Of a stretch of 64,000 nt of DNA, positions 1 through 64,000 are shown in pieces. The stretch is from Clostridiaceae bacterium. GTDB lineage: Bacteria; Bacillota; Clostridia; Christensenellales; CAG-138. Positions within the stretch are counted from its first letter, which is position 1. Every line of letters begins with the position of its first letter. The position numbers and the translations under genes are program-made. The notes beneath the pieces are model-generated. The model worked only from the letters and a program-made list of their open reading frames with translations. It was not told where the DNA came from and searched no databases. The stretch spans positions 527 to 64,526 of the forward strand of contig JBDKRL010000008.1 in the NCBI GenBank assembly GCA_039683415.1, written 5' to 3'.

Positions 1-1
1 G

Positions 2-3000
2 CTGGCGGTAGGCATTGCGACCATGACGGTCGGCTCGCTCGGTTACAACGGTACTTATGACGGCGATCCGCATGACCTTGTGGCAACTGCGAGCATCGAC
101 GGCATGACGATTCTCTACAGCGCGACTGAAGGCAGTGGTTACAGCGAGGACTGCCCGAGCTATACAAACGCCGGAACGTACACCGTCTACTTCAAGGCGG
201 TTGACCCGGACGGCAACTATGCCGACGCGACGGGCAGTGCGGATATCGTAATCACCAAGGCCGTACTCACGGTGACGGCGGATGACCGCTCCATGACCTA
301 TGGAGATATGGCGTCGCTTACCGCGGAAGGCGCAAGCTACAGCGGATTCGCCGATGGCGACAGTCTGTCGAACATCGGTATGACCGGCAGCGTCACCTTC
401 GGATACTTCGCCGGAGCGACATCTGTCACGGTAGATGCAACCCTCGGCGCAGGCGGCTACACGATCAAACCGAACGTGAGCGCGCTGAGCTCGGCCAACT
501 ACACGTTCACTCCGGGTAACGGAACGCTGACGGTAAACAAGGCGATCATGACGGTTGGCGCAATCGACGTGACCCACGTCTATGACGGCACGGCTTACAG
601 CGTCATCGCCAATGCAATACCGGATGATCCGAACACGGTGATCTACTACAACACCACCGGCGGAACGATGCTCTCCGACTACTTTGAGGAGATTCCGGAA
701 GCGATTGATGTTGCGGACAGCACCCGCGTCTACTTCCTCGCGGTGAACCCGAACTACGAAGACGCGACAGGCAGCGCAATGCTGACGATCACGCCGGCAG
801 TGATTACCGTGACTGCGGACAACCGCAGCATGACCTACGGCGACACGACGACGCTGACCCCCGCGGAAGGCGTTACGTATGCCGGTTTCGTCAATAGCGA
901 AACCAGCAGCGTCATCTCCGACGCGGGCAGCATTACCTATACGTATCAAGAAGGCGCAGCGCTCGTGACGGTGGATAACACCCTCGACGCCGGCGGCTAC
1001 TCGATCATCCCGGGTGTTGGTGGGCTCTCGGCTGCGAACTACTCGTTCGTGCCCGGCAACGGCACGCTGACGGTGAACCGTGCAACGGGTCTTGCGATCA
1101 ACGCGACATCGTACAACGAAAAGTACGATGGCGGGGAGCATGGCATTGGAACATCGCCGACGCCTGCGGAAGGCACGACGCTGCTCTACAGCCTCACGGG
1201 AGGCACGAACCTCTCCGCTTATACGCTCACGAGCAATCCGATGTTCAAGAACGCTATGAGCGCAAAGACCGTCTATGTTGCGGCGGTGAACGACAACTAT
1301 GTCACCGTGTTTGACCAGGCGACGGTTACGATTGCACGACGCACCATCAAGCTGGCTTCGGACAGCGAAACCCGCCCCTATAACGGATCGCCGCTGAGCC
1401 TGCCGGATGTGGCGGTTACCGGTGACGGGTTCGTTACAGGAGAAGGCTTTGTAACGGATCCGCAGTCAACCGTTTCCATCACCAATGTTAGCAGCGTGAC
1501 GAACGCATACAGCTACCCCGCCTTCATTCCGGGAACGAACGTGGACAACTATGCGTTCCAGAAGACGGAAGGCACGCTGGAAATCACAGCGGTTGAAGTC
1601 ACGGTGACCGCCGATGATCAAAGCATGACCTATGGCGATTCCTCCGCAACTCCGGCGGCAGGCGTCAGCTACAGCGGCTTTGTCAACAGTGAGACAGCGA
1701 GCGTTGTCTCCGGCACGGTTGGGTACAACTACTACGACGGTGCGACGGAAGTGTTCATCGGCAGTACGCTCGGCGCTGGCAGCTACGACATCACGCCGGA
1801 CCTAAGCGGCATTACCGCAACGAACTACACGTTCAAAGCGGCCGATGGCACGCTGACCGTCAACCCGGCTACGATGGAAGTCACGTCCGACGGATATAAC
1901 GAACTCTACGACGGCGCACCGCACGGACTGGAAGCGGAAGTGACCGGGCTGACCGGCATGACGATCACATACAGTGATTCCGTAACCGGAACATTTACGA
2001 ATGCGTCGCCTGAGTATACGAATGTCGGCACATACACCGTCTACTTCAAGGCGGTTGATCCGGACGGCAACTACGCCGATGCAACGGGCAGCGCACAGAT
2101 CATCATCCGCAAGGTGCAAGTCACGGTCACGGCGGACAACCGCATCATGACCTATGGCGACACCACGACGATGACCCCGGCGGAAGGCGTGACCTACGCT
2201 GGCTTCGTCAACGGCGAGAACGCAACGAGCGCAGGCGTAACGGGTCTTGTGAACTATTACTATTACGATAGTTTATGGGAGCTGGTTGGAGTGAGCAATA
2301 CGCTTGATGCGGGAATCTACACCATTAAACCGAGTGTGTTCTGGCTCTCTGCCGCGAACTACACGTTCGTTCCCGCCGACGGCACACTGACGGTGAACAA
2401 AGCGACCATGACGGTCGACTCGAGCGGAACACTTGCCGTGTATGACGGCTTCCCGTATGACCTTACAGCAACTGCGAGCGTCGACGGCATGACGATCCTC
2501 TACAGTGCGACAGCAGATGGCACGTATGGGTCGGTTTGCCCGTCCTATACAAACGCCGGAACGTACACCGTCTACTTTAAGGCGATTGACCCGGACGGCA
2601 ACTATGCCGAAGCGACGGGACATGCGGATATCGTAATCACAAAGGCTGTACTCACTGTGAGGGCGATTGACCGCTCCATGACCTATGGAGACATGTCCTC
2701 GCTTACCGTGGAAGACGCAAGCTTCAGCGGGTTTGCCTTTGGTGACAATCTCTCCAACATCGGCTTGACCGGCAGCGTCGGCTACTACTACTTCGACAGT
2801 GCGACGTTAGTAACAGTGGATGCGACGCTCGACGCAGGCAGCTACACGATTACCCCGTACGTGGGCTCGCTGAACTCGGCCAACTACACGTTCGTCCCGG
2901 CTGACGGAACGCTGACGGTATCTCCGGCGACGATGGAAGTTACGTCTCTTGGGTACGAAGACTACTATGACGGCGCGGCGCACGGTCTGACGGCAAGCGT

Positions 3001-6000
3001 GACAGGCCTCAGCGGCATGACGATCACCTACAGTGATTCGCCGAGCGGAACCTTCACCAGCGCGTCGCCTGAGTACACGAATGCCGGAACGTACACCGTC
3101 TACTTCAAGGCGGTTGATCCGGACGGCAACTATGCCGATGCAACGGGCAGCGCCGAGATCAACATCCGTCAGGTGGAAGTCACCGTGACGGCGGACGATC
3201 AGAACATGATGTATGGCGACACGACCGCTCCCGCGGAAACCGTTTCCTACAGCGGTTTTGTCAACGGCGAGAACGCAACGAGCGCGGGCGTGACGGGCGA
3301 TGTGCTCTACAGCTACTATGACAGCCTGATGTATATGGTTGCCGTAAGCAGCACGCTTGACGCAGGGCTGTACACCATCACCCCGGACGTGGGCGGGCTG
3401 AGCGCAACGAACTACTCGTTCGTCCCGGCTGACGGCACGCTGACGGTGGCTAAATCCGACGCTCTGGATGTGAGTGCCGACGATGTGGAAGCGCCTTACG
3501 ACGGATTTCCATACATGGTGAGCCCGAACGTAAACGACTGGAATGGCACCGATGTCTGGTACAGCCTGACCGACAGCACGGATCCGGCGGATTACTCGAT
3601 GACGCCGCCGTCGCTTGTGAATGTTGGCGACAGCGCTAGGGTCTACCTGATGGCGACGAACCTGAACTACGAAAACGCCTTTGGCAGCGCGCTGGTCACG
3701 ATAACGCCGGTGGAACTCACCGTTACGCCGGATGATCAGTACATGATCTATGGCGACACAACCTTGCCTGCAGAGAGCTCTGTTATTACGGGCTTTGTCA
3801 ACGGCGAGAACGAAACGACTGCCGGTGTCAGTGGTTCGATTGACTACAACTACTTCGACGGCACAACGCCGGTAACGGTCAGCAGCACGCTGCCTGCCGG
3901 AGACTACACCATCGAGGTGGGGCTCAGCAATCTTACCGCCCCGAACTACACGTTCACCAACGCGTCTGGCGCGCTGAACGTTGCCAGGTCGGAATCGTTG
4001 ACGGTGGACGCAACCGACATCAGCGAGATGTACAATGGCGGAACCCACATGGTCACGCCGCTTGCAAGCGACATGTCCGCCGATACGACCATCTGGTACA
4101 GCCTGACCGACAGCACGGATCCCGCGGACTACTCGACAACGCCGCCTGCACTTGTCAATGTTAGCGACAGCGCGACGGTCTACCTGATGGCGACGAACCC
4201 GAACTACTACCCGGCGTTTGGCGAGGCGGAAGTTGATATCACACCGCGTACGATCGCGATTGTCACCAACGGCGCAAACAAGGTCTACGACGCAACGCCG
4301 CTGACCGATAACGGCTGGAGTCTTGGTGCCGGCAACGATGGGTTCGCCAGCACCGAGGGCTTCCTGAGCGCAGAAGCCGTAGGCACGATTACGAACGCTG
4401 GTTTTGTGTTCAACACGTTCGACTACACGCTCACGAGCAATACGCTGCCCGGCAACTATGACTTCGATATCACGGAAGGCGTACTGATCATTAGCGCGCG
4501 GCCTGTCATAGTTGCGCTTGATCCGGCGGAGAAGAACTCCGGCGATCCTGACCCGGCATTCACCTTCCATTATCTGACGTTCCCGGGACTCTACGATGTA
4601 TTGCCCGGAACCGGTGCTACGGTGAACCTGATCAGAACGGACGCTCTGGCGGTCACGAGTGAGGATATTGGCGTTCATACCGATGTGCTGAGCATCAATG
4701 TCGTCTTTGCTGACGCGACTGCGGCAAGCAACTACGCGATTGTTCCTCAGAATGCCGACTTCACAATCCACCCGCAGGTGACGTACAACCTCGACACGCT
4801 GGACGCCGTTACCGGCTTCCCGGCGACGGAATGGTTCGACTATCTGAGCGATGCGACCATTGCGGATGCAACGGGTGTTGCCCGCCTTGGCTACGTACTG
4901 ACCGGATGGACGGACGACCTGACTGGCGATCCGATCGCTCTGGGCGAGACGATTACCGGCATCGACCGCAACTACAGCCTGACCGCTGTTTGGGAACTTG
5001 CCAGGTATAACGTGTTCTACAATGCGAACACTGCCATGGACGTCAACAACATGCCGGGCACGCAGGTGAACATTCCTTACACGAGCCTGACTGCTCTGTC
5101 CGACCGTGTTCCGACCCGCGCGGGCTTCACCTTCGTCCATTGGGATACGGCGGAAGTCCCCGGCCAGATCTCCTACGATCCGGGCGAAACGTTTACAATG
5201 CCCAACAGCGACGTAACGTTCTCCGCGGTTTGGGAACCCGACCTGACGCCTGTGTACTATCACGCGAACGGCGGCGTTGGCGGAACGATTGAAGACGGTC
5301 CGTTCGGAACGCTCACCACGGTGACCGTTGCGGGCAACGGCTTCACGAGACCCGGCTATCGCTTCATCGGCTGGAGCACCACGCCTACCGGCGCAGTCTC
5401 CGCACAGCCCGGCGATACCTTCATGATGCCGATTCTGCAGGTGAACTACTATGCGCAATGGGAGCAGGTGCTCTACACGGTGACGTACATCGTCAACGGC
5501 GGCACGACGGCCGGCCTGGATGGCGCGGTGCCGTACGCGGAATACACGGATCTTGCCTATGGCGACGCGATGCCGGTACCGGCTGATCCTGCGCAGGACG
5601 GCTACACCTTCGCTGGCTGGACTACGGCAGTCCCGGCGACCGTGCCCGAGGGCGGACTGACGATCTACGGCACGATGACCGAGAATACGCCGGAGATCAT
5701 CCCGGATGAACCCACCCCGCTGGCCGGCGCATCCTGGGCGCTGCTCAACCTGATTCTTGCCATTGCCACAGCGCTCGGCTCCGTGCTGATGCTCATCGGC
5801 CTGATCGGCAAGAAGCGTAAGGAAGAGCTCGAAGGCGTGGTTGTGCGTGAGACCAAGAAGCACCCCGTTACCCGGCTAATGACGCTGCTGCCCGCGATTG
5901 GCGGAATCATCGCCTTCATCCTCACGGAGAACATGAAGAACCCGATGACGTTCGTCGACCGCTGGACGATCCTGATGGCGGTCATTGCGGTACTGCAGAT

Positions 6001-6061
6001 CGCGCTCGTGATCCTCGGCGTCAAAAAGGACAAGGAAGTTGATCCCGAATCCGCCAAGTAA
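2..6061 (+). CDS. Giant repetitive cell-surface protein (MBG-like domains alternating with ~80-aa Ig-like repeats, 4 InlB B-repeat-like domains, C-terminal membrane anchor); 5' truncated by the window edge
   Basis: The frame is open from base 2 through ATG 23 to TAA 6061. It has seven VTVTADDRSMTYGD...GTLTV units, four YTN(A/V)GTYTVYFKA(V/I)DPDGNY units and four Y..N...G(Y/F)...GW-type repeats. It ends in PDEPTPLA followed by three hydrophobic helices. Confidence 0.9.
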   Translation: MAVGIATMTVGSLGYNGTYDGDPHDLVATASIDGMTILYSATEGSGYSEDCPSYTNAGTYTVYFKAVDPDGNYADATGSADIVITKAVLTVTADDRSMTYGDMASLTAEGASYSGFADGDSLSNIGMTGSVTFGYFAGATSVTVDATLGAGGYTIKPNVSALSSANYTFTPGNGTLTVNKAIMTVGAIDVTHVYDGTAYSVIANAIPDDPNTVIYYNTTGGTMLSDYFEEIPEAIDVADSTRVYFLAVNPNYEDATGSAMLTITPAVITVTADNRSMTYGDTTTLTPAEGVTYAGFVNSETSSVISDAGSITYTYQEGAALVTVDNTLDAGGYSIIPGVGGLSAANYSFVPGNGTLTVNRATGLAINATSYNEKYDGGEHGIGTSPTPAEGTTLLYSLTGGTNLSAYTLTSNPMFKNAMSAKTVYVAAVNDNYVTVFDQATVTIARRTIKLASDSETRPYNGSPLSLPDVAVTGDGFVTGEGFVTDPQSTVSITNVSSVTNAYSYPAFIPGTNVDNYAFQKTEGTLEITAVEVTVTADDQSMTYGDSSATPAAGVSYSGFVNSETASVVSGTVGYNYYDGATEVFIGSTLGAGSYDITPDLSGITATNYTFKAADGTLTVNPATMEVTSDGYNELYDGAPHGLEAEVTGLTGMTITYSDSVTGTFTNASPEYTNVGTYTVYFKAVDPDGNYADATGSAQIIIRKVQVTVTADNRIMTYGDTTTMTPAEGVTYAGFVNGENATSAGVTGLVNYYYYDSLWELVGVSNTLDAGIYTIKPSVFWLSAANYTFVPADGTLTVNKATMTVDSSGTLAVYDGFPYDLTATASVDGMTILYSATADGTYGSVCPSYTNAGTYTVYFKAIDPDGNYAEATGHADIVITKAVLTVRAIDRSMTYGDMSSLTVEDASFSGFAFGDNLSNIGLTGSVGYYYFDSATLVTVDATLDAGSYTITPYVGSLNSANYTFVPADGTLTVSPATMEVTSLGYEDYYDGAAHGLTASVTGLSGMTITYSDSPSGTFTSASPEYTNAGTYTVYFKAVDPDGNYADATGSAEINIRQVEVTVTADDQNMMYGDTTAPAETVSYSGFVNGENATSAGVTGDVLYSYYDSLMYMVAVSSTLDAGLYTITPDVGGLSATNYSFVPADGTLTVAKSDALDVSADDVEAPYDGFPYMVSPNVNDWNGTDVWYSLTDSTDPADYSMTPPSLVNVGDSARVYLMATNLNYENAFGSALVTITPVELTVTPDDQYMIYGDTTLPAESSVITGFVNGENETTAGVSGSIDYNYFDGTTPVTVSSTLPAGDYTIEVGLSNLTAPNYTFTNASGALNVARSESLTVDATDISEMYNGGTHMVTPLASDMSADTTIWYSLTDSTDPADYSTTPPALVNVSDSATVYLMATNPNYYPAFGEAEVDITPRTIAIVTNGANKVYDATPLTDNGWSLGAGNDGFASTEGFLSAEAVGTITNAGFVFNTFDYTLTSNTLPGNYDFDITEGVLIISARPVIVALDPAEKNSGDPDPAFTFHYLTFPGLYDVLPGTGATVNLIRTDALAVTSEDIGVHTDVLSINVVFADATAASNYAIVPQNADFTIHPQVTYNLDTLDAVTGFPATEWFDYLSDATIADATGVARLGYVLTGWTDDLTGDPIALGETITGIDRNYSLTAVWELARYNVFYNANTAMDVNNMPGTQVNIPYTSLTALSDRVPTRAGFTFVHWDTAEVPGQISYDPGETFTMPNSDVTFSAVWEPDLTPVYYHANGGVGGTIEDGPFGTLTTVTVAGNGFTRPGYRFIGWSTTPTGAVSAQPGDTFMMPILQVNYYAQWEQVLYTVTYIVNGGTTAGLDGAVPYAEYTDLAYGDAMPVPADPAQDGYTFAGWTTAVPATVPEGGLTIYGTMTENTPEIIPDEPTPLAGASWALLNLILAIATALGSVLMLIGLIGKKRKEELEGVVVRETKKHPVTRLMTLLPAIGGIIAFILTENMKNPMTFVDRWTILMAVIAVLQIALVILGVKKDKEVDPESAK

Positions 6062-6079
6062 CGAACCCGGCACATAAGC

Positions 6080-6114
6080 AAAAGCGGCGCCTCCAAAAAG
6101 GGCGCCGCTTTTTT
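6080..6114 (+). terminator. Rho-independent terminator after the giant surface protein gene
   Basis: AAAAGCGGCGCC-loop-GGCGCCGCTTTTTT. Confidence 0.85.
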
Positions 6115-6459
6115 CGGCGTTTCGGCAATTTTTTGTTAAAAGCGCATTGCGACTAATCTGCTGCAAGAAAGAGGCATTGATGCATCCATGGCAAAAACAG
6201 ACGGGTTTCTCAGTTTGACCACCTGCGGCAGCGGCTTTCCCAATGAGGGGATCATAGCACAACCCGACGGCAGTTTTGCGGAAACAGAAGGTGACAGAGC
6301 CAGAATCAGTTACTGCGCGTAAAAAGATTCTTACACTGTATCTTGTATATTCATGAAATACAACCACAACATTCGGCGTAGATTTGATACAATGTAACAT
6401 GAAACGGCGAAAATGCGCGAGTTTTTAGTTTTTGCGTGATGTTTTGCGGTAACAATTTG

Positions 6460-6489
6460 TTGCAATGTTGTAATTTACGGCTGTATAAT
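6460..6489 (+). promoter_or_regulatory. sigmaA-type promoter of the transglutaminase/pil operon, probably leaderless
   Basis: TTGCAA-N18-TATAAT lies 6 nt before ATG 6496, with no Shine-Dalgarno sequence. Confidence 0.6.
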
Positions 6490-6495
6490 CGGTAC

Positions 6496-7419
6496 ATGGA
6501 GAAACGGTCGACGGCCGGACGGCTGCAACAATGGATTCCGCGGCTGCTGATTTTCGGCTTCATCTGCCTGTTCGCGTGCTCAAAGACCCCGACGCGCGCG
6601 GTTTTGCAAGAGGAGACCGTTTCCGATGACGCGCCCGTAGCTCTGGCCGGAAATACGCCCGCTGCCGATGAAACGGCAGACAAGCTGCTGCTTCCGGAAG
6701 CTTCCGGAACGGTTGTATACGAAGGTCAGGGCGTTACCATCGACGCTTCCCACACGGATCAGGGATATGTGATGATTCGCTGCGAGCAGACCGAGAAGCG
6801 CCTTAAAGCGCGTGTTTCGACCAGTGCGCAGACGTATTACTACGATTTGCCGAGCGGGGAAGACTACAGCGTGTTTCCGCTGCAAATGGGCGACGGCGAC
6901 TATACGTTGCGCATCATGGAGCAGGTGGAGGACGACCTCTACGCCGTTCGCTACAGCGTGGATATCGAAGTTGCGCTTGCAGACGAGACGATTCCCTTTT
7001 TGTACCCCAGTCAGTATGTCTGGTACGACGCTGAAAGTGACACGGTTGAGACTTCCCGCGAGGTGACGGGTGAGTTGACGGACGAAGAAAAAATCGTAAA
7101 AGCCTGCTACCGCTTTGTGGTTAATCACATTGCGTACGATACCCAAAAGGCCAAAACGGTGGAAAGCGGATATCTGCCCAATGCGGATGAAACGCTCGAA
7201 ACCGGCAAAGGCATCTGCTTTGACTACTCGGTGCTGCTGGCTGTCATGCTCCGCTCGCAGGGAATTCCGACTCGCGTTGTGATTGGCATGGTGTCGCCGG
7301 AAAATCTTTACCACGCCTGGAACAGCGTCTACCTCGACGGCGAATGGGTCTGGATGGACCCGACGCTCGACGGCATGGGTCATCGCGAGAGCGATTATGT
7401 GACCGAGCGCATTTACTAG
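6496..7419 (+). CDS. Transglutaminase-like domain protein, probable lipoprotein (putative cysteine protease or transamidase)
   Basis: N-terminal hydrophobic stretch ending in LFAC; triad motifs GICFDY, YHAWN and WMDPT. Confidence 0.85.
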   Translation: MEKRSTAGRLQQWIPRLLIFGFICLFACSKTPTRAVLQEETVSDDAPVALAGNTPAADETADKLLLPEASGTVVYEGQGVTIDASHTDQGYVMIRCEQTEKRLKARVSTSAQTYYYDLPSGEDYSVFPLQMGDGDYTLRIMEQVEDDLYAVRYSVDIEVALADETIPFLYPSQYVWYDAESDTVETSREVTGELTDEEKIVKACYRFVVNHIAYDTQKAKTVESGYLPNADETLETGKGICFDYSVLLAVMLRSQGIPTRVVIGMVSPENLYHAWNSVYLDGEWVWMDPTLDGMGHRESDYVTERIY

Positions 7420-7497
7420 CGCTGCCAAAGCCGCAAATAACAGCGAAAACGGGCAGGCCAAGGCGACAACGTTTCTGGCAAGAGAGGGAAAAACGGT

Positions 7498-8553
7498 ATG
7501 ACGGACGAAACAAAACAAAAAACGCTCCCGCCGGAAGAAACGGCGCTCTTTTGCGAGCAGGTGGCAATGGTGCTCAAGGCCGGTATTCCTCTCAGCGACG
7601 GTATGGAAACGCTGGCCAAAAGCTATGCCGACAGCCGCTACGGCGCGCGCTTTCTGCAGATTCAGACCGCGCTCGAACGGCGCGGATCGCTCTCCGGCGC
7701 GCTGGAGGACGCGGGGATCTTCCCCAAATACCTTTGCGCCATGGTGCGTATCGGCGAGCGGGCGGGCAAGCTGGACGAAGTGATGACCTCGCTTGCGAAT
7801 TACTACCAATGGGAAGCGGATATCCGTATCTCCGTAAAAAATGCGATTCTTTACCCGACCGTGCTGGTGATGATGCTGGCGGTGGTCATTGCGATATTGG
7901 TCATCAGCGTGCTGCCGGTATTCCAGCGCGTGTTCGACAGCCTGGGACTGGCGGCGGGGGCGCCCGCAAGCGCAGCCATGCGCATCGGCGTTGGCGTTGG
8001 CAAAGGGATGCTCGTGCTGGTCGGCGTGTTTGCGGTACTGCTCGTAGTGATCGGGATTTCTCTCAAATCTTCGCGCAGGGAATCGGTGCTTGCGTTGCTG
8101 TCCCGGTTTTTACCGCCGGTTCGGCGCGTCATCGCCCGGCTCTCCGCAGCGCGGTATGCCACGGTGCTTTCGATGATGCTTTCCGCGGGGTATCCGCTGG
8201 AAGATGCCATCCGTCTTTCGCCGACGGTCATTTCGGACGCAAAGTTCCGTGAGAAAGCGGAGCTGAGCGCGCAAAAGCTTAAGCAAGGCGCGTCGTTTGC
8301 GGATGCTGCGGAAGCAAGCGGGCTGTTTGAACCGATGCACGAAAAGATGATCCGCTTCGGTTCGGCAGCGGGTAAGCTGGACGCCGTGATGGAAAAAATC
8401 GGTACTATATATATGGAAGAAGCGGACGAGGCGATCCACGCCGTTGTTTCGATGATTGAGCCGACGCTTGTTGCGGTGCTTTCCATCGTGATTGGCGGGA
8501 TTCTGCTTTCGGTTATGCTGCCGCTGCTCTCGGTACTGTCGGCAGTGGCGTAA
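7498..8553 (+). CDS. Type II secretion system F family / PilC-like platform protein
   Basis: Two T2SSF repeats (LFCEQVAMVLKAGIPL...GERAGKLDEVM and LSMMLSAGYPL...GSAAGKLDAVM), each followed by TM helices. Confidence 0.92.
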   Translation: MTDETKQKTLPPEETALFCEQVAMVLKAGIPLSDGMETLAKSYADSRYGARFLQIQTALERRGSLSGALEDAGIFPKYLCAMVRIGERAGKLDEVMTSLANYYQWEADIRISVKNAILYPTVLVMMLAVVIAILVISVLPVFQRVFDSLGLAAGAPASAAMRIGVGVGKGMLVLVGVFAVLLVVIGISLKSSRRESVLALLSRFLPPVRRVIARLSAARYATVLSMMLSAGYPLEDAIRLSPTVISDAKFREKAELSAQKLKQGASFADAAEASGLFEPMHEKMIRFGSAAGKLDAVMEKIGTIYMEEADEAIHAVVSMIEPTLVAVLSIVIGGILLSVMLPLLSVLSAVA

Positions 8554-8555
8554 GG

Positions 8556-8750
8556 GGACTTTTTGGAGGCGCTGCCTCCAAACCACCGCTCAGGGCCTAG
8601 GCAGCCCTGAGAACCCGCCGGAGCTCAGCGAGGGTTTCCAAAGGGCGTACCCTTTGGCGGGAGCTCGAGGGCGGAGCCCTCGAATAAGTTCGGGAGCTCG
8701 AGGGCGGAGCCCTCGAATAAGTTCCGGAACGCGAAAACGGAGCCCTCGAA
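8556..8750. repeat. REP-like palindromic element cluster (family 1) with an exact 33-bp tandem duplication
   Basis: GGGTTTCCAAAGGGCGTACCCTTTGG core plus the hairpin TCGAGGGCGGAGCCCTCGA; 8658-8690 is identical to 8691-8723. Confidence 0.8.
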
Positions 8751-8791
8751 AATCAATAGGAAGTTTTTATCGGAAGGAGGGGAACAAAGCC

Positions 8792-9121
8792 ATGCATTTG
8801 TATGAAAACCGGCGTAGTGCCAACCGTGGTCTGATTGCCGCGGGCGCGATCTTTCTTGCGCTGATCCTGCTGTTTAGCGTCGCTCTGCTCTCCGCCTCCA
8901 AAAGGAACGCGGCGCAGGAAACGGAGTTGCTCGACAGCGCGATCAGGCGGGCGGTTGTCACCTGCTACGCGGTCGAAGGCAAGTACCCGCCGAGCCTCGA
9001 TTATCTCTATAAAAACTACGGCGTGTATGTCGACGAAAGCCGGTATGCCGTGTTTTACGATGTGTTCGCGGCAAACGTAATGCCGTCGCTGACGGTCACG
9101 GCGATCGGGGGTGGCCGGTGA
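8792..9121 (+). CDS. Small pilin-like / pseudopilin-like protein
   Basis: SD AGGAGG; basic N-terminus, then Gly and a single hydrophobic helix; coupled to downstream genes. Confidence 0.7.
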   Translation: MHLYENRRSANRGLIAAGAIFLALILLFSVALLSASKRNAAQETELLDSAIRRAVVTCYAVEGKYPPSLDYLYKNYGVYVDESRYAVFYDVFAANVMPSLTVTAIGGGR

Positions 9122-9624
9122 TGGAGCGCTCGAATGCTGTGCGGGACGCGCGCGGGGATATCCGCGGCGTATTCGTGTTTGCGTTGCTTGCGGCGTTTGC
9201 CGTGCTCTCGCTCGTTGTGGTGGTCGTTGGTGCGCGCTCGTACCGGGCGATCTACCAGGCTTCTGACGAGGCACTTTCCTACCGCACGGGCATGAGCTAT
9301 CTGATCGGCAAAGCGCGCGGCGCGGACGAAGCGGATATGCTGCAAGTGCGTTCGGAAAACGGAACGGACGTCCTCGTGCTCGGCAGTCTCTATGAAAACG
9401 AGCGCTACAACACCTATATTTACTGCAAAGACGGCGCGATTTTGGAGTATTTTGCCGCGGATACGCAGGCGTTTGACCCCGGCTACGGCGAAGAGATTTT
9501 GCAGGCGCAGGAACTGCACTTTACGATTGCTCAGCAGATGCTCACGATTTCACTGACGGATGCTTCCGGGAACACGTATGTTTCCGAGGTGCAGCTTTCC
9601 GCGGCGGGAGGGGATGCTTCATGA
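9118..9624 (+). CDS. DUF4860-like pilin-type protein
   Basis: IRG|VFVFALLAAF helix, GARSY, YLIGKARGAD and YNTYIYCKDG motifs, as I recall them from the DUF4860 family. Confidence 0.72.
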   Translation: MMERSNAVRDARGDIRGVFVFALLAAFAVLSLVVVVVGARSYRAIYQASDEALSYRTGMSYLIGKARGADEADMLQVRSENGTDVLVLGSLYENERYNTYIYCKDGAILEYFAADTQAFDPGYGEEILQAQELHFTIAQQMLTISLTDASGNTYVSEVQLSAAGGDAS

Positions 9625-10043
9625 ACGAGCGGCCATTGAAACCCCTAAAAAAGCGCGGCATGTTCAGCCCGGTGCTCATTGAGCTTTCCATCGTGATTCT
9701 GTTTTTCGCGCTCTCGACGGGCATCGTCGTGCAGCTCATCGCGTCTGCGAGCAGAATTTCGAACGAAAGCACGTTTCATTCGCAGGCATTGCTGGCAATG
9801 GAGACCGTCGCCGAGGAAACGAAGGCCGACCCGGAAGGGGACGGCGCGTTTGACGAGTGCGGCGTACGCGCGTTCACTAAAGCAGTTTCGGAACAGATCA
9901 CGGTGGAAGGCGTCGTCACCCGCGACGAAAGTCCGGAGAACGGAACGCTGTATACCATCGATTTAAGCGTACTCTCGGCGGAAGGAACGGCCTATACGCT
10001 GTCCGCCATGCGCTACGTTTCAACGGGGGAGGTACTGCCGTGA
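9621..10043 (+). CDS. Pilin-like / type II secretion pseudopilin-like protein
   Basis: KKRG|MFSPVLIELSIVILFF N-terminus; ATGA overlap with the upstream gene. Confidence 0.7.
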   Translation: MNERPLKPLKKRGMFSPVLIELSIVILFFALSTGIVVQLIASASRISNESTFHSQALLAMETVAEETKADPEGDGAFDECGVRAFTKAVSEQITVEGVVTRDESPENGTLYTIDLSVLSAEGTAYTLSAMRYVSTGEVLP

Positions 10044-10462
10044 AGAAGTATCCTTCCCGAATGGGTGTTGGCGCATCGAGCATCCTGCTCATCCTCGTCG
10101 TGGTCAGCTTGACGCTGTTTGCCGTGCTTTCTCTGGTGCAGGCAAGGGCGGATGCGGCGCTGACGGAGAAAACCGCATTGAGCGTGAGCGCGTTTTACGA
10201 CGCGGACGCGCGTGCCCAGCAGATGCTTGCCCAGCTTGACGGCGCGATTACCGCAGGTCAGGACCCGACCGCGATCGACGGGGTCACGCGTACGGGAGAA
10301 AACGAATACGCGTTTACTATCGGTTCATTCGACGGGCATACGTTGGACGTAGCCATGCAGGTTGAAAACGGACGCGCGGATGTGACGCGCTACCGCTACG
10401 AAAGCGCGCAGGAGTGGGTCGGAGAAAGCACGGATACGGTTTGGCAGGGAGACGGAGCATGA
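10040..10462 (+). CDS. Pilin-like membrane-anchored protein
   Basis: RMG|VGASSILLILVVVSLTLFAVLSL helix; GTGA overlap. Confidence 0.68.
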   Translation: MKKYPSRMGVGASSILLILVVVSLTLFAVLSLVQARADAALTEKTALSVSAFYDADARAQQMLAQLDGAITAGQDPTAIDGVTRTGENEYAFTIGSFDGHTLDVAMQVENGRADVTRYRYESAQEWVGESTDTVWQGDGA

Positions 10463-11532
10463 CGGAGATTGGTGAAATCCTCAATATAGCGATACAAACG
10501 GGCGGCTCGGATGTGTTCATCATTCCCGGAACGCGCGTTTGCATCAAGGTGTCCGGCGCGGTGCAGCCCATGATGCAGGACGCGGTGCTCAAGCCCGACG
10601 ATACGCGCCGGCTGATCAAACAGGTGTACGAACTGGACGGGCGTGATATGGCGCGCCTGCTCGACCACGGAGACGACGACTTTTCGTTTTCCGTCAGCGG
10701 CGTGGGGAGGTTTCGGTGCAACGCGTATAAACAGCGCAACTCGCTTGCCATGGTGTTGCGCATTGTCTCGCTGAACCTGCCCGACCCGGAAGCGATGCAT
10801 ATCCCAAAGGAAGTGCTCGATCTTTCGACCGTTAAAAAGGGCCTCGTGCTGGTGACCGGCCCTGCCGCAAGCGGAAAATCGACCACGCTGGCCTGCGTGA
10901 TCGACCGCATCAACGCTTCCCGCAGCGGGCACATCATCACCATTGAAGACCCCATCGAGTTCATCCACCCGCATAAAAGGAGTGTCGTTTCCCAGCGGGA
11001 GATTGAACACGATACGGACAGCTATCAATCCGCGCTGCGCGCCGCGCTGCGGCAGGCGCCAGATGTGATTCTTCTGGGGGAGATGCGGGACTTTGACACC
11101 ATTCAAACCGCGCTGACCGCGGCGGAAACCGGCCAGCTCGTGCTCAGCACGCTCCATACCGTTGGAGCCGCAAAGACGATTGACCGCATCATCGACGTGT
11201 TTCCCGCCAACCAGCAGCAGCAGATTCGCGTCCAGCTCTCCATGGTGCTGCGCGCGGTGGTCAGCCAGCAGCTGCTGCCGACGCTGGACGGGTGTCTGGA
11301 ACCCGCGTTTGAGATTATGCTTGCCAACAGCGCGATTCAAAACATGATCCGCGACGGCAAAGCGCATCAAATGGACAACGTGATCTTTTCCGGCATGGAG
11401 GACGGCATGCGTTCTATGGATGCGGATATTTTCCGCCTCTACGAAGCGGGGCGCATCAGCGCGGAAACTGCGCGCCTGTACGCTTCCAATCAGGAAATGA
11501 TGAAGAAAAAATTTGCAGGCTATAAGAGTTAA
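10459..11532 (+). CDS. pilT: PilT/PilU family type IV pilus ATPase
   Basis: Walker A GPAASGKST, Asp box TIEDPIE, Walker B PDVILLGEMRD, His box GQLVLSTLHT, AIQNMIRD helix. Confidence 0.92.
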   Translation: MTEIGEILNIAIQTGGSDVFIIPGTRVCIKVSGAVQPMMQDAVLKPDDTRRLIKQVYELDGRDMARLLDHGDDDFSFSVSGVGRFRCNAYKQRNSLAMVLRIVSLNLPDPEAMHIPKEVLDLSTVKKGLVLVTGPAASGKSTTLACVIDRINASRSGHIITIEDPIEFIHPHKRSVVSQREIEHDTDSYQSALRAALRQAPDVILLGEMRDFDTIQTALTAAETGQLVLSTLHTVGAAKTIDRIIDVFPANQQQQIRVQLSMVLRAVVSQQLLPTLDGCLEPAFEIMLANSAIQNMIRDGKAHQMDNVIFSGMEDGMRSMDADIFRLYEAGRISAETARLYASNQEMMKKKFAGYKS

Positions 11533-11643
11533 CCGAAGAATTTGCCGGGCAGCGCCCGAAAACCAGATAACGAAAAATCGAGCCGGGTAGCGCCCGAAAA
11601 TATGTTTTTGAACTCAAGCGACGCAACAGGAAGGAAGGTCGGC

Positions 11644-12891
11644 ATGTCCCAAACAAAGATAAAAATCAAAATGTTCGGCAATTTTGAAATTATTGTCAAC
11701 GGAAACGTGGTGCTCTCTCAGCTCCGGCAGGCAAAAAAAACCTGCCAGTTTCTGGAGTACCTGATCCTCAAAAAGGATCGCGCGGTACCCCACGAGGAAC
11801 TGCTGGAGATGCTCTGGTCGGATAAAGAAAACAGAAATCCCGCCACCGCGCTCAGGACGCTTTTGCACCGCTACCGCTCGCTCGTGGACGAAAGCGGCCT
11901 GCCGGAGCTTGCGGAATCCATTTTGACCGCGCGCGGCGCGTATCAGTGGAACCCGAACCTCGACTGCGAAATCGACGTGTTCAAGTTCGAGCAGCTCTGC
12001 CAGGAGGCAAGGACGCCCGGCATGTCCAACCGCGACTGCATCGAGCGGTATCTGCAGATGCTGCAGATCTATACAGGGCCGCTGCTCACCAATTCCGCCG
12101 AAGAGATGTGGGTCGTGCCCAAGAGCGTGTATTACCACGACCTCTTTTTAGAGAGCGTGTTTACGCTGCTCGATCTGCTCAAAACGGAAGAGGAGTACGA
12201 TATGATTGTCCAGGTCTGCCGAAAGGCCATGGACGTGGATATGTTCGACGAGCGGCTGCATCTTGAGCTCATGATGGCGCTGGTGAAAACCGGCAAAAAG
12301 CGCGAGGCGCTCTCGCAGTACTATTTTGCCACCGACCTGCATTATAAACAGCTCGGCATCCAGCCCTCCGGCGAGATCCGCGCGGTATACAAACTCATCG
12401 TCCAGGCCGATCAGGAGATGGAAGCGGATATCGAAAAAGTGCAGGGCATGCTCGAGGAGGATTCGGACACCCACGGCGCGTTCGTCTGCGAGTATGAAAT
12501 CTTCAAGGAGATCTATCAGCTCCAGCGCCGCATGCTCGAGCGCTATAACGGCACGATGTTTTTAGCGCTTTTAACCATCAGCAACACCTATGAGCAGCGC
12601 TTTGACAATCTGGTTCTCGACAACATCATGAAGCAGCTGCTGCATGTTTCGCAGTCGAGTCTCCGGCGCGGGGACACGATTTCGCGCTACAGTGTCATGC
12701 AATACGTCGTGCTGCTGCCTTCGGTCACCTACGAAACGGGGCGTCTCGTCATGGATCGTATCAAAAAGGCGTTCTATCAGGAATACGTCAAATCCTCGGT
12801 GGTGCTGACCTATAAACTGCGACCGCTTTGCATTAATAAATACGAAACACCAACCCCGAAACGCGTCAGCGAGCCGCGTGCGGACACCTGA
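11644..12891 (+). CDS. SARP-like transcriptional activator (wHTH + BTAD) with a C-terminal degenerate GGDEF domain
   Basis: IKMFGNFEI...LEYLIL...EELLEMLW...LRTLLHRYR wHTH; BTAD segment DMFDERLHLELMMALVKTG; C-terminal LRRGDTISRYSVMQYVVLL. Confidence 0.85.
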   Translation: MSQTKIKIKMFGNFEIIVNGNVVLSQLRQAKKTCQFLEYLILKKDRAVPHEELLEMLWSDKENRNPATALRTLLHRYRSLVDESGLPELAESILTARGAYQWNPNLDCEIDVFKFEQLCQEARTPGMSNRDCIERYLQMLQIYTGPLLTNSAEEMWVVPKSVYYHDLFLESVFTLLDLLKTEEEYDMIVQVCRKAMDVDMFDERLHLELMMALVKTGKKREALSQYYFATDLHYKQLGIQPSGEIRAVYKLIVQADQEMEADIEKVQGMLEEDSDTHGAFVCEYEIFKEIYQLQRRMLERYNGTMFLALLTISNTYEQRFDNLVLDNIMKQLLHVSQSSLRRGDTISRYSVMQYVVLLPSVTYETGRLVMDRIKKAFYQEYVKSSVVLTYKLRPLCINKYETPTPKRVSEPRADT

Positions 12892-12906
12892 AAAAAGCGT
12901 TGGATC

Positions 12907-12933
12907 AACGGAAGCCAAACGGCTTCCGTTTCT
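12907..12933 (+). terminator. Probable terminator hairpin
   Basis: AACGGAAGCC-AAAC-GGCTTCCGTTTCT. Confidence 0.6.
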
Positions 12934-13089
12934 CGTTTGGCGCCTGCTTATATGAGAAAGCGCAGGCGCGCTGCGCGCGCAAAAAGTCGTAATGGATTAC
13001 TGCTTTTGCCCGTCGGAATCAAAGCGGACTTCGGTGGGGAACCGCGTTGAAAAAAGGCCGAAAAAGGCTGCGATTCCCACGGGGTTCGA

Positions 13090-13118
13090 TTGACACTTTG
13101 TCGCTTGCATGATAGAAT
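13090..13118 (+). promoter_or_regulatory. sigmaA promoter upstream of the capF-like gene
   Basis: TTGACA-N17-TAGAAT with an extended -10 TG. Confidence 0.75.
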
Positions 13119-13323
13119 TTTGGCAGTAAGCGGGGGAGAAGACCCGTTTGGTTTTTATAGGCAAAGCTACATAAAAAACAGTTGATTTACGTCCGCACGG
13201 CGGCAAAAAGGGCGGCTGAACCGCAAAAAACCAATCATGGCTGCAGAGACTTTTATTGATCGGCTCTTCGGAACAAACGGCGTTTGGCATGCAGGACGGG
13301 ACTGAGTAAAGGGAACGGTTGGC

Positions 13324-14442
13324 ATGAAGATATTGATCACGGGTGCCGGTGGTTTCATCGGCAAAAACCTGATCTCCGCGCTGCATACGCATGGATTTTT
13401 CGAAATCCTGCCGTTTGATGCGGACACGCCGATCGAACAGCTGGAACGCTACTGCGCCGAATGCGAATTTGTCTACCACCTGGCCGGGGTCAACCGCCCA
13501 AAATCGCAGGATGAGTTCATGCAGGGTAACTTCGGTTTTACCGATACGCTGCTTCGAACTCTGCTTCGCAACAAGAACCGCTGCCCCGTGATGTTTGCCA
13601 GTTCCACCCAGGCGGCGCAGCCAAATCTCTACGGCAGGAGCAAAAAAGCGGGCGAGGAGCTGCTCTTTCAATACCAGCGGGAAACCGGCGCAAAGATCTA
13701 CGTGTTTCGCTTTCCGTACGTGTTCGGCAAGTGGTCGAAACCGAATTATAACAACCCCGTTGCGACGTTTTGTTATAACGTGTCCCACGATCTGCCGGTC
13801 GTCGTGAGCGACCCTTCCGCTTCGATCAGCCTGACGTATGTGGACGACGTTGCCGAAGCGCTCGTTGCTCTGATTGACGAAACCGCCGTGATGGAAGGAC
13901 CCTATTGCGCGGTGCCGCTTGTTTACACGGCGACGCTGGGTGACGTTGCGGATTGCGTCCGTTCGTTTCAGAACATCCGCTCGCAGAACCTGCTGCCGGA
14001 CATGAGCTCTCCGCTGACGAGGAAGCTCTACGCGACGTATTTGAGCTTTCTGCCGACGATGGAGTTTGCGTACCCTCTCGCCGCGCGCGAGGACGAACAG
14101 GGGCTCTTTGCCGAGTTCATGCGCTTACATGGCGGCGGGCAGGTCAGCGTCTGCGTCACCAAGCCCGGCGCGGTCAAGGGCAACCACTGGCACCATTCCA
14201 GAACCGAGAAAGTCCTCGTTGTTTCGGGCGCGGGTGTGATTCGCTTTTGCAACCCCGGCGCGGACGACGTGATGGAATACCATGTGAGCGCCAAAAAGCT
14301 CGTCGTGGTCGATATCCCGGTTGGTTATGCCCATAGCATAGAAAACACGGGCAAAACGGATCTGGTCATGCTGCTTTGGGCGAGCGAATGGGCGGATCCG
14401 GCGCACCCGGACGACGTTGCTTCGGAGGTTCCGCACTGTTGA
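13324..14442 (+). CDS. CapF/FnlB/WbjC family NAD-dependent epimerase/reductase with a C-terminal cupin domain
   Basis: TGAGGFIG, HLAGVNRP, YGRSKK, FGKWSKPNYN and KGNHWHH motifs. Confidence 0.9.
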   Translation: MKILITGAGGFIGKNLISALHTHGFFEILPFDADTPIEQLERYCAECEFVYHLAGVNRPKSQDEFMQGNFGFTDTLLRTLLRNKNRCPVMFASSTQAAQPNLYGRSKKAGEELLFQYQRETGAKIYVFRFPYVFGKWSKPNYNNPVATFCYNVSHDLPVVVSDPSASISLTYVDDVAEALVALIDETAVMEGPYCAVPLVYTATLGDVADCVRSFQNIRSQNLLPDMSSPLTRKLYATYLSFLPTMEFAYPLAAREDEQGLFAEFMRLHGGGQVSVCVTKPGAVKGNHWHHSRTEKVLVVSGAGVIRFCNPGADDVMEYHVSAKKLVVVDIPVGYAHSIENTGKTDLVMLLWASEWADPAHPDDVASEVPHC

Positions 14443-14547
14443 ATCCCCCGCCGGACACGGAATGCATTCGCGGCGCGGAAACGGCTGTTCCGCGCTGTTT
14501 TTTACGCCGGAACAGAAGGAGAAGAACCATAACGAAAGGCAGACCGC

Positions 14548-15654
14548 ATGACAAAAAGCGAAACCGGAACACCGGAACAACCAAAGATTGCCGAACCGAA
14601 AGCGCATGTCCTGCTGCTGGGCGGAACAGGCCCGCTGCGCGCTGCTGACGCGCCAGCGCCCGCCGGGGACGCGGAGAACCTGTTTTGCGCAAGCGACTAC
14701 CGCTGCAGCGCGCTGTTTTGCGATGCCGGAACACCCAGTCTTTCGGGCGAAACCGGGTCAAACGCGATTGCCTGGCTCAAAAGCGCGGGGATCAGCCTCG
14801 CAGCGCTGTCCGGCATATCCAGCGGGGAACTGGAAGGCACGCTTGCCGCGCTGGGAACCGTTTCCGCTATTGGGGTTGGCCAAAACCAGCCGCTGGCAAA
14901 CCGTGCGGAGATCGTATCGATCAACGGCGTCAGGCTTGGGTTTCTTTGCATGAACGAGTGTACCGGCGACCGAGAGCGGTATGCGGCTGAAGCGGATATT
15001 CTGGAAGCGGATGCGCTTAACCGCGTGCGGGAGCTGCTGCCGCAGTGCGACCATATCGTCGTATTCTGCCGCACGGGGATTCCCGGTTTTGGGCTGCCGC
15101 TGCCGGAATGGCGCGCGCGGTACCGGCGACTGATCAAGGCGGGCGCGAGCGTTGTCTGCGGCATGGAGCCGGACGAGCCGAACGGCTGGGAAGAATATGG
15201 AAACGGGCTGATTCTCTATGGGCTTGGCACGCTGGCGGACGACCGTGCGGGGATGACCAGCCGCTCGCTTGCGGTGCTTCTCTCGTTTCAGCAAAACAAA
15301 GGGTTTGCTTACGGCGCTCGCCTGCTCGAAACGAGCAGCGGAGCAATCGCCCCCTGCATGGAGGAAGCGGCAAAGAACGCGCTCAACGCGCAGAATGCGC
15401 TGCTCCTAGACGAAACGGCTTATCTTGCGGCGGTTGAACAGCGCTGCGCACAGTATTACGAATCCGGTGAATTTGAACTGCTCTTCTGCGGGAAAGCACG
15501 CGGGCCGATTGCGGCTCTTTTACACCCAAAAGCGCAGGAAAACCACCGCGAAGAGGAGGAACGGCTCCGGCAGCTGCTCTTGAGCGAGTCGCGGCAACTG
15601 GTGGTGCTGCGCGCGCTGAAACATAAAAAAGAACACGATTCGACGGAAATTTAG
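14548..15654 (+). CDS. CapA (PGA_cap) family metallophosphoesterase-like protein with degenerate metal ligands
   Basis: CapA-like layout (INGVRLGFL, LPLPEWRARYRRLIKAGASVVCG, LILYGLG), but the His motifs are missing. Confidence 0.6.
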   Translation: MTKSETGTPEQPKIAEPKAHVLLLGGTGPLRAADAPAPAGDAENLFCASDYRCSALFCDAGTPSLSGETGSNAIAWLKSAGISLAALSGISSGELEGTLAALGTVSAIGVGQNQPLANRAEIVSINGVRLGFLCMNECTGDRERYAAEADILEADALNRVRELLPQCDHIVVFCRTGIPGFGLPLPEWRARYRRLIKAGASVVCGMEPDEPNGWEEYGNGLILYGLGTLADDRAGMTSRSLAVLLSFQQNKGFAYGARLLETSSGAIAPCMEEAAKNALNAQNALLLDETAYLAAVEQRCAQYYESGEFELLFCGKARGPIAALLHPKAQENHREEEERLRQLLLSESRQLVVLRALKHKKEHDSTEI

Positions 15655-15912
15655 AGGCTAAAAACGCACGGATACCTGTTTTTACGCGCCGATCTTTGGC
15701 AGGGCAGGCGGCGAAACGTCGCTTTTTTTACCCGGGTTTTATATAAATCAGGGAAAAAGTCACAATACTTGCGCAGAGCAAACGGGAAAGGCACCATAGA
15801 TTGTGCTTCATGTATTGAAAAACGCAAGCGGTAGTGGAGGAAATCGGAACCATGACGCAAAAACGAACAATTATGAAACAATGCTCGAAGGTTGCGCGAT
15901 TTTCTTGCGCTG

Positions 15913-15921
15913 TGATATAAT
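15913..15921 (+). promoter_or_regulatory. Extended -10 promoter of ftsA-ftsZ
   Basis: TGATATAAT upstream of the GGAGGA SD. Confidence 0.55.
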
Positions 15922-15960
15922 ATCGCCGTATATGTTGAGTTGTTGGCGGAGGAAACCGCA

Positions 15961-17142
15961 TTGAAGCCGGCTGCGGTACTGGACATAGGTAGTTCAAAGA
16001 TTGTCTGTTTGTGCGGCAGTTTTGTCAATCGGGATGGCATTACGGTGCACGGCGTATCTGTGTGCCCGTATCACGGATATCAAGGCGGAACCTTTTCGGA
16101 TCATCGTTCCCTCCACAACGCGATCGTAGAGGCGGTTTCCCATACCGAGCAGGAAGCGCGCTTACGCATCCGCGAAATCGCGGTCAGCGTGCCAGCGCCG
16201 TTTTGCAAACTCGTGGTTACGGAAGCCGCGCTGCCCATCGGCAGCCGCTCCAAGCGCGTGATGGCGGAAGATATTGACGACGTCATCTCGCTCTCCCTCA
16301 AAAAGGTCAAACTGAGCGGATATGTGCTTATGCACAGTACGCCCGTGTCCTTTACGGTGGGAGGGGTGGTGTCTTCTACGCTTCCGACGGGTGCGAAGAC
16401 CGAAGAACTCGGCGCGCTCGTTTCCCACATGTATGTTCGGGAAGATTTTGTCAAGGCGATGGAGCAGGTGCTTTTAACGCTCGACATCGAAATCTCCATG
16501 AACGTTTCCGCGCAGCTCTGCGGCGCGCTGGCCATTATCCCCGAGAAGGAACGCGTCCGCCCGGCGATCCTCATCGACGTCGGGTACACGCATACGGACG
16601 TTTCCATGGTGGAAAACGCCGCGCTGACCGATATGCGCACCATCGAGATCGGCGGCAAACACTTTGCCTCCGATCTTGCCTTCGGCCTTGACGTCCCGCT
16701 GGAAACGGCGGAGCAGGTCAAGCGCCGGTACGTGTTTTTGCAGGAGCCGCTGAGCACAACGGAGATCGTCCGTTCGCCTTCCGGCGCAAAGCGCGTCGAT
16801 CATGCGGCCATCGAGCTCATTTTGGAAGCGCGCGCGGGCGAGCTGGTAACGCTCATTCGCGAAGCGCTCAAGGAGATGGGCGTGTCTCCGGAAGCCAGCC
16901 CCGTGACGTATCTCACCGGCGGCGGGTTTGCAATGATGAAGGGTGGAATCGATTACCTCAAGCGCGGACTGCAGCTGACGATTCAGCGCGACGCGCCCTG
17001 GGTTGCCGATATGGATACGCCCAATTTTACAAGCGCATTTGCGGCGCTGGATTTTGTTCTGCGCGCAACGAGCGACGACGTCGTAACCGACACATCGCCC
17101 GGAACGGTAGTGGATAGGCTTAAGAACCTTTTTACCAAATAA
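15961..17142 (+). CDS. ftsA: Cell division protein FtsA (divergent)
   Basis: TTG start after GGAGGA; LDIGSSKI, IDVG, AEQVK and LTGGG actin-fold motifs; directly upstream of ftsZ. Confidence 0.85.
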   Translation: MKPAAVLDIGSSKIVCLCGSFVNRDGITVHGVSVCPYHGYQGGTFSDHRSLHNAIVEAVSHTEQEARLRIREIAVSVPAPFCKLVVTEAALPIGSRSKRVMAEDIDDVISLSLKKVKLSGYVLMHSTPVSFTVGGVVSSTLPTGAKTEELGALVSHMYVREDFVKAMEQVLLTLDIEISMNVSAQLCGALAIIPEKERVRPAILIDVGYTHTDVSMVENAALTDMRTIEIGGKHFASDLAFGLDVPLETAEQVKRRYVFLQEPLSTTEIVRSPSGAKRVDHAAIELILEARAGELVTLIREALKEMGVSPEASPVTYLTGGGFAMMKGGIDYLKRGLQLTIQRDAPWVADMDTPNFTSAFAALDFVLRATSDDVVTDTSPGTVVDRLKNLFTK

Positions 17143-17154
17143 GGGGGACAAACT

Positions 17155-18495
17155 ATGTTTGAACCGGATTTCGAAAACGCATCCTTTGCCCAGATAAAAG
17201 TGATCGGCGTCGGTGGCGCCGGCTGCAACGCGATCAACCGCATGGTTCAGTACGGCCTCAGAGGCGTCGAATTCATTGCGATCAATACCGATAAGCAAGC
17301 GCTGTACCTGGCAAAAGCACCCATCAAGATTCAAATCGGCGAAAAACTGACCAAAGGCCTCGGCGCGGGCGCGGACCCGGAAGTCGGCCGCAAAGCCGCG
17401 GACGAGAGCCGTGAAATGATTACCGAAGCGCTCCGCGGAACGGACATGGCATTCATCACCGCCGGCATGGGCGGCGGCACCGGCACGGGAGCAACCGCAA
17501 TCGTTGCAGAATGTGCCCGCGAACTGGGCATTTTAACCATCGCGGTGGTCACAAAGCCTTTCTCTTTTGAAGGCAAGGTGCGCATGCGCAACGCCGAAAT
17601 CGGCATTGCCGCGCTCAAACCCGCCGTGGATACGCTCATTACGATTCCGAACGACAAGCTCATTGACCTCGTTGGCCGCGCAAGCCTTCCCGATGCGCTC
17701 CGCGTTGCGGACGACGTGCTGCGCCAGGGCATTCAGGGCATTTCCGATTTGATCGCCGTTCCGGCAATGATCAACCTCGACTTTGCGGACGTCAAAACCA
17801 TTATGCGTGAAAAAGGCCTTGCCCACATGGGCATCGGCAACGCCTCCGGCGAAAAACGCGCGGCGGAAGCGGCGCGGCAGGCCATCGAAAGCCCGCTGCT
17901 GGAAACCAGCATCAACGGCGCGCGCGGTGTACTCATGAATATTACGGGCGGCCCGGATCTGAGCCTGCTCGAAGTCAACGAAGCAGCCGAGATTATCGGC
18001 GAAAACGTCGATCCCGAAGCCAACATCATTTTCGGCGCGGATATCGACGAAGCCATGGGCGACGCGCTGCGCATTACCGTAATCGCCACCGGATTTGACC
18101 GCACCGACCGCAGCGGCGGCGCGCAGGTGATTCCCGGTTATGGCACGCCGTTCAGCTCCTACCGGCCGACGTACGGTGGTATGGGCATGGGCGGACAGGT
18201 TCCGCAGTCCCAACCGATGCAGCAGCAGCCCCAGCCGATGCCGATGCAGCCCCAGCCGATGCAGCAGCAGCCGCAGTACCAGCCCCAGCAGCCGATGCGT
18301 CAGAATCCGGGTCAGCCGGTGTATTCCTCGGCGTCGTATGCGCCGCGCCGTCCGGTTGTTGCGGACGAGCCGGTGGCGGCGCCCGTTCCCCAGCAGCGGC
18401 AGGAGCAGCCCTTTGGCGAAGGCGATATCCGCCGGGACTATTCGGACAAGCCCAAGAGCAAGCTGGACGTACCGGCGTTCCTCCGCAACCGGTAA
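17155..18495 (+). CDS. ftsZ: Cell division protein FtsZ
   Basis: GGGTGTG tubulin signature; C-terminal peptide LDVPAFLR. Confidence 0.99.
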
Positions 18496-18507
18496 ACAGG
18501 ATGAAAC

Positions 18508-18534
18508 AAAAGCCCCGCTCGCGCGGGGCTTTTT
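18508..18534 (+). terminator. Rho-independent terminator after ftsZ
   Basis: AAAGCCCCGC-TCGC-GCGGGGCTTTTT. Confidence 0.85.
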
Positions 18535-18552
18535 GCGTACAGTAATTGTGTT

Positions 18553-18678
18553 CTTTTTGGGGGATTCTCCCCCAAGACCCCTGACCAAAGGGCACGCCCT
18601 TTGGAAACCCGCAAGATAAGAGAATTACTATAAGGGGTTTAGTGTTTGGGCAGGGTTTGGGGCGCAGCCCCCAAAAAG
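18553..18678. repeat. REP-like elements (family 1) between convergent ftsZ and sanA
   Basis: The reverse complement reads GGGTTTCCAAAGGGCGTGCCCTTTGG...GGGGGAGAATCCCCC; a second hairpin is GGGGCGCAGCCCC. Confidence 0.75.
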
Positions 18679-18679
18679 C

Positions 18680-19369
18680 TCAGTCGTTCGTCAGATTGCC
18701 ATCTCCCCAGATGGGGATTTGCTCGCCAAGGTACGTCGGCTCCGGCATGAACAACGTATAGAAGAAGTCCTTGTTGCGCGCGAGGATTTCCCTGGCAACG
18801 AACATCGGCATGCCCGAATAGGTGTTGAGATCCGCCGCGAGGCCGTACGCTTCCAGCCCCATTTGGTTGGCAATGTAAAGCGCGCGGTAAAGATGGTATT
18901 CCTGCGTCACAATGAGCACCGTTTTCACCTGGAAGATATCCCGCGCGCGGTAGAGACTCTCATAAGTGGAAAACCCCGCGTGATCCATGAAGATGTTCTC
19001 TGAGGGAATGCCTTGCTCAATGGCGTATGTCTTCATGGCGTTGACCTCGTCGTAATCGTCGCGCCCATGATCGCCGCTCATGAGCAGCCGGTCGGAAGCG
19101 CCGCTTTTGTAAGCCGCGATGCCGGTAATCAGCCGATCCTCCAGGATGCCGCTGGGATTGCCGTTTTCCCGTACCAGCGCGCCGAGCACGAGCACGCAGT
19201 CCACGTCGAGGCTGCTCGCTTCTTCCGCCGTGATGATCTGATCCTTGACGGAAGCGCACATGCTTCCGCTGACGGCAAACGGCAGCGAACAGAGCACGAT
19301 CAGCACTATGATTGCGGCAAGCAGGCGGCGTTTCTTTTTGCCTGGAGACAATTCACTTTTCTTCTTCAT
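18680..19369 (-). CDS. SanA/YdcF (DUF218) family protein
   Basis: VLVLGA, LEDRL, LMSGD, MDHAGFSTYES and VTQEYHLYRA motifs. Confidence 0.9.
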   Translation of the reverse strand: MKKKSELSPGKKKRRLLAAIIVLIVLCSLPFAVSGSMCASVKDQIITAEEASSLDVDCVLVLGALVRENGNPSGILEDRLITGIAAYKSGASDRLLMSGDHGRDDYDEVNAMKTYAIEQGIPSENIFMDHAGFSTYESLYRARDIFQVKTVLIVTQEYHLYRALYIANQMGLEAYGLAADLNTYSGMPMFVAREILARNKDFFYTLFMPEPTYLGEQIPIWGDGNLTND

Positions 19370-19458
19370 GCGGGTATTGTATCGTTGTGATGTGAAACCA
19401 GTTCAAAAAAAGACAAAATAAACTGTAAACAGTCATTATGCTAAACAATAGGGAGTTT

Positions 19459-19546
19459 CTTTGCTTCTTTCTTTTTTAAGAAAGAAGAGAGAAAAAGAGA
19501 ATTCTTTGCCTCTTCGTTTTTCAAAAGAAAGAGGAGAAAAGAAACC
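19459..19546. repeat. Pyrimidine/purine hairpin repeat (family 2), two copies
   Basis: TTCTTTCTTTTTTAAGAAAGAAG-type inverted repeats, also seen at 20510, 24329, 24878 and 26790. Confidence 0.6.
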
Positions 19547-19616
19547 CATAACCTGACAATGATACGTCCGGTTTAATCTGGTATACTGAGATTATTCCAA
19601 AGTAAAGGATGCCGCC

Positions 19617-20486
19617 ATGCATTACGCCGACTATAAAACCATCCTCTCGCCGCAGAACGGTATGAACCTCTACCGCGGGTGTACGCATGGCTGCATCTAC
19701 TGCGACAGCCGGAGTAAATGCTACCAGTTCGACCATGTCTTTGAAGACATCGAGGTCAAGCGCGACGCGATACGGATACTGGAAGAGCAGCTCAAAAAGA
19801 AACGCGCGCCCTGCATGATCGGCACCGGGTCGATGTGTGACCCCTACATCCCGCTGGAAGAGGAACTGCAGCTCACTCGTCAGGCACTGGAACTGGTCGA
19901 GCGGTACGGGTTCGGGTTCACGCTCATCACAAAGTCCGCGCGGGTGCTGCGGGATATCGACCTGCTCCGGCGCGTCAACGAAAAGACGAAAGCCGTCGTG
20001 CAGATGACGCTGACCACCTTCGACGAGGCGCTCTGTAAAAAACTGGAGCCGCATGTCTCCACCACACGGGAACGGTTCGAAGCGCTGTGTAAACTGCGGG
20101 ACGCGGGGGTTCCCACGGTGGTATGGCTTTGTCCCATTCTGCCGTTTATCAACGATACGGAGGAGAACCTGCGGGGGATTCTGGACTACTGCGTGCGGGC
20201 GGGGGTGAAGGGAATCCTCAACTTCGGCATTGGAGTTACGCTGCGCGAGGGCGACCGGGAATACTTCTACGCCGCGCTCGACCGTGACTTTCCGGGTGTA
20301 AAGCAGCAGTATATCCGCGCGTTCGGCAACGCCTACAGCTGCAGCAGCCCGAACAACGCCAAGCTGATGCAGGTATTCAAGGCGGAGTGCAAACGGCACG
20401 GCATCCTTTACAAGACGGACGAGGTGTTCGGCTATCTTTGGACGTTCGAGTCAAAAGAAAAGCAGCTTTCGCTGTTTGAGGAATAG
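19617..20486 (+). CDS. Radical SAM protein, spore-photoproduct-lyase-like family
   Basis: CTHGCIYC (CxxxCxxC), GSMCDPY and ITKS motifs; ends in QLSLFEE. Confidence 0.88.
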   Translation: MHYADYKTILSPQNGMNLYRGCTHGCIYCDSRSKCYQFDHVFEDIEVKRDAIRILEEQLKKKRAPCMIGTGSMCDPYIPLEEELQLTRQALELVERYGFGFTLITKSARVLRDIDLLRRVNEKTKAVVQMTLTTFDEALCKKLEPHVSTTRERFEALCKLRDAGVPTVVWLCPILPFINDTEENLRGILDYCVRAGVKGILNFGIGVTLREGDREYFYAALDRDFPGVKQQYIRAFGNAYSCSSPNNAKLMQVFKAECKRHGILYKTDEVFGYLWTFESKEKQLSLFEE

Positions 20487-20555
20487 CCGCTTTTAAATAG
20501 GGAAAGACTTTATTGCTTCTTTCTTTTCAAAGAGAGAGCGCAAAAGAAGAATTAC

Positions 20556-21185
20556 TTACTTTTGTGTTCCGCAAATCCTGCACGCATACTCCGTGGGATG
20601 ATGGCAGCTGCAAGGTTCCTGATAGTCCGGGTCGCCATAGCCGGGGTCGCCGTAACTATATGAAGTTCCTTCGGGGTGTACGAACCCGGAGCCGTCGCAG
20701 TTCTGGCAGGTGTGCTCGATCCAGTCGTGCCCTTCATCCCGAATCGTTCCGCATCGTACACATTTGCAGCCGTTCCAAACGTGGCCTTCGCTCCGAATTT
20801 CGCCGCAGAGCGTGCAGCGGCAGCCGTCCCATTCGTGCTCGTGCGGTTGTACTTCGCCGCAGCGGCGGCAGTGCAGCAGGTCATCCCAGTCGTGGCCGCG
20901 TTTTTTGCAGAGATAGCGATTGCGCAGAGTTCGAATCTCTTCGGAAAGCGCCTCAATGCCCTTTACCGCAGCAAAGACGAGCGCCACGGCAAATACGAGC
21001 GCGTAGAGGCCAAGCAGGATCCACCATAGTATGTGATGCGTGGAGAAGTAGAGCCGCTTATCCAGAATTGCGCCGCCGAGGCCGTAAAATAAAAATGCAA
21101 CGAGTAAGAGTGGCAAAAAAAGTCCGATGACCGCCAGCACAAAATAGCCGATCCCTTTGAAAAACCAAATAAAGACGTCTTTCAT
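20556..21185 (-). CDS. Membrane-anchored Cys/His-repeat (putative zinc-binding) protein, paralog 1
   Basis: Two TM segments, then HxWxGCxCxxCG repeats and CQNCDGSG. Confidence 0.8.
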   Translation of the reverse strand: MKDVFIWFFKGIGYFVLAVIGLFLPLLLVAFLFYGLGGAILDKRLYFSTHHILWWILLGLYALVFAVALVFAAVKGIEALSEEIRTLRNRYLCKKRGHDWDDLLHCRRCGEVQPHEHEWDGCRCTLCGEIRSEGHVWNGCKCVRCGTIRDEGHDWIEHTCQNCDGSGFVHPEGTSYSYGDPGYGDPDYQEPCSCHHPTEYACRICGTQK

Positions 21186-21213
21186 ACTGCGCTCCTTTTC
21201 GGCCGTTTTTCAG

Positions 21214-21861
21214 CTATTTCTGTTCGGAAACATCTTCGTGCTTTCCGCAGATTGTGCAAACCCGTTCGAGGGGATGTTCGCAGCCGCAGCGTTCTTCGTA
21301 GTCACCCCACGAATACTCTTGATATGCAACCGCCGAGGAAACGGAGCGCGTCACGTACCCTGAACCGCCACAGTTCGGACAAGCCTCGATTTTCCAATTG
21401 TGTTCTTCGTCGCGTGTTGTTCCGCAGCGTACGCATTTGCAGCCGCTCCATTCGTGCGCTTCGTTCCGAACTACGCCGCAGAGCATGCAGCGGCAGCCGT
21501 CCCATTCATGCGCATGTGGTTTTACTTCTTCGCAGCGGCGGCAGTGCAGCAGGTCATCCCAGTCGTGTCCCTTTGATTTGCATTGGCGGCGAATGTGAGC
21601 GCGCCGGAAGAGTTCTTTGATGAGGTTGAAAGAACACCACAAGAAGCGAACGAAAAGGAAACCGACGAGCAAAGCGCCAAGTCCCAGCATGATCCACCAA
21701 AAGAGATGGTCAGGATATGGCTTTTCAAAGGCGCGCAGGATTCGCCATGTAATGCCGTAGATAAACCATCCAACAAAGAACGCAAATGGGATACCAAAGG
21801 CACTGAAGATTAACGTTTCGACTGCCTCGCCAAAATAATCATCATAATCGATGCGTTTCAT
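21214..21861 (-). CDS. Membrane-anchored Cys/His-repeat (putative zinc-binding) protein, paralog 2
   Basis: Shares GHDWDDLLHCRRC and HEWDGCRC with paralog 1; also has CPNCGGSG. Confidence 0.8.
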   Translation of the reverse strand: MKRIDYDDYFGEAVETLIFSAFGIPFAFFVGWFIYGITWRILRAFEKPYPDHLFWWIMLGLGALLVGFLFVRFLWCSFNLIKELFRRAHIRRQCKSKGHDWDDLLHCRRCEEVKPHAHEWDGCRCMLCGVVRNEAHEWSGCKCVRCGTTRDEEHNWKIEACPNCGGSGYVTRSVSSAVAYQEYSWGDYEERCGCEHPLERVCTICGKHEDVSEQK

Positions 21862-22030
21862 TCTATCCTGTCTTTCCAGCGCCGAAACACCAGCTGTGTG
21901 CGCGCCGTATCTTCCTGTAAGCTAACGATACCGCAGTGAACAAGCGAAAAGGTGTGCTTTCTGCACACTTTCAGAAGAAAGACAAAGAGGGCGCTTTCGC
22001 GCCCTCTTTTTTGCACTTGCGTTGTTTTGG

Positions 22031-23980
22031 TTACGACTTCGCTCTCGTTGCGACTTCTTCGAGCAGTTTGGCGCGGAAGGCTTCCAGCGTCATGGTGCCG
22101 AGGTCGCCGTCCTTGCGGGAACGCACGGCTACGAGCCCCTGCTCCATTTCCTTGTCGCCCATCACGAGCATGTACGGCACTTTCTGCATCTGCGCCTCGC
22201 GGATTTTAAAGCCGATTTTCTCGTTGCGGAGGTCGCTTTCCACGCGGATGCCGTACTGCTCCAGCGACTTCTGAATCTCGACGGAAGCGTCCGCCGCGCG
22301 GTCGGTGATAGGCAGAACCTTCACCTGCACGGGCGCAATCCAGGTCGGCAGCGCGCCGGCGTATTTCTCGATCAACAGCGCCAGCGTGCGCTCATAGCAG
22401 CCGATGGACGTGCGGTGGATGACGTAGGGGAACTTCTTCTGCCCGTCCGTATCCGTATACACCATGCCGAAGCGCTCTGCAAGCTGGAAGTCGATCTGGA
22501 TGGTGATGAGCGTATCTTCCTTGCCGTAGACGTTGCGGATCTGGATATCCAGCTTCGGCCCGTAGAAGGCCGCTTCGCCGTCCGCCTCCGTAAACTGCAC
22601 GCCGAGGTCGTTGAGGATGGTGCGCATCATGTCCTGCGTGCTTTCCCAGCTCGCCTTGTCGCCAATGTACTTGGCGGTGTCGTTCTCGTCCCACTTGCTG
22701 AAGCGGTAGCTCACGTCGTCCGTAAAACCGAGCGTGTCGATCATGAACTTGGCAAGATCAAGGCAGCCCTTGAACTCGTCTTCCACCTGATCCGGACGGC
22801 ACGCAAGATGCCCTTCCGAAATGGTGAACTGCCTGAGGCGGATTAGGCCGTGCATTTCGCCGGAGCTTTCGTTCCGAAACAGCGTGCTCGTTTCGTTGTA
22901 GCGAAGCGGCAAATCGCGGTAGGAGCGCGCGCGGTTCAGGTACGCCATGAACTGGAACGGGCAGGTCATCGGGCGCAGCGCGAAGACTTCCGCGTTTTCG
23001 TCCTCGACGTCCGGCGTGTCGCTCATGATGAACATGCCGTCGCGGTAGTGATCCCAGTGACCGGAGATTTTATACAGCTCGCGCTTGGCCATAAACGGCG
23101 TCTTGGTGAGCAGATAGCCGCGCTTCTGTTCTTCGTCCTCAACAAACCGCTGCAGCAACTGGATGACCCGCGCGCCCTTGGGCAGCAGGATGGGCAGGCC
23201 CTGACCGATGATGTCCACGGTCGTGAACAGCTCCAGCTCGCGGCCGAGCTTGTTGTGGTCGCGCTTCTTCGCCTCTTCGAGCGCGGTGACGTACGCGTCC
23301 AGATCGGCTTTCTTTTCAAATGCCGTGCCGTAGATGCGCTGGAGCATCTTGTTCTTTTCGCTGCCGCGCCAGTATGCGCCCGCCACGTTGAGGAGCTTGA
23401 TGTTCTTGACGATGCCCGTGGAAGGCACGTGAGGCCCCGCGCAGAGGTCTACGAAGTCGCCCTGGCGGTAGAAGCTGATCACGGCGCTCTCCGGCAGGTC
23501 GCGGATGAGCTCGACCTTGTACGGTTCGCCCTTTTCTTCCATGAATTTCATCGCGTCCGCGCGTGGCAGTTCAAAGCGCTCGACCTTGAGGTCTTCCTTT
23601 TCAATGCGCGCGATTTCCGCCTCGATTTTGGCGAGGTCTTCCGGCGTGAACGCGCTCGGCGCGTCAAAGTCGTAATAGAACCCGTTTTCAATCGCGGGGC
23701 CGATGGCGAGCTTGACCTCCGGGTACAGCCGCTTGACCGCCTGCGCCAGCACGTGGGACGCGGTATGGCGATAAGCCCAGCGGCCGTTTTCGTCCGCAAA
23801 GGTGTAGAATTTAATCGCATGGTCGCCCGTAACCGGGCGGAACGCGTCGGAATGCGCGCCGTCGAGGTCGCAGCTCAGCGTGGCCTTGGCAAGCCGCGGG
23901 CTGATCTCCGCCGCGATTTCAATGCCGGTCATGCCGTCTTGAAACTCGCGTTTATTGCCGTCCGGGAATGTGATAAACAT
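22031..23980 (-). CDS. thrS: Threonine--tRNA ligase
   Basis: TGS domain, HTASHVLAQA, DLCAGPH, RPMTCP, HRTSIGCYER and anticodon-binding domain. Confidence 0.99.
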   Translation of the reverse strand: MFITFPDGNKREFQDGMTGIEIAAEISPRLAKATLSCDLDGAHSDAFRPVTGDHAIKFYTFADENGRWAYRHTASHVLAQAVKRLYPEVKLAIGPAIENGFYYDFDAPSAFTPEDLAKIEAEIARIEKEDLKVERFELPRADAMKFMEEKGEPYKVELIRDLPESAVISFYRQGDFVDLCAGPHVPSTGIVKNIKLLNVAGAYWRGSEKNKMLQRIYGTAFEKKADLDAYVTALEEAKKRDHNKLGRELELFTTVDIIGQGLPILLPKGARVIQLLQRFVEDEEQKRGYLLTKTPFMAKRELYKISGHWDHYRDGMFIMSDTPDVEDENAEVFALRPMTCPFQFMAYLNRARSYRDLPLRYNETSTLFRNESSGEMHGLIRLRQFTISEGHLACRPDQVEDEFKGCLDLAKFMIDTLGFTDDVSYRFSKWDENDTAKYIGDKASWESTQDMMRTILNDLGVQFTEADGEAAFYGPKLDIQIRNVYGKEDTLITIQIDFQLAERFGMVYTDTDGQKKFPYVIHRTSIGCYERTLALLIEKYAGALPTWIAPVQVKVLPITDRAADASVEIQKSLEQYGIRVESDLRNEKIGFKIREAQMQKVPYMLVMGDKEMEQGLVAVRSRKDGDLGTMTLEAFRAKLLEEVATRAKS

Positions 23981-24034
23981 ATATTGTTCTCCTCCTCATT
24001 TGGTTTATATACTTGCCCGGCGTTTTGCCGGATA

Positions 24035-24285
24035 AAACAAAACGCCCCGAAGCAGATTGTTCTGCCTCGGGACGATAGTTTCTTGCTACCGTGGTTCCAC
24101 CCGCGTTCGCGCAAGTTAAATTTGTCCTGCGCGCGCTTTTTACCGCTGTATCGGGCGGATTCCCGCTGATTCGGTTGCCGGGCGGTCTTCGCGTCGTCGT
24201 TCGCCGCCGCGCTTGCAGCAAAATGCGCGGCTCTCTGAGGGGGAACGCTTGGGTGACGGTACTGCTTCCCGGGTCTTCCCGAAAG
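24035..24285 (-). ncRNA. T-box riboswitch with a Thr (ACC) specifier
   Basis: The minus strand has an AGAGA box, GAAG-ACC specifier (24184-24186), T-box AACGCGGGTGGAACCACG and a terminator hairpin with a U-run. Confidence 0.93.
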
Positions 24286-24293
24286 TAACTTAT

Positions 24294-24322
24294 AGTATAG
24301 CGAAACGGGCGGATTTTGTCAA
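24294..24322 (-). promoter_or_regulatory. sigmaA promoter of T-box-thrS
   Basis: TTGACA-N17-TATACT. Confidence 0.85.
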
Positions 24323-24382
24323 ATGAGAATCTCTTTCTCTTCTTTCTTAAAAGAAAGAAGCAAAGAATTCTTTATTTTTCAT

Positions 24383-24862
24383 TCACTTATGATACGGTTC
24401 GTGCGCGTTGATTTTGAACGCGCGGTAAATCTGCTCGGCTAAAAAGACGCGGCAGAGCCCGTGCGGCAGCGTCATGTCGGAGAGCGAAACCTTCGCGTCC
24501 GCGCGCGCGAGCACGGCGGGGGAAAGTCCCAGCGACCCGCCGATAAGGAACGTCACCGTCGGCGAATGATTCACGAACGCGTCCTGCAGAAAAGCCGCAA
24601 ACGCGGGGGAGTCCATACGTTTTCCTTCGACGCAGAGGGCGACGGCGAACTCACCGGGATTGACTTTTGAAAGCAGGCGATCACCTTCCCGCTCCATCAC
24701 CTGGCGTTCTTCGGCGGGGGAGAGCGTTTCCGGCGCTTTTTCGTCCGCAACTTCCGCAACTTCCAGCGTGCAGAAGCGTGAAAGGCGCTTGGCGTACTCC
24801 GCCACGGCCTCGCGATAAAAGCTGTCCTTCAATTTTCCCACGCAGGCAATTTTAATCTTCAT
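24383..24862 (-). CDS. rlmH: 23S rRNA (pseudouridine1915-N3)-methyltransferase
   Basis: MKIKIACVGKLK, FLIGGSLG, and MTLPHGLCRVFLAEQIYRAFKINAHEPYHK. Confidence 0.97.
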   Translation of the reverse strand: MKIKIACVGKLKDSFYREAVAEYAKRLSRFCTLEVAEVADEKAPETLSPAEERQVMEREGDRLLSKVNPGEFAVALCVEGKRMDSPAFAAFLQDAFVNHSPTVTFLIGGSLGLSPAVLARADAKVSLSDMTLPHGLCRVFLAEQIYRAFKINAHEPYHK

Positions 24863-24963
24863 ATGTTCACTCTGAAGTTTTCTTTGTTTCTTTCTTTTTC
24901 AAAAGAAAGAAAAGCGTTTTTTGTATTCTTTGTTTCTTTCTTTTAAGAAAGAAGAAGAACCCC

Positions 24964-25746
24964 CTATATCTCGAACATCCCGCAGGGTTGGTAGCGGTCG
25001 GCAACGGTGACGAACACGCTCTCCAGCAAACCCGCGCTTTCCAGCACTGACTGCACGGTCACGAGCGCAAGCTCCGGCGTGTTGTTCTCCTGCGAGAGGT
25101 GGCCGAGGATGGCGTTTCGCACGCCACGCGCATAGAGCTTTTGCAGCACAAGCCCCGCGTCTTCGTTGCAGAGATGCCCGCGGGAGGAGAGAATCCGCAT
25201 CTTGAGCGGGTAAGGGTAGCTGCCCGCTTTGAGCATGTCCACGTCGTGGTTGGCTTCCAAAAGGATCAAATCCGCCCCGGCGACGGCGTCCAGCATCGTG
25301 TTGGAAACGTGCCCGATATCGGTCATGATGGCGAGCTTTCGGCCGTCGTGCACAAAGGTGTAGCCGACGGGGTGGGCGCTGTCGTGCGGAATCGTAAAGG
25401 GGTGCACGCAGAGCTGCTTTAAATAAAAATCATGATCCGGCTCGAACACGCGCACATTCTTAGGCGCGAAAGCGCCAAGCGAAGCGGGCAGGCTCCGCCA
25501 GCAGGCTTCGGCGGCGTAAACGGGAATATCGTACTTGCGTGACAAAACGCCGACGCCCGCAACATGGTCGCTGTGCTCATGGGTTACCAGGATCGCGTCG
25601 AGCGTGCGCGCGGAAACGTCGATCATGTCGAGCAGCTGTTCCATTCGCTTGCCGGGCAGCCCCGCGTCCACGAGCAGGCGCACGCCGCCCGCCTCCAGAA
25701 AGGACGCGTTGCCGGAGGAACCGCTGCACAACGGAGAAAACATCAT
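24964..25746 (-). CDS. MBL-fold metallo-hydrolase, YycJ/WalJ family
   Basis: SGSSGNA, THEHSDH, LEANHD and GHLS motifs; adjacent to rlmH as in other Firmicutes. Confidence 0.9.
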   Translation of the reverse strand: MMFSPLCSGSSGNASFLEAGGVRLLVDAGLPGKRMEQLLDMIDVSARTLDAILVTHEHSDHVAGVGVLSRKYDIPVYAAEACWRSLPASLGAFAPKNVRVFEPDHDFYLKQLCVHPFTIPHDSAHPVGYTFVHDGRKLAIMTDIGHVSNTMLDAVAGADLILLEANHDVDMLKAGSYPYPLKMRILSSRGHLCNEDAGLVLQKLYARGVRNAILGHLSQENNTPELALVTVQSVLESAGLLESVFVTVADRYQPCGMFEI

Positions 25747-25963
25747 AAAAAAGATGCTCCTTTGCTTTAACGATAAACAGTATAACACAAGCCTGAACGA
25801 ACGGACAGTAACGTATGGAGAAACAGGGGTTGTGTGTGGCAAGGCAAGATAATTCTCAGATAGCACAAGCCGGATCAACACGACAGTAACAGAGTCGTAA
25901 CCCTCTGTTCCGGACGGAGCCGGCGGGGTGCGAAGAGGCCAAAAACCTGCTATACTGTGTTGC

Positions 25964-26788
25964 ATGGACAGAACAAGCGAACGCGCCTACGCGAAACTGA
26001 ATTTGACTCTCGGCGTGCTGTATAAGCGCAGCGACGGCTACCACGCGCTCGACTCGATCATGCAGAGCATCGACCTTTGCGACACGGTGTCGATCGAGCG
26101 CGCGAGCGATATTGTCGTCACCAGCACGGGTATGCTGCTGCCGTACGACAACACCGTGCGCCGCGCGGCGGAGCAATACCGCGCGCTGACGGGGCGCGGC
26201 GCGCATATCCGCGTGACGAAGCGTATCCCCGCGGAGGCGGGTATGGGCGGCGGCAGCGCGGACGCCGCGGCAACACTGCTGGGACTGCAGAAAATCTACG
26301 GAGAAGCGGACGAAAAAACGCTGTTCGAGCTCGGCGCTTCCGTCGGGGCGGACGTGCCGTTCTGCATGCGCGGCGGCGTTCAGCGCGCGGAGGGAATCGG
26401 CGAAGTGCTCACCCCGCTCAGGGGAATGAAGCTGTTTTTCCTCGTCGTAAAACCCAAAGAGGGCGTTTCTACTAAAAAGCTGTTTTCAATGCTCAAATTG
26501 CCGAGGATCATGCCGGAGACCACCGCCTGCATCAAGGCGCTCGCCGTGGGCGATCTAGGCGCGCTTGCGCCGCTTCTCTATAACGCGCTGGAAGAGCCGG
26601 CCATTGAGCTCGTGCCGGAGATCGGCGCGGTCAAAACGGCGCTGCTGGAAGCGGGCGCGCTTGCCGCCTGCATGACGGGCAGCGGAAGCGCGGTGTTCGG
26701 GCTGTTTGAAACACGCGAACTGGCCGAAACCGCTCTGCCAAAGGTGGAACATTTTGCTTTTTCCCGCGTCTGCGAGAGTATCGGGTGA
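25964..26788 (+). CDS. ispE: 4-diphosphocytidyl-2-C-methyl-D-erythritol kinase
   Basis: AKLNLTL, IPAEAGMGGGSADAAA, LGASVGADVPF and MTGSGSAVF motifs. Confidence 0.96.
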   Translation: MDRTSERAYAKLNLTLGVLYKRSDGYHALDSIMQSIDLCDTVSIERASDIVVTSTGMLLPYDNTVRRAAEQYRALTGRGAHIRVTKRIPAEAGMGGGSADAAATLLGLQKIYGEADEKTLFELGASVGADVPFCMRGGVQRAEGIGEVLTPLRGMKLFFLVVKPKEGVSTKKLFSMLKLPRIMPETTACIKALAVGDLGALAPLLYNALEEPAIELVPEIGAVKTALLEAGALAACMTGSGSAVFGLFETRELAETALPKVEHFAFSRVCESIG

Positions 26789-27017
26789 ACTTTGTCTCTC
26801 TTTTAAAAAGAGACATAAAAACTGTTTTCTGCTTCTCTTTTTGTAAAAGAGAAGAGAATAAAGTAAAGACCCAGCGGGGCGGCGCTGTGAACAATCCGCG
26901 AATATTCCAAAAATCCAGTGCCAAGCCCTGTAAAATTCGATACAATCACAGCACGGGGTTCTGTAGTTTGTTACATACCCGTTTTTTTGCAAATCAAGTT
27001 CGGGGGGACTACTGATC

Positions 27018-29837
27018 ATGCGTTTCACCCGCTTCCGAAAAGGAACAGCACTCCTTCTTGCGCTGATGTTCTTGGCGCTGGTCATTCCGACAACTTCCGC
27101 GCCCGCGGATACGGGCGTGCAGTTCGTGCGCGTGCTGCTCTCAACGGAGTCTGCCTCGAGTATGAATATCACGGTCAAGGGCGCGTATTCGCTCGCGCAG
27201 GCGCAGCGGTCGTTTCAAAACGGCACGCTGACTGTTTCCGCTTCCGGCAGCACGGTCACGGTGACGCACTCGACGGAAGGCCTGCTGTATTCCGGGAGCA
27301 CGGCTACGATTGAACGCACCGTCCTCGCACGGGACGCGGGATACCTGACCATGCGGACGGCGTCCGGCACGCGCAATTATCTCGGCAACTTTACGTTTAC
27401 CGCCAGCGGTGGCGTTCTCACCGTGGTCAACAACGTTCCGCTTTCGCATTACCTCTACGGCGTGGTCGGCTACGAAATGAGCAATACCTTCCCGCTCGAA
27501 GCGCTCAAAGCGCAGGCGCTGGCCGCAAAAGGGTATGTGCTGCTCAAGATCAAGACATCCGGCAGCTACGATATCGGAGACACTTCCTCCGACCAGGTGT
27601 ATAAAGGTTACGACGCATCCTATCAAAATGTTATCGCCGCCGTGGACGCGACCATGGGCGACGTATTGTACTATAACAACATGCCGCTCTACTGCTATTA
27701 TGCGGCAAGCAACGGCGGCTGGATGATTCTGCCTTCGGACCGCTGGACTTCCACGCTGTATGACGGCGCGTATAACTATGGAACCGATCCCTACGACCTT
27801 GCCAATCCGTCCACACCGGTGGAAAGCATCTTCGTTCCGGCAAGCTACAGCGAAAAGGAGATGGGGACTTCCGCGTTTGCCTTCCTCGACGCGCGGCTCA
27901 TGGCGGCGGTCGCGGCGCGCGGGGCGATTCCCAAGAACTTCTATTTCGGCGGCGTGCAGTCCGTGGACAGCGTCGTTTCCTCCGGCATAGGGGGTTACGC
28001 CGACGACCTCAACCACACGACAGTGACGGTCACGGCGACGGTGCGCGCCAACCTCACCGAATCGCTGATTCCCTCGCCGACCCCGACGTTTGCGCCGACG
28101 CCGTCGCCCACGCCGACATTCGAGCCGACGCCTTCGCCAACCCCGACGTTTGAACCGACCGCAACGCCGAGCGCAACGCCGGAAAGCGAAACGCCGACGC
28201 CGACGCCCAGCGGTTATACGCCTTCGCCAACACCGACGGCGACGCCGTCCCCTACGCCGACGTTTGCGCCGACGCCATCGGCAACGCCGACGTTCGCGCC
28301 CACGCCTTCGCCCACGCCTGCCATCGAAACGGTGCGCACGAGCCAGGTTTCCGTCAGCTTTACGTTTGCGGAACTGGCCGCGGCGGGACTCTTTACCAAT
28401 ACGAATCTCAAGATCTATTACGCCATCCAGACCCAGGGCGGCTGGCGGCTGCTGCACGCGCGGTACGGCCACGGCGTTGGTATGAGCCAGCGCGGCGCGC
28501 AGTATATGGCCAGCCTTGGCAAGACCTATCGCGAAATCCTTGGCTTCTATTATCCCGGCGCGACAATGGGCACCATGAGCTACACCTTCCCCGAAGCGGT
28601 CGGCAGCACGCAGCCGCAGACCGCGGCAACCAGCGCTTCCGCCGGTAAGGTCAAGGGCGGGACGGTCAACCTCCGCGCCAAAGCTTCCACCAGCGCAAGC
28701 GTGGTAGAAGCGCTCGCGGCCGACACCCCGCTGACGCTGCTCGGCATGACGGGCGAATGGTACTATGTTTCCGCGCCGAGCGGCAACACCGGATATATCC
28801 GCTACGACTATGTTCTTTTGACCGGCAGCAGCATGATTGCGCGCGGCGTGGTCAGCGGAAGCGCGGTGAACTACCGCACCGGCCCCGGCACGAGCTATTC
28901 AACCATCGGCCAGCTTTCGCTGGATACCCAGCTCGGCATCTACGGCATGGTGGACGGCTGGTACAAGGTCAAAGCCATGACCACCGGCACGGACGGGTTC
29001 GTGAGCAAGAGCTATGTCACCATTACGGCGGAGACTGCCGAAAATCAGACGGCGGCGACTCCGACGCCGACCGGCGCCGCGACCGCAACGCCAACGTCCG
29101 CTCCGACCCCGACCGTTGTGGGCGCAACGCCTACCCCCGTGGTCATCGGCGCGGCAACCCCGACGCCCACGCCAACGGCAACGCCGAGCACGACGCTCGC
29201 ACCGGAATTTGCCGCCGCGGGCGTGCTCAACGCGGCGGGCGTGAACATCCGCGCGGGGGCGAGCACCTCCACCAAGAGCTACGGAAAACTGATGAAAAAC
29301 ACCGCCGTCGGCCTCTATGAAAAGAAAGGCTCCTGGTACCGTGTCCGCATCCTCTCCACCGGGCTGGAGGGATATATTTACGCAAAGTACATCACCATCA
29401 CGCAAACCGCGTCCAGCACAAGCAGCTCCACAAGCTCGAGCGCGGGATACATCAACGCTTCCGGCGTGTATGTCCGCACAGGGGCGAGCACGCGCTATAA
29501 CAGCCTTGGCAAATTCGCGCGCAACACAAGCGTAAAGGTGATTGCATCGTCCGGCAGCTGGTATCAGGTTGAGATTCCGTCCGCGGATATCACGGGCTAC
29601 GTGCTGGCAAAATACGTTACGTTAACCAGTACGACCAAGGCCTCCACGCAGACCGGTGTGATCACCTCGCGATTGAACCTCCGCGCGCAGCCTTCGACCA
29701 GTTCGGGTTCGAAAGTGCTGCTCACGATGGACAAAGGTTCGACCGTGACCGTCTATTCGACCACGAACGGCTGGTGCTATGTCAGCTACAACGGAACGCT
29801 GGGCTACTGCGTCGCCTCCTGCGTCAAGATCGGGTAG
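27018..29837 (+). CDS. SpoIID/LytB-domain peptidoglycan hydrolase with Pro/Thr linkers and five SH3b domains
   Basis: Signal peptide; [24 protein letters not shown] and [11 protein letters not shown] motifs; five SH3-like repeats. Confidence 0.9.
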
Positions 29838-29903
29838 CGTCGTTATTGGTCGTTTGAAGAGCGGCAAACGGAATACCGATAATAGGAACGGCAATAGTTA
29901 ACC

Positions 29904-31013
29904 ATGGATAAAAAGAAGCTCAACCGCATCTTTCTCCTCTCGGCCGCGGGCGTTTTTCTCCTGCTCGGGGTCATTGGTACGGTGCGCGCGCTGCAGCCGG
30001 AAACGCAGGCAAGCGAGCTTGTCATCTTTACCCAGCCGGAAGCCGAGGTAATTGCTATTGAGCCTGCGGAGGTAGCGCCTTCGCCCTCGCCGGAACCGGT
30101 TTCCTATGAAGGCACGGTGACGCTTCTGGTGGATCGCGTCCCGGTGATGACGCTGGCTTCCGAACTGGAGGCCAAAAAGATGCTCTGGGAATACCTCTCC
30201 GTTTCGGCCGCTGCGCCGGAGGGGGAGCGGTTCGTTTCCGCCAGGTTCGACTGCGAACTGATTTTGACTCAGGGCGACGCCTACACTAAACCGCTGGAGG
30301 CTTTTCAGGCGCTGTCCATGCTCCAGAGCAACCCGGCCATCGTGCCGATCGAAGTGGTGACGCAGCGCATCGAATACAGCGAATCGAGTCCGGTAGTGCA
30401 GGAATCTACGGAAGGCGCGCTTCCCAAGGGCAGCCGGATCGTAACCCAGCTTGGCGCGGGCGCGGTGACGCAGACCGTAACCGAGGCGACCTACCGCGCG
30501 GGCGAGGCAGCCCAGCTCGGCACGCCGCTGACGGTAACGCTGCAGGAAGCGCGCGCCAGCATCCTGCGCACCGGCACGTACACGAAAAAAGACATCTCCG
30601 GCACCGCCCAGCGGCTGGAAGGCCCGGAGGGCAAGAGCGCAGGGGATCTCAAGCTTGCCTACCCGATGCGCGGGCAGGTCGTCAAATATTTCGGTTATAC
30701 CAACGGAGAGATGAACAACGGCCTCGACATCACCAACAAGGCCGGAACGGATATCACCGCGCCGGGTGAAGGATTGGTCGTGTACTGCGGCGAGCGCGGA
30801 GCCTACGGGTTTGTGGTCGATATCGACCATGGCAACGGGTTTGTGTCGCGGTTGACGCACTTAACCAACGTGCAGGTCGAAATGAACCAGCGCGTATTCA
30901 CGGGGGATTTGATCGGTTCTCTGGCGGAGGACGAGGACGGCGGCAAGCCGGTGTTCCACTATGAACTGATCATCGACGGAATCCCATATAACCCGCTGTA
31001 CTATATCAGTTAG
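29904..31013 (+). CDS. M23 family metallopeptidase-like protein, membrane anchored
   Basis: N-terminal TM; C-terminal NNGLDI...APGEG.V...YGFVVDIDHGNG..SRLTHL...FHYEL. Confidence 0.85.
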   Translation: MDKKKLNRIFLLSAAGVFLLLGVIGTVRALQPETQASELVIFTQPEAEVIAIEPAEVAPSPSPEPVSYEGTVTLLVDRVPVMTLASELEAKKMLWEYLSVSAAAPEGERFVSARFDCELILTQGDAYTKPLEAFQALSMLQSNPAIVPIEVVTQRIEYSESSPVVQESTEGALPKGSRIVTQLGAGAVTQTVTEATYRAGEAAQLGTPLTVTLQEARASILRTGTYTKKDISGTAQRLEGPEGKSAGDLKLAYPMRGQVVKYFGYTNGEMNNGLDITNKAGTDITAPGEGLVVYCGERGAYGFVVDIDHGNGFVSRLTHLTNVQVEMNQRVFTGDLIGSLAEDEDGGKPVFHYELIIDGIPYNPLYYIS

Positions 31014-31024
31014 AATTTTGTAAA

Positions 31025-31146
31025 GATGGGTTTCCAAAGGGCGTGCCCTTTGGGCGGGGGTTCGGGGGCAGAGCCCCTGAAATAAAATGAGAAATGGGGG
31101 CGAAGCCCCCGATATAGAATGAGAAACGGGGGTGGAACCCCCCGAA
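31025..31146. repeat. REP-like element (family 1) between convergent M23 and sigH genes
   Basis: GGGTTTCCAAAGGGCGTGCCCTTTGG plus three GGGG-N-CCCC hairpins. Confidence 0.8.
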
Positions 31147-31197
31147 TAAGAGCATAAAAAACAGCGGCTTGTGTGAGCCGCCGTTTGTGTTTTGGGG

Positions 31198-31812
31198 TTA
31201 TCCCGCGTTTTTCAAGTACTCTTCCAGCTTCTTTTTCACCCGTTGTATGGCGTTGTCCACGCACTTGGTGGACTTTTGCAGCGCGTCGGCAATCTGCTGA
31301 TACGAATACCCCAGCAGGTATAAATCCAGCGCGCCGCGTTCAAGCTTGCTCAGCGAATGCTCAATGCTGTCGGCAACGGCTTCGTAGCTCTCGCGGCCGA
31401 TGAGCACCTCCTCCGGGTCGCTGATCTGCGTGCTGGAGAGCACGTCGATCAGCGGGCGCTCGGTATCGCCTTCGTACACGGAGCGGTTGAGGGAGATATA
31501 GGTGTTGAGCGGAATGTGTTTTTTACGCGTTGCGCTCTTGATGGCGGTGATGATTTGGCGGGTGATGCAGAGCTCGGCAAACGCCCGAAAGGACGCCTGT
31601 TTATCGAACTGATAATCGCAAACCGCTTTGTACAGCCCGATCATGCCTTCCTGAATGATATCCTCGCGATCCGCGCCGATCAAAAAATACGTTCTCGCTT
31701 TGCTGCGGACTACCTGCTTATAACGCGCGTAGAGCATTTCCTCCGCGAGCGCGTCGCCGCCCCGATGCAGCGTTAAAAGCTGTTCGTCTGTCAGCAAATC
31801 GTAATGGTTCAT
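31198..31812 (-). CDS. sigH: RNA polymerase sigma factor SigH
   Basis: YFLIGADREDIIQEGMIGLYKA, AELCITRQIITAIKSATRKKHIPLNTYISL and DNAIQRVKKKL. Confidence 0.97.
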   Translation of the reverse strand: MNHYDLLTDEQLLTLHRGGDALAEEMLYARYKQVVRSKARTYFLIGADREDIIQEGMIGLYKAVCDYQFDKQASFRAFAELCITRQIITAIKSATRKKHIPLNTYISLNRSVYEGDTERPLIDVLSSTQISDPEEVLIGRESYEAVADSIEHSLSKLERGALDLYLLGYSYQQIADALQKSTKCVDNAIQRVKKKLEEYLKNAG

Positions 31813-33623
31813 TCCTGCCCCTGTGCGTCCTGACGTTTCTTTTCAAACATGAGCACGGCTGCGGCCACACCCGCGTTGAGCGAGCCGATTTTGCCGTACT
31901 GCGGGATGGCAACGAGGAAATCGCATTTCTCCGTCACGAGCTTGCCAATGCCTTCGCCTTCGCCGCCGATGACCAGCGCGAGCGGGCCGTTGAGACCCTG
32001 CTTTTCCATGGGGTTGCCCTTCATGTCCGCGCCCGCAACCCAGAGTTTGGCGCGTTTGAGTTCGTCGATGGCGGAGCCGATGTTAACCACGCGCGCAATT
32101 TTGATGTGCTCCGTTGCGCCAGCGCTCGCCTTGACGGTTGCGGAGGTGATGGAAGCGCTTCTGCGCTTGCCGATGATCACGCCGTGCGCGCCGACGCACT
32201 CCGCACTGCGGATGATGGAACCCATGTTGTGCGGGTCGAGGATGCCGTCGAGTACGATCACAAACGGTTCTTCGCCGCGCTCTCTGGCAACGGCAAGGAT
32301 ATCCGCAACGGTGCAGTACTCCACGCCCGCGGCATAGGCAACGATGCCCTGATGGTTGCCGGGCTTATCGCCATGGCCAAACGGCATGCAGATTTCGTCG
32401 AGATGATGTTTGTCCGTATCGCGAATCACCAGCGCGCGTTCTTTGGCCAGCGCGATGATTTCACGCAGGGAACCGTCCGGATCGCTCAATACTTCGATAC
32501 GGTCGATGCTGCGCCCGCTCTTGATCGCTTCCTTGACAGCGTTGCGACCAAGGATCAAGAATGGCAGTTCGTCCTGCTCGCGTGCGTCGTCCGGGAAGGT
32601 ATCGTTCTGGTCGTTGGCGCGAACGTCTTCGGGACGGCTGTCGTAAGCTTTGCGGAAAACGCCCCTGGGCTTATCGGCATAGGTGCGTTCGCCCTGCGGC
32701 TTGTCGCCGTAAGTGCGCTCACCCTGCGGCTTGTCGCCGTAAGGCTTGTTACCCTGATAGCCGCTTCCCTGCGGCCTGTCGCCGTAAGGCTTTCTTCCCT
32801 GATAGCCGCTTCCCTGCGGCCTGTCGCCGTAAGGCTTTCTTCCCTGATAGCCGCTGCCCTGCGGTCTGTCGCCGTAAGGCTTGCTGCCTTGATAGCCACC
32901 GCCAGCGGGCTTATCACCATAGGTGCGTTCACCCTGCGGCTTGTCGCCGTAAGGTTTGTTGCCCTGATAGCCACTGCCCTGCGGCCTGTCGCCGTAAGGC
33001 TTTCTTCCCTGATAGCCGCTGCCTTGCGGTCTGTCGCCGTAAGGTTTGCTGCCCTGATAACCGCCGCCAGCGGGCTTATCGCCATAGGTGCGTTCACCCT
33101 GCGGCTTATCGCCGTAAGGTTTGTTGCCCTGATAACCGCTGCCCTGCGGCCTGTCGCCGTAAGGCTTTCTTCCCTGATAGCCGCTGCCCTGCGGCCTGTC
33201 GCCATAAGGCTTGCTGCCCTGATAGCCGCTGCCAGCGGGCTTGTCGCCATAGGTGCGTTCGCCCTGCGGTCTGTCGCCGTAAGGCTTGCTGCCCTGATAG
33301 CCGCTGCCCTGCGGTCTGTCGCCGTAAGGCTTGCTGCCCTGATAGCCGCTGCCCTGCGGTCTGTCGCCGTAAGGTTTGCTGCCCTGATAGCCACTGCCTG
33401 CCGGCTTATCGCCGTAGGTCTTCTTGCCCTGATAACCGCCTGCGGGTTTGTCGCCGTAGGTCTTCTTGCCCTGATAACCGCCCGCGGGTTTGTCACCATA
33501 GGTCTTTTTACCTTGGTAGCCGCCCTTCCGCTCGCCGGAAGAGCTATTCCCACCCCGGTATTGCCCGCCGGTGGAACTTCCGCCGCGGTCGGGGCTGTAT
33601 TGTTGTTGTGTCATGGGGGTCAT
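31809..33623 (-). CDS. rlmB: 23S rRNA (guanosine2251-2'-O)-methyltransferase RlmB with a long N-terminal repeat extension (start may be 33614)
   Basis: GRNAV, HQGIVA, LDGILDPHNMGSIIRSAE, IGGEGEG and SLNAGVAAAVL motifs; mrnC-rlmB-sigH synteny. Confidence 0.95.
   Translation of the reverse strand: MTPMTQQQYSPDRGGSSTGGQYRGGNSSSGERKGGYQGKKTYGDKPAGGYQGKKTYGDKPAGGYQGKKTYGDKPAGSGYQGSKPYGDRPQGSGYQGSKPYGDRPQGSGYQGSKPYGDRPQGERTYGDKPAGSGYQGSKPYGDRPQGSGYQGRKPYGDRPQGSGYQGNKPYGDKPQGERTYGDKPAGGGYQGSKPYGDRPQGSGYQGRKPYGDRPQGSGYQGNKPYGDKPQGERTYGDKPAGGGYQGSKPYGDRPQGSGYQGRKPYGDRPQGSGYQGRKPYGDRPQGSGYQGNKPYGDKPQGERTYGDKPQGERTYADKPRGVFRKAYDSRPEDVRANDQNDTFPDDAREQDELPFLILGRNAVKEAIKSGRSIDRIEVLSDPDGSLREIIALAKERALVIRDTDKHHLDEICMPFGHGDKPGNHQGIVAYAAGVEYCTVADILAVARERGEEPFVIVLDGILDPHNMGSIIRSAECVGAHGVIIGKRRSASITSATVKASAGATEHIKIARVVNIGSAIDELKRAKLWVAGADMKGNPMEKQGLNGPLALVIGGEGEGIGKLVTEKCDFLVAIPQYGKIGSLNAGVAAAVLMFEKKRQDAQGQE
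32664..33524 (-). repeat. In-frame coding tandem repeats (42, 45 and 30 nt units) in rlmB
   Basis: 3x GGYQGKKTYGDKPA, 13x G(S/G)GYQG(S/R/N)KPYGD(R/K)PQ, 5x GERTY(G/A)DKP(A/Q/R). Confidence 0.95.
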
Positions 33624-33691
33624 TTCCTCGTTTCAAATCAAAATTGGGAATCCTGCCGCATTTCGCTCATGCGGAAAACCGGACGAACCGC

Positions 33692-34117
33692 TTATTTGGC
33701 GTCCGTCTTTAAGAAGTACTGCATGAGCTCGCTGAGCCGCGTGTCCGAACCCGTGAGAAACAGCCAGCCGATCAGCGCTTCCAAGCCCGTTGCGGTGTGG
33801 TAGTCCGCCGCTGAGGCATTTTTGGGCATGGTGCCACTGTGGGCATTGCGCCCGCGCTTGAAAATCGCTGTTTCTTCGGGGGTCAGCGCCTGCTCCATCC
33901 GCCGGTAAGCCGCCGCCTGTCCTGCCGCGCAAACCATGCGCGACGCGGCGAAGTGCAGCTCCCTTGGCGAGCGCGCGAATTCGTCCGTCAGGCAAATGCG
34001 CGCGTAAAGATCGCAAACAGTGTCCCCGATCAGCGCGAGCGTCAGCGGTGAAAGCTGCTTTGCGTCCGACGTGCGCGTAAAGGCGGACGCGGTTCGGATT
34101 TCTTCGATCATGGTCAT
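33692..34117 (-). CDS. mrnC: Mini-ribonuclease III
   Basis: LALIGDTV, AAGQA, KRGRNA and YHTATGLEALIGWL motifs. Confidence 0.93.
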   Translation of the reverse strand: MTMIEEIRTASAFTRTSDAKQLSPLTLALIGDTVCDLYARICLTDEFARSPRELHFAASRMVCAAGQAAAYRRMEQALTPEETAIFKRGRNAHSGTMPKNASAADYHTATGLEALIGWLFLTGSDTRLSELMQYFLKTDAK

Positions 34118-34125
34118 ACAAAGTA

Positions 34126-34154
34126 ATTATATCTGTTCACCGGAAACAAAGCAA
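34126..34154 (-). promoter_or_regulatory. sigmaA promoter of mrnC-rlmB-sigH, probably leaderless
   Basis: TTGCTT-N17-TATAAT, 8 nt before the ATG. Confidence 0.7.
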
Positions 34155-34231
34155 ACGAATCCTCATTTGTCGCGTAAAACGGGCAAAAACAGCGCGCCGG
34201 AACTATTCCGGCGCGCTGTTTGTTCGCCAAA

Positions 34232-34290
34232 GTGGGTTTCCAAAGGGCGTGCCCTTTGGCGGGAGCTCGAGGGCAGAGCCCTCGAAGCCC
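34232..34290. repeat. REP-like element (family 1) at the htpG 3' end
   Basis: GGGTTTCCAAAGGGCGTGCCCTTTGGCGGGAGCTCGAGGGCAGAGCCCTCGA. Confidence 0.8.
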
Positions 34291-34292
34291 CT

Positions 34293-36173
34293 TTACACCA
34301 TCAGTTCGCAGATGCTGTTGGAAAACGCCACCGGATCCTCTATGGGCAGGCCTTCGATGAGCAGCGCCTGATCGTAGAGCAGGTTTGCGTACTTACCCAC
34401 GCGCGGGTCGTCCGCGCCGAGCCCGGAGAGCGCGCCAAACACAGGATGGGAAGGATTGATCTCCAGCACGCGTTCGGCCTTGATCGAACCGTCCGAAACC
34501 GGCATGGCGGCAAGCACCTTCTCCATCTCGATGGAGAGCGGGCCGTCACTGGTGAGGCAGACGGGCGAACTCTTGAGCTTATCGCTCAGGCGCACGTCCT
34601 TGACCTTGTCGCCAAGAGCTGCTTTGAGCGCGGAGAGCAGATCCTGGTGCGTCTTCTGCGCTTCCTCGGCGGCCTTCTTTTCCTCTTCGGAAACGAGGTC
34701 GAGCCCCGCGTCCGAAACCGACTGGAACGGCTTTTCCATAAACATGCCGAGCATACGGACGGCAAACTCGTCCACGTCGTCCGTCATGCAGAGGATGTCG
34801 TATCCCTGCTCGCGGACGCGCTCGGTCTGCGGCAGCTTCATGGCGCGCTGCACGCTTTCTGCGGACACGTAATAGATGTTCTTTTGCCCCTCAGTCATGT
34901 GCTCGACATACTCTTTGAGGGTAACGAGCTTATCCTCGGCGGCGGAGTGGAAGAGGATCAGGTCGGAGAGAAATTCCTTATTCGCGCCGTAGTCAGCGTA
35001 CAGGCCGTATTTAATCGGCAGCCGGAAGCTCTTGTAGAACGTTTCGTACTTTTCGCGGTCGCTTTCGAGCAGTTTCAGAAGCTCGCTCTTGATGCGCTTT
35101 TTGAGCGTCAGGGCGATGGTCTTGAGCTGGCGGTCGTGTTGCAGTAGTTCGCGGGAGATGTTGAGCGACAGATCGCTGGAATCCACCAGCCCGGCCACGA
35201 ACCCGAAATAGTCCGGCAGGAGGTCGGCGCATTTTTCCATAATGAGCACGCCGCTGGAATAGAGCTGCAAGCCGCGCTGATATTCTTTTGCGTAAAAGTC
35301 GAACGGCGCGTTTTTCGGGATATAGAGCAGCGCGTCGTAGCTGACCACGCCTTCTCCGCTGAAGTGGATGGTCAAAAGCGGGTCTTCGTAGTCGCGGAAC
35401 TTATCTTTATAGAAAGCGCTGTATTCTTCGGGCTTGATTTCGGCCTTGGACTTCTTCCAAAGCGGGATCAAACTATTGAGCGTTTCGTCCTCGATGACGG
35501 TTTCGTATTCGCCTTCCTTGCCGTCCTTTGCGTGGGTGTGCTCCATCTGCATGCGGATGGGGTAGCGGATATAGTCTGAATACTGTTTGACCAGCGAGGC
35601 AATCGTGTGCTGCGAAAGGAAACGGTCGAAGTTTTCGTCGTCCGTCTTCGGCTTGATGGCGAGGGTGACTACTGTTCCGCACTCCGCTTTTTCCGCGGGG
35701 GAGAGGGTGTAGCCTTCGCGTCCGTCTGATTCCCAGAGCCAGGCTTCCTCGCTGCCGTAGGCGCGGGAAAGCACGGTGACGTGATCCGCGACCATAAACG
35801 AGGAATAGAACCCGACGCCGAACTGACCGATGATATCCACCGCGTCGCCGGTATCATGTTCCTTTTTAAAGGCGAGCGTGCCGCTTTTGGCAATGGTGCC
35901 GAGGTTTTCGTCCAGTTCCGTTTTGGTCATGCCGATGCCGTTGTCGGTAATGGAAATCGTTCGCGCCTTGGCGTCGAGCGCCAGACGGATTTCGAAGTCC
36001 GCGCGGGCTTTGCCGACTTTGTCGTCGGTCAGCGAGAGAAAGTAGAGCTTATCGATGGCGTCGCTCGCGTTGCTGATCAACTCCCGCAAAAAAATTTCCT
36101 TGTGGGTGTAGATGGAGTCGATCATCAAATCGAGAATCCGCCGCGATTCCGCCTTGAATTGTTTTTTCGCCAT
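34293..36173 (-). CDS. htpG: Molecular chaperone HtpG (Hsp90)
   Basis: IFLRELISNASDAIDK, DNGIGM, IGQFGVGFYS and LNISRELLQ motifs. Confidence 0.98.
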   Translation of the reverse strand: MAKKQFKAESRRILDLMIDSIYTHKEIFLRELISNASDAIDKLYFLSLTDDKVGKARADFEIRLALDAKARTISITDNGIGMTKTELDENLGTIAKSGTLAFKKEHDTGDAVDIIGQFGVGFYSSFMVADHVTVLSRAYGSEEAWLWESDGREGYTLSPAEKAECGTVVTLAIKPKTDDENFDRFLSQHTIASLVKQYSDYIRYPIRMQMEHTHAKDGKEGEYETVIEDETLNSLIPLWKKSKAEIKPEEYSAFYKDKFRDYEDPLLTIHFSGEGVVSYDALLYIPKNAPFDFYAKEYQRGLQLYSSGVLIMEKCADLLPDYFGFVAGLVDSSDLSLNISRELLQHDRQLKTIALTLKKRIKSELLKLLESDREKYETFYKSFRLPIKYGLYADYGANKEFLSDLILFHSAAEDKLVTLKEYVEHMTEGQKNIYYVSAESVQRAMKLPQTERVREQGYDILCMTDDVDEFAVRMLGMFMEKPFQSVSDAGLDLVSEEEKKAAEEAQKTHQDLLSALKAALGDKVKDVRLSDKLKSSPVCLTSDGPLSIEMEKVLAAMPVSDGSIKAERVLEINPSHPVFGALSGLGADDPRVGKYANLLYDQALLIEGLPIEDPVAFSNSICELMV

Positions 36174-36206
36174 GGAAGTGCGCCTCCGGTTCGATATTGA
36201 TCAATA

Positions 36207-36233
36207 TTAGCACTCTAAATGAAAGAGTGCTAA
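36207..36233. promoter_or_regulatory. CIRCE operator (HrcA binding site)
   Basis: Perfect TTAGCACTC-N9-GAGTGCTAA. Confidence 0.96.
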
Positions 36234-36236
36234 TAC

Positions 36237-36265
36237 AGCATAGTACATTGATACGCTGTTTTCAA
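36237..36265 (-). promoter_or_regulatory. sigmaA promoter of htpG
   Basis: TTGAAA-N17-TATGCT immediately upstream of CIRCE. Confidence 0.75.
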
Positions 36266-36373
36266 GCGGATTGGCGCGCTTCCACAAACTTTTCACAATC
36301 TTCTGATTTTTTCCAAAGAAAAACGTGCGGGGCGCTTTGTCCTCGCACGTTGTTATGCTTTATTTTAAAAAGT

Positions 36374-36428
36374 GTGGGGTTTCCAAAGGGGCGTACGCCC
36401 CTTTGGCCTCCGGAGGACGTTTCCCCAA
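36374..36428. repeat. REP-like element (family 1) at the ftsH 3' end
   Basis: GGGGTTTCCAAAGGGGCGTACGCCCCTTTGG. Confidence 0.7.
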
Positions 36429-36430
36429 AC

Positions 36431-38290
36431 CTATGCATTCAGCAGCGGCGCCTTGGGTTCCGGCAGGCCGCGCAGAAGCGAAAGGAACTCCTCGCCGGTA
36501 ATGGTTTCGCGCTCCAGCAGATACGCCGCGAGCTTATGCAGCGCGCCTTCGTTGTCCCGCAGAATTTTCAGCGCCCGCTGATGCGCGGCTTCCACGATGG
36601 AGACGATTTCCGCATCCACCTTGGCGGCGGTGTCGGAAGAACAGGTCAGCGAATTTTCTCCGCCGAGATAGGGGTTGGACGACTGGCATTCGAGGGCGAC
36701 CATTCCGAATGTGCCGCTCATGCCGTAACGCACGACCATGGCGCGGGCAATGCGCGTTGCCTGCTCGATATCGTTGCTTGCTCCGGTGGTGATGGTGCCG
36801 AACACGATCTCCTCCGCGGCGCGTCCGCCGGTAAGGGTGGCGATCTTGTTTTCGGCTTCCTCCTTGGTCATCAGATAGTGTTCGGACTCGTCCACCTGCA
36901 TCGTGTAGCCCAAAGCGCCGGAGGTGCGTGGGATGATGGTAATTTTATGTACCGGCGCGGACTCCGTCTGCTTGGCGGCAACCAGCGCGTGGCCGATTTC
37001 GTGGTAAGCCACAATGCGCTTCTCCTTGGGGGAGATGACCGCGTTTTTGCGCGCATAGCCTGCAATGACGATCTCGACGCTCTCTTCCAAATCGCTTTGC
37101 TCGACGATTTCCCGTTTTAAGCGGACGGCGCGGAGCGCGGCTTCGTTGATGATGTTGGCAAGGTCGGCGCCGGAAGCGCCGCTGGTTGCGCGGGCGATGG
37201 CTTCAAAGTCCACGTTGGGGTCGATCTTGACGCCGCGCGCGTGGACGCGGAGGATTTCCGTCCGGCCTTTGAGGTCGGGCAGCTCCACGTGGATGCGGCG
37301 GTCGAAACGGCCGGGGCGCAGCAGCGCGGGATCGAGCGAGTCCGGTCGGTTGGTGGCGGCGAGGATCACGACGCCTTTGCGCGCGTCAAAACCGTCCATC
37401 TCGGTGAGGAGCTGGTTGAGGGTTTGCTCGCGCTCGTCGTTGCTGCCAAGCCCGTTGTCGCGGCGCTTGCCGATGGTGTCGATTTCGTCGATAAACACGA
37501 TGCACGGCGCTTTCTGCTCGGCCTGCGAAAAGAGGTCGCGTACCTTGGCCGCGCCCATGCCGACGAACATCTCCACAAACTCCGAACCGGAGATGCTGAA
37601 AAACGGCACGTTTGCTTCGCCTGCAACGGCTTTTGCCAAGAGCGTTTTGCCCGTACCAGGAGGGCCTACCAGCAGAGCGCCTTTGGGGAGCTTTGCGCCG
37701 ATATCGGCATAGCGCGTGGGGTTGTGTAAAAAGTCCACGATTTCGAGCAGGGCTTCCTTGGCTTCGTCCTGACCCGCCACGTCCTCAAATGTTTTGCCGG
37801 TCTGTGCCTCCACATAGATCTTGGCGTTGGCTTTGCCAAAGGAAAGCGCGTTGCCAATGCCGCCGGGCATGCCGTTTTGCATGCGCTTCATCATAAAGCG
37901 CCCGACCCACACGAATAGCAGGATCGGCAGCACCCAGCTGATGAGGAAGCTGAGCAGCGGCGAAGCCTGCGTCGGGATACTGGCGGAGAATTCCACGCCG
38001 GCTTTGCTCAGGCGGTCGACCAGCGTTTCGTCCGGCCAGATGCCGGTTTTGTAATACTGCGTTTCACCGTTTTCCTCGGTGGTAAAGGTGATGGTGCCAG
38101 CGGTTTCATCCCGCGCGACTTCTTTGATTGTTCCGCTCTCCACCATGGTGAGAAATTCGTTGTAGCCAACTTCCTTCACTTCGGCCTGCAGCAGCTCGGG
38201 AAACACCAGCGCGTTGAGCAGCAGCAGCATAATAGCGGCGATCACGGCATAGTAGATGATCGGCCGTTTGGAAGGGGTATGTTCTTTCAT
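36431..38290 (-). CDS. ftsH: ATP-dependent zinc metalloprotease FtsH
   Basis: Two TM segments, [20 protein letters not shown] and HEIGH motifs. Confidence 0.97.
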
Positions 38291-38373
38291 AAATCCGATG
38301 TCCTTTCAGGCAGGCGCCGCTTTGTAGCGTTTGAAAACGGCGTATAAACAATGAAACCTTGTTGATCAAGCGC

Positions 38374-38955
38374 TTATGCTTCTTCGTTGACGGCGGAAGC
38401 GCCAAGCAGAATCATCTTCTCGGTCAGCTCCGCCATCTCGGCAGGGGTTTCGCGCATGCCGCGCTTAAACCACTCGCGGATGATGCCGATGCAGCCGGAC
38501 GCCATGAACGAAAAATAATAATCGAACTGCTCGGAACTGAACTTGCGCTCCTGCAGCCAGTATTCTAAAACGCGGTCGCGGATCAGGCCGATAATTTTGT
38601 TGACGAACGTGATATCCCCGTTTCCACCCAAAAAGGCCGCGCAGAGATCCGCATTATCCGAAAAGAAGTTGTACAGATCGAGCAGCATGGGCAGGGGTTT
38701 ATTCTGAATTTCACGCGGCGGGTGCGCGGAAACCAGAGCTTCGAACTCGGCGAACACTTCCTGTTCCACCTGGTCGACCATATCGTAGATATCCCTGTAG
38801 TGCAGGTAAAACGTGCAGCGGTTGATGTCTACCAGTTGCGCAAGCTCGCGGACGGTGATGTCCTTGATCGGCTTTTGGCGCATCAACTGGGTCAACCCCG
38901 CGCGCAGCTGCATACGCGTTTTTCTTACGCGCCGGTCCATTTTTTTCGATTCCAA
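38374..38955 (-). CDS. TetR/AcrR family transcriptional regulator
   Basis: DRRVRKT...ITVRELAQLVDINRCTFYLHY HTH. Confidence 0.92.
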   Translation of the reverse strand: MESKKMDRRVRKTRMQLRAGLTQLMRQKPIKDITVRELAQLVDINRCTFYLHYRDIYDMVDQVEQEVFAEFEALVSAHPPREIQNKPLPMLLDLYNFFSDNADLCAAFLGGNGDITFVNKIIGLIRDRVLEYWLQERKFSSEQFDYYFSFMASGCIGIIREWFKRGMRETPAEMAELTEKMILLGASAVNEEA

Positions 38956-38996
38956 AATGCAACGCCCCCTGTTTATGAATTTAGTTTGATTTTGAA

Positions 38997-39099
38997 ATAA
39001 ACCGCCGAGCCGGGCGGCAAAAACATGGCTGAACAGGTTCTTTCAACGATAAACCGCCGAGCCGGGCGGCAAAAACATGGCTGAACAGGTTCTTTCAAC
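38997..39099. repeat. Exact 51-bp direct repeat (period 52) upstream of tetR
   Basis: ATAAACCGCCGAGCCGGGCGGCAAAAACATGGCTGAACAGGTTCTTTCAAC occurs twice. Confidence 0.9.
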
Positions 39100-39418
39100 T
39101 GGGTTCAATATACCCTATTCCGGATGATAAATCAACAGAACGAAGTGAATCTGGTGTTAACGCAACGTGAACTTGGGGACACGAAAAAGACAAATTCGGA
39201 GTGGCTCCGGTGCTGCCGCAGCACGGCGCGAACCCGCGCAAAGAAAGAAGCGGCTGCGTTGCGGCAATCGGTGCCAGCGGGGTATCGGCGCGCGGGGAAT
39301 ATCCTTCAAGCAGACGGGAACGTCAGCGCTTTTGTTTTGAGAATGCAGCGCGGTTTTATCGGGCGCATCGGGAATATGATTCAACGCATAAGTATGGTAG
39401 AATGACGGCGGAGGGTTA

Positions 39419-42373
39419 TTGAAATTTATGCTGAATATTGCGCAGTGCACGGATTCGTTTCTACCCGTTTCGGACGGCGTCGGCCGCGTCGCGTACGCGT
39501 ACGCGCGCGCGCTTGCCCAGCGCGGAAACGACGTCAGCGTGATCACCCCGATGACGGATTCCGGGTTTCGCGGGAGACATACGTTTGAAATACTGGACTA
39601 TATGGCGCTTTCACTGCCGGGTTTTGCGCGGAGAGTGGGCGTTGCCGCGCTGGATTTGCATTATGCCGCGCGCGCAAACGCCATGCGCTTCGACGTAATC
39701 CATACCCACAGCACTGGCTCTGCGGGGATTGAGGCAATCCGCCTTGCGGACCGGCTGCATGTGCCGCTGGTCGGCACCTTTCATCCCAAATACATTCGCG
39801 AGTACCTGACGGCCGATAAGGACGAGCGGGATTCGATTTTGACCAAGCTGTTCGCGTTTGACTATTTCAGCCGTTGTGACGAAATCTGGACGGCAAACGA
39901 AGAAGCGCGCGAGCTGCTGCTGGAGCGCGGCTTTCAGGGCAACATCGAAGTATTCGACAACGGCACGGAGCTCGAACCCGTCAGCGCGGAAATGCGGCAG
40001 CGCGCGCGGAAGGAATTCCACCTCACCAGCTCCCCCGTGCTGCTGTTTGCGGGCAGTCTGGAGCGGCAAAAGAACCTGCCGCGCATGCTGGAAGCGGCGG
40101 CCATCTTAAAGCGGCGGAATGTGAACTTTCAGCTGTTGCTGGCCGGGCGCGGGCCGGACGAAGCGCATATCCGGGAGCTTGCGCGCGCGCTCAGCCTGAC
40201 CGGCACGGTGCGGTTATTGGGATATATCACGGACGAATCGCTCCTTGGCGGGCTGTACGCCGAGAGCGCGCTCTGCCTGTTTCCCGCGCAGCAGATCAGC
40301 GCGGGGTTCGTCGTGCGGGAAGCCGCGGCGCAGGGCACGCCTTCGCTGGTCATTGCGGGCAGCGCGCCGAGCAGTTTAATCGAAAACGGCGTCAACGGGC
40401 TGACCTGTGCGGACACGCCGGAGAGCATGGCGGACGCGATAGAAGGCTATCTCAGCGCGCCGGAACGGATGCGCCTTCTCAGCAAAAACGCGCGCGAACT
40501 GCCGTCCGTTTCCTGGGGCGCGGTGATGGATCGCGTGGTCGAACGATACGAAGCGCTCGCGTCTCTGGAGCGCATGCAGCTCAGCCGCAAGCGCGGCGTG
40601 TTCCGCAAGGAGATGGAAAAGGTCGATCTCTCGCTGGAAAAGCGTGCGACGGATCTGATTTGGAAGTTTTTGACGCAGGATACCCAACACCTCTATGTGT
40701 ACCCGCACCGTCTGCAACAGCCGCCGATGGAGGCCAAACCGGAACGCTTTCCTCTGCCGCGCTCCACGCCGGAGCAGGAGGGGATTTCCTCCCGCGCAAT
40801 CAACGCGCTGTTCGATTCGATCCATTCGGACGAAGCCGCGCGCGCGCAGGAGATGATCATCCTCCGCAACGGCAAAGTCATTGCCGAAGCGGCCTGGACG
40901 CCCTACGAGCCCTGCCTGCCGCATCAGCTGTATTCCATGAGCAAGTCCATCACCGCCACCGCTGTCGGCATGCTTGTGGACGAAGGCGGGTTGAATCTGG
41001 ACGAAAAGCTCTGCGATATCTTTTTTGATAAAGCGCCGGAAAACGAGAACCATCCTTCGTGGAAGATGACCGTGCAGCACCTGCTAAACATGAGCACCGG
41101 TTCGTATTTCAACGAGGCGGGTTCGGCCATGGGATCTGACTGGGTCAAGGAGTTTCTGCATACGGGCGTTAAATACCCGGCGGGAACGGCTTTTGACTAT
41201 AACTCGATGAATACCTACATGCTCGCGGCCATCATCCGCCGCAAAACGGGGCAAACGCTCACGGAGTACCTAACACCCCGCCTGTATGAGCCGCTCGGCA
41301 TTGAAGAACACCCCTGGGAAACCTGCCCCAATGGCACGGAAAAAGGTGGCTGGGGGCTTTCGCTGACCATGGAGAGCGCGGCAAAGATCGGCCAACTCTA
41401 CCTGAACAAAGGTCGCTGGGAAACAAAAACGGGTGTGCGCCAGGTCGTCAGCGAGCGCTGGGTACAAGAAGCCACCCGCCCGCAGATCGATACGCCAAAG
41501 GGTGAAATCACCTATGGTTACGGCCACCAAATCTGGATGACCGCGCGCAAAGGGGCGTTTCTCTTTAACGGCGCGTTCGGGCAGTATATGCTCGCGATTC
41601 CGGATCGAAACGCGCTGGTCGTGCTGTTTTCCGGGACGAGCCGTTTGTTTGCCAACGGCGGCGTGCTCGATCAGGTGACCGCGGCGCTGGATACCGTGCA
41701 GGATCCTCCGCTGCCGCCGCTGCCAAAGGACGAAGCCGGGCGCGAAGCGCTGCTTACGACGCTCAACAGCCTGACAGTTCGTTACCGCGAGCCGTACTTT
41801 GACCCGAATCTTCGTATCGTGCCGCTGGAGGAGATCGCGCGGCGGCTGGACGGGCGCGTATATACGTTCCCAACGAACATCGGCGGCATCATGCCGATGA
41901 TTCTACAGAGCGTGCACAACAACTTTTCAACGGGTCTAACGCGCGCGGCGTTCGATTATCTGGAGGATGGAAGCCTTCTGGTTGAGCTTGCCGAAGGCTC
42001 GGAAACGCACCGCTTTACGCTTGCGGAAGACGGCTATACCGCCGGAACCATCTGCCAGCGCGGGGATACTTACGCCATCCGCACCGCGGCGCAGGCGGCG
42101 ATGCTGGACGGGGACGATTTTGTTTTAAACGCGGTGGTGCACTTTGTTGAAACGCCGTTTACGCGGCTTGTGAAGTTTACGTTTGCGCAGGACAAGCTGA
42201 AGATCGAGTTCGACGAAAGCCCGTCGATTCGGGACGCTTCCGAGATGATGCTGGAACTCACGGGAATTACGCGCGTGCAGGTCGTGCGCAACCTCATGCC
42301 GCTGCTCAAGCGCGACAGGCTCCAGCATACGCTCCGAACGTTCACCACGGTTTCTGTGCAGGGAACGCTTTAG
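39419..42373 (+). CDS. Fusion protein: GT4 glycosyltransferase + beta-lactamase-family serine hydrolase (start may be ATG 39428)
   Basis: N-half has TDSFLPVSDGV, DVIHTHS, LLFAGSLERQKN and VVREAAAQGTP; C-half has SMSKS, YNSMN, GYGHQIW and GAFGQ. Confidence 0.85.
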   Translation: MKFMLNIAQCTDSFLPVSDGVGRVAYAYARALAQRGNDVSVITPMTDSGFRGRHTFEILDYMALSLPGFARRVGVAALDLHYAARANAMRFDVIHTHSTGSAGIEAIRLADRLHVPLVGTFHPKYIREYLTADKDERDSILTKLFAFDYFSRCDEIWTANEEARELLLERGFQGNIEVFDNGTELEPVSAEMRQRARKEFHLTSSPVLLFAGSLERQKNLPRMLEAAAILKRRNVNFQLLLAGRGPDEAHIRELARALSLTGTVRLLGYITDESLLGGLYAESALCLFPAQQISAGFVVREAAAQGTPSLVIAGSAPSSLIENGVNGLTCADTPESMADAIEGYLSAPERMRLLSKNARELPSVSWGAVMDRVVERYEALASLERMQLSRKRGVFRKEMEKVDLSLEKRATDLIWKFLTQDTQHLYVYPHRLQQPPMEAKPERFPLPRSTPEQEGISSRAINALFDSIHSDEAARAQEMIILRNGKVIAEAAWTPYEPCLPHQLYSMSKSITATAVGMLVDEGGLNLDEKLCDIFFDKAPENENHPSWKMTVQHLLNMSTGSYFNEAGSAMGSDWVKEFLHTGVKYPAGTAFDYNSMNTYMLAAIIRRKTGQTLTEYLTPRLYEPLGIEEHPWETCPNGTEKGGWGLSLTMESAAKIGQLYLNKGRWETKTGVRQVVSERWVQEATRPQIDTPKGEITYGYGHQIWMTARKGAFLFNGAFGQYMLAIPDRNALVVLFSGTSRLFANGGVLDQVTAALDTVQDPPLPPLPKDEAGREALLTTLNSLTVRYREPYFDPNLRIVPLEEIARRLDGRVYTFPTNIGGIMPMILQSVHNNFSTGLTRAAFDYLEDGSLLVELAEGSETHRFTLAEDGYTAGTICQRGDTYAIRTAAQAAMLDGDDFVLNAVVHFVETPFTRLVKFTFAQDKLKIEFDESPSIRDASEMMLELTGITRVQVVRNLMPLLKRDRLQHTLRTFTTVSVQGTL

Positions 42374-42384
42374 GGCTTTTGGCT

Positions 42385-42537
42385 TTTTCCGAGGGCTCTG
42401 CCCTCGTACTCCCGCCAAGGGGCAAGCCCCTTGGAACCCCTATATTGTGGGATTCCAAAGGGAGAATCCCTTTGGTCGGGGTTTGGGGCGAAGCCCCGAG
42501 TATTATCGTATTTGGGGCGAAGCCCCAAGAAAAGATA
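42385..42537. repeat. Head-to-head pair of REP-like elements (family 1) between convergent genes
   Basis: Minus copy CCAAGGGGCAAGCCCCTTGG and plus copy CCAAAGGGAGAATCCCTTTGG, each with a second hairpin. Confidence 0.8.
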
Positions 42538-42589
42538 AAAAGCAAAAACGAGCGGAACCGTCAGGTTCCGCTCGTTTGTTATGCTTGTG

Positions 42590-43858
42590 TTACGCCGATT
42601 GCTTCGGCTTTTTGAGTGCCCGCTTTTCGCCGCGGCCTTCCGCCAGCAGCGGCGGGCAAACCTTGGCGATTACATCCGCGGTGATGTGGCAGGTGGCAAC
42701 GTCCTCGCGGGAGGGGATATCGAACATAATATCCAGCATCACATCCTCCAGAATCGCCCGTAAGCCGCGCGCGCCGGTTTTGCGCTCGATGGCCTTTTTG
42801 GCAACGGCGCGGATGGCGTCCTCGTCGAACGTGAGTTCGACGCCGTCCATCTCAAAGAGCCGCTGATACTGGCGGGTGAGCGCATTTTTCGGTTCGGTGA
42901 GGATGCGCACCAGCGCTTCTTCGTCCAGGTTCTCCAGAGTAACGATAATCGGCATACGCCCGACAAACTCCGGAATCAAACCGAACTTGAGCAGGTCTTC
43001 CGGCAGGATGTGCTTGAGCACTTCGCCGACGTCCTTATCCACATTGCTCTGCACGTCCGCGCCAAAACCGAGGATCTTGTGGCCGATGCGCTTTTCAATG
43101 ATCTTGTCCACACCCGAAAACGCGCCGCCGCAGATGAAGAGGATGTTCGTTGTATCGATCTGGATGAACTCCTGATGCGGATGCTTGCGCCCGCCCTGCG
43201 GAGGAACGGAAGCGACCGTGCCTTCCAGAATCTTCAGCAGCGCCTGCTGCACGCCTTCGCCGGAGACGTCCCGCGTGATGGAGACGTTTTCGCCCTTGCG
43301 CGCGATCTTGTCGATTTCGTCGATGTAGATAATGCCCTTGCTGGCCTTCTCCACGTCGTAATCGGCGGCCTGGATGAGCTTGAGCAGGATGTTTTCCACG
43401 TCCTCGCCAACGTACCCCGCCTCGGTGAGGCTGGTTGCGTCCGCAACGGCAAACGGCACGTTGAGAATGCGCGCCAGGGTCTGGGCGAGCATGGTCTTAC
43501 CGCAGCCGGTCGGCCCGAGCATGATGATGTTGCTCTTTTGGAGCTCCACGTCGTCACCCTTGACGATGGGCGAGTTGATCCGCTTGTAATGGTTATACAC
43601 CGCAACTGCCAGCGCGCGCTTGGCCATATCCTGGCCGATGACGTACTGGTCGAGCTGGCTTAAGATTTCCTGCGGTTTGGGGATGTTGCTCAGGTCGATG
43701 GGTTCGGCCTCGGCATCCTCCTCAATGATTTCACGGCAGAGCTCGACGCATTCGTTGCAGATGTTGACGCCGGGACCCGCTATGATGCGGTGGACGTCCT
43801 CCTGCGCTTTGCCGCAAAACGAGCAGCGCACGGCGGACGGTTCTTCGATTTTTGTCAT
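42590..43858 (-). CDS. clpX: ATP-dependent Clp protease ATP-binding subunit ClpX
   Basis: CSFCGK zinc finger, [23 protein letters not shown] and LGF loop. Confidence 0.99.
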
Positions 43859-43874
43859 ATATACCTCATTTAGG

Positions 43875-44459
43875 TTATCTGCGCGGCGGGAAGACCTCGT
43901 CGATCAGCCCGTACGCGCGCGCCTCCTCGGCGCTCATGTAGTTGTCGCGCTCGGTATCCTGCGTGACCCGCTCGATTGTCTGCCCCGTGCGCGCGGCGAG
44001 AATTTCGTTGAGACGGCGCTTGATTTTAAGTATCTGTTCGGCCTGGATGTTGATATCGGTCGCCTGCCCCTGCGCGCCGCCGCTGACCTGATGGATCATG
44101 ACTTCGGCGTTTGGCAGCGCTTTTCGCTTGCCCTTGGCTCCGGCTGCGAGCAGGAACGCGCCCATGGACGCCGCGAGGCCAACGCAGATGGTGGCAACTT
44201 CGCATTTGATGTACTGCATCGTGTCGTAAATGGCAAGCCCCGCGCTGACCGAGCCGCCGGGGGAGTTGATGTAGAGGTTGATGTCCTTATCGGGGTCGTC
44301 GCCTTCCAAAAAGAGCATCTGGGCCACGACGATATTGGCCGTGTCGTCGTCGATGGGCCCGCCGATAAAGATGATGCGATCCTTGAGCAGGCGGCTGTAG
44401 ATATCGTAACTGCGTTCGCCGTGGCTGGTCTGCTCGATGACCATCGGGATTAAGTTCAT
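43875..44459 (-). CDS. clpP: ATP-dependent Clp protease proteolytic subunit
   Basis: [22 protein letters not shown] and DTERDNYM-type motifs. Confidence 0.99.
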
Positions 44460-44551
44460 ATTCGTTCCCTCCTTCGGGGAGTAATAGGGGTTCGGCTCCG
44501 TTCATCCGCGTTTCTGCATAGGCAGAAAAGCAGGAATGAACGATGACGCCG

Positions 44552-45949
44552 TTATTCCTTCGGTTCGGCTTTTTTTGCCGCGGGTTTCTTGGCGGGCTTG
44601 GCTTCCGCTTCCGCGCCTGCTTCCGCCTTTTTGGCGGCGGCTTTCTTGGCGGGCTTCTTTTCGGCTTCGCCTTTAACGAGCACCACGCTGTCGGTGATGA
44701 TCTTGACGGTCTTTTGCGCAATCACGTGATCGGTGATGTACTCCAGATCGTCCGCGGAAAGCGTCTTTTCGAACTCTTCCGGTGTTTTTCCGCTGCCTGC
44801 GGCGTATTCGGCGATGGCGGACTTTTTGTCTTCCTCGGTGCACGCGACGTGCTCCTTTTCGCCGATGGCTTCCACCACAAGCTGCATCTTGACGCGCGCA
44901 AGGGCTTCGGCGCGATAGCTTTCCTTCAAACCGGCCATGTCGGTGCCGGTGTACTTGCAGTAGTCGTCCAGAGAGAGTCCGCTCATGCTGAGCTGATAGG
45001 AGATATCGCGCAGCATATAGTTGATCTGGCGTTCGACCATGACGTCCGGAACTTCCACGATGGCGTTGTCGCTGGCGATTTTCAGAGCGACGTTTTCAAT
45101 CGCGGTGGTGCGGTTCTTTTCGGCTTTTTCGAGCATCTTGGCCTTTTTATCGGCTTTGAGCGCTTCGAGCGTGTCGAAGTCCGAAATATCCTTGGCAAAC
45201 TCGTCGTCCAGAGCGGGCAGTTCCTTGATCTGAACGGCCTTGATCTTGATGGCGAACACGGCGTCCTTGCCGGCAAGCGGCGCGGAATATTCGTCCGGGA
45301 AGCGAACGGAGATATCCTTCTCTTCGCCGGCTTTCAGGCCGATGAGCTGCTCTTCAAAGCCCGGAATAAACGTGCCGGAACCGATGACCAGCAGCTGGTC
45401 TTCGGCGGTGCCGCCTTCGAACTTTTCGCCGTCCACGCTGCCGGAATAGTCCAGCACCACGCGGTCGCCGTTTTCGATGGCACGTTCGACTTCAATGAAG
45501 CGGGCGCTCTTTTCGCGCTCTTTTTCGAGTTCGGCCAGCACTTCGGAATCTTCCACATTGAACTCCGGTTCGGGAACTTCCAGCTTTTTGTACGCGCCCA
45601 GAGAGACTTCGGGCTTTAGCTGCACTTCGGCGGTAAAGACAATGCCCTCGGCCAGGCTGATGGAGCTGATATCAAGAGCGGGTTTATCCACAGCGGTCAG
45701 GTTAAGTTCGGCAAGCGCCGCGTCGTACGCGTCGCCCCAGACGAGTTCGAACGCGTCTTCGTAAAAAACGCCTTCGCCGTACATGTTCTCAATAACCTTC
45801 TTGGGCGCTTTGCCCTTGCGGAAGCCCGGGATATTGTAACGCTTCGCGGTTTTGTAATACGCTTGCTGAATTGCGGCGGCGAACGCTTCGGGGGTTACGG
45901 GTATGGTCAGCTTTGCGCGGTTGTTTTCCAGTTTCTCTACGGTTGCCAT
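44552..45949 (-). CDS. tig: Trigger factor
   Basis: PGFRKGKAP motif, FKBP domain FIPGFEEQLIG, upstream of clpP; GGAGG SD before ATG 45949. Confidence 0.97.
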   Translation of the reverse strand: MATVEKLENNRAKLTIPVTPEAFAAAIQQAYYKTAKRYNIPGFRKGKAPKKVIENMYGEGVFYEDAFELVWGDAYDAALAELNLTAVDKPALDISSISLAEGIVFTAEVQLKPEVSLGAYKKLEVPEPEFNVEDSEVLAELEKEREKSARFIEVERAIENGDRVVLDYSGSVDGEKFEGGTAEDQLLVIGSGTFIPGFEEQLIGLKAGEEKDISVRFPDEYSAPLAGKDAVFAIKIKAVQIKELPALDDEFAKDISDFDTLEALKADKKAKMLEKAEKNRTTAIENVALKIASDNAIVEVPDVMVERQINYMLRDISYQLSMSGLSLDDYCKYTGTDMAGLKESYRAEALARVKMQLVVEAIGEKEHVACTEEDKKSAIAEYAAGSGKTPEEFEKTLSADDLEYITDHVIAQKTVKIITDSVVLVKGEAEKKPAKKAAAKKAEAGAEAEAKPAKKPAAKKAEPKE

Positions 45950-46279
45950 TTGTTCCTCCATCTTTCGGCATCTATTACAATGAGCCATATCATTGGCATA
46001 ATACGCCAGTATCAATAGATATTAACATAAGGAAACATTGAATGCAACCGTGATTCCGCAAGGGATTTGGGGCTTTTTGGTGTCTTTTCGGGGTAAAAGC
46101 GGCCGCGGAAAGCAAACGGGGAAATCCGCTGATGCGCGGCGGACGGTTTTTGAAAGTTTTGCGGATGTTTTTTATGAAAATGCGCCGAATCGCTGGCAAA
46201 AGCACAGGAATTCGTATATCATAATGTAAAATTATATACAGTTGTTTATTAACCAACGCTGAAAAAACGGGAGGTATCT

Positions 46280-47251
46280 ATGCTCGATCAAAAGCGAATG
46301 GTCGTACTCGGTGGGCTGCCGCAGAAGATTCACATCAAAAGCGAGAACGAAAAGAACCCCGTTCTGCTGTTTCTGCACGGAGGCCCCGGCGTCTGCAACC
46401 GTCATACGATTATGAAGGACCATGCCGACCTTGCCAAAGTATTCACCATGGTCGCCTGGGATCAGCGCGGCAGCGGCGGCTCCTACTGGGGCGCAAAACA
46501 GGAAACGCTGACCGTCGACCAACTGGTGGAGGACGCAAACGAGCTGGTTGGCTGGCTCTGCGAAACGTTCCATAAGGATAAAATCTTCATCATCGGCGGC
46601 AGCTGGGGAAGCGAGCTGGGCACTTATCTTGTCCACCGGCACCCGGAAAAGATCGCGGCATATGTGGGCTTTGGCCAGGTCGTCAACGGCGCGAAAAACG
46701 AGGAGATCAGCTTCGATTTCGCCATGGCGGAAGCCGTCAAGGCGCGGGATGAAAAATCGATCGAACTTCTCAAAAAAGTCGGTCCGCCGGTGATGGGCGT
46801 TTACAAGGGCGGCTTCGACGGCATGATGGCGCAGCGCCGGGTCATGATGAAATACGGCGGCTATTCGCAGAGCGCGAAAAAGCGCAGTTACTTCCGCTCG
46901 TTCGTCATCCCGGTCGTACTCTCCGGCGAATACAGCCTCAAGGACTTGATCGGTCTTGTAAAAGGCTACAAATACGTGCTGACCCATATGTGGAACGCCG
47001 TGGGCGAAACAGATTTCCCCAACACCTGCACCAAATTCGACGCGCCGTATTTTGTGTTTGACGGCGTTTTGGATCAAAACACGCCCGCGTCCCTCGTGCA
47101 GGACTGGTTCGACACCATTACCGCTCCGCAGAAGGAACTGATCTGGTTTGAACAGTCCGGCCATAACCCGATGGGCGACGAGCCCGCGCGGTTCAAGAGC
47201 CTGCTCATCGACCGCCTGCTGGCGGTACGGGATAAGGAGAAAAACGTATGA
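46280..47251 (+). CDS. Alpha/beta hydrolase (proline iminopeptidase-like)
   Basis: FLHGGPG, DQRGSG, GGSWG nucleophile elbow and SGH motifs. Confidence 0.88.
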   Translation: MLDQKRMVVLGGLPQKIHIKSENEKNPVLLFLHGGPGVCNRHTIMKDHADLAKVFTMVAWDQRGSGGSYWGAKQETLTVDQLVEDANELVGWLCETFHKDKIFIIGGSWGSELGTYLVHRHPEKIAAYVGFGQVVNGAKNEEISFDFAMAEAVKARDEKSIELLKKVGPPVMGVYKGGFDGMMAQRRVMMKYGGYSQSAKKRSYFRSFVIPVVLSGEYSLKDLIGLVKGYKYVLTHMWNAVGETDFPNTCTKFDAPYFVFDGVLDQNTPASLVQDWFDTITAPQKELIWFEQSGHNPMGDEPARFKSLLIDRLLAVRDKEKNV

Positions 47252-48642
47252 ATGAGACCGCCGCGCAGGCCATTCCCCGCACACGATTTCCCGAAAAGCT
47301 CGGATTCTGCACCTTTTCGACCGCAAGCAACGTCGTCTATCAGTTCAAGAGCATGTACTACCTGTTCTTCCTGACCAACGTGATGATGCTGGACGTCCGC
47401 ATCGCGGGGCTGATCCTCACGATCGGCACGATCTGGGACGCGGTCAACGACCCGCTGATCGGTTTTTGGGCGGTCAACCACAAGTTCAAGAACGGCGAAC
47501 GCGTCCGCCCGCTGGCCATCTGGTTTGCCGTGCCATGGGCGATAACGGTCGTGCTGCTGTTTACAAATTTCGGGCTGAGCCATACGCTCTCCATCGCGCT
47601 CGCGCTTGTGATCTACCTGCTCTTTGAGCTGTTCAACACGTTTGTGGGTATCCCCTACAACAGCATGGGGAGCTTAGCCACCAACCTCGACGCCGACCGC
47701 CGCTCGATCAACGTCTTCCGCAACCTTGGCGGGGCGCTTGGCGGGGGTATCGGTGCGGTGGCCTGCCTGCCGCTGCTCAATCTATTTGGCGCGCTGGATG
47801 CAGAAGGTAACCTGATCGCCGCCACCAGCTCGCGCGGGTTCATGCTGACCGCCTGCGTGATGGGCGCGGTCTGCGTCATCGGGTGTCTTGTGCATTTCTT
47901 TACGACTAAAGAGCGCGTTAAGCCCATTGGCGACGACGACGAGAAACTCTCGGTCAAAACCGTGTTCACGATGCTGTTCAAGTGCAAGTCGTGGGTGCTG
48001 AACATGTTCTATATCATTTGCTATGGCGTGATCAACCTGCTGTTGATGAGCTGTCTTACGTATTACGCAACCTATATCATCGGCAGTACGAAAGCGGCAA
48101 CCCCCATTCAGGCGGCATACCTCGCGGCTTCCATCGGCTCGTCGTTCCTCGTTTCGGCAGTCGACCGCGCCATCGGCAGAAAGAAGACGATGCTCGTCGC
48201 CGCCGTACTCTTTATCCTCGGCAAGATCTGGTTTGTTCTCGATCCCTTATCGATCGGCGCGCTCTATGTCAACGCCATCACGGTGGGCATCGCGGTGACC
48301 ATTACGTTTGTCATGTTCAACACCAACCGCAACAATATCGTGGATCTCATCGAGTGGCAGTCCGGTCGCCGCCTCGACAGCCTCGTTTCCACGGCGGACA
48401 ACCTCGCCAGCAAACTCGCCGTCGCGGGCGCTACCTGGCTCGTGACCGCCGCGCTTTCCAGCAACGGTTTTGATGCAAAGCTATCCGTTCAGCCGGAAGC
48501 CGCCATCAACACGATCAACGCGGCGCTCGGCTGGGTGCCGATGCTCGTTGCGGTCGTGATGGTCGTCGTCATCCTCTTTTTGAATATCGACAAGGAAACA
48601 AAGAAGATGCTGGAGGAGAAGGCGGCGCAGGCTGCGCAGTAA
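47248..48642 (+). CDS. MFS transporter, glycoside-pentoside-hexuronide family
   Basis: IWDAVNDPLIG and IPYNSM motifs, about 12 TM segments; coupled to the hydrolase. Confidence 0.88.
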   Translation: MNETAAQAIPRTRFPEKLGFCTFSTASNVVYQFKSMYYLFFLTNVMMLDVRIAGLILTIGTIWDAVNDPLIGFWAVNHKFKNGERVRPLAIWFAVPWAITVVLLFTNFGLSHTLSIALALVIYLLFELFNTFVGIPYNSMGSLATNLDADRRSINVFRNLGGALGGGIGAVACLPLLNLFGALDAEGNLIAATSSRGFMLTACVMGAVCVIGCLVHFFTTKERVKPIGDDDEKLSVKTVFTMLFKCKSWVLNMFYIICYGVINLLLMSCLTYYATYIIGSTKAATPIQAAYLAASIGSSFLVSAVDRAIGRKKTMLVAAVLFILGKIWFVLDPLSIGALYVNAITVGIAVTITFVMFNTNRNNIVDLIEWQSGRRLDSLVSTADNLASKLAVAGATWLVTAALSSNGFDAKLSVQPEAAINTINAALGWVPMLVAVVMVVVILFLNIDKETKKMLEEKAAQAAQ

Positions 48643-48671
48643 AAGTTAGAAGCATTTCCAAACGCGAACAT

Positions 48672-48735
48672 TTGGGTTTCCAAAGGGAGACATCCCTTTG
48701 GTGGGGGATCGGGGGTGGAACCCCCGAGAATCCCT
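48672..48735. repeat. REP-like element (family 1) after the MFS gene
   Basis: GGGTTTCCAAAGGGAGACATCCCTTTGG...GGGGGTGGAACCCCC. Confidence 0.75.
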
Positions 48736-48743
48736 CTTCTTGG

Positions 48744-48772
48744 TTGACAATTGCCGCTAAAAACGGTATATT
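48744..48772 (+). promoter_or_regulatory. sigmaA promoter of the gcv operon
   Basis: TTGACA-N17-TATATT. Confidence 0.8.
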
Positions 48773-48794
48773 GATCCCGGACAATTTCATATTC

Positions 48795-49032
48795 GGATGA
48801 CGGCATCGGGAGAGACCGCAATAGTCGCGGCGCCGAAGGGGAATGCGCAACAAACTCTCAGGCAAAAGGACCGATACCCGACGAAGCTTCGGAAAGCCGC
48901 TTCCACTATTTTATGAGTAGAAGGGGCACCGACGAGGCAATTCCGCGTTTAAGGCACAGCAGGGAAACGCGGGAGAATCTTTCAGGTTCAGATACGGGGC
49001 GCGCGAAGAGTATTCGCGCGTCTCGTTTTTTG
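48795..49032 (+). ncRNA. Tandem glycine riboswitch with a terminator expression platform
   Basis: GGAGAGACC...CGCCGAAGG...CTCTCAGG; AAAAGGAC linker; GGAAAG...CACCGA...TTTCAGG; then stem GGGGCGCGCGAA/TTCGCGCGTCTC with a T-run. Confidence 0.9.
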
Positions 49033-49065
49033 TGTTCAAAAATTTATTTACGGAGGAAAAACAAT

Positions 49066-49443
49066 ATGAATCTGCCGAACGACCGCAAGTACACGGCTTC
49101 CCACGAGTGGCTCATGGACATGGGGGGCGGCATCTACCGCGTCGGCTTGAGCGACTATGCACAGCACGCGCTGGGCGACATCGTATTCATCGATCTGCCC
49201 GCCGTAGGCGACAAGCTGACCAAGGACGTTTCCCTTGGGGACGTCGAGAGCGTCAAAGCCGTTTCGGAAGTGGTCAGCCCCGTGAGCGGAACCGTTTCCG
49301 CCGTCAACGACGCGCTCTCCGGCGCGCCGGAAACGATCAACGCCGCACCTTACGAAACATGGCTGGTCGAAGTAACGGGCGCAACCGCATTTTCCGATCT
49401 GCTGGACGCCGCCGCCTATCAGGCCGTCTGCGAACAGGCATAG
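49066..49443 (+). CDS. gcvH: Glycine cleavage system H protein
   Basis: YTASHEW, GLSDYAQHALGDIVFIDLP and VESVKAVSE (lipoyl Lys). Confidence 0.97.
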   Translation: MNLPNDRKYTASHEWLMDMGGGIYRVGLSDYAQHALGDIVFIDLPAVGDKLTKDVSLGDVESVKAVSEVVSPVSGTVSAVNDALSGAPETINAAPYETWLVEVTGATAFSDLLDAAAYQAVCEQA

Positions 49444-49538
49444 CAAACGCAAAAACAGCCTCCCGCGCCTCTGCTGGAGGCTGTTTGTCTTCTTAATAAA
49501 TAGCGCATCTTTTTTACATTCGAAAGGAGGGAATTTCC

Positions 49539-50870
49539 TTGGGAGATTACCTGCCCAATACGGAAGAACAGCGGCGGGAAATGCTGAGCGCCGTCGGCGT
49601 TTCAAGCGTTGGCGAGCTGTATGCCGATATTCCCGCGTCCCTGCGGGAGAGCGCGGCAAAGGCCGCCGCGGAACTGCCCAAAGGCGTTTCGGAATTCGAA
49701 GCGCTGGAACACCTGAAAACCCTGTCCAAAAAGAACGTCGTCTACGACGCGATCTTTCGCGGCGCGGGTGCGTACTGGCACTATATCCCGCCCGTGGTGA
49801 GCCGCGTTGCCGCAAAGGAAGCGTTTGTCACCGCGTATACGCCCTACCAACCGGAGATCAGTCAGGGCATTCTGCAGACGATTTTCGAATACCAAACCAT
49901 GATTGCCGAACTCACGGGTATGGACGCTTCCAACGCTTCCGTTTACGACGGCGCGGTGGCGGCGGCGGAAGCCGCCAGCATGTGCCGCGAGCGCAACCGC
50001 AAAAAAACGCTCGTTTCGCTGGGGCTTCACCCCGAGTCGATCGAAACCGTGAACACCTATTGCTTCGGCGCGGACGAACCGGTTGAAACCCTGCCGCTGA
50101 AAAACGGCGCGGTCGATCTGACCGCGCTCAAAGCCGCGCTGGATGAAACGGTGTCCGGCGTGCTCATTCAGTCGCCCAACTTCTACGGCGTGATCGAGGA
50201 CGTTTCCGCCATTGCGGAGATCGTCCACGCGGCGGGCGCAAAGCTCGTTGTGAGCACAAACCCCATCGCCTGCGCGCTGATCAAAACGCCGGGCGAGTGC
50301 GGCGCGGACGCCGCCATTGGAGAAGGCCAGCCGCTGGGCATGCCGCTGAGCTTCGGCGGGCCGTACCTTGGGTTTATGGCCTGCAAAAAGGACATGATCC
50401 GCAAACTGCCCGGCCGTATCGTCGGCCAAACTTCGGACGCGCAAGGTCGCAGATGTTTTGTACTCACCCTGCAGGCGCGCGAGCAGCACATTCGCCGTGA
50501 AAAGGCGAGCAGCAACATCTGCTCGAATCAGGCGCTCTGCGCGCTGACCGCGGCGGCGTACTGTTCCGCCATGGGGCCGCAGGGGATAACGGAAGTTGCG
50601 CGCCAGTGTTACGACAAGGCGCATGCGCTTGCGGAAGGGCTTGGCGGCGTTAAAGGCTATCAACTGCTTTATCCAAACGCGCCATTTTTTCATGAATTCG
50701 TCACCAAAACGTCTGCTTCGGCGGAAAAAGTTCTTATCTCGCTCGCAAAAAAAGGCATTCTGGGCGGTTTGCCCGTTGACGGCGGCATCCTCTGGTGCGC
50801 CACGGAGCGTACAACGAAAGCGCAGATCGACGCGGTGATCGAGACGGCAAAGGAGGCGGCAACGAAATGA
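49539..50870 (+). CDS. gcvPA: Glycine dehydrogenase (decarboxylating) subunit 1
   Basis: YTPYQPEISQG and REQHIRREKASSNICSNQAL motifs. Confidence 0.97.
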   Translation: MGDYLPNTEEQRREMLSAVGVSSVGELYADIPASLRESAAKAAAELPKGVSEFEALEHLKTLSKKNVVYDAIFRGAGAYWHYIPPVVSRVAAKEAFVTAYTPYQPEISQGILQTIFEYQTMIAELTGMDASNASVYDGAVAAAEAASMCRERNRKKTLVSLGLHPESIETVNTYCFGADEPVETLPLKNGAVDLTALKAALDETVSGVLIQSPNFYGVIEDVSAIAEIVHAAGAKLVVSTNPIACALIKTPGECGADAAIGEGQPLGMPLSFGGPYLGFMACKKDMIRKLPGRIVGQTSDAQGRRCFVLTLQAREQHIRREKASSNICSNQALCALTAAAYCSAMGPQGITEVARQCYDKAHALAEGLGGVKGYQLLYPNAPFFHEFVTKTSASAEKVLISLAKKGILGGLPVDGGILWCATERTTKAQIDAVIETAKEAATK

Positions 50871-52318
50871 AACTCGCATTTGAACGCAGCGTTCCCGGAC
50901 GCGTTGGCTGCCGCATTCCCGCTTCGGGCGTGAAGAGCGCCGCTCTGCCGGAGTCGCTGCTCCGTAAATCTCCACTGCACTTACCGGAGCTTTCGGAAAC
51001 GGATGTCAGCCGCCATTATTCCGAGCTGGAACAGCAGGTGTACGGCGTCAACGACGGATTCTACCCGCTCGGCTCCTGCACCATGAAATACAACCCCGCC
51101 GTCAACGAGCAAGCGGCGTCGCTGGAAGGCTTTACCGCCGTCCATCCCCTTCAGCCGGTGGAAACTGTGCAGGGGAGTTTGGAAGCGCTGGCGGAAACGG
51201 CGGAACTGCTCAGCAAGCTCGTCGGCATGGACGAGATGACCTTCCAGCCCGCGGCGGGCGCGCACGGCGAACTGCTGGGCTTACTGCTCATCAAGGCGTA
51301 TCATCAGGCGCGTGGAAACGACGGCCGCAGGCAGATTATCGTGCCGGATTCCGCGCACGGAACCAACCCCGCCTCGGCGGCGATGGCGGGCTTTACGGTG
51401 GTCAACATCCCCTCCGCGCCGGATGGAACGGTCGATCTCGACGCGCTGAAAAACGCGGTCAGTACGGAGACGGCGGGGCTGATGCTCACCAACCCCAATA
51501 CGCTGGGCGTATTCGACCGTAACATCCTGGAAATCACCAGAATCGTCCACGACGCGGGCGGCCTCTGCTATTACGACGGCGCGAACATGAACGCCATCAT
51601 GGGCTCCGCACGTCCCGGTGACATGGGCTTCGACGTGGTGCACCTCAACCTGCATAAGACGTTCTCTACACCGCATGGCGGCGGCGGCCCCGGCGCGGGC
51701 GCGGTGGGCTGCAAAACAATCCTCGCGCCGTACCTGCCGAACGGTCTGCCGGTCAAGCTGGCGGACGGAACGTTTGGTCTGCGCAACTCCGAACAGAGCG
51801 TCGGGCGCATGAAAGCGTTTTACGGCAATTTCCTCGTTGTCATCCGCGCGCTGTGCTATATCAAGACGCTCGGCGGAGAAGGACTCAAGCAGGCCAGCGA
51901 AAACGCGGTGCTCAACGCCAACTACCTGCGCGTGCTCTTAAAGGACAGCTGCCCGGTTGCCACGGCGGGATTCTGCATGCACGAGTTCGTGCTCTCGCTG
52001 GAACAACTCAAAAAGGAAACGGGCGTTTCCGCCATGGACGCGGCAAAGACCATGATCGACTTTGGCATGCACCCGCCGACGATGTATTTTCCGCTCATCG
52101 TGCACGAAGCGCTCATGTTTGAGCCCACGGAGACCGAGGGGAAGGAAACGCTGGATGCTGCGGCGGAAGCGGTCAAGGCGATCCTCGCGCTGGCGAAAAC
52201 CGATCCGGAGAAACTGCACGGCGCGCCGCACTCGACCCCCATCGGTCGGCCGGACGAAGTTGGCGCGGCAAGGAATCCTATGTTACGGTACGAATTTTCG
52301 GAGGGCGAAACAAAATGA
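50867..52318 (+). CDS. gcvPB: Glycine dehydrogenase (decarboxylating) subunit 2
   Basis: LGSCTMKYNP and HLNLHKTFSTPHGGGGPG (PLP Lys). Confidence 0.97.
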   Translation: MKLAFERSVPGRVGCRIPASGVKSAALPESLLRKSPLHLPELSETDVSRHYSELEQQVYGVNDGFYPLGSCTMKYNPAVNEQAASLEGFTAVHPLQPVETVQGSLEALAETAELLSKLVGMDEMTFQPAAGAHGELLGLLLIKAYHQARGNDGRRQIIVPDSAHGTNPASAAMAGFTVVNIPSAPDGTVDLDALKNAVSTETAGLMLTNPNTLGVFDRNILEITRIVHDAGGLCYYDGANMNAIMGSARPGDMGFDVVHLNLHKTFSTPHGGGGPGAGAVGCKTILAPYLPNGLPVKLADGTFGLRNSEQSVGRMKAFYGNFLVVIRALCYIKTLGGEGLKQASENAVLNANYLRVLLKDSCPVATAGFCMHEFVLSLEQLKKETGVSAMDAAKTMIDFGMHPPTMYFPLIVHEALMFEPTETEGKETLDAAAEAVKAILALAKTDPEKLHGAPHSTPIGRPDEVGAARNPMLRYEFSEGETK

Positions 52319-54975
52319 GCGAAGCAAGCGAATTAAAACGCACGGTATTATACGACCGCCATGTGGCTGCGGGCGCGACCATGGTGGACTTTGGCGGCTG
52401 GGAGATGCCGATCCAGTACCCTTCCGGTATTGTGGAAGAGCATCTGGCCACCCGTTCCGGCTGCGGCGTTTTTGACGTTTCCCACATGGGGCGCTTCCGC
52501 ATTACGGGCAGGGAAGCAAAGGCGTTTCTGCAGCATGTGCTTAGCAGCAACGTTTCCGCGCTGGACATGGAGCAGGCGCAGTACGCGCTGATTCCCAACG
52601 CGTCCGGCGGCGCGGTGGACGACGCATACCTCTACCGTTTTTATGAGGACGCCTACATCCTCGTGGTCAACGCGTCCAACGCCCAGAAGGATTGGGCGCA
52701 CCTGACAAGCGCGATCAAAGGATTTGACGCGCAGATTGAAGATAAAAGCGAAGATGTCGCGCTCATCTCCGTGCAGGGGCCGAAATCGAAGGAAATCCTG
52801 AGCGAAATGGCGGACGGCGAGAAGCTCACCGAACCGGTGAAAAACGCGCTGGGCACGGCCAAGCTCTGCGGGCGCACGGCGCACCTTTCCAAGACCGGCT
52901 ACACGGGCGAACCCATCGGTTACGAGGTGTTCGTTCTGCGCGAAGACGCGGCGTTCCTCTGGGACGAGCTGCTCAAACGCGGCGCAAAGCCCATCGGCCT
53001 CGGCGCGCGCGATACGCTGCGTCTGGAAGCGGGTCTGCCGCTCTACGGCCACGAACTGGGAACGGATAAGGACGGAAACGAAATCCCGATCTTCGCCATC
53101 TCGCTGGCGCGCTTTGCCGTGAGCTTTTCGGAAGAGAAGCGCTCTATGATCGGACGTAAACCGCTGGAAGAACAGTTTGCGGCGAGCAACCGCATCCTCA
53201 ACCGGGATTTTTCCGACCTTTCGGTTCTGCCGCGCCGGGTGCGTCCCATCGCGCTGACCGGCAGGGGCGTGCTGCGCGGGGGATTTCCCGTCTACAAAAA
53301 CGGAAAAGAGATCGGCTACGTGACCAGCGGTACCATGGTGCCGCGTTATACGGTAGAAAATCAGGGCAGCCTGCTCGAAAAATTCACCGACCAGAAGGCG
53401 CTGCGCTCCATCGGTCTGGCGCTGCTGGATTCGGACGTGCTCACGGACGACGTGGTGGAGGTCGATATCCGCGGCAGCCGCGTTTCCGCCGTAGTGGTCA
53501 ACTACCATATGCGCGGGGACGCGCCGCCTTATGCGCGGCCCATCGTCTGCGACGTTCCGGAAGAACCCAAGGCCGAACCTTCCGCCAATCTTCCTCTCAG
53601 CGCGCTGACGCTGCTTAGGAAGGGGCTAAAAAATCACGTCTGGCGGCAGGAGCAGTGCGTCAACCTGATTCCGTCGGAAATGACCGCTTCCCGCGCGGTG
53701 CGCCTGCTATCAAGCAGCGATCCTTCGTTCCGGTACGCCGAGCATAAACAGGTCGCCTCATTCTACGATCACGACGTGTTCTACTATCAGGGCACAAAGT
53801 TTATCGACGAAGTCGAGCGCGCGCTGGTTGCCGAAATGCGCAAGTACCTTGGCTGCGCGGAGGTGGAAACGCGCGTGGTCAGCGGGCAGATGTCCAACGC
53901 CACGGTGTTTTCCGCGCTGATGGACTACGTCAACCGCACCGACCGCAAGCGCACGCCGCGCAGGCTCGGTTACATTCTCAACAACCACATCCGCAACGGC
54001 GGGCATTTGAGCGCGCAGCCCATGGGCGCTCTCCACGACTTTGTCGCCGTCGATCCGCAAACCGAGCGCTCGGCGGTGGTCAATTTCCCCGTCTGCCGGG
54101 ACAACGTATTCAAAATTGACGTGGAGCAAACCAAGAAGGTCGTCGAACAGTACCGCCCGGAGTTCATCGTGTTCGGCAAATCCATGGTGCTCCATAAGGA
54201 GCCCGTGCGCGAGATTCGCGCGTTTGTGGACGAGATGAAGATTCCGACCACGATCATGTACGACATGGCGCATGTGCTCGGCCTTGTCGGCCCGCATTTC
54301 CAAAAGCCGTTCGAGGAAGGCGCGGAGATCGTCACCGGCTCGACGCATAAAACGTTCTTTGGCCCCCAGCGCGGCGTGATCGGCGTGAACTACACCGAGG
54401 ACGAACTCAAATACGACCTCTGGAAAGCGATTCAGACGCGCGCGTTCCCGGGCGCTGTGAGCAACCACCATCTCGGCACGATGCTGGGATTGCTGATGGC
54501 GGCGTACGAAATGAATGCATTCGGCGACGCGTACCAGAAAGCCGTCGTCGAAAACGCCAAGTCGTTTGCCGCGAGCCTCAAAGCGGCGGGGCTGGATGTT
54601 GCGGGTGATCCCGCCATCGGCTACACCGAGACGCATCAGGTCGTCGTCCGCGTGGGCTACGGCCAGGGGCCGGAGATTGCCGAACGGCTGGAAGAGAACA
54701 ACATTGTCGTCAACTATCAGGCGACGCCCGAGGAGGAGGGCTTTACCGCGAGCGGCGCGCTGCGCCTCGGTGTTTCCGAGATGACGCGCTTCGGCTTTGG
54801 CAAGGCGGAGTTTGAACGGCTCGCGCACCTGATGGCGGACTGCGTGCTGCGCAATAAACCCGTTGCCGGGGAAGTGACAAAGCTCCGTGCGGGCTATACA
54901 ACGCTTGGATACTGCTTTAACGACGCGGAGGTTACCCAGGCGCTCGACGCGCTCAGCGCACAGAGCGGCATGTAA
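52315..54975 (+). CDS. gcvT: Fused aminomethyltransferase GcvT + serine hydroxymethyltransferase (GlyA)
   Basis: N-part has FDVSHMG, TGYTGE and GLGARDTLRLEAG; C-part has NLIPSE, GGHLS, YDMAHVLG and GSTHKTFFGPQRG; one uninterrupted 886-aa frame. Confidence 0.93.
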   Translation: MSEASELKRTVLYDRHVAAGATMVDFGGWEMPIQYPSGIVEEHLATRSGCGVFDVSHMGRFRITGREAKAFLQHVLSSNVSALDMEQAQYALIPNASGGAVDDAYLYRFYEDAYILVVNASNAQKDWAHLTSAIKGFDAQIEDKSEDVALISVQGPKSKEILSEMADGEKLTEPVKNALGTAKLCGRTAHLSKTGYTGEPIGYEVFVLREDAAFLWDELLKRGAKPIGLGARDTLRLEAGLPLYGHELGTDKDGNEIPIFAISLARFAVSFSEEKRSMIGRKPLEEQFAASNRILNRDFSDLSVLPRRVRPIALTGRGVLRGGFPVYKNGKEIGYVTSGTMVPRYTVENQGSLLEKFTDQKALRSIGLALLDSDVLTDDVVEVDIRGSRVSAVVVNYHMRGDAPPYARPIVCDVPEEPKAEPSANLPLSALTLLRKGLKNHVWRQEQCVNLIPSEMTASRAVRLLSSSDPSFRYAEHKQVASFYDHDVFYYQGTKFIDEVERALVAEMRKYLGCAEVETRVVSGQMSNATVFSALMDYVNRTDRKRTPRRLGYILNNHIRNGGHLSAQPMGALHDFVAVDPQTERSAVVNFPVCRDNVFKIDVEQTKKVVEQYRPEFIVFGKSMVLHKEPVREIRAFVDEMKIPTTIMYDMAHVLGLVGPHFQKPFEEGAEIVTGSTHKTFFGPQRGVIGVNYTEDELKYDLWKAIQTRAFPGAVSNHHLGTMLGLLMAAYEMNAFGDAYQKAVVENAKSFAASLKAAGLDVAGDPAIGYTETHQVVVRVGYGQGPEIAERLEENNIVVNYQATPEEEGFTASGALRLGVSEMTRFGFGKAEFERLAHLMADCVLRNKPVAGEVTKLRAGYTTLGYCFNDAEVTQALDALSAQSGM

Positions 54976-54997
54976 AAAACATACCAAACACAAGTGG

Positions 54998-55034
54998 CCG
55001 CCCGCCGGAACGAAAAATTCGGCGGGCGGGTTTT
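54998..55034 (+). terminator. Terminator after gcvT-glyA
   Basis: CCGCCCGCCGGA...TTCGGCGGGCGGGTTTT. Confidence 0.8.
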
Positions 55035-55169
55035 CGCTCGAATCGATGGATTTTATATTGTTGCTAAAGCGTTGAAAAGCACGCGGGAACGTTCTACAGT
55101 ATAGGAAGGGCAACAAGTCTTATTAAAATGTTGATTCAGACAAATTCTGCAAACGGAGGGCTGATCGAT

Positions 55170-56225
55170 ATGATTCCGGCCTATATGCACGCGCTGGTCA
55201 AGGAAACCGCTGGAAAAGGGCTGACGCTCAAGCAGGTGAAAACGCCCGTACCGGGCATTGGGGAAGTGCTCATCAAGATCCACAAAACCGCCATCTGCGG
55301 AACGGACGTCCATATTTACAACTGGGACGCATGGAGCCAGAAGACGATTCTGCCGCCCATGACGATCGGCCATGAGTACGTTGGCGAAATCGCGGTGCTC
55401 GGCCCCGGCGTGGAGGACTATCACGTCGGCCAGATCGTCACCGGCGAAGGGCACATCGTCTGCGGGCACTGCCGCAACTGCCGCGCGGGCAACGGACACT
55501 GGTGCAAGTTTACCAAGGGCGTGGGCGTCAACCGCGATGGCGCGTTTGCCGAATACCTTTGCATTCCGGAAACGAACGTCATCGCCGTGCCGGAGACCAC
55601 ACCGGAGGAAATCGTCGCGTTCTACGACGCGTACGGCAACGCCTGCCATACGGCGACCATGTTCGACGTCACCGGCGAGGACGTGCTCATCACCGGCGCG
55701 GGGCCGATCGGCATGATGGCGGTCGGTATCTGCCGCCAGAACGGGGCAAGGCGCATCGTCGTGACGGACGTCAACGACTACCGCCTCGACATCGCTAAAA
55801 AGATGGGAGCCTCCGCAACCGTCAACCTCAAAACCCAGTCCGTCGAGGAAACGATGAAGCAGCTGCATATCGTCGAGGGCTTCGACGTCGGCTGCGAGAT
55901 GAGCGGCAACGGCGCGGCGCTCAACCAGATGCTCAAGCTCATGCGAAACGGCGGCAAAGTGGCGCTGCTGGGCATCGCGGGGCCGGGCACAGTGATCGAC
56001 TGGAACGACGTGATCTTTAAAGGATTGACATTGCAGGGCATATACGGACGCAAGATGTACGAAACCTGGTACAAGATGATGGCCATGGTCGAAGCGGGGC
56101 TCGACCTTTCACCGGTGCTGACCCACCGCTATCCCTATACGGAGTTTGAGGAAGCGTTTTCCGTGATGAACAGCGGCCAGAGCGGCAAGGTTGTTCTGGA
56201 CTGGACGCAGAAGGAGGGCGCATGA
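55170..56225 (+). CDS. tdh: L-threonine 3-dehydrogenase
   Basis: [22 protein letters not shown] and [14 protein letters not shown] motifs; upstream of kbl. Confidence 0.95.
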
Positions 56226-57406
56226 CAAAACTGGCATATGAACTCTACCGCACCACGCTGGAGGAAATCCGCGCGGCGGGCACCTATAAGCAGGAGCGCA
56301 TCATCACGACCCCGCAGGGCGCGCGCGTGGACACCACGACGTCGAAACGGGTACTCAACATGTGCGCCAACAACTATCTGGGGCTGGCGGACAATCCGGA
56401 AATCGAAACGGCGGCAAAACAGGCGCTCGATACCTGGGGCTACGGGCTTTCTTCCGTGCGGTTCATCTGCGGCACGCAGGGCATCCATAAGGAACTGGAG
56501 CGCAGGATTGCTCGCTTCCTCGGCATGGAGGATGCCATTCTCTACTCCTCCTGCTTCGACGCCAACGGCGGCCTGTTTGAAACGCTTTTAACCGATCAGG
56601 ACGCGGTGATTTCGGACGAACTCAACCATGCGAGCATCATCGACGGCGTTCGCCTCTGCAAGGCCGCGCGGTTCCGCTATAAGAACAACGACATGGTGAG
56701 CCTCCGCGAACAGCTGGAAGCGGCAAAGTCCTGCCGCATCAAGCTCATCGCCACCGACGGGGTGTTCTCGATGGACGGCTACATCGCCAACCTCAAGGGC
56801 ATCTGCGACCTTGCGGACGAGTACGGCGCGCTGGTCATGGTGGACGACAGCCATGCCGTCGGCTTCATGGGCGAGCGCGGGCGCGGCACGCCGGAATACT
56901 GCGGCGTTCAGGGGCGCGTGGATATCGTCACCGGCACGCTCGGCAAGGCGCTGGGCGGGGCAAGCGGCGGCTACACGGCGGCAAGAAAAGAGATTGTCGA
57001 CCTGCTGCGGCAGCGTTCGCGGCCATATTTATTCTCCAACACCGTGGCTCCCGTGATCTGCGGGGCGAGCCTGAAAGTGCTGGACTTACTGGAAGGTTCC
57101 ACAGCGCTGCGCGACAAACTGCAGGAGAACACGCGGTATTTCCGCGAGAACCTCGGCAAGCTTGGTTTCGACGTGCTGCCCGGCGAACACCCGATCGTGC
57201 CGGTGATGCTGTACGAGGCAAAAACCGCGCAGGAGTTCGCCGCGCGGATGCTCGAAAAGGGCGTCTACGTCGTGGGCTTTTGCTATCCCGTGGTGCCGAT
57301 GGGCAAAGCGCGCATCCGCACGCAGGTTTCCGCTGCGCACAGCAAGGAAGACCTCGATTTTGCCGTGTCGTGCTTTGCGGACGTCAAGCGCGAGATGGGG
57401 CTGTAA
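56222..57406 (+). CDS. kbl: Glycine C-acetyltransferase (2-amino-3-ketobutyrate CoA ligase)
   Basis: [37 protein letters not shown] and ARIRTQVSA motifs. Confidence 0.97.
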
Positions 57407-57436
57407 CATTGAGAGATACCAACAGAACAACAACGT

Positions 57437-57467
57437 AAAAAAAGGCTGCCGTCAAGGCAGTCTTTTT
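57437..57467. terminator. Bidirectional terminator between kbl and the convergent gene
   Basis: AAAAAAAGGCTGCC-GTCAA-GGCAGTCTTTTT. Confidence 0.75.
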
Positions 57468-57489
57468 GATGATACCGCGTGAAAAAACG

Positions 57490-58908
57490 CTACTCGCTCT
57501 TCTGCATCCGGAAGACGAATCCTGCGGTAAACAGAAACCAGACCCAGATGACGTTGAGCGAAATCTCAACAAACAGGAACGCTTCCATCATGGTTTCCGG
57601 CAGGGCAAACAGCAGCAGCGCGGGCATCAGCCGGACGCCGAGCGAGTCCGCATCCTTGAGGTTGGTAAACGAGAGCTTCGCGCTGGCAATGGCGAGCAGT
57701 ACGAGAAACGCCAGAATGACGACAACTCCGGGAATGCCGAACGAAACGAGCGACGCAAGATAGGTATTATGAAAATTGCCAACCGGCGAGCCTTTTGGGA
57801 AATATTGCGCCATGATACTGCTGGAAAGCAGCGGCGTTGCCCCCGTGAGCAGCAGATCCGGGTGCTCCGAAAGCCCCTTGAGCGTGCCGAGCCAGATGTC
57901 CGTTCTTCCGCTGAACGTATCGGCGTTGGTCATTCCCCGGGAAGCGGCTTCTTCGGCTGCCGTTTCTGCCGTTTTTGCGGAAGCAGCGGTTTCCGCGGCG
58001 GTTTCGGCGGATGCGACATACCCGTTGTAAGCCGCGCGGACCAGACTGATGCCGATGACAAACGCGCAAAGAATCAACAGAGCCGCAACGGCACTAATGA
58101 GCACGCGCGCAAACGAATGCTTGATCCGGGTAAAAGACACGTTGGCGAAAAGGAAAATTTCCAGCGCCACGCCGATGCTTGCGCTGAAGATGCCGGTGCG
58201 GCTGTCCGTCAGCGCCATGGTGCAGTAAAACAGCGCTATGCCGAAAATCAGAAGGACTTTTAAGAACCATTTTCTGGTGCGCGTAAAGAGATAGCCGGAC
58301 AAAAGGATCGCGGTGCCGCAGATGGGAGCTACGGTGTTGGGGTGAACGAGCAGATACAGCCTGCCTTCCGAACTGATACCGAACTTGCCCAGATTCGTGA
58401 TTGCTTCGGGTACAGCGCACCCCGACAAAACGACGTACAGCCCTGCGGCGCAGAGCGCGGCGGCGCAGACGAGCATGACAACGGCGAACACGGAGAGCGC
58501 CTTTTTCAGCGTTTCTTTATCAAACGCGTAGGGAAGCGAAAAGCAGAGGAACGTGCTGGCGCACACGCAGTAAAACCAGGGGCTTGTCAGGGCGTTCTTC
58601 AGCCGCCAGTTGTTGAGGATCAAACCGACCATCATCCAAACGAACAGCGCCGCCATGATGCGGACTTCCGCATACTTAAAATACGGACGCGTATAGAGCA
58701 GCAGCGCAAGTACGCCCATGGACGCGGGAAAGAGCACGAACGCAAGCAGCATATTGCTGTATAGGGGCGCAAAAAAGTGATATACGCTGATAACGATGCA
58801 GCAGACGAACGCAATGGAAGCCGGGAGCTGCCAGGAAAGAAGGCCGATTTTTGCGTCGGCGGTATTACCATTTGGGAGGGATTGCGGAGCAGAAGTCGTT
58901 TTTTTCAT
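57490..58908 (-). CDS. O-antigen ligase (Wzy_C) family polytopic membrane protein
   Basis: Many TM segments; HPNT, TDSRTG, SGRTDIW and FHNTYL..LVSFGIPG motifs. Confidence 0.85.
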   Translation of the reverse strand: MKKTTSAPQSLPNGNTADAKIGLLSWQLPASIAFVCCIVISVYHFFAPLYSNMLLAFVLFPASMGVLALLLYTRPYFKYAEVRIMAALFVWMMVGLILNNWRLKNALTSPWFYCVCASTFLCFSLPYAFDKETLKKALSVFAVVMLVCAAALCAAGLYVVLSGCAVPEAITNLGKFGISSEGRLYLLVHPNTVAPICGTAILLSGYLFTRTRKWFLKVLLIFGIALFYCTMALTDSRTGIFSASIGVALEIFLFANVSFTRIKHSFARVLISAVAALLILCAFVIGISLVRAAYNGYVASAETAAETAASAKTAETAAEEAASRGMTNADTFSGRTDIWLGTLKGLSEHPDLLLTGATPLLSSSIMAQYFPKGSPVGNFHNTYLASLVSFGIPGVVVILAFLVLLAIASAKLSFTNLKDADSLGVRLMPALLLFALPETMMEAFLFVEISLNVIWVWFLFTAGFVFRMQKSE

Positions 58909-59191
58909 GATCCATATCCTTATGTGAATGATCGTTTCGTAACAATTGGATGCTGCGGCAGACTTCGCCGGCCCATGCGCTGCAACCTGCTTGATGTTAC
59001 ACCGAACAGGCGCTTGCGTCAAGGCGAAAACAAAGATTGGCTGTTCTGCGTGGTGAATTTACATCAATCCAAGGTTTGCGGGCGCAAAAAAAGACTCGCT
59101 GTTTTCGAAACCGCTGACGCATAAGCGAAAACGTGGCGCGGAAACGTGGCGAATCTTTTTTATCCCGGCGTGTGGGCCTGGAGTAAATCGG

Positions 59192-60034
59192 CTATTTTTT
59201 CAGCAGTTCTTCGAGCTCGTCGGCGAGACCGTTCAGCCAGTCGCCCTCAAACAGTTCGATGAGCCCCGCGTCGCAGGCGGTGGCGAGTTCTTTTTGCATC
59301 GGCAGTTCGGCCACGGAGCAAATGCCAAACGACTTGGCGATTTCGTCAAGCGTGCTTTCGCCAAAGGGGCGGATCACGGTTTTGCATCCCGGGCAGACGA
59401 CATAGCTCATGTTCTGTACGAGCGCGAGCACGGGAATTTTCATCAGCGCTGCCATGCGCACCGCTTTTTCAACGATCATGCTGACAAGCTGCTGGGGAGA
59501 GGTGACCACCACGATGCCGTCGACGGGGATCGACTGGAAGACCGTCAGCGGCACGTCCCCTGTGCCCGGCGGCATATCGATGAACATAAAGTCCACATCG
59601 CCCCAGATGACGTCCGTCCAGAACTGCTTGACGGTTCCGGCGATAATCGGCCCGCGCCAGACGACGGGGTCGGTTTCGTTTTCGAGCAGCAGGTTCATGC
59701 TCATGACCTCTACGCCGGTCTTGCTTACTTCGGGAAAGATCCCCTGATCGGAGCCGGAGGCGCGTTCGTGCAGCCCAAACGCCTGCGGGATGGAAGGCCC
59801 GGTCACGTCCGCGTCCAGGATGGCGGTTTTATAACCACGGCGGCGCAGCAGTACCGCGAGCATGGAGGTGACGATGGACTTGCCGACGCCACCCTTGCCG
59901 CTCACAACGCCGATCACGCAGCGCACGTGCGAGAGCGCGTTGAGGGGTTCGTGCAGGTCGGTTTTTTCGCGGTCGGCGCAGCTGGCCGAACAGCTGGAGC
60001 AGTCGTGGGTGCAGTTTTCGCTAGTTTCACTCAT
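59192..60034 (-). CDS. Mrp/NBP35 family Fe-S cluster carrier ATPase
   Basis: N-terminal CTHDCSSC, SGKGGVGKS, VVWRGP, DMPPGTGD and CPGC motifs. Confidence 0.93.
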   Translation of the reverse strand: MSETSENCTHDCSSCSASCADREKTDLHEPLNALSHVRCVIGVVSGKGGVGKSIVTSMLAVLLRRRGYKTAILDADVTGPSIPQAFGLHERASGSDQGIFPEVSKTGVEVMSMNLLLENETDPVVWRGPIIAGTVKQFWTDVIWGDVDFMFIDMPPGTGDVPLTVFQSIPVDGIVVVTSPQQLVSMIVEKAVRMAALMKIPVLALVQNMSYVVCPGCKTVIRPFGESTLDEIAKSFGICSVAELPMQKELATACDAGLIELFEGDWLNGLADELEELLKK

Positions 60035-60091
60035 GATTCAGAGGTTCTCCGTTATACTAATGGTAGATTTGCCTGATGAGCCGGCGTTTTC

Positions 60092-60195
60092 ATTATACCC
60101 CCGTGAGCGGAGGTGTCAACCGCGCGCGGTCGTTTTGTGTGAGCATGTCACATAAAGAAGCCATATACCCCCGTGAGCGGAAGTGTCAACCGCGC
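60092..60195 (-). promoter_or_regulatory. Duplicated promoter upstream of mrp (32-bp direct repeat, period 70)
   Basis: On the minus strand the copies read TTGACA-N16-TATAAT (proximal) and TTGACA-N16-TATATG (distal), with near-identical spacers. Confidence 0.75.
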
Positions 60196-60329
60196 CGGGG
60201 TGCGGACTGCGTGCGTTTGTCACGCATGGGCAGGACTGCTGCTCTATTTTGAGGTGCGATTATCGTTTGCAATTTGTTGGTTTGCCAACATTTATGCGAT
60301 ATGCTATGATATCGATCGAAGGTGAAGGC

Positions 60330-60977
60330 ATGACAAACGATCACAAAGAAGAATCCAGAGAGGTGCGAAAGCTCCACGTTGCAAGGCGCTCGATGACGTA
60401 TATCGTGCGCACGCTGCTGCTCGTCATCATGGCGTGCATCGTGTGCATCGCGGCGTTTCTAACGGCGGAGCGCGTGAGTAACCTCTATATTCTGGCCTCC
60501 GAAGGCATGGCACTCCGCGCGGACTGCGTGATTGCCGACGGCGCAAAAAACGACCTCGAGGAATACTTTACACTGACGTTTCTCGAAAACGACGCCGCCA
60601 TGGACGATACGACCTATGCCAACTACACCATCACGAGCTACAATTACGATTTGGCCATCGAAAGAATCGTCGTGCTCCCCTGGTCGATGTCCGCCACGGT
60701 CACCGCAGTCGAGCGGATCTCCCTCAACGGAAACATCAACGCCGACCAGCTCAGCGACGGACAGAGCGTGGGCGACTACCCCGTCCCGGAATGGACGCCG
60801 GTCAGGTACAAGATCAAGTTTATCAACGTCAATTCGCGCTGGTATATCTCCGAACTGACGGTGGTGGAGGAAAATCCGCCGGAGACCAACATCGGCACGC
60901 CCGATCCAAACGAAACGCCGATTCCGGCGGCGACGCCTACGCCAAAGCCGACGGACGAACCGACTGTCGCGCCATGA
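60330..60977 (+). CDS. Hypothetical single-TM exported protein
   Basis: SD GAAGG, one N-terminal TM, Pro/Thr-rich tail, coupled to dusB. Confidence 0.7.
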   Translation: MTNDHKEESREVRKLHVARRSMTYIVRTLLLVIMACIVCIAAFLTAERVSNLYILASEGMALRADCVIADGAKNDLEEYFTLTFLENDAAMDDTTYANYTITSYNYDLAIERIVVLPWSMSATVTAVERISLNGNINADQLSDGQSVGDYPVPEWTPVRYKIKFINVNSRWYISELTVVEENPPETNIGTPDPNETPIPAATPTPKPTDEPTVAP

Positions 60978-62020
60978 TGGAGCGAATCCTTCCCAAAAAC
61001 CGACCCGCCGTGCTGCTTGCGCCGATGGCAGGGTTTACGGACAGGACGTTCCGTTTGATCTGCCGCGAATTCGGCGCGGACCTCGTCTGTACCGAGATGA
61101 TCAGCGCCAAAGGACTGCTCTACAGAAACGACAAGTCCCGCGCGCTTTATGACGCAAAACCCGGCGACGAGCCGTTTTTTGTTCAGCTGTTCGGCAGCGA
61201 TCCGGACACCGTTGCCAAAGCGGCGGCGCTGATAGAACAGGAGCTTGGCGAACAACTGCTGGGAATCGATCTCAACATGGGCTGCCCCATGCCGAAGATC
61301 GCCGGCAACGGCGACGGCTGCGCGCTGATGCAAAACCCCTTGCTTGCGGGAAAGATCGTTGAGCAAACGGTTCGTGCCGTGCATGTGCCGGTCACGGTCA
61401 AGTTCCGCAAGGGTTGGGACGAGGCGCAACAGAATGCCGCAGAGTTCGCAAAAGTTTGTGAGCAGAGCGGCGCTTGCGCGCTGACCATCCACGGGCGCAC
61501 GCGTGAGCAGCTCTATGCGGGCCGCGCAGACCGCGTCTGCATGGCGGAAGTTAAGCAGTCGGTGCAGATACCCGTGTTTGCCAACGGCGACGTAACAAAC
61601 GGTCAAAGCGCGCTGGAAACCCTGGCGGAAACGGGTTGCGACGGGGTGATGGTCGGCAGGGCGGCGCTGGGCGATCCTTTTTTGTTTGAGGAAATCCGCT
61701 GCGCGCTCTCCGGCGAGGCGTATACGCGGCCACAGCCGGAACAGCGGCGGGAAATCGCCCTGCGGCACGCGCGCAATGCGCTGGAACAAAAAGGTCCGCA
61801 CGCGATGATTGAGCTTCGAAAGCACCTTGCGTTTTACGCGCGCGGCGAGCGCGGAGCGGCAAAACTGCGGGTACGCATCAACGCCTGCAGAACGCTGGAA
61901 GAGTTGGAGGACATCTGGCCGGAGCACGGGTTGGGCGCTGACGCTGCCCCCGAAACGGAGTTTTTGGGCACGCAGAGGGAAAAACCCGCGCACGATGGGG
62001 AAAATCCGGTCTTGACATGA
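60974..62020 (+). CDS. dusB: tRNA-dihydrouridine synthase B
   Basis: LAPMAGFTD, CTEMISAKGL, DLNMGCP, TIHGRTR and GVMVGRAALG motifs. Confidence 0.93.
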   Translation: MMERILPKNRPAVLLAPMAGFTDRTFRLICREFGADLVCTEMISAKGLLYRNDKSRALYDAKPGDEPFFVQLFGSDPDTVAKAAALIEQELGEQLLGIDLNMGCPMPKIAGNGDGCALMQNPLLAGKIVEQTVRAVHVPVTVKFRKGWDEAQQNAAEFAKVCEQSGACALTIHGRTREQLYAGRADRVCMAEVKQSVQIPVFANGDVTNGQSALETLAETGCDGVMVGRAALGDPFLFEEIRCALSGEAYTRPQPEQRREIALRHARNALEQKGPHAMIELRKHLAFYARGERGAAKLRVRINACRTLEELEDIWPEHGLGADAAPETEFLGTQREKPAHDGENPVLT

Positions 62021-62040
62021 TATTTTTGCACAAATATAAT
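62012..62040 (+). promoter_or_regulatory. Consensus sigmaA promoter of greA, overlapping the dusB stop codon
   Basis: TTGACA-N17-TATAAT. Confidence 0.85.
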
Positions 62041-62097
62041 AGGTAAACACGAGCGGGCGCAGCGCGTCCGCACGGGAAATGAAGGAGAAAACGAACG

Positions 62098-62568
62098 ATG
62101 GCTGAAACTTGGCTTACGCAGGAAGAAATCAAAAAGCGCGAGGAGCGTTTGGAGATTCTCAAAACGACCCGTCGTCTGGAGATTGCGGAACAGCTCAAGA
62201 TCGCGCGCGCGTTCGGGGATCTTTCCGAAAACGCGGAATATGACGCGGCGAAAAACGAGCAGGCGAAAAACGAATACGATATCGTCCAGCTGGAGAACGA
62301 ACTGAAAAACGCGCATGTCATCGACGAGTCGAGCCTCGATACGTCGACCGTCAGCGTCGGCGGAACGGTAAGGCTCACCAACATGCTGGATAAAACCAAA
62401 TACACCTTCCAGATCGTTGGCAGTGCGGAAACGGATCCCGCCAACGGGCGCATCTCCAACGAGTCGCCCATCGGCAAAGCCGTTCTCGGGCACAAAGCCG
62501 GCGATGTGGTCGAGGTCGTCACCCCCGGCGGCGCGCTGAAGCTAAAAATCACGGCGATCGGCAAGTAA
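62098..62568 (+). CDS. greA: Transcription elongation factor GreA
   Basis: ARAFGDLSENAEYDAAK and ISNESPIGKA motifs. Confidence 0.98.
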   Translation: MAETWLTQEEIKKREERLEILKTTRRLEIAEQLKIARAFGDLSENAEYDAAKNEQAKNEYDIVQLENELKNAHVIDESSLDTSTVSVGGTVRLTNMLDKTKYTFQIVGSAETDPANGRISNESPIGKAVLGHKAGDVVEVVTPGGALKLKITAIGK

Positions 62569-62578
62569 CGCAGGAAAC

Positions 62579-62603
62579 AAGGGGGCGGCAAGCCCCCTTT
62601 TAT
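62579..62603 (+). terminator. Terminator after greA
   Basis: AAGGGGGC-GGCAA-GCCCCCTTTT. Confidence 0.75.
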
Positions 62604-62786
62604 TTTGACCGTTCACCTTTCAGGCCTTTTGTGAACTGTCCGTCCCGAAAGGATTTTTGGAGTGCCTGTCTAGCGGCGCGTTTGCAAGCAGATTCGGTCA
62701 GAAACCGTTACGGTTCAAACGATTCAGGAAAATTCAAGCACTTGTTATAATAGAAGAAACGAACACGTTTGAGGAGACGAAACAGA

Positions 62787-64000
62787 ATGGAACAACCGGT
62801 CATCGAACAGGAATTGACGCAGGAGCAGCTTTCTGAATTGCTGCAGATCCGGCGCGACAAGCTCACCGCGCTGCAGCAGGCGGGAAACGATCCGTTCTTC
62901 AACACCACATACGACGTTTCACATGTGAGCGACTATATTCTCTCGCACTTCGAAGAACTGGAAGGCAAACCCGTCTCGGTCGCGGGGCGTATGCTCTCCC
63001 GGCGCATCATGGGCAAGGCGAGCTTTGTGCACCTGCTCGACGGCAAAGGCCGCATCCAGGCGTATGTCAAGCTGGACGAAGTGGGTGAGGAAGCGTATGC
63101 CGCGTTCAAAACGTTCGATATCGGCGATATCGTCGGGGTCAAGGGCGCGGTGTTCCAGACGCGAACCGGCGAAACCAGCATCCATGCCACCGAAGTGACG
63201 CTGCTCAGCAAGTCGCTTCGCCCGCTGCCGGAAAAGTTCCACGGACTCAAGGATCCGGAGCTTCGCTATCGCCAGCGGTTCGTGGATTTGATCGTGAATC
63301 CCGAAGTGCGTTCCACGTTCATCAAGCGCAGCCGGATCATTTCGGAAATCCGCCGCAGGATGGACGAGCGCGGCTTTATCGAAGTGGAGACTCCCGTGCT
63401 CAACACGACCGCCAGCGGCGCTTCCGCGCGGCCGTTCGTGACGCACCACAACACGCTCGATCTCGACATGTACCTGCGCATCGCCACCGAGCTTCACTTA
63501 AAGGAATGCGTGGTCGGCGGGCTGGAGCGTGTCTACGAGATCGGCCGGCTGTTCCGCAACGAAGGCATGGACCCCATGCACAACCCGGAATTCACGACCA
63601 TCGAGGCGTATCAGGCCTACACGGACTATAACGGCATGATGGAGCTGGCGGAGGATTTGATCTCCCGCTGCTGCGCGGTCGTCAACGACACCACGAAGAT
63701 CACCTATCAGGGGCAGGACGTCGACCTCACTCCGCCGTTTCGCCGCCTGACCATGAACGAGTCGGTGCGGGAAGTCACCGGCGCGGACTTCTACGCCTGC
63801 GCAACGGATGAGGAAGCGCGTGCGCTGGCAAAGGGCCTCAAGCTGGAATTTAAGGATAAGTCCGCTACGCGCGGTAAGCTGCTCACTGTGGCGTTTGACG
63901 CCTTCGTGGAAGAGACGCTGATCCAGCCGACGTTTATCATCGACTATCCGGTCGAGATTTCGCCGCTGAGCAAGCGCAAGCCCTCCGCGCCGTACCTGAC
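62787..64000 (+). CDS. lysS: Lysine--tRNA ligase (class II), 3' truncated by the window edge
   Basis: Read manually: MEQPVIEQ...RIMGKASF, LRPLPEKFHGL, RYRQRFVDLIVN, FIEVETP, RIATELHLK, RLFRNEG; the frame is open to base 64000. Confidence 0.96.
   Translation, partial: MEQPVIEQELTQEQLSELLQIRRDKLTALQQAGNDPFFNTTYDVSHVSDYILSHFEELEGKPVSVAGRMLSRRIMGKASFVHLLDGKGRIQAYVKLDEVGEEAYAAFKTFDIGDIVGVKGAVFQTRTGETSIHATEVTLLSKSLRPLPEKFHGLKDPELRYRQRFVDLIVNPEVRSTFIKRSRIISEIRRRMDERGFIEVETPVLNTTASGASARPFVTHHNTLDLDMYLRIATELHLKECVVGGLERVYEIGRLFRNEGMDPMHNPEFTTIEAYQAYTDYNGMMELAEDLISRCCAVVNDTTKITYQGQDVDLTPPFRRLTMNESVREVTGADFYACATDEEARALAKGLKLEFKDKSATRGKLLTVAFDAFVEETLIQPTFIIDYPVEISPLSKRKPSAPYL

Follow-up and report, generated by a model that had tools for sequence, protein, structure and literature searches.

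Sequence comparison links a giant FILTED-anchored adhesin to a pilus-like cassette with a PilT-family ATPase and a candidate c-di-GMP-responsive SARP-GGDEF regulator in Clostridia

The window analyzed here, a 64,000-nucleotide stretch of a Christensenellales contig (C8), begins with nine co-oriented genes, all of which were found essentially as the first-pass annotation had described them; unless stated otherwise, the features below lie on the plus strand. The leading gene (2..6061) encodes a giant repeat surface protein whose Pfam and NCBIfam matches include seven MBG_2 domains, Listeria-Bacteroides repeats, and Big-like repeats, and no RTX repeats were detected in it by Pfam. The reading frame is open at the window edge, and the window holds only its 3' two-thirds, the 5' part lying outside. 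The reverse complement of contig C20 overlaps the start of C8 exactly over 127 bp, and joining the two contigs yielded a full-length adhesin of 3,642 amino acids with a Sec signal peptide at the N-terminus. The C-terminus carries a FILTED anchor with three transmembrane (TM) helices (5735..6040; NF052597, 114.6 bits against a cut-off of 40), preceded by the motif PDEPTPLAG. In many FILTED proteins, a conserved (D/E)xxTPLAG motif sits on the outer side close to the first TM helix; several FILTED proteins have no TPLAG. The sequence and alignments place every conserved FILTED motif, WALLNL, FILTE(N/D)M(R/K)NPM, and D(R/K)WT, on the outer face of the membrane. The adhesin is thus, by sequence prediction, a Sec-exported protein that is membrane-anchored via the three-helix FILTED domain. 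A predicted intrinsic terminator (about 6084..6111) follows the gene and consists of a hairpin, GCGGCGCC...GGCGCCGC, and six T residues; the palindrome is also listed on the minus strand.

The next eight genes form an operon that opens with a transglutaminase-core lipoprotein gene (6496..7419; PF01841, 85 bits; lipobox LFAC), whose start, placed at a GTG at 6436 in the first reading, was corrected to 6496. Of the Cys-His-Asp triad attributed to this lipoprotein, Cys241 and His273 were invariant in 70 homologues and the lipobox was confirmed, while the Asp was less clear, with D in 42 of the 70 homologues at a column where the alignment is uncertain. Pfam matches to PF01841, PF04473, and PF13471 were obtained, with none to PF06035. 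A sequence search of the PDB returned 4XZ7, 3ISR, and 6G49; LapG was not among the matches, and the nearest solved relative, 4XZ7, is described as a transglutaminase. The enzyme gene is a core gene of the cassette and also occurs in genomes without any FILTED protein.

Downstream lie the genes for a pilus-like machine. A PilC/GspF-type platform protein with two repeats (7498..8553; PF00482, 155 bits) and a PilT-family ATPase with all ATPase motifs conserved (10459..11532; TIGR01420, 402 bits against a cut-off of 319) flank four small proteins, and tblastn detected no second T2SSF or T2SSE-family homologue in the genome. The sole T2SSE homologue scores as PilT/PilU and far under the cut-offs for PilB, GspE, and ComGA; PilB is absent from the genome. 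PilT-type ATPases are known to act as retraction motors. No prepilin peptidase (Peptidase_A24, PF01478) was matched in this 93%-complete genome, whereas 12 of 14 control genomes gave a match. A 33-bp hairpin repeat (2.8 copies, 8658..8750) between pilC and the first small gene was considered as an operon-specific element and rejected, as it is a REP-like hairpin found genome-wide.

The four small proteins had been called pilin-like, and all of them indeed possess an N-terminal helix, but a demonstrable prepilin motif exists only in the family of sp3 and is eroded here. The first, sp1 (8792..9121), has an N-terminal TM helix and a conserved CYA.EG.YP motif, and was found in all cassettes surveyed. 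The second is a DUF4860 protein (9118..9624; PF16152, 76.8 bits), modeled as a 60-residue N-terminal helix followed by a beta domain (AF2 pLDDT 87) on an alignment that is shallow because the homologue search reached same-genus relatives only; its best fold matches were GspJ-type minor pseudopilins, at non-significant Foldseek E-values. The third, sp3 (9621..10043), is a type IV pilin in degenerate form, in which the helix Glu (LIE) is retained. Its orthologues elsewhere begin KKG|FTLVE, and those in other cassette types exceeded the N_methyl cut-off (34.4 and 27.3 bits). The fourth, sp4 (10040..10462), is minor-pilin-like, with an N-terminal G.G..S..L, a conserved YY.AD, and no Glu. None of the window's own four proteins matched N_methyl, and the helix Glu of sp3 was the only remnant of a class III signal. 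Our literature searches returned nothing relevant on DUF4860, on transglutaminase-like proteins with type IV pili in Clostridia, or on Christensenella with PilT.

The last gene of the operon (11644..12891, the start having been corrected to 11644), which is followed by an intrinsic terminator (12907..12940), encodes a one-component regulator composed of a SARP module (wHTH and BTAD), a stalk helix, and a degenerate GGDEF domain, in agreement with the earlier description of a wHTH-BTAD protein with such a domain. It matched PF03704 with 64 bits and PF00486 with 25.4 bits (cut-off 26.2), and Foldseek aligned it with AfsR and EmbR (E = 1e-10), with both wHTH and BTAD present. The C-terminal domain matched many GGDEF domains in Foldseek (TM-score 0.55-0.70). 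Its active site is degenerate, the A-site reading SVMQY and being dead, while the RxxD I-site (R341, D344) is invariant in 30 homologues and stands exactly five residues ahead of the A-site equivalent. No EAL match and no predicted TM helix were found in the protein. It is the only SARP of a genome that carries 19 true GGDEF domains. These features suggest that the regulator probably senses c-di-GMP. To our knowledge, few c-di-GMP transcription factors are known in Clostridia, and we found no description of an architecture joining a SARP to a degenerate-GGDEF I-site receptor.

SARP-dependent promoters carry direct repeats 11 or 22 bp apart, with the 3' repeat 8 bp from the -10 element (PMC10936776). 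At the sequence level, the promoters of the operon and of the FILTED genes follow this rule. The operon promoter (6449..6489) contains GTAAC (6449), GTTGC (6459), and GTAAT or GTGAT (6470), followed after 8 bp by TATAAT (6484-6489); the 10-11 bp repeat spacing is conserved in 17 species, and the arrangement is unique in the genome at up to two mismatches. The transcript is probably leaderless, since the ATG lies only 6 nt past the -10 element. Conserved direct repeats of the type G(T/C)AA(C/T), spaced by about 11 bp and with the last one ending 8 bp from the -10 element, occur in the promoters of the adhesin, of unlinked FILTED paralogues in sister species, and of the cassette. This layout extends over the operon in the 17 species, the linked giant genes in seven of the eight species examined, the unlinked paralogues, and a second family. 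The pattern GCAAC-N6-GTAA[CT] has only seven occurrences genome-wide, two of them in the adhesin promoter. The consensus of the repeats is short, and the operon's repeats differ from the GCAAC/GTAAT of the adhesin. The motif was not found in Christensenella-group operon promoters, and among 20 FILTED genes of other lineages GTAAC-type repeats were found upstream only at same-genus loci and at a second-family locus (L153); we therefore restrict the regulon claim to this genus and the family of L153. Within that scope, we regard the predicted co-regulation of the adhesin gene and the operon by one regulator as well supported.

The predicted regulon also takes in an unrelated small membrane protein. 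A distal box, ATGTAACA (6392..6399), is invariant in 17 species by phylogenetic footprinting. This 8-mer has 22 occurrences in the genome, including the operon and adhesin promoters, and is also found at a second surface-protein gene (4,659 amino acids) beside a diguanylate cyclase. There it precedes the start codon by 17 nt and probably falls within the 5' UTR, and the box was thus rejected as a regulon marker and not counted as evidence. The sequencing runs that hold this sequence are all DNA metagenomes, with no RNA runs among them.

The first-pass annotation had treated the link between adhesin and operon as only positional and had suggested a neighborhood search that starts from DUF4860 and the transglutaminase and counts adjacent giant surface proteins with the same C-terminal anchor. 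Surveys of the FILTED anchor and DUF4860 revealed enriched co-occurrence, and the proposed functional linkage thereby withstood the refuting condition set in that annotation. In the order sample, FILTED-positive genomes carried DUF4860 in 17 of 19 cases against 60 of 401 genomes overall (15%; Fisher p = 1.5e-13), or 9/11 against 38/174 when counted by genus (p = 2e-5), and in the class sample in 4 of 5 against 35 of 400 (about 9%; p = 2e-4); these p-values overstate independence because the sampling is phylogenetically uneven. Six of 11 genera had a FILTED gene no more than 12 kb from the cassette (chance about 1e-7). The gene stood upstream in the same orientation, converged on the cassette, or diverged from it across an intervening regulator. 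Where the FILTED gene was not beside the cassette, 26 of 30 genomes carried the cassette elsewhere. Three same-genus genomes without the cassette were also without all FILTED copies, including the unlinked ones kept by their relatives. An identical ten-gene order recurs in other orders, in Anaerofustis (L180) and in genome G743 (L193). A regulator gene stands directly ahead of FILTED genes at three cassette-free loci (L138, L141, and L183), and among cassette genomes FILTED was associated with the regulator-bearing cassette type (14/15 vs. 12/40, p = 2e-5). Sequence comparison thus showed that the adhesin, the cassette, and the regulator co-occur and cluster across Clostridia, in several arrangements and far above chance.

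The association has exceptions. Two genomes of 96-97% completeness (G247 and G784) encode FILTED proteins without cassette or regulator, so any dependence is not absolute. In genome G233 the regulator and FILTED are accompanied by a canonical type IV pilus locus only, and in G404 the cassette adjoins FILTED with no regulator. In the order sample, 43 of the 60 cassette genomes encode no FILTED protein, and the machine must therefore function without FILTED. Beside such FILTED-less cassettes, several large open reading frames are real signal-peptide surface proteins with other anchors; we make no quantitative claim on these frames, because many are antisense artefacts of a high-GC genome.

We propose, at a probability of about one half, that the locus of this uncultured Christensenellales bacterium from wastewater represents a regulon of two transcription units, in which the SARP-GGDEF regulator would switch both and the machine would act with FILTED proteins. 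One unit would supply the 3,642-amino-acid Sec-exported adhesin, held in the membrane by its FILTED domain. The other, the eight-gene operon, would encode a stripped-down type IV filament machine (the PilC platform, one eroded pilin, three minor-pilin-like proteins, and the PilT-family ATPase as sole motor) together with the transglutaminase lipoprotein and the SARP-GGDEF activator. The regulator would activate the adhesin gene or genes and its own operon, thereby creating positive feedback, when c-di-GMP binds the I-site, probably by favoring the side-by-side dimer required of SARPs at direct repeats. The machine may build a short, unprocessed pseudopilus across the wall and cooperate with FILTED proteins in their positioning, display, or turnover, and the lipoprotein may act on FILTED proteins or pilins at the outer membrane face, the site of all conserved FILTED motifs. 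We infer both c-di-GMP sensing and a physical action of the machine on the adhesin. A bolder version appears rather doubtful to us: FILTED would be the cargo tag of a new monoderm display pathway, in which a PilT-driven, peptidase-independent pseudopilus and the transglutaminase recognize the outward FILTED motifs and then position giant adhesins, cross-link them, or draw them out through the wall, and a SARP reading c-di-GMP via its degenerate GGDEF I-site switches the pathway on.

The adhesin and the machine might instead be co-regulated yet mechanistically independent parts of a surface or sessile program, the machine making its own fiber or secreting other cargo and never touching FILTED proteins. 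The 43 cassette genomes without FILTED, the occurrence of FILTED without the cassette in G233, G247, and G784, the regulator-then-FILTED pairs with no cassette nearby, and the unrelated membrane protein in the predicted regulon would all be consistent with this. However, FILTED genes located away from the cassette are still nearly confined to cassette genomes (the 26 of 30 above), G404 keeps FILTED beside a regulator-less cassette, and the FILTED motifs all face outward, as expected of a docking surface rather than a plain anchor. We consider independence a serious contender, if a somewhat unlikely one.

The remaining explanations fit the data less well. A Com-like DNA-uptake or type II-like secretion device, with the adhesin a neighbor through a shared mobile or variable island, would account for a gene content resembling comG or the T2SS pseudopilus (platform, small ATPase, one pilin, and minor pilins), and the same ten-gene block in different orders suggests block transfer. 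Yet the adjacency recurs in several arrangements rather than as one transferred block, the phyletic coupling holds for FILTED genes away from the cassette, both units have a common promoter architecture, and the genome lacks a prepilin peptidase, all of which makes such a device improbable. Still more improbable, in our judgment, is a release switch of the Lap kind, in which the transglutaminase-fold enzyme would cut the adhesin near the membrane, for instance at TPLAG, and shed it under c-di-GMP control. The invariant catalytic Cys and His, the outer-face position of the lipoprotein, the (D/E)xxTPLAG motif of many FILTED proteins, and the I-site of the regulator agree with such a switch, but the enzyme belongs to PF01841 rather than to the PF06035 family of LapG, with a described transglutaminase as its nearest solved relative. 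Moreover, it shares an operon with the activator and would therefore be made together with the adhesin, not when the signal falls; it is a core cassette gene in FILTED-less genomes, and several FILTED proteins are without TPLAG.

The proposed regulon bears on surface attachment in gut and digester Clostridia, among which FILTED-anchored giant proteins are common, including relatives of Christensenella, Faecalibacterium, Gemmiger, and Ruthenibacterium, and on how such proteins are displayed and regulated. Our literature search found no published function for the FILTED domain, and the link of this domain to the DUF4860 cassette and the SARP-GGDEF regulator is a new observation. If the SARP-GGDEF fusion is a true c-di-GMP receptor, it would constitute a new receptor class and extend SARPs well past actinomycete antibiotic control. 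A widespread machine that has a PilT-type motor alone and lacks a prepilin peptidase would offer a test of whether this kind of motor can assemble or run a filament unaided. With defined promoters, one regulator, and cultured carriers, the module opens these questions to direct experiment.

Among known systems, the Lap system of Pseudomonas (LapA, LapG, and LapD), of which the first-pass annotation had proposed a functional analogue, shares three elements with the locus: a giant adhesin; a transglutaminase/papain-superfamily enzyme (Cys-His) located outside the membrane; and a protein with a degenerate GGDEF domain that likely reads c-di-GMP. The analogy failed in all three defining components. 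LapG is a BTLCP protease (PF06035/DUF920), whereas the enzyme here is PF01841; LapD is an inner-membrane GGDEF-EAL receptor that uses its EAL domain, whereas the regulator, with neither EAL nor TM helix, is a soluble transcription activator that would use its I-site; and the Lap adhesin is a T1SS-exported RTX protein plugged by an N-terminal retention module in an outer-membrane pore, whereas here a Sec signal peptide and a three-TM FILTED anchor, which makes the adhesin a clear member of the FILTED surface proteins, serve a monoderm host that has a pilus-like machine. With SARP activators (AfsR, ActII-ORF4, and EmbR) the regulator shares the wHTH and BTAD domains, and the candidate promoters share the repeat layout; those activators, however, occur in actinomycetes with NOD/TPR or FHA sensors and antibiotic clusters, in contrast to a clostridial host, a degenerate GGDEF domain, and surface-protein genes. 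The I-site receptors PelD and PopA share the GGDEF fold, the dead A-site, and the RxxD five residues upstream, but the present domain forms part of a fusion with a DNA-binding activator and c-di-GMP binding is a prediction from sequence. Finally, like the type IV filaments of monoderms (type IVa of Clostridium and Streptococcus sanguinis; ComG) and the T2SS pseudopilus (GspG-K, GspE/F), the cassette has a PilC/GspF platform, a T2SSE-family ATPase, one N_methyl pilin family, as seen in orthologues, and GspJ-like and GspK-like minor subunits. Unlike those machines, it has a PilT-type ATPase only and lacks PilB/GspE, a prepilin peptidase, and PilMNO; its pilin motifs are eroded in this lineage, and a transglutaminase-core lipoprotein is its obligatory companion.

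All nine genes claimed in the first-pass annotation were found, all in one orientation. The source genome comprises 3.2 Mb and is 93% complete, and the window (C8:527-64526, contig C8) has a sequence found mainly in wastewater metagenomes. The giant protein (2..6061) combines Listeria-Bacteroides repeats and seven MBG_2 domains with a FILTED domain at the C-terminus, an anchor of three transmembrane helices that scores 114.6 bits with NF052597 (cut-off 40). Its reading frame continues past the edge of contig C8, and the reverse complement of contig C20 and the start of C8 share an exact 127-bp overlap. The 5' 1,489 codons and the promoter lie on the reverse strand of C20 (1-4470), which connects to window position 1. 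The assembly break is inside the repeat region of the giant gene, and the joined protein, which has a Sec signal peptide, is 3,642 aa long; this length is a minimum, because a k-mer-sized overlap within a repeat protein could conceal more repeats. A second giant surface protein of 4,659 aa was observed on another contig (C1:300222-315294), with a single C-terminal transmembrane helix and no FILTED domain. Its gene lies directly 3' of a diguanylate cyclase gene, with ATGTAACA 17 nt 5' of the start codon and a second copy 530 nt upstream.

A strong terminator lies 3' of the giant gene, and a second one closes the operon that follows (6496..12891). This operon encodes a PF01841 lipoprotein with a transglutaminase core (6496..7419), a PilC/GspF platform, four small proteins with an N-terminal helix (sp1, 8792..9121; a DUF4860 protein, 9118..9624; sp3, 9621..10043; sp4, 10040..10462), a PilT ATPase and a regulator (11644..12891). 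The ~20 kb around the DUF4860 gene were surveyed in 75 genomes, with genes labelled by custom-built profiles. The seven-gene core of this cassette (enzyme, PilC, sp1, DUF4860, sp3, sp4 and PilT) was conserved throughout the order in three layouts. Type A opens with the enzyme and closes with PilT, usually next to the regulator; type B (loci L074, L078-L088) opens with PilT, closes with the enzyme and lacks the regulator; and type C (loci L092-L098) has no PilT nearby. Types B and C both lacked the SARP regulator, occurred in genomes without FILTED proteins and had a pilin with the canonical KKG|FTLVE prepilin motif. A ten-gene order identical to that of the window recurred in Anaerofustis (L180) and in a genome from another order (G743, L193).

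The ATPase of the operon belongs to the PilT family (TIGR01420, 402 bits), and its Walker A and B motifs, Asp and His boxes and PilT A..N.IR motif were conserved at ≥90% over 70 cassette ATPases. Neither Peptidase_A24 nor a second T2SSE or T2SSF homologue was found in the 93% complete genome; the PilT-type ATPase is therefore the sole motor, and the usual processing of the small proteins is impossible. Sp3 is, by its sequence, a member of a true pilin family: in other cassette types its orthologues start with KKG|FTLVE and score above the Pfam cut-off for N_methyl, and sp3 of the window retains the helix Glu alone from the prepilin motif. The DUF4860 model (pLDDT 87) consists of a 60-residue helix and a beta domain, and its fold was best matched by EpsJ and XcpW, two minor pseudopilins of the GspJ type (probability 0.98-0.99, TM 0.45-0.50), with E-values that were not significant. 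The catalytic Cys and His of the lipoprotein enzyme were invariant in 70 homologues; its closest solved relative was a Streptococcus suis transglutaminase (4XZ7), and a search of solved structures gave no match to LapG. Taken together, these data showed that the cassette encodes a predicted peptidase-less relative of type IV filaments with a PilT motor only. Within the operon, at 8658-8750, a 33-bp unit containing the hairpin CTCGAGGGC-GGA-GCCCTCGA is present in 2.8 tandem copies. The genome has about 49 copies of this hairpin, frequently in 32-35-bp arrays, which makes it a REP-like element family.

The first-pass annotation had tied the giant gene to the operon by position only. The linkage was found to extend further, as the cassette was enriched near surface proteins with the same anchor. 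In a sample of 401 genomes of the order, DUF4860 was present in 17/19 FILTED-positive genomes against a base rate of 60/401 (Fisher p = 1.5e-13); counted by genus, the values were 9/11 against 38/174 (Fisher p = 2e-5), and in a class-wide sample of 400 genomes 4/5 against 35/400 (Fisher p = 2e-4). Even when the FILTED gene lay away from the cassette, 26 of 30 genomes still carried the cassette elsewhere, among them Gemmiger, Ruthenibacterium, Bittarella, Zongyangia and Christensenella hongkongensis. Cultured, non-pathogenic carriers include Ruthenibacterium lactatiformans, Bittarella massiliensis and Zongyangia hominis. Three genomes of the same genus without the cassette had no FILTED copy at all, the unlinked second copies of their relatives being missing as well. 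The FILTED gene was located ≤12 kb from the cassette in 6/11 genera, for which the chance expectation is about 1e-7, and was placed upstream in the same orientation, as in the window, downstream in convergent orientation, or in divergent orientation on the other side of the regulator; this variety argues for repeated retention of the linkage rather than for one inherited block. The cassette-adjacent FILTED proteins were not always giant, some having 300-450 aa, and the association is with the FILTED anchor, not with protein size. Far from the cassette, an uncultured Gemmiger sp. (L139) carried four tandem genes on one strand for FILTED-anchored surface proteins of 751-1,793 aa.

The association was not strict in either direction. 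No FILTED protein was present in 43/60 cassette genomes of the order sample, and two genomes of 96-97% completeness (G247 and G784) had FILTED proteins with no cassette and no regulator. In another genome (G233), the regulator lay directly 5' of the FILTED gene, and the only pilus locus was a canonical PilB/PilT/PilC one; in a further genome (G404), the FILTED gene adjoined the cassette with no regulator. FILTED, which also occurs in Actinomycetota and Chloroflexota, is probably a general anchor that in Clostridia is coupled to the cassette preferentially, not obligatorily.

The regulator had been described as a wHTH-BTAD protein with a degenerate GGDEF domain, and structure comparison of its AF2 model (pLDDT 83.8) agreed with this description. 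The first ~260 residues matched AfsR and EmbR (E = 1e-10), and residues 280-395 matched many diguanylate-cyclase GGDEF domains (TM 0.55-0.70, rmsd 2.2-3.6 Å). Sequence searches supported the same fold, the GGDEF likeness of the tail being weak, and one homologue had a precomputed PF00990 call. R341-x-x-D344 was invariant in 30 homologues with identity down to 45%, and RxxD was kept in ≥80% of the homologue set at 25-30% identity. This motif lies exactly five residues N-terminal to S350-V-M-Q-Y354, the equivalent of GG(D/E)EF, and so has the canonical I-site register next to a dead A-site. The genome encodes 19 ordinary GGDEF domains, and c-di-GMP signalling is therefore active in the source organism; no SARP other than the regulator was detectable in it. 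Between species of the genus (L031-L050), the regulator (11644-12891) was 91-98% identical, as against 50-65% for the four small proteins (8792-10462), meaning that either the regulator is unusually constrained or the exposed subunits evolve rapidly. Among cassette genomes, FILTED tracked the regulator-bearing type (14/15 vs 12/40, p = 2e-5), and at three loci without a nearby cassette the regulator gene lay directly 5' of the FILTED gene.

The operon promoter (window 6380-6495) was footprinted in an alignment of the sequences that precede the enzyme gene in 17 species. An invariant ATGTAACA at about -102 was followed by GTAAC, N5, GTTGC, N6, GT(G/A)AT, 8 nt, TATAAT, 6 nt and ATG. The -10 element TATAAT ended 6 nt 5' of the enzyme ATG in 17/17 species (window 6484-6498 from the hexamer to the start codon), suggesting that the operon's first gene has a leaderless transcript. 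When the sequence that precedes the giant gene on C20 was compared with its counterparts in seven relatives, G(C/T)AA(C/T) repeats were found in two conserved pairs, with a spacing of exactly 11 bp. The first pair lies at about -192; the second, present in 7/8 species, has its 3' member ending 8 bp 5' of TA(T/C)AAT, as AAAGCAAC-N4-ATGTAAT. Both promoters fit the rule for SARP targets, in which direct repeats are 11 or 22 bp apart and the 3' repeat is 8 bp from the -10 element (PMC10936776). The same boxes also precede the unlinked FILTED paralogues of four sister species, as well as one FILTED gene from a second family. The repeat motif was not found in the Christensenella-group promoters examined, which limits the regulon inference to the genus and one other family. 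Of seven genomic copies of GCAAC-N6-GTAA[CT], two lie in the adhesin promoter, one on contig C4 and the rest in coding sequence. The C4 copy is a perfect adhesin-type box (ATGCAACGGATATGTAACGA) followed by 8 nt and TATACT, 5' of the gene for an 89-aa membrane-anchored protein (region C4:433-766), for which no family match was found and which may be a third member of the regulon.

Taken together, these data showed, at the level of sequence, that the distribution, position and promoter design of the cassette, the regulator and the FILTED proteins are coupled. From what is known of its family, the SARP regulator would activate the adhesin unit, the operon unit and itself under the control of c-di-GMP at the I-site, and c-di-GMP would plausibly favour the side-by-side dimer in which SARPs bind direct repeats. 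An action of the machine and the enzyme on FILTED proteins is speculative. The sole structural hint is that the conserved FILTED motifs WALLNL, FILTE[ND]M[RK]NPM and D[RK]WT are all at the outer membrane face, which they share with the lipoprotein enzyme and the pilin domains; TPLAG, frequent upstream of these motifs, is likewise at this face.

The initial observation was thus borne out and its interpretation supported in part. The likeness to the Lap system is conceptual only; all three defining Lap features were looked for and none was found. No paper on DUF4860, FILTED or the combination of adhesin, cassette and regulator was found, and there is a real chance that the module is a new display pathway. 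Among known kinds, the machine comes closest to monoderm type IV filaments and the Com and T2SS pseudopili, the regulator to SARPs and to I-site receptors such as PelD and PopA, and the anchor of the giant protein to NF052597.

Follow-up and report, generated by a model that had tools for sequence, protein, structure and literature searches.

Several bacteria read c-di-GMP through GGDEF domains that no longer make it. PelD (P. aeruginosa), PopA (Caulobacter), SgmT (Myxococcus), YdaK and PssE have lost the catalytic motif while keeping an RxxD five residues upstream of it, have been demonstrated to bind c-di-GMP, and control surface polysaccharides, adhesion or development. Firmicute examples of such degenerate-GGDEF I-site receptors include YdaK of B. 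subtilis (PMC5422440, PMC7064775) and PssE of Listeria (PMC4125290). The same site operates in active cyclases such as PleD, WspR and DgcR, where a c-di-GMP cross-link turns catalysis off. Appended sensors are also known from SARP regulators, in which a DNA-binding SARP output is joined to an FHA domain (EmbR; 2fez/2ff4) or to NOD and TPR domains (AfsR; 8hvr/8k60). In BldD of Streptomyces, c-di-GMP oligomers join two transcription-factor copies into a DNA-binding form (PMC4151990, PMC5499655).

The window (the whole 64,000-nucleotide stretch of DNA that was analysed) encodes a regulator that brings together elements of these systems (Table 1). Because its dead GGDEF copy retains only the signal-binding residues, it is probably an undescribed type of c-di-GMP-controlled switch, found in Christensenellaceae and other Clostridia and acting on a pilus-like surface operon. 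The start codon coincides with the start position in homologues, and the gene is single copy, with no paralogues in the genome. The N-terminal part is a SARP module made up of a winged helix and a BTAD. The winged helix lies just below the Pfam cut-off (Trans_reg_C, 25.6 bits against 26.2); PF00486 is present in most homologues according to precomputed Pfam matches, and the recognition-helix segment NPxTALRTLLHRYR is almost invariant across the family. The BTAD that follows clears its cut-off of 22.1 with 64.4 bits (PF03704). Foldseek relates the N-terminal module to EmbR and AfsR (E about 1e-10), with TM values of 0.68-0.70, normalised to AfsR, for winged helix plus BTAD. Family members are publicly annotated only as ‘BTAD’ or ‘winged helix’ proteins, and in the literature on SARP/BTAD proteins with GGDEF or c-di-GMP, and on degenerate-GGDEF transcription factors, we found no account of this architecture. 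CdeR was considered as a comparable factor and rejected as an unrelated Ner-like protein.

Table 1. Features of the regulator locus, in positions of the window.
Feature	Position	Strand	Basis
Distal box GATACAATGTAACA, near-palindrome of GTTACAWTGTAAC	6386..6399	+	Position kept in about 30 orthologous promoters
Proximal box GTAACAATTTGTTGCA	6449..6464	+	Overlaps -35 hexamer TTGCAA (6460-6465)
-10 box TATAAT, 6 nt, transglutaminase ATG (leaderless arrangement)	6484..6498	+	Promoter comparison
Transglutaminase-like gene	6496-7419	+	Pfam/NCBIfam
PilC/GspF-like gene	7498-8553	+	Pfam/NCBIfam
Small membrane protein gene	8792-9121	+	Pfam/NCBIfam
Small membrane protein gene, DUF4860	9118-9624	+	Pfam/NCBIfam
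Small membrane protein genes	9621-10043; 10040-10462	+	Pfam/NCBIfam
PilT-family ATPase gene	10414-11532	+	Pfam/NCBIfam
Ribosome-binding site GGAAGGAAGG	11630-11639	+	Precedes ATG at 11644
Regulator gene, SARP plus degenerate truncated GGDEF domain, 415 aa	11644..12891	+	ORF and translation
OmpR-type winged helix, aa 30-98	11731..11937	+	Pfam Trans_reg_C; Foldseek to EmbR/AfsR
BTAD (bacterial transcriptional activation domain), aa 110-251	11971..12396	+	PF03704; alignment to AfsR in PDB
Truncated GGDEF-fold domain, aa 280-395, b0-a0-b1-a1-b2-b3-a3-b4	12481..12828	+	AF2 domain model, Foldseek, HMM coverage
R300 on helix a0, secondary I-site	12541..12543	+	Equals DgcR R163, PleD R313
R341-R-G-D344, primary I-site RxxD	12664..12675	+	Aligns to DgcR R206xxD209
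S350-V-M-Q-Y354 replacing GG(D/E)EF	12691..12705	+	Alignment to 6zxm
R372 on helix a3, third primary I-site residue	12757..12759	+	Equals DgcR R237, PleD R390
Terminator-like hairpin closing the transcription unit	12907..12930	+	10-bp stem, then T-run

A GGDEF fold in the C-terminal domain, anticipated by the original prediction, is present. The domain-only AlphaFold (AF2) model has a pLDDT of 86.8, and GGDEF domains make up all of its top 50 Foldseek matches, with query TM values up to 0.73 and rmsd of 2.1-2.8 Å; the c-di-GMP-bound GGDEF domain 3ign matches with TM 0.73 at 2.6 Å. The domain lies below the cut-offs of PF00990 (15.8 bits against 23.8) and TIGR00254 (15.6 against 37.4), and the HMM match ends at about position 107-119 of 161-168 in the Pfam and TIGRFAM profiles. 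In the AlphaFold models b4 is the last element of the fold, which ends near residue 395 and is followed by a disordered tail. The last third of the canonical domain, with its C-terminal helix, strands and phosphate-binding Lys and Arg, is absent. We know of no characterised I-site receptor with a truncation after b4. A Pfam scan of the regulator at E up to 1 gave no match to GGDEF_2 (PF17853), the domain of PucR/CdaR-type regulators. In the alignment to 6zxm, T311 and S313 occupy the positions of the metal-binding Asp pair and SVMQY stands in place of GGEEF. The family consensus at the GGDEF position is S-x-x-Q-Y/F, and no member carries a GGDEF motif, either in 100 clusters or among 66 members from sampled genomes. 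With the GGDEF motif, the metal-binding aspartates and the phosphate-binding C-terminal third all missing, the domain should be unable to make c-di-GMP, which agrees with its earlier description as catalytically dead.

The I-site is retained within this degenerate domain. The segment 12661-12705, proposed earlier to align with the canonical RxxD and GGDEF motifs, reads L-RRGD-TISRY-SVMQY (residues 340-354, the RxxD proper at 12664-12675), and the alignment holds column for column: phmmer against PDB chains pairs slRRGDtisrySVMQYvvllp with sfRksDiisrfGGEEFvilfp of DgcR (6zxm). Alignments of the motif region to 3ign and SadC agree, the family profile gives the identical register, and five residues separate the RxxD from S350, as for the GGDEF position. 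Together with R372 and R300, the RxxD completes by alignment the set of four c-di-GMP-holding residues of product-inhibited cyclases, all of which are retained in the regulator; their roles in c-di-GMP contact are known from DgcR and PleD (PMC8041772). Among 100 family clusters at ≤50% identity, R341 and D344 are each conserved in 100, R372 in 99 and R300 in 97, while elsewhere in the domain identity to the query averages about 40%. The RxxD motif is therefore no chance match, since R341 and D344 are invariant in 100/100 representatives, and the conservation called for by the original prediction is borne out. R341, D344 and R372 are intact in 65 of the 66 members from sampled genomes; among bona fide GGDEF domains of the host genome, RxxD occurs in only 11 of 16.

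The regulator gene forms the conserved 3' end of the predicted pil/transglutaminase operon, which the original prediction had named, with the adhesin gene as the alternative, as its target. The upstream unit (6496..11532, plus strand) is co-oriented with it, and gene order and orientation are kept in 61 of 83 related loci; in 61/83 loci the regulator lies immediately 3' of the PilT-like gene, at a median distance of about 66 bp. This order persists down to about 24-40% regulator identity. Upstream of the operon lies a giant adhesin gene, whose ORF runs past the contig start, and a glycan-synthesis cluster is found downstream of the regulator in the window. The operon promoter (TTGCAA, 18 nt, TATAAT), located by a promoter scan, is weak, and the TATAAT-N6-ATG arrangement is kept in 27 orthologous loci and in the window. 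The distal box lies 55 bp upstream of the proximal box, which is almost invariant across orthologous promoters and whose 16-mer has a single occurrence in the 3.2-Mb genome. Together, 49 operon promoters contain 59 copies of TGTAAC/GTTACA, where the background is 0.045 per 220 nt, and the hexamer is enriched about 27-fold. Where the operon is missing, a box is found ≤330 nt upstream of the regulator itself in 18 of 21 loci; two loci (L031 and L032) have lost the operon and retain promoter, boxes and regulator. Promoter comparison indicates that TGTAAC boxes are the mark of whatever transcription unit holds the regulator. In many cases the boxes form palindromes, their half-sites lying only 7 bp apart, and they constitute a candidate operator; SARPs bind direct repeats, and palindromic boxes are unusual for them. 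A conserved operator-like box falls inside 6300-6495, the stretch suggested earlier for EMSA. Genome-wide searches for a second target with the 16-mer (≤3 mismatches) and a 13-mer palindrome (≤1 mismatch) gave matches at chance level, none of them convincing. A sigma-54 site at the proximal box was considered and rejected: the GG-to-GC spacing would have to be 10 and is 12, the GG is missing from orthologues, and the promoter has a proper TATAAT.

The SARP-dead-GGDEF family comprises no fewer than 508 clusters at 50% identity and is present in at least 395 species genomes, mostly from Christensenellales and other Clostridia, with carriers making up about 17% of genomes in the order. The host genome encodes 29 c-di-GMP turnover domains (19 GGDEF, 2 EAL and 8 HD-GYP); its known c-di-GMP receptors are one PilZ domain and three class-I riboswitches. 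Within the order, canonical GGDEF domains are found in 33 of 34 carrier genomes compared to 61 of the 167 genomes that lack the family (Fisher p = 7.5e-12, with no correction for phylogeny), a comparison confounded by phylogeny and genome size. They occur in 31/31 carrier genomes of the wider class, and all 64 sampled genomes of intact-site carriers have canonical GGDEF cyclases. The sole sampled carrier genome that lacks GGDEF altogether (G088) carries L in place of R341 and P at the next position, its RxxD reading L-P-G-D, and S in place of R372; this I-site loss in a cyclase-free carrier is a single event. Genes for c-di-GMP enzymes lie within 10 kb of the regulator in 8 of 83 related loci, which is about background, in a scan with GGDEF, EAL and HD-GYP HMMs built from the host genome's own domains. 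An HD-GYP gene consistently adjoins the regulator in one clade only (P0118). No c-di-GMP riboswitch lies near the operon in the window, the three class-I riboswitches being elsewhere in the genome; the one riboswitch that the window carries is of the glycine type.

On balance, we consider the regulator likely to be a one-component, c-di-GMP-sensing and autoregulated transcription activator. By homology, its SARP module would bind DNA at or beside the -35 region and recruit RNA polymerase as AfsR does. An intercalated c-di-GMP dimer could link two domains, primary site to secondary site, in the manner of PleD and DgcR, and thereby dimerise or re-orient two regulator molecules. So arranged, the pair would bind at 6386-6399 and 6449-6464, where the boxes lie, and turn on the weak promoter of its own operon. 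With the regulator gene at the operon's 3' end, the loop would be positively autoregulated. High c-di-GMP would turn on the PilT/PilC-like apparatus and the transglutaminase, with the direction of the response assumed from SARP precedent; the upstream adhesin and the downstream glycan cluster may be further responders. The most detailed version of this model, to which we give somewhat less than even odds, combines a large unannotated Clostridia family, a c-di-GMP dimer that joins R341/D344/R372 to R300, and a SARP dimer on TGTAAC boxes at the -35 region that drives a non-canonical, PilT-only, pilus-like apparatus with positive feedback.

It could instead be supposed that the dead GGDEF domain binds no ligand and acts as a dimerisation element or scaffold, in which the conserved Arg and Asp residues form inter-domain or inter-subunit salt bridges and control is exerted by expression level alone, as in small SARPs. 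The truncation and the sub-threshold Pfam score are compatible with such a role, as is the background-level neighbourhood link with c-di-GMP enzymes; moreover, C282, Y284, F287 and R296 are as conserved as the I-site residues, and the I-site model gives no account of them. Yet the polar positions with the highest conservation, four in number, coincide exactly with the c-di-GMP contacts of PleD and DgcR, nearly all carriers have cyclases, and the cyclase-free carrier lacks two of the arginines. This pattern of co-occurrence and arginine loss is unexpected for a purely structural role, and we consider the scaffold explanation unlikely.

Two other alternatives accept a signal-binding domain and differ in ligand or target. 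An I-site-like pocket might bind another nucleotide (pGpG, GTP, (p)ppGpp, c-di-AMP or 3'3'-cGAMP), as ligand specificity is not fixed by sequence alone and GTP binding at the A-site is known for some degenerate GGDEF domains. We give this little credence: the A-site is gone (T311/S313, SVMQY and the missing phosphate-binding part), the co-occurrence partner is the GGDEF cyclase, and an RxxD with two extra arginines is the c-di-GMP-dimer constellation (PMC8041772). The regulator might also sense c-di-GMP and act mainly on the downstream glycan cluster or the giant adhesin gene, with the TGTAAC boxes belonging to another factor. In L031 and L032, where the pilus operon is gone, the regulator lies directly 5' of a Bac_transf/GT4/Polysacc_synt cluster like that of the window, and an adhesin gene adjoins the regulator locus in several contexts. 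Such a division of targets nevertheless appears very improbable, given that the boxes accompany the regulator's own promoter with and without the operon, that no box was found at the promoter-like site 13090-13118 before the glycan genes, and that the proximal 16-mer has no second copy in the genome. A c-di-GMP-responsive activator of its own operon is the reading that we prefer.

If correct, this reading has implications beyond a single locus. Clostridia c-di-GMP networks have many synthesis and degradation enzymes and few known receptors, and the family would fill part of that gap. The regulator would join receptor and output in a combination new to the known catalogue. It would also be the first transcription factor to sense via a cyclase's product-inhibition site, and would show that a feedback site can be converted into a signal-dependent dimeriser. 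Christensenellaceae are abundant in the gut and in anaerobic digesters and, to our knowledge, almost nothing is known about their regulation; a protein, four point mutants and a 110-bp promoter would provide an experimental handle on how their surface structures are controlled.

Comparison with the systems introduced above places the regulator between several of them. The pattern of PelD and PopA, with RxxD kept and GGDEF lost, was recognised in the original prediction and is found here as R341-R-G-D344 followed by S350-Y354. In PelD, PopA, SgmT, YdaK and PssE, which are membrane proteins, a kinase or a protease adaptor, no DNA-binding domain is present, whereas the regulator has a SARP module; with this fusion, the output of a dead GGDEF domain would be transcription directly. 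Unlike these receptors, its domain is truncated after b4, and its c-di-GMP binding is a prediction. PleD, WspR and DgcR (6zxm; PMC8041772) share the four c-di-GMP contacts, and the domain matches WspR, DgcR and 3ign in Foldseek with TM about 0.7 and 2.1-2.8 Å rmsd. They are active enzymes, whereas the regulator lacks any catalysis that could be inhibited, and its cross-link would therefore act as a signal-dependent dimeriser of a transcription factor. EmbR and AfsR share the SARP output under an appended sensor, and their logic would lead one to expect a site that overlaps a weak -35 element; they differ in sensor (FHA or NOD/TPR rather than a dead GGDEF domain), in host (Actinobacteria rather than Clostridia) and in operator, with classical direct heptamers for SARPs against the palindromic TGTAAC boxes that are candidates here. 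BldD differs in machinery, with RxD-X8-RxxD on an unrelated C-terminal domain, a c-di-GMP tetramer, no GGDEF fold and a repressor function, but shares the proposed principle of a transcription-factor pair glued by c-di-GMP.

The regulator joins a SARP output module to a GGDEF-fold sensor without catalytic residues. Its gene, present as one copy in the genome, encodes a protein with a BTAD match of 64.4 bits, a Trans_reg_C match below the cut-off (25.6 versus 26.2 bits), a sub-threshold GGDEF match (15.8 bits, cut-off 23.8; all Pfam), and weak AfsR/SARP and weak cyclase matches in NCBIfam; public databases name the family only BTAD or wHTH. EmbR and AfsR resemble the full-length AlphaFold model (pLDDT 80) across residues 1 to 250-260 (E ~1e-10), and the C-terminus of this model resembles GGDEF domains. 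The GGDEF fold expected in the original prediction was recovered in a domain-only model of residues 270-415 with 35 sequences as input (pLDDT 86.8; secondary structure b0-a0-b1-a1-b2-b3-a3-b4). GGDEF domains make up all 50 of its 50 best Foldseek matches, of which the best is c-di-GMP-bound 3ign (TM 0.73 at 2.6 A); WspR gives TM 0.70-0.71 at 2.1-2.3 A.

That prediction also read an L-RRGD-TISRY-SVMQY segment as RxxD-x5-GGDEF with SVMQY in place of GGDEF; translation gives the same residues, and the register agrees with DgcR, 3ign, SadC and the family profile. In a phmmer search of all PDB chains, 'slRRGDtisrySVMQYvvllp' of the regulator pairs column by column with 'sfRksDiisrfGGEEFvilfp' of DgcR (6zxm), and 3ign and SadC align likewise, which places RxxD five residues ahead of the GG(D/E)EF position, occupied here by SVMQY. 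A profile of 35 family members leaves this register unchanged. Judging from sequence and model, the domain cannot be a cyclase because T311 and S313 stand where the metal-binding aspartates would be, SVMQY takes the place of GGEEF, and the fold ends after b4, so that the C-terminal third with its phosphate-binding residues is missing. None of the enzymatic criteria for a diguanylate cyclase applies to the regulator; its sequence has the features of an I-site receptor, with c-di-GMP binding itself putative.

The allosteric site of the regulator, primary and secondary, is complete and strongly conserved. In DgcR, dimeric c-di-GMP links RxxD of one GGDEF domain to a0 R163 of the other (PleD R313), and the primary site of PleD also uses R390, equivalent to DgcR R237 (PMC8041772). 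Residue equivalences (see table) were counted along the 6zxm alignment, in which chain numbering is the paper's numbering + 20. HMMER, run exhaustively with the C-terminal domain as query, matched 1562 representatives of 50%-identity clusters (508 at E <= 1e-10), which with few exceptions are proteins of ~400 aa that carry this domain at the C-terminal end. The RxxD conservation among homologues on which the prediction depended holds in this sample: R341 and D344 are each kept in 100 of 100 full-length representatives, R372 in 99 and R300 in 97, at a mean whole-domain identity to the query of ~40%. RxxD occurs in only 11 of the 16 motif-carrying GGDEF domains of the source genome, a baseline which indicates that the fold does not structurally require it.

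The segment GAFxCEYxxFKxIYxLxxRxxxR (residues 278-300) is as conserved as the I-site, with C282, Y284, F287 and R296 in 99, 92, 96 and 96 of 100 representatives, respectively. In the full-length model its pLDDT is below 50, but the domain-only model predicts it confidently as strand b0 and helix a0. C282 is a single invariant cysteine for which the I-site reading does not account.

Sequence features of the regulator, its operon and the window
Feature	Position	Strand	Remarks
Terminator	6080-6112		between giant surface protein gene and operon
Distal box GATACAATGTAACA	6386-6399		55 bp upstream of proximal box, distance conserved
Proximal box GTAACAATTTGTTGCA	6449-6464		overlaps -35 element
33-bp tandem repeat	8658-8750		2.8 copies, 90% match; between PilC-like gene and first small gene
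Regulator ORF	11644-12891	+	415 aa; ATG preceded by ribosome-binding site GGAAGGAAGG; homologues share start Met
Residues 340-354, L-RRGD-TISRY-SVMQY	12661-12705	+	ORF translation
R341xxD344			DgcR R206xxD209, PleD RxxD motif; primary I-site
R372			DgcR R237, PleD R390; third residue of primary I-site
R300			DgcR R163, PleD R313; secondary I-site, helix a0
Terminator	12907-12930		after regulator
Glycine riboswitch aptamer	48797-48883		Rfam RF00504, 64.8 bits

The host makes c-di-GMP. Its genome encodes 19 GGDEF, 2 EAL and 8 HD-GYP domains, only one PilZ domain (contig C19:81524-81820), and three class-I c-di-GMP riboswitches (C2:88765-88945 and C16:90303-90401), two of them in tandem. An HD-GYP gene (C16:91746-92222) follows one of these riboswitches ~1.3 kb downstream. 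Across 201 genomes of the order, canonical GGDEF domains occur in 33 of 34 carriers of the regulator domain versus 61 of 167 non-carriers (Fisher's exact p = 7.5e-12, uncorrected for phylogeny or genome size). They also occur in all 31 true family carriers among 399 scored genomes of the class, in which carriers only were checked for them. R341, D344 and R372 are retained together in 65 of 66 family members whose domain was extracted from order and class genomes; the odd one out (locus L086, 4997-6223) belongs to genome G088, the sole sampled carrier without any GGDEF domain, and its congener G024 also has none. This member has L-P-G-D instead of R-R-G-D, so R341 is lost, its helix-a3 R372 has become S, and no pilus operon adjoins it. 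G060, from the same GTDB family, has 7 GGDEF domains and a regulator that retains RRGD and the R372 equivalent. I-site loss in the cyclase-free genome is a single evolutionary event, yet such a loss would be expected if the domain binds c-di-GMP. Gene proximity lends no support to a c-di-GMP link: of 83 related loci, just 8 have a c-di-GMP enzyme gene within 10 kb, about the background rate. In P0118, an abundant clade of Christensenella sp. (240 member sequences, 451 contigs; L004/L005/L057, 10001-17500), the genes that flank the regulator are those of a Crp-like cNMP-binding regulator, an HD-GYP phosphodiesterase and a MucBP/Flg_new adhesin of 1467 aa, together with two tiny ORFs.

The regulator belongs to the pil/transglutaminase operon. 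Upstream on the same strand are genes for a transglutaminase-like protein, a PilC/GspF-like protein, four small membrane-anchored proteins (one DUF4860) and a PilT-family ATPase (NCBIfam pilT_fam, 402 bits, cut-off 319). This order, with the regulator last, is kept in 61 of 83 related loci, with a median ATPase-regulator gap of ~66 bp (11 nt in L003), and persists down to 40% regulator identity and to about 24% in genome G043. In the pilus-like cluster (7498-11532), with its PilC-like platform, the PilT-family ATPase is the only ATPase; neither a PilB-type ATPase nor a prepilin peptidase was found there, nor a canonical G/FTLxE prepilin motif in the four small proteins. Each unit of the 33-bp repeat holds a CTCGAGGGC/GCCCTCGAG hairpin, and the repeat gives rise to a spurious long ORF (8492-9121); the true start of the first small gene is probably 8792 (MHLYENRR...). 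The giant surface protein gene (window 1-6061, contig C8:1-6587) encodes 7 MBG_2 repeats, Flg_new and Big_13, and has no upstream stop before the contig start, so the protein exceeds 2012 aa and its promoter lies outside the assembly.

A conserved operator-like element overlies the weak operon -35 (TTGCAA, spacer 18 nt). TATAAT-6 nt-ATG (6484-6498) is common to the window and 27 orthologous loci (within L006-L054), an arrangement that suggests a leaderless first gene, the one for the transglutaminase. The proximal box, a single occurrence in the 3.2-Mb genome, is nearly invariant across orthologous promoters despite diverged flanks, and 49 operon promoters together hold 59 copies of TGTAAC/GTTACA, compared with 0.045 per 220 nt in the background. 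Where the operon does not precede the regulator, 18 of 21 loci have a box within 330 nt upstream of it, often as the palindrome GTTACAWTGTAAC. Two Christensenellaceae chromosomes (L031 and L032; regulator 87% identical) have lost the whole pilus operon and retain both boxes, TATAAT and the regulator. There the operon promoter is fused ~250 nt upstream of the regulator (L031, 9540-10010), which lies directly ahead of a Bac_transf/GT4/Polysacc_synt glycan cluster. The box thus stays with the transcription unit of the regulator itself, with or without the operon. Together with a recognition-helix segment, ALRTLLHRYR, that is nearly invariant among homologues, this makes autoregulation through these candidate boxes the most economical reading.

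We propose that c-di-GMP binds the sensor domain, where an intercalated dimer of the ligand would cross-link two sensor domains in PleD/DgcR fashion. Cross-linking would dimerise or re-orient the SARP, which could then occupy the boxes and activate its own operon, with positive feedback at high c-di-GMP. Binding alone is likely; the complete mechanism, a c-di-GMP-sensing autoregulated SARP activator, is favoured with somewhat less assurance. The dead GGDEF domain could instead be a ligand-free dimerisation module, which we consider rather unlikely because conservation of exactly the four c-di-GMP contacts, and their decay in the cyclase-free genome, would be left unexplained. Binding of another nucleotide is improbable since the A-site is gone and the conserved constellation is that which holds c-di-GMP dimers. 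There is a similarly slight chance that the main target of the regulator is not its own operon.

Our literature search found neither a described SARP-GGDEF fusion nor a transcription factor that senses through a GGDEF I-site. The parts of the proposed c-di-GMP-sensing activator have known counterparts: its sensor is likened to the degenerate-GGDEF receptors PelD, PopA, SgmT, YdaK and PssE, its output to EmbR and AfsR, and the ligand-glued dimer that it would form is alike in principle to that of BldD.

Follow-up and report, generated by a model that had tools for sequence, protein, structure and literature searches.

Why would a bacterial rRNA methyltransferase carry a very long and highly regular peptide repeat ahead of its catalytic core, and what could such a tract contribute? 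This question is raised by a gene on the reverse strand of the window, that is, the whole stretch of 64,000 nucleotides from a Clostridiaceae bacterium (order Christensenellales) that was analysed here. The coding sequence, found in the list of open reading frames, occupies 31809..33614 (reverse strand) and encodes 601 aa when read from its second ATG, which is the form used by gene callers (P0001). Its folded part consists of an L30e-like substrate-binding domain (PF08032, residues 356-436, E=6.2e-10; 32316..32558, reverse strand) and a SPOUT methyltransferase domain (PF00588, residues 454-593, E=8.6e-38; 31845..32264, reverse strand). The protein scored 207.3 bits against the NCBIfam RlmB model TIGR00186 (cut-off 160.15), and its best match in the PDB was Escherichia coli RlmB (1GZ0, E=1.1e-35), with the SPOUT motifs aligned. 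The sole further SpoU-family match in the genome was a distant paralogue (E=1.6e-17). Judged by these homologies, the gene is the sole rlmB of the genome, and 2'-O-methylation of G2251 of 23S rRNA is its expected activity. E. coli RlmB shares both domains, but has about 245 aa and no extension, whereas the protein examined here is longer by 350 residues, of which 287 form a tandem repeat.

An alternative first ATG at 33623 (reverse strand) would give a 604-aa product (ORF 31809..33623). The RBS-like GAGGAA at 33624..33629 (reverse strand) abuts this codon and lies 9-10 nt ahead of the second ATG, a spacing that favours the start at 33614. In this frame, start codons stand at positions 1 and 4, and the next is a TTG at codon 356. 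The array is preceded by a non-repeat N-terminal leader (MTPMTQQQYSPDRGGSSTGGQYRGGNSSSGERK; 33525..33623, reverse strand) that is kept in close relatives, and this leader of about 30 aa also occurs in P0002-P0004, L023 and L026. Between array and core lies an acidic linker (32559..32663, reverse strand; calculated net charge -5), which ends in a nearly invariant DELPF; D348, E349, P351 and L353 were invariant or nearly so in 43 homologues. The tract also contains long ORFs on the antisense strand and in alternative frames (565, 383 and 332 aa), which were regarded as by-products of a stop-free repeat.

The array itself covers RlmB residues 34-320 (32664..33524, reverse strand). When its translation was split into units, three of 14 aa (GGYQGKKTYGDKPA), 13 of 15 aa (G[SG]GYQG[SRN]KPYGD[RK]PQ) and five of 10 aa (GERTY[GA]DKP[AQR]) were obtained, with (K/R)(P/S/T)YGD(K/R)P as the constant core; Y[G/A]D[K/R]P occurs 21 times and GYQG 16 times. 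Tandem Repeats Finder reported a period of 165 nt (4.0 copies, 91% matches, score 1080), with sub-periods of 45, 42 and 30 nt. The corresponding 55-aa higher-order unit comprises one 10-mer and three 15-mers, and its three complete copies (33263-33099, 33098-32934 and 32933-32769; span 32769..33263, reverse strand) differ pairwise by 11-16 nt per 165 (dN 0.008-0.032, dS 0.34-0.44). The longest exact internal repeat of the tract is 69 nt. This architecture, in frame with a complete RlmB, is exactly that described in an earlier sequence-only reading of the locus. The same reading had labelled the repeat as G/Y/Q/S/R-rich; in the measured composition (G 26, Y 13, P 12, Q 10, K 10, D 7, R 7 and S 6%), Pro, Lys and Asp are no less prominent than these.

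We then consider whether the tract is translated and maintained. Synonymous variation among the units had been put forward as a sign of genuine translation, and the codon-level comparison agrees: among the 13 15-mers, 1, 2 and 11 columns (of 15) varied at codon positions 1, 2 and 3, respectively, and pairwise comparison gave 216 synonymous versus 106 non-synonymous codon differences. Divergence between array units was 0.044 for dN and 0.49 for dS, with dN/dS of about 0.09 for the 15-mers and of 0.02-0.07 for the 165-nt copies. Together with the lack of any start between codons 4 and 356 and the open frames found in relatives, this substitution pattern identifies the repeat tract as a translated part of RlmB. 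Since dS reached 0.34-0.49 while dN/dS remained low, the copies have had time to diverge and the peptide has nonetheless been retained. Units of the array expand and are lost rapidly, but the peptide sequence is kept by purifying selection.

Variation in repeat number across strains, proposed earlier as a check, was looked for in relatives, whose loci all came from metagenome-assembled genomes; the tail proved to be conserved, and the length and units of the array varied. All of the 119 close RlmB homologues that were examined had Y/G/K-rich tails (85-352 aa), with a median Tyr content of 11.4% and a net charge of 0 to +22 (median +13). A SpoU-family match was present in 18 of 18 genomes of the genus, and an open rlmB frame of 330-652 aa in all 16 in which the rlmB locus was assembled. 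Closed chromosomes (3.4-3.7 Mb) encode RlmB proteins of 603, 626 and 631 aa. In relatives with 94-95% core identity the arrays differed and the flanks were conserved, and between families the spacers separating the YGD(K/R)P cores shifted from Q/G-rich to K-rich or N-rich. The four-fold spread of tail length in close relatives suggests that exact length is loosely constrained. Many Christensenellales have an RlmB frame of only 240-300 aa, and thus the tail is dispensable for RlmB function as such.

The sequence-only reading had further compared the array with prion-like domains of the FUS family. There is some resemblance: G, S, Y, Q and N make up 56.4% of the array, an enrichment of the kind by which prion-like domains are recognized, and Tyr residues are evenly spaced (one per 6, 9 or 10 residues), as in FUS-family domains. 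The likeness does not extend to charge, Pro content or local context. Charged residues account for 26% and Pro for 12% of the array; not one of the 37 Tyr is flanked as in [G/S]Y[G/S] (the contexts present being GYQ, PYG, TYG and TYA), and the array contains neither RGG nor RG. I, L, V, M, F, W and C are all absent from it (GRAVY -1.93), and the N-terminal region of about 320 residues has a net charge of about +24 to +25 and a pI of 9.7. The tail has 30 Lys and 20 Arg, and Lys exceeded Arg in 99 of the 119 related tails. Given its charge and Pro content and the predominance of Lys in relatives, the sequence of the array points to a net-basic polyampholyte instead of a prion-like domain. AlphaFold2 run on the single sequence gave a pLDDT of 35 throughout, core included; rerun with an alignment of 43 sequences, it predicted residues 1-325 to be disordered (pLDDT 32-40, without secondary structure) and the core reached 50-85.

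Disordered basic appendages of this kind are already known on RNA enzymes. In 2007, YfiF and eukaryotic relatives of RlmB were described as having a positively charged head, and the other family members, that is, bacterial RlmB orthologues, were said to lack an extension (PMC1829167). These heads are likewise basic, disordered and attached to an RlmB-family SPOUT methyltransferase, but the tail described here is 3-4 times longer, tandem, Tyr/Pro/Lys-rich rather than merely basic, and carried by a true orthologue. In the GAR domain of fibrillarin/Nop1 (PMC7194090, PMC12862394), a disordered, cationic, aromatic-punctuated head also lies N-terminal to an rRNA ribose 2'-O-methyltransferase. It should be noted that the analogy is confined to architecture: the catalytic fold of fibrillarin is of the Rossmann type and not SPOUT, the enzyme is snoRNA-guided, and its head has RGG/RG where the RlmB array has Lys/Tyr/Pro/Asp in place of Arg/Gly/Phe, so that the resemblance is convergence and not family membership. 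The Nop1/fibrillarin GAR domain binds RNA transiently and acts independently of phase separation (PMC12862394). The C-terminal regions of the helicases RhlE1 and RhlE2 are likewise disordered basic appendages on RNA-acting enzymes, which promote RNA binding and phase separation (PMC11260450); the RlmB tail differs in being N-terminal, on a methyltransferase and much more regular.

A broader view of the repeat was obtained by a phmmer search of 1.84 billion representative proteins, in which the repeat alone served as query. It returned 431 matches, 45 of which bore the Tyr/Phe motif. The domains in these 45 included Helicase_C (11), DEAD (8), pseudouridine synthase with S4 (8) and IF2_N (4), with one each of RsmB/F, RsmI-like methylase, CvfB, RimM and SpoU; nine of the ten top-scoring motif-bearing matches were RNA or translation proteins. 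The look-alikes on DEAD-box helicases sit at C-termini. Within the same order, PYGDRP arrays were found on IF-2 in one genome (G184) and on RsmB in another (G109), whose RlmB frames have only 254 and 269 aa, respectively. Because PYGD(K/R)P repeats are shared with other proteins that handle RNA or the ribosome in related bacteria, the RlmB tail is probably RNA-grabbing, although a general preference of bacterial disordered tails for RNA-related proteins may partly explain the association. In the literature searched, nothing matched the Tyr-periodic PYGD(K/R)P motif, and nothing relevant came up on RlmB in Christensenella or on prion-like domains in bacterial methyltransferases.

We favour the view that the tail is an intrinsically disordered, net-basic, multivalent appendage that binds rRNA or pre-ribosomes, and thus a functional analogue of the fibrillarin GAR head and of helicase tails; this seems the likely explanation, short of a confident one. 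Contacts with RNA would be made by Lys and Arg to the phosphate backbone and by Tyr through base stacking. The tail would hold dimeric RlmB on pre-23S rRNA that is nascent or unfolded, or on pre-50S particles. Such tethering would raise the local concentration and residence time of the enzyme. The tail might also loosen RNA structure transiently, as the fibrillarin GAR head and the tails of bacterial DEAD-box helicases do, with the acidic linker setting it apart from the catalytic core. Coacervation of the tail, given enough RNA, would be possible but not required for function. The loose constraint on tail length and the short RlmB frames of many Christensenellales weigh against this reading.

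A stronger role for condensation was proposed by the sequence-only reading, which envisaged an RNA-binding condensate domain that might concentrate 23S maturation. In such a scheme, Tyr-Arg/Lys contacts and electrostatics would let the tail phase-separate, alone or together with RNA, and nucleolus-like foci would concentrate 23S rRNA maturation, including that by Mini-III. In each tail, 37 Tyr, 20 Arg and 30 Lys provide a high valence, which is doubled because SPOUT enzymes are obligate dimers (PMC1829167). This valence, the regular spacing of the stickers, the predicted disorder and the bacterial precedent of the RhlE tails (PMC11260450) all speak for such a scaffold. However, its charge and Pro content are atypical of prion-like domains, and Lys predominates over Arg in most related tails. 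In FUS-family proteins, Lys is a weaker sticker than Arg. In addition, the effects of fibrillarin on RNA are independent of the condensed phase (PMC12862394). When all six frames were scanned twice by motif and composition, (K/R)(P/S/T)YGD(K/R)P was found on no protein of this genome other than RlmB, and Mini-III, IF-2 and the helicases lack it; with the motif on RlmB alone, no grammar for recruiting clients is visible. We therefore consider a condensate scaffold unlikely.

The link to Mini-III also proved weak. The mrnC gene (RNase III-domain protein, PF00636, E=2.4e-19; 33692..34117, reverse strand) lies 68 nt upstream of rlmB, and the ATG of sigH (31198..31812, reverse strand; NCBIfam SigH NF006148, 292.5 bits) overlaps the stop codon of rlmB (ATGA). 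The mrnC-rlmB gap yielded no consensus terminator; a hairpin located there did not exceed shuffled sequence in stability (z = 1.16) and was set aside. The order mrnC-rlmB-sigH is kept across the genus (L002-L012), and Mini-III has no tail-type repeat. Adjacency of mrnC and rlmB is ancestral in Bacillota. Thus, the neighbourhood reflects conserved gene order and is not specific to the tail.

A different possibility is that the array arose by replication slippage and is simply tolerated: a basic tail, short in the ancestor, would have ballooned by unequal recombination into a near-neutral, functionless tract. Tail lengths of 85 to 384 aa in relatives, the amplification of different units in near-identical strains, the many tail-less members of the order and the dispensability of RlmB in E. 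coli (PMC1829167) would all fit. Neutrality is nevertheless difficult to reconcile with a dN/dS of 0.02-0.09 between copies at dS 0.34-0.49, with more than 100 orthologous tails in which no frameshift or stop was seen, with the narrow bounds on tail composition and net positive charge, or with recurrence of the motif on further RNA proteins, and this explanation appears quite improbable.

Some features of the repeat do exceed what a non-specific RNA-binding tail would need. In particular, the strict YGD(K/R)P with its acidic residue could indicate a protein partner, and the array might then be a series of short linear motifs, each bound by a folded domain (for example, of a ribosomal protein, RNA polymerase or a chaperone) that would tether RlmB to a machine and not to RNA. 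Across families, the five-residue core is kept, Asp and Pro included, despite changing spacers, and it is also conserved on different carrier proteins. However, no candidate partner was evident, no gene of the neighbourhood covaried with the tail, and at least 20 copies exceed the needs of one-to-one docking; we give this alternative a slightly smaller chance again. Finally, the idea that the tract was mis-assembled, or is an untranslated leader to a protein starting near LILGRNAV, has some footing in the weak AGGA located 13 nt upstream of the TTG at codon 356 and in the tendency of related short-read assemblies to break within such arrays, but its probability is close to negligible in view of the codon-position bias and low dN/dS, the in-frame arrays in hundreds of independent assemblies (closed chromosomes included) and a tract in which no 77-mer occurs twice.

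What is new here is a true RlmB with a very long, highly regular Tyr-periodic repeat, purifying selection on the repeat peptide despite remodelling of the array between near-identical strains, and the recurrence of its five-residue core on several ribosome and translation proteins of other lineages. The tail is an easily cloned test case for whether a bacterial repeat "grammar" brings enzymes to nascent rRNA, and it bears on whether droplets are needed or incidental, as is now asked of fibrillarin. A more speculative possibility, to which we assign a low probability, is that Tyr-periodic repeats of the PYGD(K/R)P type form a portable module, added to varied ribosome-biogenesis and translation proteins across lineages of Clostridia, which would direct its carriers either to nascent rRNA or to a condensate that, like a nucleolus, serves rRNA maturation. 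If so, it would be a bacterial equivalent of the eukaryotic GAR/RGG nucleolar code.

The remaining matches of the six-frame scans were out-of-frame, GC-rich ORFs, and one weak match (G000:C7:2313-2633) was an unrelated GSSVA repeat. A relaxed scan for basic disordered tails yielded two proteins, one PSP1-like and the other an IspH-S1 fusion, whose tails are of a different type.

The repeat array of RlmB occupies 33524..32664 on the minus strand and encodes 287 residues (positions 34-320 of the protein). Units were delimited by cutting the translation after every (K/R)P(A/Q/R), which yielded three 14-mers (GGYQGKKTYGDKPA), thirteen 15-mers (G(S/G)GYQG(S/R/N)KPYGD(R/K)PQ) and five 10-mers (GERTY(G/A)DKP(A/Q/R)) and exactly reproduced the count and total length given by the sequence-only reading. 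Tandem Repeats Finder reported a 165-nt period (4.0 copies, 91% matches), with periods of 45, 42 and 30 nt beneath it. The array is composed of G 26, Y 13, P 12, Q 10, K 10, D 7, R 7 and S 6%; thus, the residues originally named (G/Y/Q/S/R) do occur, but Pro, Lys and Asp are equally characteristic. None of the 287 residues is I, L, V, M, F, W or C, and the array has a GRAVY of -1.93, a pI of 9.7 and a net charge of +24. It is followed on its 3' side by an acidic linker of 35 residues (net -5) that ends in a nearly invariant DELPF. In an AlphaFold2 model based on a 43-sequence alignment, residues 1-325 were predicted to have no secondary structure (pLDDT 32-40), and the core reached 50-85.

The complete rlmB ORF (31809..33623, minus strand) encodes 604 aa, or 601 aa when begun at the second ATG (33614), with a computed full-length mass of 64 kDa. 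Matches were found to the L30e-like SpoU substrate-binding domain (residues 356-436) and the SpoU methylase domain (residues 454-593), and the RlmB equivalog TIGR00186 scored 207 bits against a cut-off of 160. Among solved structures, E. coli RlmB (PDB 1GZ0) is the closest match, and its SPOUT motifs align with those of the window protein. The only other SpoU-family match in the 3.2-Mb genome is a distant paralogue; thus, the window gene is the only RlmB of this organism. On the same strand, rlmB is preceded by mrnC, a Mini-III-type RNase III-domain gene, and followed by sigH, and this order was retained at every related locus examined. No yacP/rae1-like gene was found between rlmB and sigH in the window. 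The ATG of sigH overlaps the rlmB stop as ATGA (31809-31812) with AGGA just 5', which suggests that translation of sigH, a sporulation sigma factor gene, is coupled to that of rlmB. A strong GC-rich minus-strand hairpin followed by a T-run (34185-34230), absent from the list of the consensus scan, lies directly 3' of htpG and is probably its terminator, which would place the mrnC-rlmB-sigH promoter in the ∼60 nt before mrnC.

Four lines of sequence evidence say that the tract is translated as part of RlmB. In-frame starts are present at codons 1 and 4, GAGGAA lies 9-10 nt 5' of the second ATG, and the next start (TTG, codon 356) is already within the first folded domain. The thirteen 15-mers vary in 1, 2 and 11 columns at codon positions one, two and three, respectively, and their pairwise codon differences comprised 216 synonymous vs 106 non-synonymous changes (mean dN 0.044, dS 0.49). 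Between the three complete copies of the 165-nt unit there were 11-16 differences, with dN of 0.008-0.032 and dS of 0.34-0.44, which implies that the copies are old enough to have diverged and that selection has kept the peptide in the rlmB frame. Thus, the proposal that the array stays in frame and is translated was borne out by its third-position variation and low dN relative to dS, and this selection on the repeat peptide argues against initiation near the LILGRNAV core. ORFs in other frames over the repeat (32106-33803 and 32561-33712, plus strand; 32555-33553, minus strand; 565, 383 and 332 aa, respectively) were considered by-products of stop-free periodic sequence, and such spurious ORFs could mislead gene callers.

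Prion-like, FUS-type domains are enriched in G, S, Y, Q and N and depleted in charged residues and proline, and the Tyr residues of FUS occur as [G/S]Y[G/S]. Although G+S+Y+Q+N amount to 56% of the array, it is unlike such domains in containing 26% charged residues and 12% Pro; none of its 37 Tyr residues has the FUS context and it contains no RG or RGG. The label "prion-like" thus fits the tract poorly, and it is more aptly called a net-basic polyampholyte with periodic Tyr residues.

A homologue search limited to RlmB proteins 332-1057 aa long gave more than 2000 matches, and tail statistics were taken from the 119 closest parsable members of this length-filtered set. All 119 had an N-terminal tail (85-352 aa), with medians of 11.4% Tyr, 18% Gly, 21.6% K+R and 14.7% D+E, a net charge of 0 to +22 (median +13) and almost no hydrophobic residues; Lys exceeded Arg in 99 of them. 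Within the genus, all 18 sampled genomes had a SpoU-family match, and the 16 in which the rlmB locus was assembled had an open frame of 330-652 aa. The expected variation of repeats across strains was evident in relatives with 94-95% core identity, which shared an unchanged 30-aa leader and acidic linker but had different arrays (for example, seven to nine copies of the 13-mer GGYEKRSYGDKPQ, or a 39-40-aa higher-order unit). Farther family members had K-rich or N-rich spacers and retained the core (S/T/P)YG(D/E)(K/R). The picture suggested by these comparisons is of an array remodelled fast, with conserved composition, charge and five-residue core. In most families of the order RlmB frames were 240-300 aa, and they were long in the window's own family and several others. 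The closest public homologue (P0002, core 95% identical) is labelled Candidatus Cryosericum sp., whereas every other relative bears the label Christensenellaceae or Clostridia; its contig is probably mis-binned.

That RNA enzymes can bear disordered tails is well established. Tkaczuk et al. (2007, PMC1829167) noted a positively charged head on YfiF and on eukaryotic relatives of RlmB, and stated that the bacterial RlmB orthologues lack it. The RlmB array stands out by its regularity, by the clear selection on its peptide sequence and by a motif that appears portable among translation-apparatus proteins. RlmB is the sole carrier of the motif within the window's genome, with 21 copies; no other six-frame ORF of at least 60 aa reaches two. 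A repeat-only query against 1.84 billion representative proteins gave 431 matches; the best 150 included many generic GDRPxG arrays and 45 proteins with the Tyr/Phe motif. Pfam domains of these 45 were Helicase_C (11), DEAD (8), pseudouridine synthase + S4 (8), IF2_N (4), and RsmB/F, RsmI-like methylase, CvfB, RimM and SpoU (one each). The ten top-scoring motif-bearing matches were three DEAD-box helicases (motif in the C-terminal tail), four IF-2 (N-terminal region), and a single RlmB, CvfB and unknown protein each. In two genomes that belong to other families of the order, PYGDRP arrays sit on proteins other than RlmB, whose frames there are short: in G184 the IF-2 N-terminal region has nine QQQGQRPYGDRP repeats (L016, G184:C1:105598-108915) and the RlmB frame is 254 aa; in G109 a GERRPYGDRPA array lies at the N-terminus of RsmB (16S rRNA m5C methyltransferase, downstream of def-fmt; L014 and L020) and the RlmB frame is 269 aa. 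The G109 assembly breaks within this array, splitting the gene over contigs C36 and C29. None of the motif strings turned up in the literature searched.

Other tails were noticed in the window's genome. A 524-aa membrane protein (G000:C1, minus strand, reverse-complement offset 446413) has a Tyr-rich cytoplasmic N-terminus of G(Y)TPRG-type repeats, a grammar distinct from that of RlmB, and a C-terminal region resembling, by eye, peptidoglycan-binding repeats. Also by eye, an 843-aa protein (G000:C4, plus strand, offset 52487) looks like a fusion of IspH to ribosomal protein S1, with a linker of EEKIE repeats and a C-terminal tail rich in Arg, Ser and Thr, and a protein that resembles PSP1/RicT (G000:C1, offset 576785) carries a basic tail rich in Q and P.

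With regard to function, the tail probably serves as a multivalent handle with which the enzyme grips rRNA or pre-ribosomes at low specificity; Lys and Arg would contact the backbone and Tyr would stack on bases. The SPOUT dimer is obligate (PMC1829167), and its two tails would tether the enzyme to 23S rRNA that is nascent or still unfolded, perhaps also loosening the RNA structure transiently. Support for such an RNA handle comes from RhlE helicase tails, which promote phase separation as well as the binding and unwinding of RNA (PMC11260450), and from the GAR head of fibrillarin/Nop1, like RlmB an rRNA 2'-O-methyltransferase, which binds RNA transiently with equal effect inside and outside droplets (PMC12862394). 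Given the high valence of the tail, condensate formation in vitro is plausible; as the primary physiological role, however, it is opposed by a repeat grammar shared by nothing else in the cell, by a Mini-III without a tail and by an mrnC-rlmB adjacency that is simply ancestral gene order. The very specific core YGD(K/R)P leaves room for a protein reader. The low dN/dS and the conserved composition speak against a neutral expansion of the array.

Three indirect checks argue against an assembly artefact. Exact repeats inside the tract reach at most 69 nt and every 77-mer is unique, so the array is resolvable by 100-150-nt reads; in-frame arrays are present in hundreds of independent assemblies; and closed single-chromosome Christensenellaceae assemblies encode comparable arrays, with RlmB of 603 aa (3.70 Mb, core 95% identical), 626 aa (3.40 Mb) and 631 aa (3.67 Mb). 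The existence of the tract is thus not in doubt, but contigs of several short-read relatives break inside such arrays, and the exact copy number here therefore holds only as assembled. Examples of contigs that end within PYGD(K/R)P arrays are L015/L021 (G177) and L018 (G126); such arrays repeatedly cause assemblies to break, and the array lengths given in draft genomes are probably too low.

What the first reader, a model, noticed from the sequence alone, without database searches (positions are those of the whole stretch)
52315..54975. GcvT-SHMT fusion at the end of a glycine-riboswitch operon
Both catalytic signatures are intact in one polypeptide: GcvT covers about aa 1-410, and SHMT carries the PLP Lys in STHK. 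Established: GcvT produces 5,10-methylene-THF from glycine, and SHMT uses it with a second glycine to make serine (or the reverse). Inference: substrate channelling of a labile C1-folate. This is relevant to the reductive glycine pathway and to C1 engineering. I do not know of a biochemical characterisation, but could not check.
Basis: partly seen in the sequence, partly recalled or inferred. Interest (0 to 1): 0.58.

Follow-up and report, generated by a model that had tools for sequence, protein, structure and literature searches.

The report
Natural GcvT–SHMT fusion enzyme
One gene at the end of a glycine-switched operon joins the T-protein of the glycine cleavage system to an intact, archaeal-type serine hydroxymethyltransferase; the fusion is real and widespread, databases call it only "GcvT", I found no study of it, and it probably turns two glycines into one serine while recycling its folate on one protein.

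Summary
The ORF 52315-54975 (+) encodes 886 aa. Residues ~1-400 are a complete GcvT and residues ~432-886 are an SHMT-fold PLP domain with the Schiff-base lysine K679 in GSTHKTFF.

It closes the unit promoter, glycine riboswitch, gcvH, gcvPA, gcvPB, fusion, terminator. tdh and kbl follow.

- The SHMT half is not GlyA. It belongs to a separate clade nearest the M. jannaschii enzyme, and a canonical glyA lies elsewhere in the genome.
- The fused T-domain is the genome's only T-protein.
- The fusion is an old, conserved family. The best 80 of at least 599 species-genome hits, from about 12 bacterial phyla, all have the GcvT part directly upstream, 75 in one frame. It also occurs in Woesearchaeota.
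- In the window's own family, carriers never have a canonical gcvT, and 5 of 15 have no canonical glyA. So both halves appear to work.
- AlphaFold gives one compact body (pTM 0.89).

Folate channelling remains untested. Seven literature searches found no description. This scan has already noted the same fusion in at least 53 other genomes. Verdict: a new variant of a known kind, of moderate interest.

The parts
48744..48772 (+). Sigma-70-type promoter-like site (TTGACA, 17 nt spacer, TATATT) of the gcv unit
   Evidence: 11 of 12 consensus matches. This is a consensus match only.
48797..48883 (+). Glycine riboswitch aptamer
   Evidence: RF00504, 64.8 bits against a gathering score of 32, E 3.6e-11. 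A longer match to RF03166 at 48793-48939 stays below its gathering score (69.6 against 110).
48994..49032 (+). Intrinsic terminator of the riboswitch expression platform
   Evidence: 14-bp GC-rich stem followed by a T-run, lying between the aptamer and the gcvH start.
49066..49443 (+). gcvH (H-protein). The real start is the ATG at 49066, behind GGAGG
   Evidence: GCV_H 116.7 bits. NF002270 scores 140.9 against 117. The start was read. The 176-aa ORF includes the leader.
49539..50870 (+). gcvPA (P-protein subunit 1)
   Evidence: GDC-P 420 bits.
50795..52318 (+). gcvPB (P-protein subunit 2). The start codon is uncertain, because the listed GTG overlaps gcvPA
   Evidence: GcvP2_C 83 bits and GDC-P 32 bits.
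52315..53514 (+). GcvT (aminomethyltransferase) module of the fusion, aa 1-400
   Evidence: Pfam and NCBIfam hits. It is 37% identical to E. coli GcvT, with D97, the LVVN Asn and GLGARDTLRLEAG kept. D102, D103, N119, R232 and R236 are invariant in 56 fusions. Foldseek matches 1yx2/1wos with TMt 0.86-0.89. It is the only GCV_T hit in the genome.
53515..53607 (+). Interdomain linker, aa 401-431. It begins with the conserved (E/D)APPYARPI motif, followed by a variable stretch
   Evidence: A4 consensus, with P405 nearly invariant. AlphaFold pLDDT is 74-90 here.
53608..54975 (+). Archaeal-type SHMT-like PLP module, aa 432-886, plus the stop codon. K679 is at nt 54349-54351
   Evidence: PF00464 130.8 bits. 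Best solved relatives are 4uqv/4bhd (E 9e-52; TMt 0.89). The E. coli equivalents S35, Y55, E57, Y64, Y65, H126, D200, H203, H228, K229 and R363 are kept; T226 is Ser and N347 is Gln.
54998..55029 (+). Intrinsic terminator that ends the riboswitch-controlled unit
   Evidence: 12-bp stem with 10 GC pairs, followed by a T-run.
55128..56225 (+). tdh (L-threonine 3-dehydrogenase), a neighbouring unit that makes glycine
   Evidence: NF003808, 522.6 bits against 380. There is a promoter-like site at 55072-55100. The synteny is kept in six related loci.
56222..57406 (+). kbl (glycine C-acetyltransferase), a neighbouring unit that makes glycine
   Evidence: NF005394, 656.9 bits against 460. It follows the fusion and tdh in L011 and L013-L016.

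Best explanation
The gene encodes a bifunctional enzyme. Its N-terminal half is the T-protein of the glycine cleavage system. It takes the aminomethyl group from lipoyl-H-protein, releases ammonia and forms 5,10-methylene-THF. Its C-terminal half is a PLP-dependent serine hydroxymethyltransferase of a distinct, archaeal-type clade. It condenses that methylene-THF with a second glycine to give serine and free THF. Together with GcvH, GcvPA/PB and a lipoamide dehydrogenase, the net reaction is 2 glycine + NAD+ -> serine + CO2 + NH3 + NADH, with the folate cycle closed on one protein. SHMT is an obligate dimer, so the protein is presumably a dimer through its SHMT half. High glycine opens the riboswitch (terminator read-through) and induces the unit. 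Tdh and Kbl next door supply glycine from threonine, and serine dehydratase elsewhere in the genome can carry serine on to pyruvate. What is shown: the architecture, the intact residues, the regulation elements, the distribution, and the replacement pattern in relatives. What is inferred: the activities, the direction, the dimer, and any direct hand-over of folate between the two sites.
For: Both halves pass their family tests, and every catalytic residue checked is kept, here and in 55 of 56 diverse fusions.

The fused T-domain is the only GCV_T in this genome. In a sample of 81 genomes of the same family, none of the 15 carriers has a canonical gcvT, while 48 of 66 non-carriers do. So the fusion serves as the T-protein.

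5 of 15 carriers have no canonical glyA found, against 3 of 66 non-carriers. Two of the five are 94-96% complete. One of them (G311) has a stand-alone 481-aa copy of this SHMT-like domain as its only SHMT-family gene and no GCV_T at all. So the domain can evidently serve as the cell's SHMT.

The fusion is conserved. All 80 best loci, from about 12 bacterial phyla, have the GcvT part directly upstream, 75 in one frame. Woesearchaeota members also exist. gcvH lies within the flanks in 38 of 80 loci.

A glycine riboswitch lies upstream in 10 of 11 Clostridia loci, and also in a Pirellulales and a Thermoleophilia locus.

AlphaFold on 56 sequences gives mean pLDDT 92.8 and pTM 0.89 for the whole chain, which implies a defined interdomain packing.

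Serine dehydratase alpha domains are present at C6:363262 and C24:12319.
Against: No activity has been measured for any member.

The SHMT-like half scores below NCBI's GlyA cut-off. It has Gln where canonical and M. jannaschii SHMT have the pterin-binding Asn (E. coli N347), and this is a family-wide signature in 54 of 56 sequences. Its folate handling may therefore differ.

This genome and most carriers also keep a canonical glyA, so the fused SHMT is not needed for housekeeping here.

One lineage (P0137/P0276) has lost the PLP lysine and several other active-site residues yet keeps the domain. This shows that the domain can persist for a non-catalytic reason.

The counts across relatives are not independent, and some of the genomes are incomplete.

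I could not inspect the model coordinates, so the distance and path between the two folate sites are unknown.
Confidence: 0.7

Rival explanations
1. Only the T-protein half is catalytic. The SHMT-like half would be a scaffold that dimerises or stabilises the T-protein, or an amino-acid-sensing regulatory domain, and would not make serine.
For: The P0137/P0276 lineage keeps the domain although E57, Y64, H126, H203 and K229 (E. coli numbering) are all replaced. The folate-binding Asn is Gln throughout the family. A canonical glyA is present in this genome.
Against: 55 of 56 fusions keep the full PLP and acid-base set. Relatives 94-96% complete have this domain as their only SHMT-family gene. The domain also exists free-standing (G311; P0132, P0136 and P0172).
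Confidence: 0.1
2. The SHMT-like half is a folate-independent aldolase or transaldolase acting on threonine or allo-threonine. It would produce glycine that the fused T-protein system then degrades, as a second threonine-to-glycine route beside Tdh/Kbl.
For: tdh and kbl lie directly downstream, and this is conserved in Christensenellales loci. The second-best solved relative by sequence is an L-threonine transaldolase (7k34, 100 bits). SHMTs are known to have threonine aldolase side activity (established knowledge).
Against: The fluorothreonine transaldolase model scores 152 bits against a cut-off of 650. The residues needed for the folate-dependent reaction (E57, Y64, Y65) are nearly invariant. 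The partner conserved across about 12 phyla is the folate enzyme GcvT, not threonine genes, which are missing from most other loci.
Confidence: 0.08
3. The same enzyme runs mainly in the other direction in vivo: serine + CO2 + NH3 + NADH -> 2 glycine, or as part of a reductive glycine route.
For: Both reactions are reversible (established knowledge). Many carriers are anaerobes of Desulfobacterota and Syntrophobacterales, groups in which reductive glycine metabolism has been discussed.
Against: In this genome and in 10 of 11 Clostridia loci the gene is behind a glycine riboswitch with a terminator, the arrangement known for glycine-induced gcv operons. Glycine-producing tdh/kbl lie adjacent. 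In the assimilatory reductive pathway, T-protein and SHMT both consume methylene-THF, so a fusion offers no hand-over. Glycine reductase was not found, but the control for that search did not ring, so this is inconclusive.
Confidence: 0.1
4. The long ORF is an artefact: two adjacent genes, gcvT and an SHMT paralogue, merged by an assembly or sequencing error.
For: 5 of 80 related loci show the two halves in different frames or cut.
Against: 75 of 80 loci from independent assemblies, including a closed 3.58-Mb chromosome (L015), keep one frame. Hundreds of 881-884-aa proteins exist at 68-96% identity. The linker motif is conserved, and the whole chain is predicted confidently.
Confidence: 0.01

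Closest known systems
Free-standing glycine cleavage T-protein (GcvT/AMT, EC 2.1.2.10; e.g. B. subtilis 1YX2, T. maritima 1WOO/1WOS, E. coli 1VLO/3A8I)
   Same: The N-terminal 400 aa share the same fold (TMt 0.86-0.89). They are 37% identical to E. coli GcvT, with the catalytic Asp and folate-site motifs kept. The gene sits in a gcvH-gcvP operon behind a glycine riboswitch, and its product is the genome's only T-protein.
   Different: It carries two insertions in the C-terminal barrel region and a 486-aa C-terminal extension made of a linker and an SHMT-like domain. Known T-proteins are monomers of about 360 aa.
Methanocaldococcus jannaschii SHMT (PDB 4BHD/4UQV), the archaeal tetrahydromethanopterin-using SHMT
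   Same: It is the closest solved relative of the C-terminal half (E 9e-52; TMt 0.89, about 30% identity). The two share the GSTHKTFFGPQ(G/R)G and SNHHL motifs that differ from bacterial GlyA.
   Different: The M. jannaschii enzyme is free-standing and uses H4MPT (PMC3697235). The fused clade sits in bacteria that use THF, is joined to a THF-type T-protein, has NYQ where M. jannaschii has NKN, and has extra insertions.
Bacterial GlyA (EC 2.1.2.1; E. coli 1DFO, G. stearothermophilus 1KKJ)
   Same: Same fold, and the same PLP-binding and acid-base residues.
   Different: It is only 25-26% identical, and below the NCBIfam GlyA cut-off (249.8 against 335). N347 is Gln, and GPRGG is GPQRG. A true GlyA (560 bits) is encoded elsewhere in this genome.
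Bifunctional folate enzymes that pass a folate between two sites, such as DHFR-TS of protozoa and formiminotransferase-cyclodeaminase (from my own knowledge, not tested here)
   Same: Two consecutive folate-dependent steps sit on one polypeptide, which is the logic proposed here.
   Different: There is no sequence or fold relation, and channelling is demonstrated for those enzymes but not for this one.
Plant mitochondrial glycine decarboxylase plus SHMT (photorespiration)
   Same: It has the same net chemistry, 2 glycine -> serine + CO2 + NH3 + NADH.
   Different: There the T-protein and SHMT are separate proteins, and as far as I recall no physical channelling was found. Here they are covalently joined.

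Membership tests
Glycine cleavage T-protein (GcvT, EC 2.1.2.10) | GCV_T folate-binding domain plus C-terminal barrel, scoring above the curated equivalog cut-offs | tested here: met
   PF01571 268 bits and PF08669 42 bits. TIGR00528 scores 274.4 against 235.85, and NF001567 scores 331.9 against 300. TMt is 0.86-0.89 to 1yx2/1wos.
Glycine cleavage T-protein (GcvT, EC 2.1.2.10) | Catalytic Asp (E. coli D97) and conserved folate-site residues | tested here: met
   D102-D103, N119 and R232/R236 align with E. coli and are invariant in 56 fusions.
Glycine cleavage T-protein (GcvT, EC 2.1.2.10) | Encoded with gcvH and gcvP, and acts as the organism's T-protein | tested here: met
   The operon is gcvH-gcvPA-gcvPB-fusion. 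It is the only GCV_T hit in the genome. None of 15 family carriers has a canonical gcvT, against 48 of 66 non-carriers.
Glycine cleavage T-protein (GcvT, EC 2.1.2.10) | Aminomethyl transfer from lipoyl-H-protein to THF | not testable with these tools
   This needs an enzyme assay.
Serine hydroxymethyltransferase superfamily (PF00464, fold-type I PLP) | SHMT domain above the Pfam cut-off, and the SHMT fold | tested here: met
   130.8 bits against 27. TMt is 0.89 to 4bhd/4uqv and 0.88 to 1dfo.
Serine hydroxymethyltransferase superfamily (PF00464, fold-type I PLP) | Schiff-base Lys plus the PLP and acid-base residues (E. coli Y55, E57, Y65, H126, D200, H203, H228, K229, R363) | tested here: met
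   All are present in P0001. They are invariant or kept in at least 55 of 56 fusions.
Serine hydroxymethyltransferase superfamily (PF00464, fold-type I PLP) | Pterin-binding Asn (E. coli N347) | tested here: not met
   It is replaced by Gln802 (NYQ instead of NKN). Gln is found in 54 of 56 fusions. The effect on folate binding is unknown.
Serine hydroxymethyltransferase superfamily (PF00464, fold-type I PLP) | Can serve as the only SHMT of a cell | tested here: inconclusive
   No canonical glyA was found in 5 of 15 carrier genomes of the family, two of them 94-96% complete. This is suggestive, but it rests on draft genomes.
Canonical bacterial GlyA (NCBIfam NF000586) | Score above the curated cut-off of 335 bits | tested here: not met
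   It scores 249.8 bits and is 25-26% identical to the genome's own GlyA and E. coli GlyA. In the tree it falls in a separate clade with archaeal-type proteins.
L-threonine transaldolase (fluorothreonine transaldolase, TIGR04506; ObiH) | Score above the curated cut-off of 650 bits | tested here: not met
   It scores 152.2 bits. 7k34 is only the second-best solved relative (100 bits against 180).
Glycine riboswitch (RF00504) | Aptamer above the gathering score, upstream of glycine-catabolic genes, with an expression platform | tested here: met
   64.8 bits against 32. A terminator lies at 48994-49026, before gcvH. Homologous loci carry one or two aptamers.

The most novel reading that the evidence does not exclude
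The fusion is a rigid dimeric machine that keeps one (polyglutamylated) folate captive. The pterin would shuttle between the T-site and the SHMT-site without entering the cellular pool. Glycine would then be converted to serine independently of, and insulated from, the rest of one-carbon metabolism. The family-wide Asn-to-Gln change and the conserved linker motif would be adaptations to this hand-over.
Probability: 0.2. Interest if true: 0.75.

Novelty: new variant of a known kind. Interest (0 to 1): 0.55.

Why it matters
Glycine cleavage and SHMT are the two enzymes that interconvert glycine, serine and one-carbon units. They act in every domain of life, in photorespiration, and in engineered formate/CO2 assimilation.

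A natural, widespread covalent fusion of the two gives a direct way to test an old question: does methylene-THF pass between them without mixing with the pool? Nature also supplies the controls:
- free-standing copies of the same SHMT clade (for example G311);
- fusion-type T-proteins without the SHMT half;
- a lineage with a dead SHMT half.

The fusion could also be a compact part for engineering glycine-to-serine flux.

Practically, thousands of these genes are labelled only "GcvT". Metabolic reconstructions therefore miss an SHMT, and in some genomes the only one.

Tried and rejected
1. Literature. Seven full-text searches found no description of the fusion. The hits containing 'fusion' referred to Orbitrap Fusion instruments or to unrelated proteins.

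2. Reverse-order SHMT-GcvT fusion reported in earlier scan notes. I searched longer relatives of the genome's canonical GlyA. The list was crowded by SHMT-RpiB-phosphatase fusions of Verrucomicrobia, and no SHMT-GcvT protein appeared in the top 120. So this is neither confirmed nor refuted here.

3. My own error. In one search the GcvH query was cut one base out of frame (49067 instead of 49066). Its 'GcvH' hits were frame-shifted DNA matches, and distant gcvH genes were missed. One search repeats the search correctly and finds gcvH in 38 of 80 loci. Only one search should be used for gcvH.

4. Glycine reductase (PF09338) was not found in the genome. The control genomes did not ring either, so this says nothing.

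5. Threonine transaldolase reading: rejected on score and on context.

6. Assembly artefact: rejected.

7. I could not obtain the coordinates of the AlphaFold model. The distance between the two folate sites, the interface residues and the dimer were therefore not examined.


Full report
**What is in the sequence**

The frame 52315-54975 (+) is open for 886 codons. It starts with an ATG that overlaps the stop of the preceding gene as ATGA.

Pfam finds an aminomethyltransferase folate-binding domain (aa 12-252, 268 bits), its C-terminal barrel, and an SHMT domain (aa 438-839, 130.8 bits). NCBI's GcvT equivalog models pass their cut-offs. The GlyA model does not (249.8 bits against 335).

The PLP lysine is K679, in GSTHKTFF. 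The catalytic Asp pair of the T-protein is D102-D103.

**The transcription unit**

- A near-consensus promoter lies at 48744-48772.
- A glycine riboswitch aptamer lies at 48797-48883 (64.8 bits against 32).
- An intrinsic terminator at 48994-49026 serves as the expression platform.
- Then come gcvH (real start 49066), gcvPA, gcvPB and the fusion.
- A strong terminator at 54998-55029 closes the unit.
- tdh and kbl follow with a promoter-like site of their own. Together they make glycine and acetyl-CoA from threonine.

**The two halves**

The N-terminal 400 residues are 37% identical to E. coli GcvT. They keep D97, the LVVN asparagine and the GLGARDTLRLEAG block. This is the only GCV_T domain found in the 3.2-Mb, 93%-complete genome.

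The C-terminal half is only 25-26% identical to E. coli GlyA and to the genome's own GlyA. That canonical GlyA is encoded separately at G000:C6:398576-399703 (560 bits).

The nearest solved relative is the M. jannaschii SHMT (4uqv/4bhd; E 9e-52, TMt 0.89). That enzyme uses tetrahydromethanopterin (PMC3697235).

Aligned to E. coli numbering, the domain keeps S35, Y55, E57, Y64, Y65, S97, G98, N102, G124-G125-H126-L127, D200, H203, H228, K229, F257-P258 and R363. T226 is Ser. GPRGG reads GPQRG. The pterin-binding N347 is Gln (NYQ instead of NKN).

Across 56 full-length fusions down to 34% identity, these residues are invariant or nearly so, and Gln802 is present in 54 of 56. The catalytic signature is therefore intact, but the folate site carries a signature specific to this family.

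**Distribution**

- A word-indexed search returned hundreds of 881-884-aa proteins at 68-96% identity. All carry both Pfam domains, and where a source names them the name is only 'GcvT' or 'aminomethyltransferase'.
- An exhaustive profile-free search with the SHMT-like half found 227 clusters (at 50% identity) at E below 1e-30. They include fused forms down to 35% identity. Two of these are Woesearchaeota proteins annotated as hypothetical.
- The best 80 come from Christensenellales, Oscillospiraceae, Thermoleophilia, Planctomycetota, Nitrospiraceae, Chloroflexota, Spirochaetaceae, Desulfobacterota, Syntrophobacterales, Gemmatimonadota, Acidobacteriota, Gammaproteobacteria and Armatimonadota.
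- In all 80 a GcvT domain lies directly upstream. In 75 both halves share one open frame. The other five are cut by a contig end or frameshifted.
- In a tree, the fused forms fall together in one clade, with a few short rows among them. Some of those rows are fragments (P0163 is part of the 897-aa fusion P0298); others, such as P0132 and P0136, look free-standing. The clade sits inside a group of free-standing, mostly archaeal SHMT-like proteins.
- The gene is nonetheless patchy. It was found in 3 of 300 sampled Clostridia genomes and in 15 of 81 genomes of the window's own family (11 of 50 genera).

**Context elsewhere**

Christensenellales loci keep riboswitch-gcvH-gcvPA-gcvPB-fusion-tdh-kbl. 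Oscillospiraceae have a (mostly tandem) riboswitch, then the fusion, then gcvH-gcvPA-gcvPB.

gcvH lies within the flanks in 38 of 80 loci. Many loci from other phyla, and a Woesearchaeota locus, show the gene alone.

A glycine riboswitch precedes the unit in 10 of 11 Clostridia loci tested. It also precedes the gene in a Pirellulales and a Thermoleophilia locus.

Five diverse carrier genomes all have gcvP, and four have a canonical glyA. In one the fused T-domain is the only one, and at least two have an extra canonical gcvT beside gcvP.

**Do both halves work?**

The best evidence available without a bench is the pattern of replacement in the window's own family.

None of the 15 carriers has a canonical free-standing gcvT, while 48 of the 66 non-carriers do. 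The fusion therefore stands in for the T-protein.

Five of the 15 carriers have no canonical glyA, against 3 of the 66 non-carriers. Two of the five are 94% and 96% complete.

The most telling case is G311. It has a free-standing 481-aa copy of this SHMT-like domain (65% identical), no GCV_T domain anywhere, and no other SHMT-family gene.

These genomes are related to each other and some are drafts, so I give counts rather than a test. Even so, they argue that the domain is a working SHMT.

**Shape**

AlphaFold2 on the 56-sequence alignment gives mean pLDDT 92.8 and pTM 0.89 for the whole 886-residue chain. The linker scores 74-90. Two independently tumbling domains of this size would give a much lower pTM, so a fixed packing is predicted.

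The linker begins with a conserved (E/D)APPYARPI motif. No solved structure spans both halves (TMq at most 0.44). I could not inspect the coordinates, so the geometry between the two folate sites is unknown.

**Mechanism proposed**

High glycine opens the riboswitch. P- and H-proteins decarboxylate glycine. The T-half makes methylene-THF and ammonia. The SHMT-half uses that methylene-THF and a second glycine to make serine, returning THF. Serine dehydratase, present in the genome, can then give pyruvate, and Tdh/Kbl feed threonine into the same route.

The logic of a fusion fits only this direction or its exact reverse, because only there does one half produce the folate form that the other consumes. 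In the assimilatory reductive glycine pathway both halves consume methylene-THF.

Direct hand-over of the folate is plausible but untested. I put it at about one in three. I put bifunctionality itself at about 0.7.

**Rivals**

- A non-catalytic SHMT-like half. One lineage with a degraded active site supports this, but the conservation and the sole-SHMT genomes argue against it.
- A threonine aldolase or transaldolase role. The model score and the cross-phylum context argue against it.
- Net operation towards glycine. The glycine-induced design argues against it.
- An assembly artefact. This is excluded.

**Novelty**

Both enzymes are textbook. The fusion is visible in public databases but labelled as GcvT only. 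Seven full-text searches found no paper on it.

Earlier notes of this scan describe the same fusion in at least 53 other genomes and reach the same reading. My results were obtained independently and agree.

New here are the family-level replacement counts, the G311 natural split, the Asn-to-Gln signature, the dead-domain lineage, and the whole-chain pTM.

Noticed in passing
P0137 / P0276 (889 aa; L091:7463-10132, NCBI GCA_964424705.1): One lineage of the fusion has a degraded SHMT-like active site. The PLP Lys is His (AHH instead of THK), and the equivalents of E57, Y64, H126 and H203 and the Gln at the N347 position are also replaced, while the GcvT half is intact. It looks like a pseudo-enzyme domain kept for a structural reason.
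   Followed up: partly
L093:3208-4650 (-), genome G311 (same family, 96% complete): A free-standing 481-aa copy of the fusion-type SHMT-like domain (65% identical). It is the only SHMT-family gene found in that genome, which also has no GCV_T domain. It lies beside Mrp/Nuo-type antiporter subunits and a DctP/FCD pair. It is a natural split control.
   Followed up: partly
G334:C4:265540-266253, G372:C7:646-1359, G373:C42:14640-15353 (same family): These GcvT domains score like the fused type (238-247 bits, profile positions 1-242). They sit in open frames of only 422-521 aa, in genomes with no SHMT-like gene. They may be T-proteins that lost the SHMT half.
   Followed up: no
P0303-P0418, mostly Verrucomicrobia: Hundreds of 729-780-aa proteins fuse a canonical SHMT to RpiB (PF02502) and a low-molecular-weight phosphatase domain (PF01451). 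NCBI names them only 'ribose 5-phosphate isomerase B'.
   Followed up: no
window 55128-57406 (+): tdh and kbl (threonine to glycine plus acetyl-CoA) directly follow the fusion, behind their own promoter-like site. The same order is kept in the Christensenellales loci L011 and L013-L016, so the region is a threonine-glycine-serine catabolic island.
   Followed up: partly
window 48913-49443 (+): The mechanical 176-aa ORF for gcvH starts inside the riboswitch leader. The real start is the ATG at 49066, behind GGAGG, which gives a normal 125-aa H-protein.
   Followed up: yes
window 46280-48642 (+): An alpha/beta hydrolase (323 aa) and an MFS_2 transporter (464 aa) with overlapping stop and start lie just upstream of the gcv promoter. 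No link to the glycine unit was seen.
   Followed up: no
window 57466-58263 (+): A 265-aa ORF after kbl has no NCBIfam hit. A 510-aa ORF lies on the opposite strand over the same stretch, so it is unclear which of the two is real.
   Followed up: no
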